From Candidatus Woesearchaeota archaeon (GTDB taxonomy: Archaea; Nanobdellota; Nanobdellia; Pacearchaeales; GW2011-AR1): a stretch of DNA of 7,182 bases. This document shows positions 1-7,182 of the stretch, piece after piece. Location: contig CAZAOW010000027.1 of NCBI GenBank assembly GCA_964487075.1, positions 1 to 7,182 of the forward strand. Direction: 5' to 3'. Under the pieces are notes generated by a model, which searched no databases, was not told where the DNA came from, and was given only the letters and a program-made list of their open reading frames with translations. Both the position numbers and the translations under genes were made by a program. Within the stretch, counting starts at the first letter, position 1; each line of letters starts with the position of its first letter.

Positions 1-407
1 GAAAGTTTTTTTTCCACGGTTCCTTTGCCCTCCAACTCAGGAAGTTTTCGCAAATTCGCCAAAACTTTTTCAACTGTTAAAATGTTTGATGAAAGCAAGG
101 ATTGTTTTTTCCTTTGTTTTAATTTCTCTACTACTAATCCAAGGTCGCCGAGTTTTTTCCATTCCGAAACCACTGATGAATTTTCAATTCCGAGAGATTT
201 TGAAATCGCCTTAATCGCGAGCTGATTTGAAATTCCTATTTTTCTCTCGTCGTATTCAGGATAAATGTCTCCGAGAATAAGATAAAGAAGGTCTTTGTCT
301 TTTTCATCCAGCTCTTTGAGAAATTTAGCAAGGATTTCAATTTTTTTCAAACGACTCGGATTTGCGGAAGCTTCTTCATAAAATTCGGCGAGTTTTTTGT
401 AATGCAT
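1..407 (-). CDS. lig: ATP-dependent DNA ligase, N-terminal (DNA-binding domain) fragment. The gene continues beyond the window start.
   Basis: Hand translation of the minus strand from ATG 407..405 is open to position 1: MHYKKLAEFYEEASANPSRLKKIEILAKFLKEL...LLYLILGDIYPEYDERKIGISNQLAIKAISKSLGI...WKKLGDLGLVVEKLKQRKKQSLLSSNILTVEKVLANLRKLPELEGKGTVEKKL. This matches the archaeal Lig N-terminus pattern (YLILGD.FPE.DER.lG, GDLG, K.RKQ.S, LT...V, G.GS/T..K). It is absent from the ORF track because it is truncated by the window edge. Confidence 0.85.
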   Translation of the reverse strand, partial: MHYKKLAEFYEEASANPSRLKKIEILAKFLKELDEKDKDLLYLILGDIYPEYDERKIGISNQLAIKAISKSLGIENSSVVSEWKKLGDLGLVVEKLKQRKKQSLLSSNILTVEKVLANLRKLPELEGKGTVEKKL

Positions 408-408
408 T

Positions 409-1149
409 TTATTTTTTCTTCGCCTTGAAAATTATTGTCGGCGGAACCATTTTTAATAATTTTGGAGTGTAATCCCAAAGTCCATACCAGGGGTCTCTAT
501 GTCTTTTTCTAGAATCTGGTTCTAAAATTTGTTCTACATAAAATCCCGATTTAATGAGCAAGTTGTATAATTCACTTGTTGTATAATTGTATGCAACGAA
601 TTTTTTTGTTGGATCTGAAAATATTTTTGTAATTTTTCCAGTTTTGAAATAACTTTCTTTTATTTTTAACGTATTAGAATCAATAGTTCTGTAAAAAGGA
701 TGAGGAAAACTGAATACAAAAGTCCCATTATTTTTTAAAACTCTGTTTACTTCTCTAAAACATATTAATAAATTATCGATATAATGCAACGCGAAAGCAG
801 AGAAAACAATGTCTTGTGAATTTGATTTTATTTGCGGAAGTTTTCTAATATCTCCCTGATAAAATTTTACGTTAACTTTATTTTTTATTGCAAGTTTTTT
901 GGCAAATTTCAATTGTTCTTCAGAAATATCTATCCCTATAACTTTTGCCCCTTTCTTAGCCATAGCTACTCCGCATTGAGCTCCGCCACATCCAATTTCT
1001 AAAATATTTTTGCCGTTAATATCACCTAATAATTTTAACTTGTTTTCATTTGGGCTTCCTGGACCATAATGGATGTCTATTGGTATTTTAGTCTCTTTTT
1101 GATAATAATCGGACGTAGATTCCCACCATTTTTTTGTTTCTTTAGTCAT
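409..1149 (-). CDS. Class I SAM-dependent methyltransferase (Methyltransf_11/25-like). Substrate unknown.
   Basis: 246-aa ORF with an ATG start. It has motif I ILEIGCGGAQ, an acidic post-I residue (GIDISEEQL), and a DIVFSAFALHY motif II/III region. The stop codon (411..409) lies 1 nt from the ligase ATG. Confidence 0.85.
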   Translation of the reverse strand: MTKETKKWWESTSDYYQKETKIPIDIHYGPGSPNENKLKLLGDINGKNILEIGCGGAQCGVAMAKKGAKVIGIDISEEQLKFAKKLAIKNKVNVKFYQGDIRKLPQIKSNSQDIVFSAFALHYIDNLLICFREVNRVLKNNGTFVFSFPHPFYRTIDSNTLKIKESYFKTGKITKIFSDPTKKFVAYNYTTSELYNLLIKSGFYVEQILEPDSRKRHRDPWYGLWDYTPKLLKMVPPTIIFKAKKK

Positions 1150-1170
1150 TGGTTACATTAAAGAAAAAGA

Positions 1171-1180
1171 AGTTTTTAAG
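1171..1180 (-). promoter_or_regulatory. Putative archaeal TATA box for the methyltransferase gene
   Basis: The minus strand reads CTTAAAAACT, centred about 26 nt upstream of ATG 1149. The same TTAAAAAC motif lies upstream of rpl15e. Confidence 0.35.
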
Positions 1181-1226
1181 TTTGGCTATAAGTTTAAACT
1201 AAGTTTTAGTTTTGATTTTTATTGGT

Positions 1227-1240
1227 GAAAATAAAAGAAA
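1227..1240 (-). terminator. Oligo-T tract (TTTCTTTTATTTTC on the minus strand) downstream of the 1281..2066 gene
   Basis: Archaeal terminators are T-rich tracts. This one lies about 40 nt after the stop codon and follows a small GGAT-N5-ATCC hairpin. Confidence 0.3.
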
Positions 1241-1280
1241 TATTCTACAAGGATGGAGTATCCTGATTTTAACTATGTAT

Positions 1281-2066
1281 TTATAGTTTTCTTTTTCTGA
1301 AATAAATGAAAGCACTAATCAATCCTGTCAAGAATAAAATTCCTCCAATCCAATTTGAAGAAGTTAGAGTTAAGTTAGCAATTACATACCCTGTAAAGTT
1401 ACCTGAAATAAAGATAAGAGAAAACAAAAATGCTGCCACTGGAATTATTGCAACATAGTTTGTTACAGAATTTTCTAGATTCGAATTCCCCATAGAAAAT
1501 TTCGCTTCATGACTTACTGGAACAAACCTATACCGAAGATTATATTTTTTAGCAAAATCCTTTAATGATTTATGTTCATCTACCCCACCCATTGAAGTTG
1601 CTTTTTTATATTCACCAATGATCTTCCTCCCTCCTTGGGTTAATGCACTTCTTTCGGATAAAAAAGTTAAAATTGGATTACTGAAAAAACAAGATGGAGG
1701 AGGGGTTTTCTTAGTCTTTCTCATTATTCCGTAGCCATCTAATTTTCCAGTATCTGACACTATTCGTGCAATAACCTCTGCCTTTTGATTGGAACTAGCT
1801 AACATATTTAAAAGGTCTTCTGGACTTGGATAAGTTCCAAATAAAGGATGTGTAGAATATTCATATGGGTGGGTGTGTACCCCTGTAAAACGTTTTCCCA
1901 TAAACTGATTAAACCAATCGCGGAATTTATTCCGGATTACATAATCCTCCGAACGATATAATGAATTTGATTTTAGTTCCTTTCTAGGAAGTTTAATCCA
2001 GTTCTCTTCCAAATGGGGGTTCTCAACAGACTCAATTATTTCTTTAGGAGATTTTTTCTTTTTCAT
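1281..2066 (-). CDS. Membrane-anchored protein with a JAB/MPN (JAMM)-like metalloprotease motif and two C-terminal TM helices
   Basis: 261-aa ORF with an ATG start. It contains GVHTHPYEYSTHPLFGTYPSPEDL, which is HxHP followed by PSxxD as in JAMM/RadC-like JAB domains, but with a spacer about 7 residues longer than usual. The C-terminus has two hydrophobic segments (YVAIIPVAAFLFSLIFISGNFTGYVIA and WIGGILFLTGLISAFIYF). There is no N-terminal signal peptide. The call as a CDS is solid. The functional call rests on the motif only. Confidence 0.6.
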   Translation of the reverse strand: MKKKKSPKEIIESVENPHLEENWIKLPRKELKSNSLYRSEDYVIRNKFRDWFNQFMGKRFTGVHTHPYEYSTHPLFGTYPSPEDLLNMLASSNQKAEVIARIVSDTGKLDGYGIMRKTKKTPPPSCFFSNPILTFLSERSALTQGGRKIIGEYKKATSMGGVDEHKSLKDFAKKYNLRYRFVPVSHEAKFSMGNSNLENSVTNYVAIIPVAAFLFSLIFISGNFTGYVIANLTLTSSNWIGGILFLTGLISAFIYFRKRKL

Positions 2067-2083
2067 TTCAATCTCTTGCCGTA

Positions 2084-2095
2084 GAAATAAAATTC
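2084..2095 (-). promoter_or_regulatory. Putative TATA box for the 1281..2066 gene
   Basis: The minus strand reads GAATTTTATTTC, centred about 23 nt upstream of ATG 2066. Confidence 0.3.
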
Positions 2096-2184
2096 TTTGC
2101 TTTTTCTATATCCCATTTTCTTTTTTCTTGAAGATTTTTTCATCAAACATAAATCTGTAGAAGAATCAGAAGTTTTTAACCTTT

Positions 2185-2757
2185 TTACTTTCCGTGATGC
2201 TTTTGCGCTCTCGCGCTCGGTCTTACTTTAAGCTCGTGCGTTTTCTTTCTCAATCCGCGGGATTTTTTTCCTGCGCTTGTAATCCCACGGAACGCGCGAC
2301 CTTTGTTTCCCGGTTTCCCAATCCACGAGATATTTTTGTCGTTTTTTATTTCCGGTTTTGAAGGATCAACGAGGATAACTTCATAAAAATAATGTTCGCC
2401 GTCTTTTCCAACAAAGTAGGAATTCAACACTTCAAGGTTTCTGAACTTTCGCGCGACACGCTGTTCTGCAATCCATTGATAACTCATTTTCAAATTTTTT
2501 CTCGTGTGCATTCTCCTGCTCATTCTTCCTTTTATCGGTCTTGAACGCTTGTGTCCGCCGCGCATTAATCTCACACGAACGACGACGAAACCTTTTTTGT
2601 CCTTGTAACCTAGCTTTCTGGCTTTGTCCAATCGCAACGGTTTTTCAACTTTCACAAAAGCTTCCGTTTTTCTCCACTCAGTCATTCTTTCTCTGAGAAT
2701 TTTTACGTCTGGTTTTTTCCATGCTTGCGCAATATAATGATACATTCCCTTGGACAT
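2185..2757 (-). CDS. rpl15e: 50S ribosomal protein L15e
   Basis: 190 aa: MSKGMYHYIAQAWKKP...RLDKARKLGYKDKKGFVVVRVRLMRGG...IAEQRVARKFRNLEVLNSYFVGKDGEHYFYEVILVDP...RGITSAGKKSRGL. This is the characteristic L15e family sequence. Confidence 0.95.
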   Translation of the reverse strand: MSKGMYHYIAQAWKKPDVKILRERMTEWRKTEAFVKVEKPLRLDKARKLGYKDKKGFVVVRVRLMRGGHKRSRPIKGRMSRRMHTRKNLKMSYQWIAEQRVARKFRNLEVLNSYFVGKDGEHYFYEVILVDPSKPEIKNDKNISWIGKPGNKGRAFRGITSAGKKSRGLRKKTHELKVRPSARAQKHHGK

Positions 2758-2777
2758 TTTAATGAAAGAAAAAGTGT

Positions 2778-2787
2778 GTTTTTAAAG
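2778..2787 (-). promoter_or_regulatory. Putative TATA box for rpl15e
   Basis: The minus strand reads CTTTAAAAAC, centred about 26 nt upstream of ATG 2757, consistent with a leaderless transcript. Confidence 0.4.
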
Positions 2788-2832
2788 TTTAGTAAAGCAT
2801 TTAAAACAAAATTTGTTGTGTTTTCCATAGAC

Positions 2833-2848
2833 TGAAATCAAGATTTCA
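2833..2848. promoter_or_regulatory. Perfect 7-bp-arm palindrome TGAAATC-AA-GATTTCA
   Basis: Read directly from the sequence. It ends 1 nt before the upstream tRNA 5'-end copy, inside the rpl15e/tRNA divergent intergenic region. Confidence 0.3.
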
Positions 2849-2849
2849 C

Positions 2850-2871
2850 GAGCCTGTAGCTCAGTCTGGTA
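2850..2871 (+). repeat. Exact 22-nt copy of tRNA-Ile positions 1-21 (acceptor 5' strand, D-stem 5' strand and D-loop)
   Basis: GAGCCTGTAGCTCAGTCTGGTA is identical to 2939..2960. The identity starts exactly at tRNA position +1 and stops before the D-stem 3' strand. Confidence 0.85.
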
Positions 2872-2904
2872 ATCACGGGAAACCGTTCAAACCACCTGAG
2901 CAAG

Positions 2905-2914
2905 AAATAAATAG
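2905..2914 (+). promoter_or_regulatory. Putative TATA box for the complete tRNA-Ile
   Basis: AAATAAATAG is centred about 29 nt upstream of tRNA position +1 (2939). Confidence 0.3.
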
Positions 2915-2938
2915 TATCTTCGCAGGTTCAGATGCTAT

Positions 2939-3012
2939 GAGCCTGTAGCTCAGTCTGGTAGAGCACTGCTCTGATACGGCAGGGGTCCAAGGTTCAAATC
3001 CTTGCAGGCTCA
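2939..3012 (+). tRNA. tRNA-Ile (anticodon GAU), 74 nt, no intron, CCA not encoded
   Basis: Hand-folded cloverleaf. Acceptor GAGCCTG/CAGGCTC with discriminator A73. D-arm GCTC-AGTCTGGTA-GAGC. Anticodon arm CTGCT-CTGATAC-GGCAG, with U33, GAT at 2973..2975 and A37. Variable loop GGGTC. T-arm CAAGG-TTCAAAT-CCTTG. Confidence 0.93.
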
Positions 3013-3107
3013 TTTCCTCAATTGAGCAAAGCGAAATTGAACGGATTTGATAAATCGGTTTAAACGAAAAGGGAAAATAACGCGTAGAAAACCGCAGGTG
3101 TTCTCGC

Positions 3108-3129
3108 TTCAAACCTTGCAGGCTCATTT
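3108..3129 (+). repeat. Near-exact copy of the tRNA-Ile 3' end (T-loop, T-stem 3' strand, acceptor 3' strand, discriminator and TTT)
   Basis: TTCAAACCTTGCAGGCTCATTT matches TTCAAATCCTTGCAGGCTCATTT (2993..3015) apart from one deleted T at the T-loop/T-stem junction. Confidence 0.8.
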
Positions 3130-3134
3130 ATTTT
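3127..3134 (+). terminator. Oligo-T tract TTTATTTT directly after the downstream tRNA 3'-end copy
   Basis: This is the best T-rich termination signal in the tRNA locus. The complete tRNA itself is followed only by TTT. Confidence 0.35.
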
Positions 3135-3159
3135 AATTAGAAATTTAAGATAATAAATT

Positions 3160-3819
3160 TCATTCTTTCAAACCGAATTCAAGAACAAGTTTGTCGTTCG
3201 CGATTTTGAAATCCATTATCGGAAGATTTATCGGAATAACTTTCATGTAAATCGCATCGCTTCCGAGCGCCTTTATTTCAATGCTGTTCTCAAGTTTTAT
3301 AATTGACATTTCTTTTTCAGACCTCAATCCCGGCATGTTGATTTCATAAATCACCTTGTCTGAAACTCTCCTGATATTTGTTTCAGGTTCTTTTTTCGGG
3401 AAATCACCGAATTTTTTCAGATTGGCATTCGGCAGAGAAGACTGCGCGATTTCTTTTGTTCTCCTTGGTTTTTGTTCTCTTGCCCTTTCGCGGCTCACGT
3501 TTATTTTCTTTCCGTTGACAAAAAGCTGAAAATTTTGTTTCGGCCAATTTTTCTCAGGAGTTTTCTTCATTTCCTTCTGCATTTCCTTTTCAAGCATCCT
3601 GACTGCGGACTCAAACATTTTTCCCATCATTTTTCCGCTGATTCCTCCGAAGATGTTTCCGTTCATATTGAAATCTTTTTCATCAAAATCGTTCTCACCA
3701 AGAATTCCGTAGTCTTCATCCGGATTTTTCACGTTGAACGGGACGCCGCAGTTGGGGCAGAAGTTATACTTGCTGCTGGACTTCACATCACACCTCTTGC
3801 ATTCTTTTTTTCCAAACAT
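3160..3819 (-). CDS. Zinc-ribbon protein with a C-terminal Hsp20/alpha-crystallin-like domain
   Basis: The ORF track gives 3160..3885, but that start is a GTG. The in-frame ATG at 3819 (MFGKKECKRCD...) has a TATA-like box about 25 nt upstream. The N-terminus has CxxC-N12-CxxC (CKRCDVKSSSKYNFCPNCG). The C-terminus reads YEINMPGLRSEKEMSIIKLENSIEIKA...YMKVIPINLPIMDFKIANDKLVLEF, which resembles sHSP ACD beta-strands. Confidence 0.7.
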   Translation of the reverse strand: MFGKKECKRCDVKSSSKYNFCPNCGVPFNVKNPDEDYGILGENDFDEKDFNMNGNIFGGISGKMMGKMFESAVRMLEKEMQKEMKKTPEKNWPKQNFQLFVNGKKINVSRERAREQKPRRTKEIAQSSLPNANLKKFGDFPKKEPETNIRRVSDKVIYEINMPGLRSEKEMSIIKLENSIEIKALGSDAIYMKVIPINLPIMDFKIANDKLVLEFGLKE

Positions 3820-3836
3820 TATAATCTTGAGAATAA

Positions 3837-3849
3837 TTTTATTTAAATA
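3837..3849 (-). promoter_or_regulatory. Putative TATA box for the zinc-ribbon/ACD gene
   Basis: The minus strand reads TATTTAAATAAAA, centred about 25 nt upstream of ATG 3819. Confidence 0.35.
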
Positions 3850-3904
3850 GTTTTTGCAAGTAAAAATACTATTTCGCCGATGCACTATATCTTAACACAA
3901 TCAA

Positions 3905-3916
3905 TTTTTTATATAA
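3905..3916 (+). promoter_or_regulatory. Putative TATA box for the 3935..4315 ORF
   Basis: TTTTTTATATAA lies about 20-30 nt upstream of ATG 3935. Confidence 0.35.
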
Positions 3917-3934
3917 GCTTTTTTATTATTTATC

Positions 3935-4315
3935 ATGTTTGAAGGAAAATATATTTTGAGAGAAAGTGTCCATGTCAGATGGAACGTGCAAAAATCTCCG
4001 GATAACTTTGAATGTGTAAGATACCTTGCGGTTTTTGTAGACAACCAAAGAAGAGAAAATAATCTGGATGAACTCTTGCACCAAATACAAAGAATGGGCG
4101 GCTCTATTACTGACTTTAGAAGAAGAGGCGAAGGAAGAGTCAGAAAATCGGATTTTAGATATCTTTTTGTAAGTTTTGATACTAAATTAGCCGAGAGGGA
4201 AATTAATTGGAGCAAACTAACAGGACGAAAAAAAAGAAATCCAAAATTGTATGAAAGAATAAAAAAAGGATGTACTATAGAAGATTATGTCGCTAATTTT
4301 TACGAACGCAGTTAG
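3935..4315 (+). CDS. Hypothetical small basic protein (126 aa)
   Basis: ATG start with a TATA-like box upstream. It fills the gap between two confident genes. I recognise no motif. The C-terminus is Lys/Arg-rich. Confidence 0.55.
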   Translation: MFEGKYILRESVHVRWNVQKSPDNFECVRYLAVFVDNQRRENNLDELLHQIQRMGGSITDFRRRGEGRVRKSDFRYLFVSFDTKLAEREINWSKLTGRKKRNPKLYERIKKGCTIEDYVANFYERS

Positions 4316-4325
4316 TTTTTTATAG
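4316..4325 (+). promoter_or_regulatory. Putative TATA box for metG
   Basis: TTTTTTATAG is centred about 25 nt upstream of ATG 4346. Confidence 0.35.
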
Positions 4326-4345
4326 AGTTTTCTTTTAAGATATTC

Positions 4346-5737
4346 ATGAAAAATAAATTTTACGTTACAACGCCGATTTATTATCCGAACGATATTCCTC
4401 ATGTCGGGCACGCCTATACCACAATAGCAGCGGATGTGCTAGCGAGATATTATAGATTCAAAGGATACGATGTTTTTTTCCTCACAGGAACAGACGAACA
4501 CGGGAAGAAAATAGAAAATGCAGCCAAAATCCACGGGAAAAAACCGAAGGAATTTGTTGATTCTTTGGTTTTGGAATTCAAAGAAGACTGGCGGAAATTG
4601 AATCTTTCATATGACAAATTTATCAGGACGACCGATAAAGACCATGAAAAAATCGTGGGGGAAATTTTAAAAAAAGTTTATGACAATGGAGATATTTACC
4701 TCGGAGAATATGAGGGTTTTTATTGCGTTCCATGCGAAGCATATTACACTGAAAAAGATTTGACAGACGGAAATTGTCCCATCCATAAAAAGAAAGTTGA
4801 CTTGCTGAAAGAAAAAAGTTATTTTTTCAGACTTTCCAAATATCGGGAAAAACTTCTTGAACTTTACAAAAAAGAATTTATCCTTCCGAAAAACAGGGAG
4901 AAGGAAATAATAAATCGCGTGAAAGAGGGATTGCAAGATTTGTCAATTTCAAGGACGACTTTTGATTGGGGAATAAAACTGCCGTTTGACAAGAAACACG
5001 TATGCTACGTTTGGTTTGACGCCTTGTTGAATTATTATTCCGCGACGAGAAAAAAAGGAAAGGAGAAATTCTGGCCAGCTGATGTTCATTTGATAGGAAA
5101 AGACATTTTGTGGTTTCATGCGGTTTATTGGCCGGCAATGCTTCTTTCGGCGGGAATCAAACTCCCGAGGAAAATTTTTGCGCACGGATGGTGGACTATT
5201 GAAGGAGAAAAAATTTCAAAGACCCCGGGAAATGCGATAAACATTTCCGAACTTGTGAAAATCGCAGGCGCCGATTCCGCGAGATATTTTTTGTTTCGCG
5301 AAGTGCCTTTCGGCAGCGACGGAGATTTCTCAAGAAAACTTTTGATTCAGAGACACAACGACGAGCTTGCGGACAAATTGGGAAATTTGGTTTCTCGTGT
5401 TTCTGCTTTGACGGAAAAATACGGAATTGAAAAAACCGCAAGCAAATTATTGAAGAAATTGAAAGAAAAAGAAATTGACAAACACATTGAAAACTTTGAA
5501 TTTGACAAGGCATTGAACGAAATTTTTTCATTTGTTGATGCTTGCAATTTTTATGTTCAGGAAAAAAAACCGTGGGAAACACATGACCGGAAAGTTCTTT
5601 ATGAATTGGTTGAAGCGATAAGAAAAATAAATCTTTATCTTTCTCCCTTTATGCCTGAGACTGCGGAGAAGATAGGAAAAATTTTCAAGACAGATAAAAT
5701 TAAGAAAGCGGAGATTTTGTTTAGGAAGATAGGATGA
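4346..5737 (+). CDS. metG: Methionine--tRNA ligase, core form (catalytic and anticodon-binding domains, no C-terminal tRNA-binding appendix)
   Basis: 463 aa. HIGH motif as PHVGHAYT. KMSKS motif as KISKT. Zinc knuckle CVPCEAYY...CPIH. Anticodon-binding helix region with KKPWE and LSPFMPETAEKI. Confidence 0.95.
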   Translation: MKNKFYVTTPIYYPNDIPHVGHAYTTIAADVLARYYRFKGYDVFFLTGTDEHGKKIENAAKIHGKKPKEFVDSLVLEFKEDWRKLNLSYDKFIRTTDKDHEKIVGEILKKVYDNGDIYLGEYEGFYCVPCEAYYTEKDLTDGNCPIHKKKVDLLKEKSYFFRLSKYREKLLELYKKEFILPKNREKEIINRVKEGLQDLSISRTTFDWGIKLPFDKKHVCYVWFDALLNYYSATRKKGKEKFWPADVHLIGKDILWFHAVYWPAMLLSAGIKLPRKIFAHGWWTIEGEKISKTPGNAINISELVKIAGADSARYFLFREVPFGSDGDFSRKLLIQRHNDELADKLGNLVSRVSALTEKYGIEKTASKLLKKLKEKEIDKHIENFEFDKALNEIFSFVDACNFYVQEKKPWETHDRKVLYELVEAIRKINLYLSPFMPETAEKIGKIFKTDKIKKAEILFRKIG

Positions 5738-6129
5738 GCGACGTCGTTGTAAAAGAATCCAAAATCCACGGAAAAGGAGCATTTGTTAATAAAGACTTCA
5801 AAAAAGGAGAAATTGTAATCAAGTATAATCTTAAACCTCTAACAAAAAAAGAGTTTGAAAGTCTCTCTGAAAGTGAAAAACATTTTATTTCTTTTCGGGA
5901 CGGAAAATATTGGCTGTTTCCTTCTCCGGAGAGATATGTAAATCATTCGTGCAAACCAAACGTAAACCCTAATCTTAAGGAGAAAGGGGATTTTGCAATT
6001 AGAAACATAAAAAAAGGCGAAGAAATTACAACGGATTATAAAATGGACGATGTTCCAGGATTAAACATGAAATGCAATTGCGGAAATAAAAATTGCATGA
6101 AGATAGTTAAAAATGAAATTCAAAGATAA
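5734..6129 (+). CDS. Minimal SET-domain protein (putative protein-lysine methyltransferase) with a post-SET Cys cluster
   Basis: 131 aa. HGKGAFV (GxG), RYVNHSCKPNV (NHSC), GEEITTDY (ELxxDY-like) and CNCGNKNC (post-SET). The ATG overlaps the metG stop codon (ATGA at 5734..5737). Confidence 0.85.
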   Translation: MSDVVVKESKIHGKGAFVNKDFKKGEIVIKYNLKPLTKKEFESLSESEKHFISFRDGKYWLFPSPERYVNHSCKPNVNPNLKEKGDFAIRNIKKGEEITTDYKMDDVPGLNMKCNCGNKNCMKIVKNEIQR

Positions 6130-6868
6130 AGTCGCTTTAGTAACAGGTTCAAGCAGGGGAATTGGAAAAGCAATAGCATTGGAGCTAGCTAGAGGAGGTG
6201 CAAATATAATTATTAATTCTTCCAAAACAAGCGAGGTAGGAGAGAAAGTTGTTGAAGAAATAAAAAAATTGGGAAGAGATGCCATTTTTATTAAATGTGA
6301 TGTTTCAAAAGAAGAACAAGTCAAAAAAATGATTTCGGAAGGAATTAAAAAATTTGGGAAAATTGACCTTCTTGTAAATAATGCGGGAATAGTCTATGAT
6401 GTTCCTTTTTTCAAAAAAACAACCGAAGAATGGCGGAAAACTGTAGATACCAATTTATTCGGTTCAGTTTTTTGCTCTAAATATGTTGCTGAAGAAATGA
6501 AAAACAAAAGAATTAAGGGAACAATTATTAATATTTCTTCTACAAATGGAATTAATTGTTTTAGTCCCGATTCAATGGATTATGATATCTCAAAAGCAGG
6601 AATAAATCTTTTAACAAAAGATTTAGCAATTGAACTTGCTCCTAATATCAGGGTGAATTGTGTTGCTCCTGGCTGGGTTGATACAGACATGAACGCGGAT
6701 TTGCCTAAGGATTTTATAAAAAAAGAAATCAAAAAAATATATCTTGGCAGATTTGCTAAACCACAAGAAATTGCAAAAGTCGTTTCTTTTTTAGCTTCTG
6801 ATGATGCTAGTTTTATCACAGGAGAAATCATAAAAGTTGACGGTGGTTACGGAGGATGGAAAGAATGA
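6113..6868 (+). CDS. Short-chain dehydrogenase/reductase, FabG-like (classical SDR)
   Basis: 251 aa. TGSSRGIGKAIA (TGxxxGxG), NNAG, catalytic Ser then YDISK (YxxxK), and PGWVDTDM. The start overlaps the SET gene by 17 nt. Confidence 0.9.
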   Translation: MKFKDKVALVTGSSRGIGKAIALELARGGANIIINSSKTSEVGEKVVEEIKKLGRDAIFIKCDVSKEEQVKKMISEGIKKFGKIDLLVNNAGIVYDVPFFKKTTEEWRKTVDTNLFGSVFCSKYVAEEMKNKRIKGTIINISSTNGINCFSPDSMDYDISKAGINLLTKDLAIELAPNIRVNCVAPGWVDTDMNADLPKDFIKKEIKKIYLGRFAKPQEIAKVVSFLASDDASFITGEIIKVDGGYGGWKE

Positions 6869-7182
6869 TCCATCAAATTGATTTCTCTGATTGGGAAAAA
6901 CTTGATTTGCGAGTTGCGCAGATAAAAAAAGTTGAAGAAATTGAAGGCGCCGACAAATTGTATAAATTGACTCTTGATGTCGGCAAAGAAATTGGAACAA
7001 GGATTGTTTGCGCGGGAATAAAACCGTATTATAAAAAAGAAGAGTTGAAAGGAAAGAAAATTATTTTGTTTGCGAACTTGAAACCGAGGATGATGAAAGG
7101 AATTGAAAGCCAGGGAATGCTGCTGGCTGCTGGAAACAAGGAAGAAAACAAAATCGCTTTTTTAACTCCTGAGAAAGATGTT
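6865..7182 (+). CDS. Stand-alone tRNA-binding domain protein (Trbp111 / MetRS beta-subunit / CsaA-like, PF01588-type). Partial, continues beyond the window end.
   Basis: Hand translation from ATG 6865 is open to the window end: MIHQIDFSDWEKLDLRVAQIKKVEEIEGADKLYKLTLDVGKEIGTRIVCAGIKPYYKKEELKGKKIILFANLKPRMMKGIESQGMLLAAGNKE... This matches the family pattern (F.KLDLRV..I, ADKL, vD.G, GI...Y..eeL.Gk, NLKP....G..S.GMLLAA). The ATG overlaps the SDR stop codon (ATGA at 6865..6868). It is not in the ORF track because it is truncated. Confidence 0.88.
   Translation, partial: MIHQIDFSDWEKLDLRVAQIKKVEEIEGADKLYKLTLDVGKEIGTRIVCAGIKPYYKKEELKGKKIILFANLKPRMMKGIESQGMLLAAGNKEENKIAFLTPEKDV

Follow-up and report, generated by a model that had tools for sequence, protein, structure and literature searches.

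The tRNA-Ile(GAU) locus

The window, i.e., the whole stretch of 7,182 nt analyzed in this work, comes from a tiny groundwater archaeon. We found one complete tRNA-Ile(GAU) in it, as the initial annotation had stated: ARAGORN called a single tRNA-Ile(GAT) at 2938..3013, and Rfam RF00005 gave a full-length match at 2939..3012 (70.5 bits, E = 2.6e-14) with no second tRNA in the window at E <= 1. The synteny of this gene with the ribosomal protein L15e gene is maintained in most of the 80 related genomes that we compared. On the plus strand, the order of the pieces is 5' copy, gene, and 3' copy. The features of the region are as follows.

2850..2871 (+): outer 5' copy, corresponding to tRNA positions 1-22 (acceptor 5' strand through D-loop); distal border of the upstream module
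2850..2930 (+): upstream tRNA-like pseudogene, consisting of the 5' 22 nt, a long hairpin, an AT-rich arm, and an acceptor-type 3' end (from the fold and a three-unit alignment)
2859..2901 (+): long hairpin formed by the D-arm and its inverted copy ACCACCTGAGC (from the RNA fold)
2872..2938 (+): 5' spacer, 67 nt, non-coding and fast-evolving (from strain comparison)
2902..2913 (+): promoter-like BRE/TATA box AAGAAATAAATA, with its end 25 nt upstream of the inner +1 (match to the consensus with 3 mismatches)
2922..2930 (+): acceptor-type 3' end GCAGGTTCA, which pairs with 2850..2857
2939..3012 (+): functional tRNA-Ile(GAU), 74 nt, without intron (from ARAGORN, Rfam RF00005, and synteny)
3000..3015 (+): inner 16-nt repeat CCTTGCAGGCTCATTT, comprising the T-stem 3' strand, acceptor 3' strand, discriminator, and 3 nt of trailer
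3016..3129 (+): 114-nt indel module (spacer and outer 3' copy); it slides within the 16-nt repeat and is equivalently 3000..3113
3038..3050 (+): TGAACGGATTTGA, an inverted copy of the T-loop region of the tRNA (TCAAATCCTTGCA, 2994..3006; 13 nt, 85% complementary)
3108..3129 (+): outer 3' copy, TTCAAA-CCTTGCAGGCTCATTT, corresponding to tRNA positions 54-73 plus TTT, minus one T; distal border of the downstream module
3127..3134 (+): oligo-T tract TTTATTTT, putative original tRNA terminator, displaced by 114 nt

The gene was reported to be nested between copies of its own 5' and 3' ends, and the exact repeats on both sides, with about zero expected by chance, bear this out. The 22-mer GAGCCTGTAGCTCAGTCTGGTA that makes up the first 22 nt of the tRNA occurs exactly twice in the window (2850..2871 and 2939..2960), and 0.00 matches were expected in shuffled sequences even when 3 mismatches were allowed. 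The 16-nt core CCTTGCAGGCTCATTT is exact at 3000..3015 and 3114..3129 (0.05 expected); when the TTCAAA(T) before it is included, the 3' copy extends over 3108..3129 and lacks one T, so that the last 19 nt of the tRNA plus TTT are repeated. The ends of the downstream module read ...GTGTTCTCGC at the right of the spacer, TTCAAACCTTGCAGGCTCATTT in the repeat, and CCTCAATTGAGC... at the left of the spacer. The 5' identity was described as starting at +1, which is effectively so; the two leaders additionally share AGAT at -9..-6 and nothing else.

The outer 5' block had been described as a copy of the first 22 nt. Its 22 nt are indeed exact, but because the upstream unit also carries the acceptor-type 3' end GCAGGTTCA, the segment 2850..2930 is better regarded as a whole tRNA-like pseudogene. 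All three units (upstream, gene, and downstream) align at their 3' ends. The segment 2850..2938 folds at -30 kcal/mol (z = -4.56), with none of 200 shuffles as stable, and neither ARAGORN nor Rfam called the pseudogene as a tRNA. The fold of the 3' module is no better than that of shuffles (z = -0.77). The inserts measure 67 nt on the 5' side and, repeat excluded, 95 nt on the 3' side, and neither has a credible open reading frame. When the window and eight relatives were scanned against Rfam by E-value, tRNA was the only known RNA family found.

Variation among strains

Identical structures were found in L001, L002, L005, L006, L008, L092, L094, and L096. Because these contigs come from different samples and assemblers, the assembly artifact considered in the initial annotation can be dismissed. 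The outer 5' copy is present in every strain contig that reaches 2850..2871. The 5' spacer varies among strains (SNPs at 2875, 2878, and 2904, and a 4-nt deletion at 2902..2905), unlike the tRNA and its outer copy, which are invariant. No empty site for the 5' module of the window was seen.

The downstream side is polymorphic. Two closely related strains, L004 and L009, lack exactly the 114 nt, such that the tRNA is joined straight to the trailer of the outer copy; these strains still have the tRNA and the 5' copy. In L004, the tRNA 3' end is followed at once by TTTATTTTAATTAG, the sequence found after 3129 in the window, and the gap between the neighboring genes is 289 nt as compared to 403 nt elsewhere. 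Since exactly 114 nt are missing, the strains differ by a small DNA indel flanked by a 16-nt direct repeat, and the 3' copy is the distal edge of this indel. This difference may represent either an insertion or a precise deletion between the repeats, which fit equally well.

Promoter and terminator

The sole box-like site of the window sits in the 5' spacer, past the outer 5' copy but ahead of the gene, and the 70 nt that precede the outer copy contain none. In 27 of the 28 ordinary tRNA-Ile genes, the consensus box of the clade, AACTTATAAATA, has its end 19-25 nt ahead of +1. Judging from the sequence, the box at 2902..2913 is likely the promoter of the functional gene and was supplied by the spacer. 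Because this only promoter-like box stands downstream of the outer 5' copy, the tRNA transcript probably does not include that copy. The native promoter of relatives is located 23-25 nt before the outer copy, which places the outer copy at the original gene start. In most of these relatives, the insert contributes no promoter, and transcription from the native one passes through the outer copy.

Archaeal transcription terminates at oligo-T tracts, which is the basis for the terminator role proposed for TTTATTTT. The inner gene is followed by TTTCC, whereas the outer 3' copy is followed by TTTATTTT; the only good oligo-T tract is thus found after the outer copy and not after the gene, as had been noticed. 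In the empty-site strain L004, the same TTTATTTT tract directly adjoins the tRNA.

Distribution in related DPANN genomes

We surveyed 80 related DPANN genomes and examined the polarity of terminal copies for 83 tRNAs. Approximately one-third of the tRNA-Ile genes, as well as one tRNA-Arg and one tRNA-Lys, have copies of their 5' ends upstream or of their 3' ends downstream. There were 9 upstream 5'-end copies and 14 downstream 3'-end copies, all on the same strand as the tRNA, and 0 in six control configurations; no 3'-end copy was found upstream of any of the 83 tRNAs. All copies are located within ~360 nt of the tRNA. The 3' copies are 64-358 nt away, with none beyond, even though 2-5 kb was available. 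Copies on both sides, 5' only, 3' only, and neither side were found in 5, 7, 10, and 44 cases, respectively, and the 5' and 3' copies occur independently (p = 0.09).

The distribution of these modules on the L15e tree is patchy. A module array is present at the tRNA-Arg of L044 and completely absent in its near-identical sister L046. Among three sister genomes with identical flanks, L030 has a 5' module, L031 has none, and L032 has a 3' module. Tandem arrays were found in L044, L075, and L078. The initial annotation had contrasted conserved flanking blocks with a plain tRNA-Ile in relatives; both states occur, and the copies are labile, differing between sister genomes.

Across the modules, repeat lengths range from 11 to 33 nt with variable boundaries. 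The 3' repeats of relatives often extend 1-12 nt beyond the tRNA end into the trailer, and their left boundaries fall into discrete classes (tRNA positions 42, 56, 61, and 63); for these reasons, the repeats are blocks of DNA identity rather than RNA ends. The 3' modules have a common layout: an inverted T-loop lies at the junction, next come the motif GCTTGCGGTTT and variable hairpins, and the copy is last. The inverted T-loop copy marks the tRNA-proximal end of these modules and co-varies with the T-loop of each tRNA (GATTCGAACC for the tRNA-Arg in L044 and AGATTTGAACT in L056), at a distance of 12 to 24 nt from the T-loop. Pairing between GCTTGCGGTTT and the 3' copy was ruled out, as there is no co-variation with the acceptor changes in L049 and L056.

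Several spacers are related to each other. The 5' spacer of the window is homologous to those of the tRNA-Lys in L057 (1/2000 shuffles) and of L030 (15/2000 shuffles), and the 3' spacers of the L014 tRNA-Ile and the L044 tRNA-Arg have common motifs as judged by eye. Homology to a true tRNA-Ile intron was found within the 5' spacers of L086 and L034. The occurrence of spacer families in different species and at different tRNAs favors repeated insertion over local decay.

RNA-level interpretations

It was suggested initially that the outer pieces could be exons of a split, multi-intron, or nested second tRNA, or that they form an outer helix that serves as a scaffold when the inner tRNA is processed. 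In favor of such a role, the two outer copies can pair with each other, the corresponding helix is part of the predicted fold of 2850..3134 (z = -5.0), and the clade has many tRNA introns, with multi-intron tRNA-Ile genes among them. However, such a z value is expected for a region that combines a real tRNA with copies of complementary tRNA ends, such that the acceptor-like outer helix loses its value as a functional sign. The outer pieces are ~22 and 19 nt (positions 1-22 and 54-73) and contain no anticodon arm. An exhaustive scan of 2820..3150 yielded 69 relaxed and 11 strict bulge-helix-bulge candidates, none of which joins copy to copy in register; there were 0 at the 89-nt period, and the single one with the 113/114-nt period does not fall within the copies. 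Outer-to-outer or copy-to-copy splicing was rejected on this basis. ARAGORN detected no second tRNA in any of the spliced products. The initial attempt to fold the outer pieces into a canonical cloverleaf had likewise failed.

Comparative evidence also argues against both proposals. The 3' piece is dispensable, being missing from L004 and L009 that have the same tRNA, and related genomes do not keep the pieces together: the two sides occur independently of each other and are labile in evolution, and conspecific strains lack the 3' piece. Five aligned 3' modules have no conserved structure (RNAalifold consensus of -3.96 kcal/mol with a covariation term of +0.96). Furthermore, the promoter-like box comes only after the outer 5' copy, and T-runs separate the tRNA from its module in several relatives. 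We consider a split or nested tRNA, or a processing scaffold, extremely improbable, and the outer pieces appear to have no RNA function. A permuted tRNA gene, in which the 3' half is upstream of the 5' half, does not correspond to the order of the pieces observed here.

Probable recombination at both ends of the tRNA

Our favored interpretation, which we consider probable, is that the locus contains one ordinary tRNA-Ile(GAU) with each side struck by a separate att-type recombination event at the DNA level. Two tRNA-targeted recombination events were the third explanation listed in the initial annotation, and it provides the best fit to the precise empty site, the polarity, and the independence of the two sides. 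As expected for att duplication, we found same-strand direct repeats of one tRNA end with the intact tRNA at one junction. Precise empty sites were found for the 3' module (L004 and L009) and also in L046 compared with L044 and in L031 compared with L030 and L032. Mobile-element genes were not found between the repeats, where the inserts are 67 and 95 nt.

The events may be envisaged as follows. A circular DNA with a tRNA-like attachment site would recombine with the tRNA gene in the manner of integrase-type reactions and produce attL and attR, with attachment at the T-loop/3' end on the downstream side and at the 5' half on the upstream side, as in pTN3-like elements. A site-specific recombinase presumably made the repeats. 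Downstream, the 114-nt module at 3016..3129 would lie between the CCTTGCAGGCTCATTT repeats; the gene-proximal repeat would complete the tRNA and the far repeat would remain as a residue in front of the original trailer and terminator. Upstream, an 89-nt module would lie between repeats of tRNA positions 1-22. Its far repeat at 2850..2871 would be the original 5' end of the gene, shifted away and now attached to the decayed rest of a tRNA-like unit, and its near side would give the working gene a new promoter-like box and 5' end. The elements may have been trimmed to their att-flanking arms, or they may always have been miniature, gene-less modules. The co-varying inverted T-loop would look like the element-supplied arm of a core-type recombinase site.

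Several observations count against recombination scars. No integrase, donor, or empty 5' site was found, the inserts are uniformly tiny, which random decay of kb-scale elements would not predict, and the variable T-loop spacing of 12 to 24 nt does not suit a rigid tyrosine-recombinase core site. It had been objected at the outset that integration is normally kb-scale and duplicates only one tRNA end. This objection is fair, and the tiny insert size and the involvement of both ends are unusual compared with known tRNA integration; scars nevertheless remain the best fit.

Searches for an element had little success. The integrase domain search found no integrase or other mobile-element gene among the open reading frames of the window, and in relatives, no gene of either kind was found between tRNA-Ile and L15e, nor any integrase beside tRNA-Ile. 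No donor, attP, or second spacer copy was found in the viral contig collections searched, which are incomplete, and the absence of a donor is for this reason weak evidence. A metagenome scan for the spacers retrieved only the same locus and one chance match; L095 was rejected as a donor because it is a chance 20-mer match. A profile search of all loci matched only its four seeds. A transposon with a fixed target-site duplication was rejected given the variable repeat lengths and boundaries. An analogy to retroelement primer-binding sites for the 18-nt 3' copies was also rejected, as the copies are on the sense strand and are followed by trailer T instead of CCA.

Local duplication or miniature modules as possible alternatives

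The flanking units could have arisen locally with no mobile element, by tandem duplication or triplication of the tRNA or by template switching at the D- and T-arm hairpins. The copies would then have been gutted by internal deletions and inversions, leaving tRNA debris in both orientations, and the 114-nt polymorphism would be a later precise deletion between repeats. The tRNA-derived appearance of the units fits this origin, which was initially proposed as an eroding triplication: the upstream unit retains a tRNA 5' end together with an acceptor-type 3' end, the three units align at their 3' ends, and the spacers contain tRNA-like bits both ways (T-loop-like, inverted T-loop, and inverted D-arm) and are intron-like in relatives. 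The true tandem arrays, the small size of all modules, and the failure to find a donor or an integrase are also in its favor. However, neither the pseudogene interior (195/2000 shuffles) nor the 3' spacer interior (1273/2000 shuffles) is significantly similar to the tRNA, yet the 5' spacer resembles that of the L057 tRNA-Lys. For this reason we rejected the spacers as decayed remainders of their own tRNA, for which alignments were convincing by eye but not significant, and kept only the upstream acceptor-type 3' end. Perfect distal ends next to unalignable interiors are unlike gradual decay, simple duplication does not predict the strict polarity, and the two leaders in the window differ. Moreover, the 5' spacers of L014 and L087 are homologous and each copy carries the lineage-specific base of its own tRNA. 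With polarity, precise empty sites, and spacer families across tRNAs left unexplained, a purely local origin seems unlikely.

The inserts could also be miniature, gene-less integrative modules that were born small, are mobilized in trans by a recombinase from another locus, and repeatedly enter and leave both tRNA ends, where hairpins that mimic tRNA might act as att sites. Their sizes are narrow, with no copy beyond 358 nt, and the common 3' layout, the tandem arrays, the presence or absence between near-identical genomes, and the occurrence of one spacer family on Ile, Arg, and Lys tRNAs are consistent with such modules. A second genomic copy, a free form, and a recombinase were not found, the sub-families are small with the profile matching its own four seeds only, and the layout could equally represent conserved att-flanking arms of larger elements. 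We regard this origin as quite improbable for the window. That an undescribed, DPANN-specific class of ~50-200 bp gene-less modules, born small, inserts at either tRNA end through att sites mimicking tRNA arms is likewise improbable. In such a class, the inverted T-loop or D-arm copy at the tRNA-proximal junction would possibly form a folded hairpin site, by analogy with known systems. Phage CTX and integron attC sites act as folded hairpins.

Comparison with known systems

In archaea, tRNA 5' and 3' fragments have been described at the borders of integrated elements, including cases of intron exchange (PMC3293823; bioRxiv 10.1101/2022.07.05.498093), and the intron-like 5' spacers of L086 and L034 accord with this precedent. 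Tyrosine integrases of the SSV, pNOB8, and pT26-2 types, which use the 3' part of tRNA genes, likewise leave an intact tRNA at one junction (PMC8371274; PMC3293823). The recombination that we propose also shares with them the other junction, where a partial 3' copy on the same strand begins in the T-loop/T-stem and continues beyond the 3' end, as well as precise empty sites among relatives and the possibility of tandem arrays. In contrast, the known elements are 1.8 to ~23 kb with an integrase, whereas the downstream insert here contains no gene and, apart from the repeat, measures 95 nt.

On the upstream side, the pTN3-like integrases of Thermococcales have the 5' half of a tRNA gene as attB (PMC8371274). 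The partial 5' copy upstream is similar, and so would be the provision of the gene 5' end and promoter by the inserted DNA (PMC8371274), in our case through the promoter-like box at 2902..2913. Here, however, the insert has a length of 67 nt and an integrase gene is lacking; additionally, the inserts of most relatives bring no promoter, and the native one reads through the outer copy. The tRNA-Thr of Caldiarchaeum subterraneum (Sugahara et al., 2012) resembles our locus in its population heterogeneity, with a 5' fragment upstream of the intact gene, and in the shift of intron content with rearrangement, comparable to L030/L031/L032 and the intron-like spacers (PMC3293823). Unlike our locus, its insert is 1.8 kb, encodes a recombinase, and is on one side only (PMC3293823). 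The split, permuted, and multi-intron tRNAs of Nanoarchaeum, Caldivirga, and Thermofilum are similar in having tRNA in pieces within an intron-rich archaeal clade, but the tRNA here is complete and contiguous with no junction bulge-helix-bulge, and its pieces are dispensable and do not add up to a cloverleaf.

Implications for archaeal tRNA genes

For annotation, a partial tRNA copy next to an intact tRNA in a DPANN genome should be taken for a recombination border and not for a split or exotic tRNA. The antisense open reading frame that public assemblies annotate over this region is almost certainly a false call. The rpl15e-adjacent tRNA-Ile is a recombination hotspot in Pacearchaeota-like archaea, with approximately one-third of species scarred. 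The tiny inserts and the lack of a nearby integrase suggest that either reduced genomes trim elements rapidly to their att arms or a miniature trans-mobilized element exists. In both cases, the locus offers population-level material on whether mobile-element recombination drives intron gain and gene fragmentation in archaeal tRNAs. If the DPANN-specific module class is real, such modules would replace tRNA promoters, move intron sequence between genes, and leave terminal fragments, and the first steps toward intron-bearing or split archaeal tRNA genes would be visible live. At the same locus in relatives, the orientation of tRNA-Ile flips, intron content changes, and assorted single genes turn up alongside.

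A tRNA-Ile gene flanked by copies of its own ends

The window has a G+C content of ~35%. The nearest relatives of its L15e protein (68-80% identity) are found in metagenome-assembled genomes of Pacearchaeota, Woesearchaeota, and Nanoarchaeota (DPANN), and further genes in the window encode a short methionyl-tRNA synthetase, a SET-domain protein, a short-chain dehydrogenase, and a methyltransferase.

Features of the tRNA-Ile locus
2185..2757, minus strand: ribosomal protein L15e
2850..2871: outer 5' copy of the tRNA
2902..2913: AAGAAATAAATA, the only promoter-box-like site in the window, inside the 5' spacer and 25 nt before the inner gene
2939..3012: tRNA-Ile(GAU), the sole tRNA between the L15e and zinc-ribbon genes (ARAGORN; Rfam RF00005, 70.5 bits)
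3038..3050: inverted T-loop copy
3108..3129: outer 3' copy of the tRNA
3160..3885, minus strand: zinc-ribbon protein

The first 22 nt of the tRNA are repeated exactly at the outer 5' copy (zero chance matches expected even with three mismatches). Its last 13 nt plus TTT are repeated exactly at 3114..3129 (0.05 expected), and the identity reaches back to 3108 with one T missing. These repeats, together with the ARAGORN and Rfam calls, bear out the initial annotation, which described a tRNA-Ile between copies of its own 5' and 3' ends. Several independent samples and more than one assembler yielded contigs with the identical arrangement, which excludes the assembly artefact that the annotation had considered.

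Presence and absence of the downstream module in the population

We compared 15 public contigs that encode an identical L15e protein. In one of these, L004, the flanking genes are 289 nt apart rather than 403 nt. Alignment showed that L004 and another contig, L009, keep everything from the 5' copy through the spacer to the tRNA, and that TTTATTTTAATTAG..., which in the window comes after the outer 3' copy, directly abuts the tRNA 3' end in both. This junction reveals the presence/absence of exactly 114 nt, bordered by a 16-nt repeat (CCTTGCAGGCTCATTT): a DNA insertion/deletion with the downstream copy as its border. The oligo-T tract reported after the outer 3' copy is indeed there; it is the original terminator of the gene, shifted by the insert.

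L003 shares the SNPs of L004 and L009, yet has the module. The three contigs are identical up to the tRNA 3' end; the right flank of L009 is clearly more divergent from that point (beyond 3012, including the zinc-ribbon gene), which makes L009 a mosaic haplotype whose breakpoint lies at the tRNA. The module in L003 and the divergent flank of L009 together identify the tRNA as a recombination breakpoint within this population. Among the strains, the 5' spacer of the window has three SNPs and a 4-nt deletion, which suggests little constraint; neither the tRNA nor its copy varies. Contigs L007, L010, and L003 terminate precisely within the repeated tRNA pieces or at their edges, as would be expected if the assembly graph broke at repeats or strain variants; short-read assemblies should thus often fragment at loci of this kind.

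Recurrence and polarity across the clade

In a survey of 80 species-representative loci around L15e relatives, tRNA-Ile(GAU) is a conserved neighbor of L15e in most. It lies upstream of the L15e match on either strand in roughly equal numbers, which indicates that the tRNA gene and its promoter were repeatedly inverted between the same neighbors. A search of each locus against its own tRNA for exact copies of at least 13 nt found 27 copies in ~22 loci. All share the strand of the tRNA; the 5'-end copies are all upstream and the 3'-end copies all downstream. A controlled test using 16-nt terminal probes (at least 14/16 matches, within 400 nt) gave the same polarity.

Terminal copies among 83 tRNAs in the controlled test
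5'-end copy upstream, same strand: 9
3'-end copy downstream, same strand: 14
Other six configurations: 0

The copies match the tRNA sequence of their own lineage and also occur on tRNA-Arg (locus L044) and tRNA-Lys (L057). All 3' copies lie 64-358 nt from the tRNA and none further, though 2-5 kb was searchable in most loci. The two sides are independent of each other: five genes have both, seven only the 5', ten only the 3', and 44 neither (one-sided Fisher p = 0.09). The initial annotation had proposed aligning related loci, and in the loci compared here the terminal copies recur patchily: modules are scattered on the L15e tree, and a near-identical pair of loci has a tRNA-Arg module array in L044 and a clean empty site in L046. 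The same promoter and flanks accompany a 5' module and an intron-less tRNA in L030, no module and a 51-nt intron in L031, and a 3' module and a 14-nt intron in L032; intron turnover appears linked with flank rearrangement in these loci. The modules are labile DNA-level features rather than a conserved RNA design.

The clade is rich in tRNA introns, and tRNA-Ile is unusually intron-rich. Beside L15e (~100-300 nt upstream), ARAGORN gives Glu, Ala, Asn, Lys, or Ser tRNAs with long introns, or none, in L012, L027, L040, L041, L071, L082, and L089; these odd calls are tRNA-Ile with long or multiple introns, including one anticodon-stem and one canonical-site intron in L012, L071, and L089.

Structure of the 3' modules

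The left boundaries of the 3' repeats fall into classes at tRNA positions ~42, 56, 61, and 63, and the right boundaries lie 1-12 nt past the tRNA end. Since they extend into the trailer, these repeats are DNA identity blocks and not copies of the mature RNA end. Most 3' inserts start with an inverted copy of the T-loop/T-stem of their own tRNA, 12 to 24 nt from the T-loop. This inverted copy co-varies with the tRNA (GATTCGAACC for tRNA-Arg, AGATTTGAACT in L056). In one sub-family it is followed by a conserved motif, GCTTGCGGTTT, that does not co-vary with the acceptor stem. A local origin of the modules, by duplication or template switching at tRNA hairpins, is conceivable but unlikely; the eroding local triplication suggested initially is compatible with the data in part.

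Tandem 3' arrays occur in L044, L075, and L078. Masked runs of N lie on or beside the tRNA T-arm and tandem 3' modules in these three loci and in L027 and L041, so the unit counts in those arrays are uncertain.

Promoter and spacer on the 5' side

Among 28 ordinary tRNA-Ile genes, 27 have the clade consensus promoter box positioned so that it ends 19-25 nt upstream of +1. Where a relative carries a 5' module, the box is found 23-25 nt ahead of the outer copy, which therefore sits at the original gene start. No promoter-like box was found before the outer 5' copy of the window. The upstream unit of the window has a very stable predicted fold (z = -4.56), in which GCAGGTTC at 2922..2929 is the partner of the copied acceptor strand and the copied D-arm pairs with its own inverted copy in a hairpin (2859..2901). 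By these features, 2850..2930 is a tRNA-like pseudogene, and its interior has no significant similarity to the window's own tRNA. The 5' spacer resembles the tRNA-Lys 5' spacer of L057 (1/2000 shuffles) and the L030 5' spacer. Homology to a genuine tRNA-Ile intron, that of L014, was found within the 5' spacers of L086 (0/2000 shuffles) and L034 (9/2000).

RNA-level explanations

The initial annotation had also raised a split, multi-intron, or nested second tRNA and a processing scaffold. An exhaustive scan of 2820..3150 returned 69 relaxed and 11 strict bulge-helix-bulge candidates, none of which joins the copies in register. ARAGORN found one tRNA-Ile and no second tRNA in any spliced product; Rfam, including RF00005, returned only tRNAs in the window and eight relatives. 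There is no conserved structure across five aligned 3' modules, and the 3' module of the window folds like shuffled sequence. These results, the dispensable 3' piece, the independent sides, and the promoter position leave both proposals unsupported, and an RNA function of the outer pieces is very improbable. The outer helix predicted for 2850..3134 (z-score -5) was dismissed as a sign of function, being expected of a real tRNA with copies of complementary ends.

Origin of the modules

If a circular DNA with a tRNA-like attachment site recombined with a tRNA gene, the resulting attL and attR would have an intact gene at one junction and a same-strand terminal fragment at the other; element-supplied sequence would adjoin the gene, and relatives would have precise empty sites. 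Archaeal integrases commonly target the T-loop/3' end, and pTN3-like integrases use the 5' half and provide a promoter (PMC8371274). A Caldiarchaeum population has a 5' tRNA fragment with an adjoining recombinase-bearing insert and an intron change (PMC3293823), and integration of this kind generally leaves partial tRNA genes behind (bioRxiv 10.1101/2022.07.05.498093). Based on this geometry, the empty sites in relatives, and the archaeal literature, the window probably carries two independent att-type recombination scars, in agreement with the third explanation of the initial annotation.

Unlike in textbook integration, the inserts are only 67 and 95 nt and gene-less, the modules are uniformly small, and the spacing between T-loop and inverted copy varies. 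Neither the window nor the surroundings of the hotspot in relatives yielded an integrase, and no donor element turned up in five scans of viral collections, one metagenome scan, or a profile search. Integrated elements trimmed very fast to their att arms are a possibility; miniature modules that were born small and mobilized in trans seem rather improbable.

Terminal tRNA fragments as integration borders are already well known. The novel aspects are that the form is two-sided, miniature, and gene-less; that it recurs in about one-third of tRNA-Ile genes in a DPANN clade; that inverted copies of tRNA arms occupy the tRNA-proximal junctions; and that it is tied to promoter replacement and intron turnover.

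Other variable genes around L15e

Single genes that differ by species lie between tRNA-Ile and L15e in L034, L038, L049, L055, L066, L068, L080, and L083, encoding a PLD-family protein, GNAT acetyltransferases, a methyltransferase, and proteins of unknown function. With no integrase present, the interval resembles a small hotspot of variable genes. In the window, an 84-aa ORF (2873..3127, minus strand), antisense to the tRNA and both spacers, is annotated as a gene in public assemblies. Since it lacks any Pfam match and runs across the 114-nt polymorphic segment, it is almost certainly spurious. On the other side of L15e, a 261-aa gene (1281..2066, minus strand) has no Pfam match. Its product has C-terminal hydrophobic segments and an HTHP...SPED stretch that by eye is like a JAMM/MPN metalloprotease motif, and the gene is swapped for 248-aa or 243-aa variants in strains of the other SNP haplotype (L003, L004, and L009).
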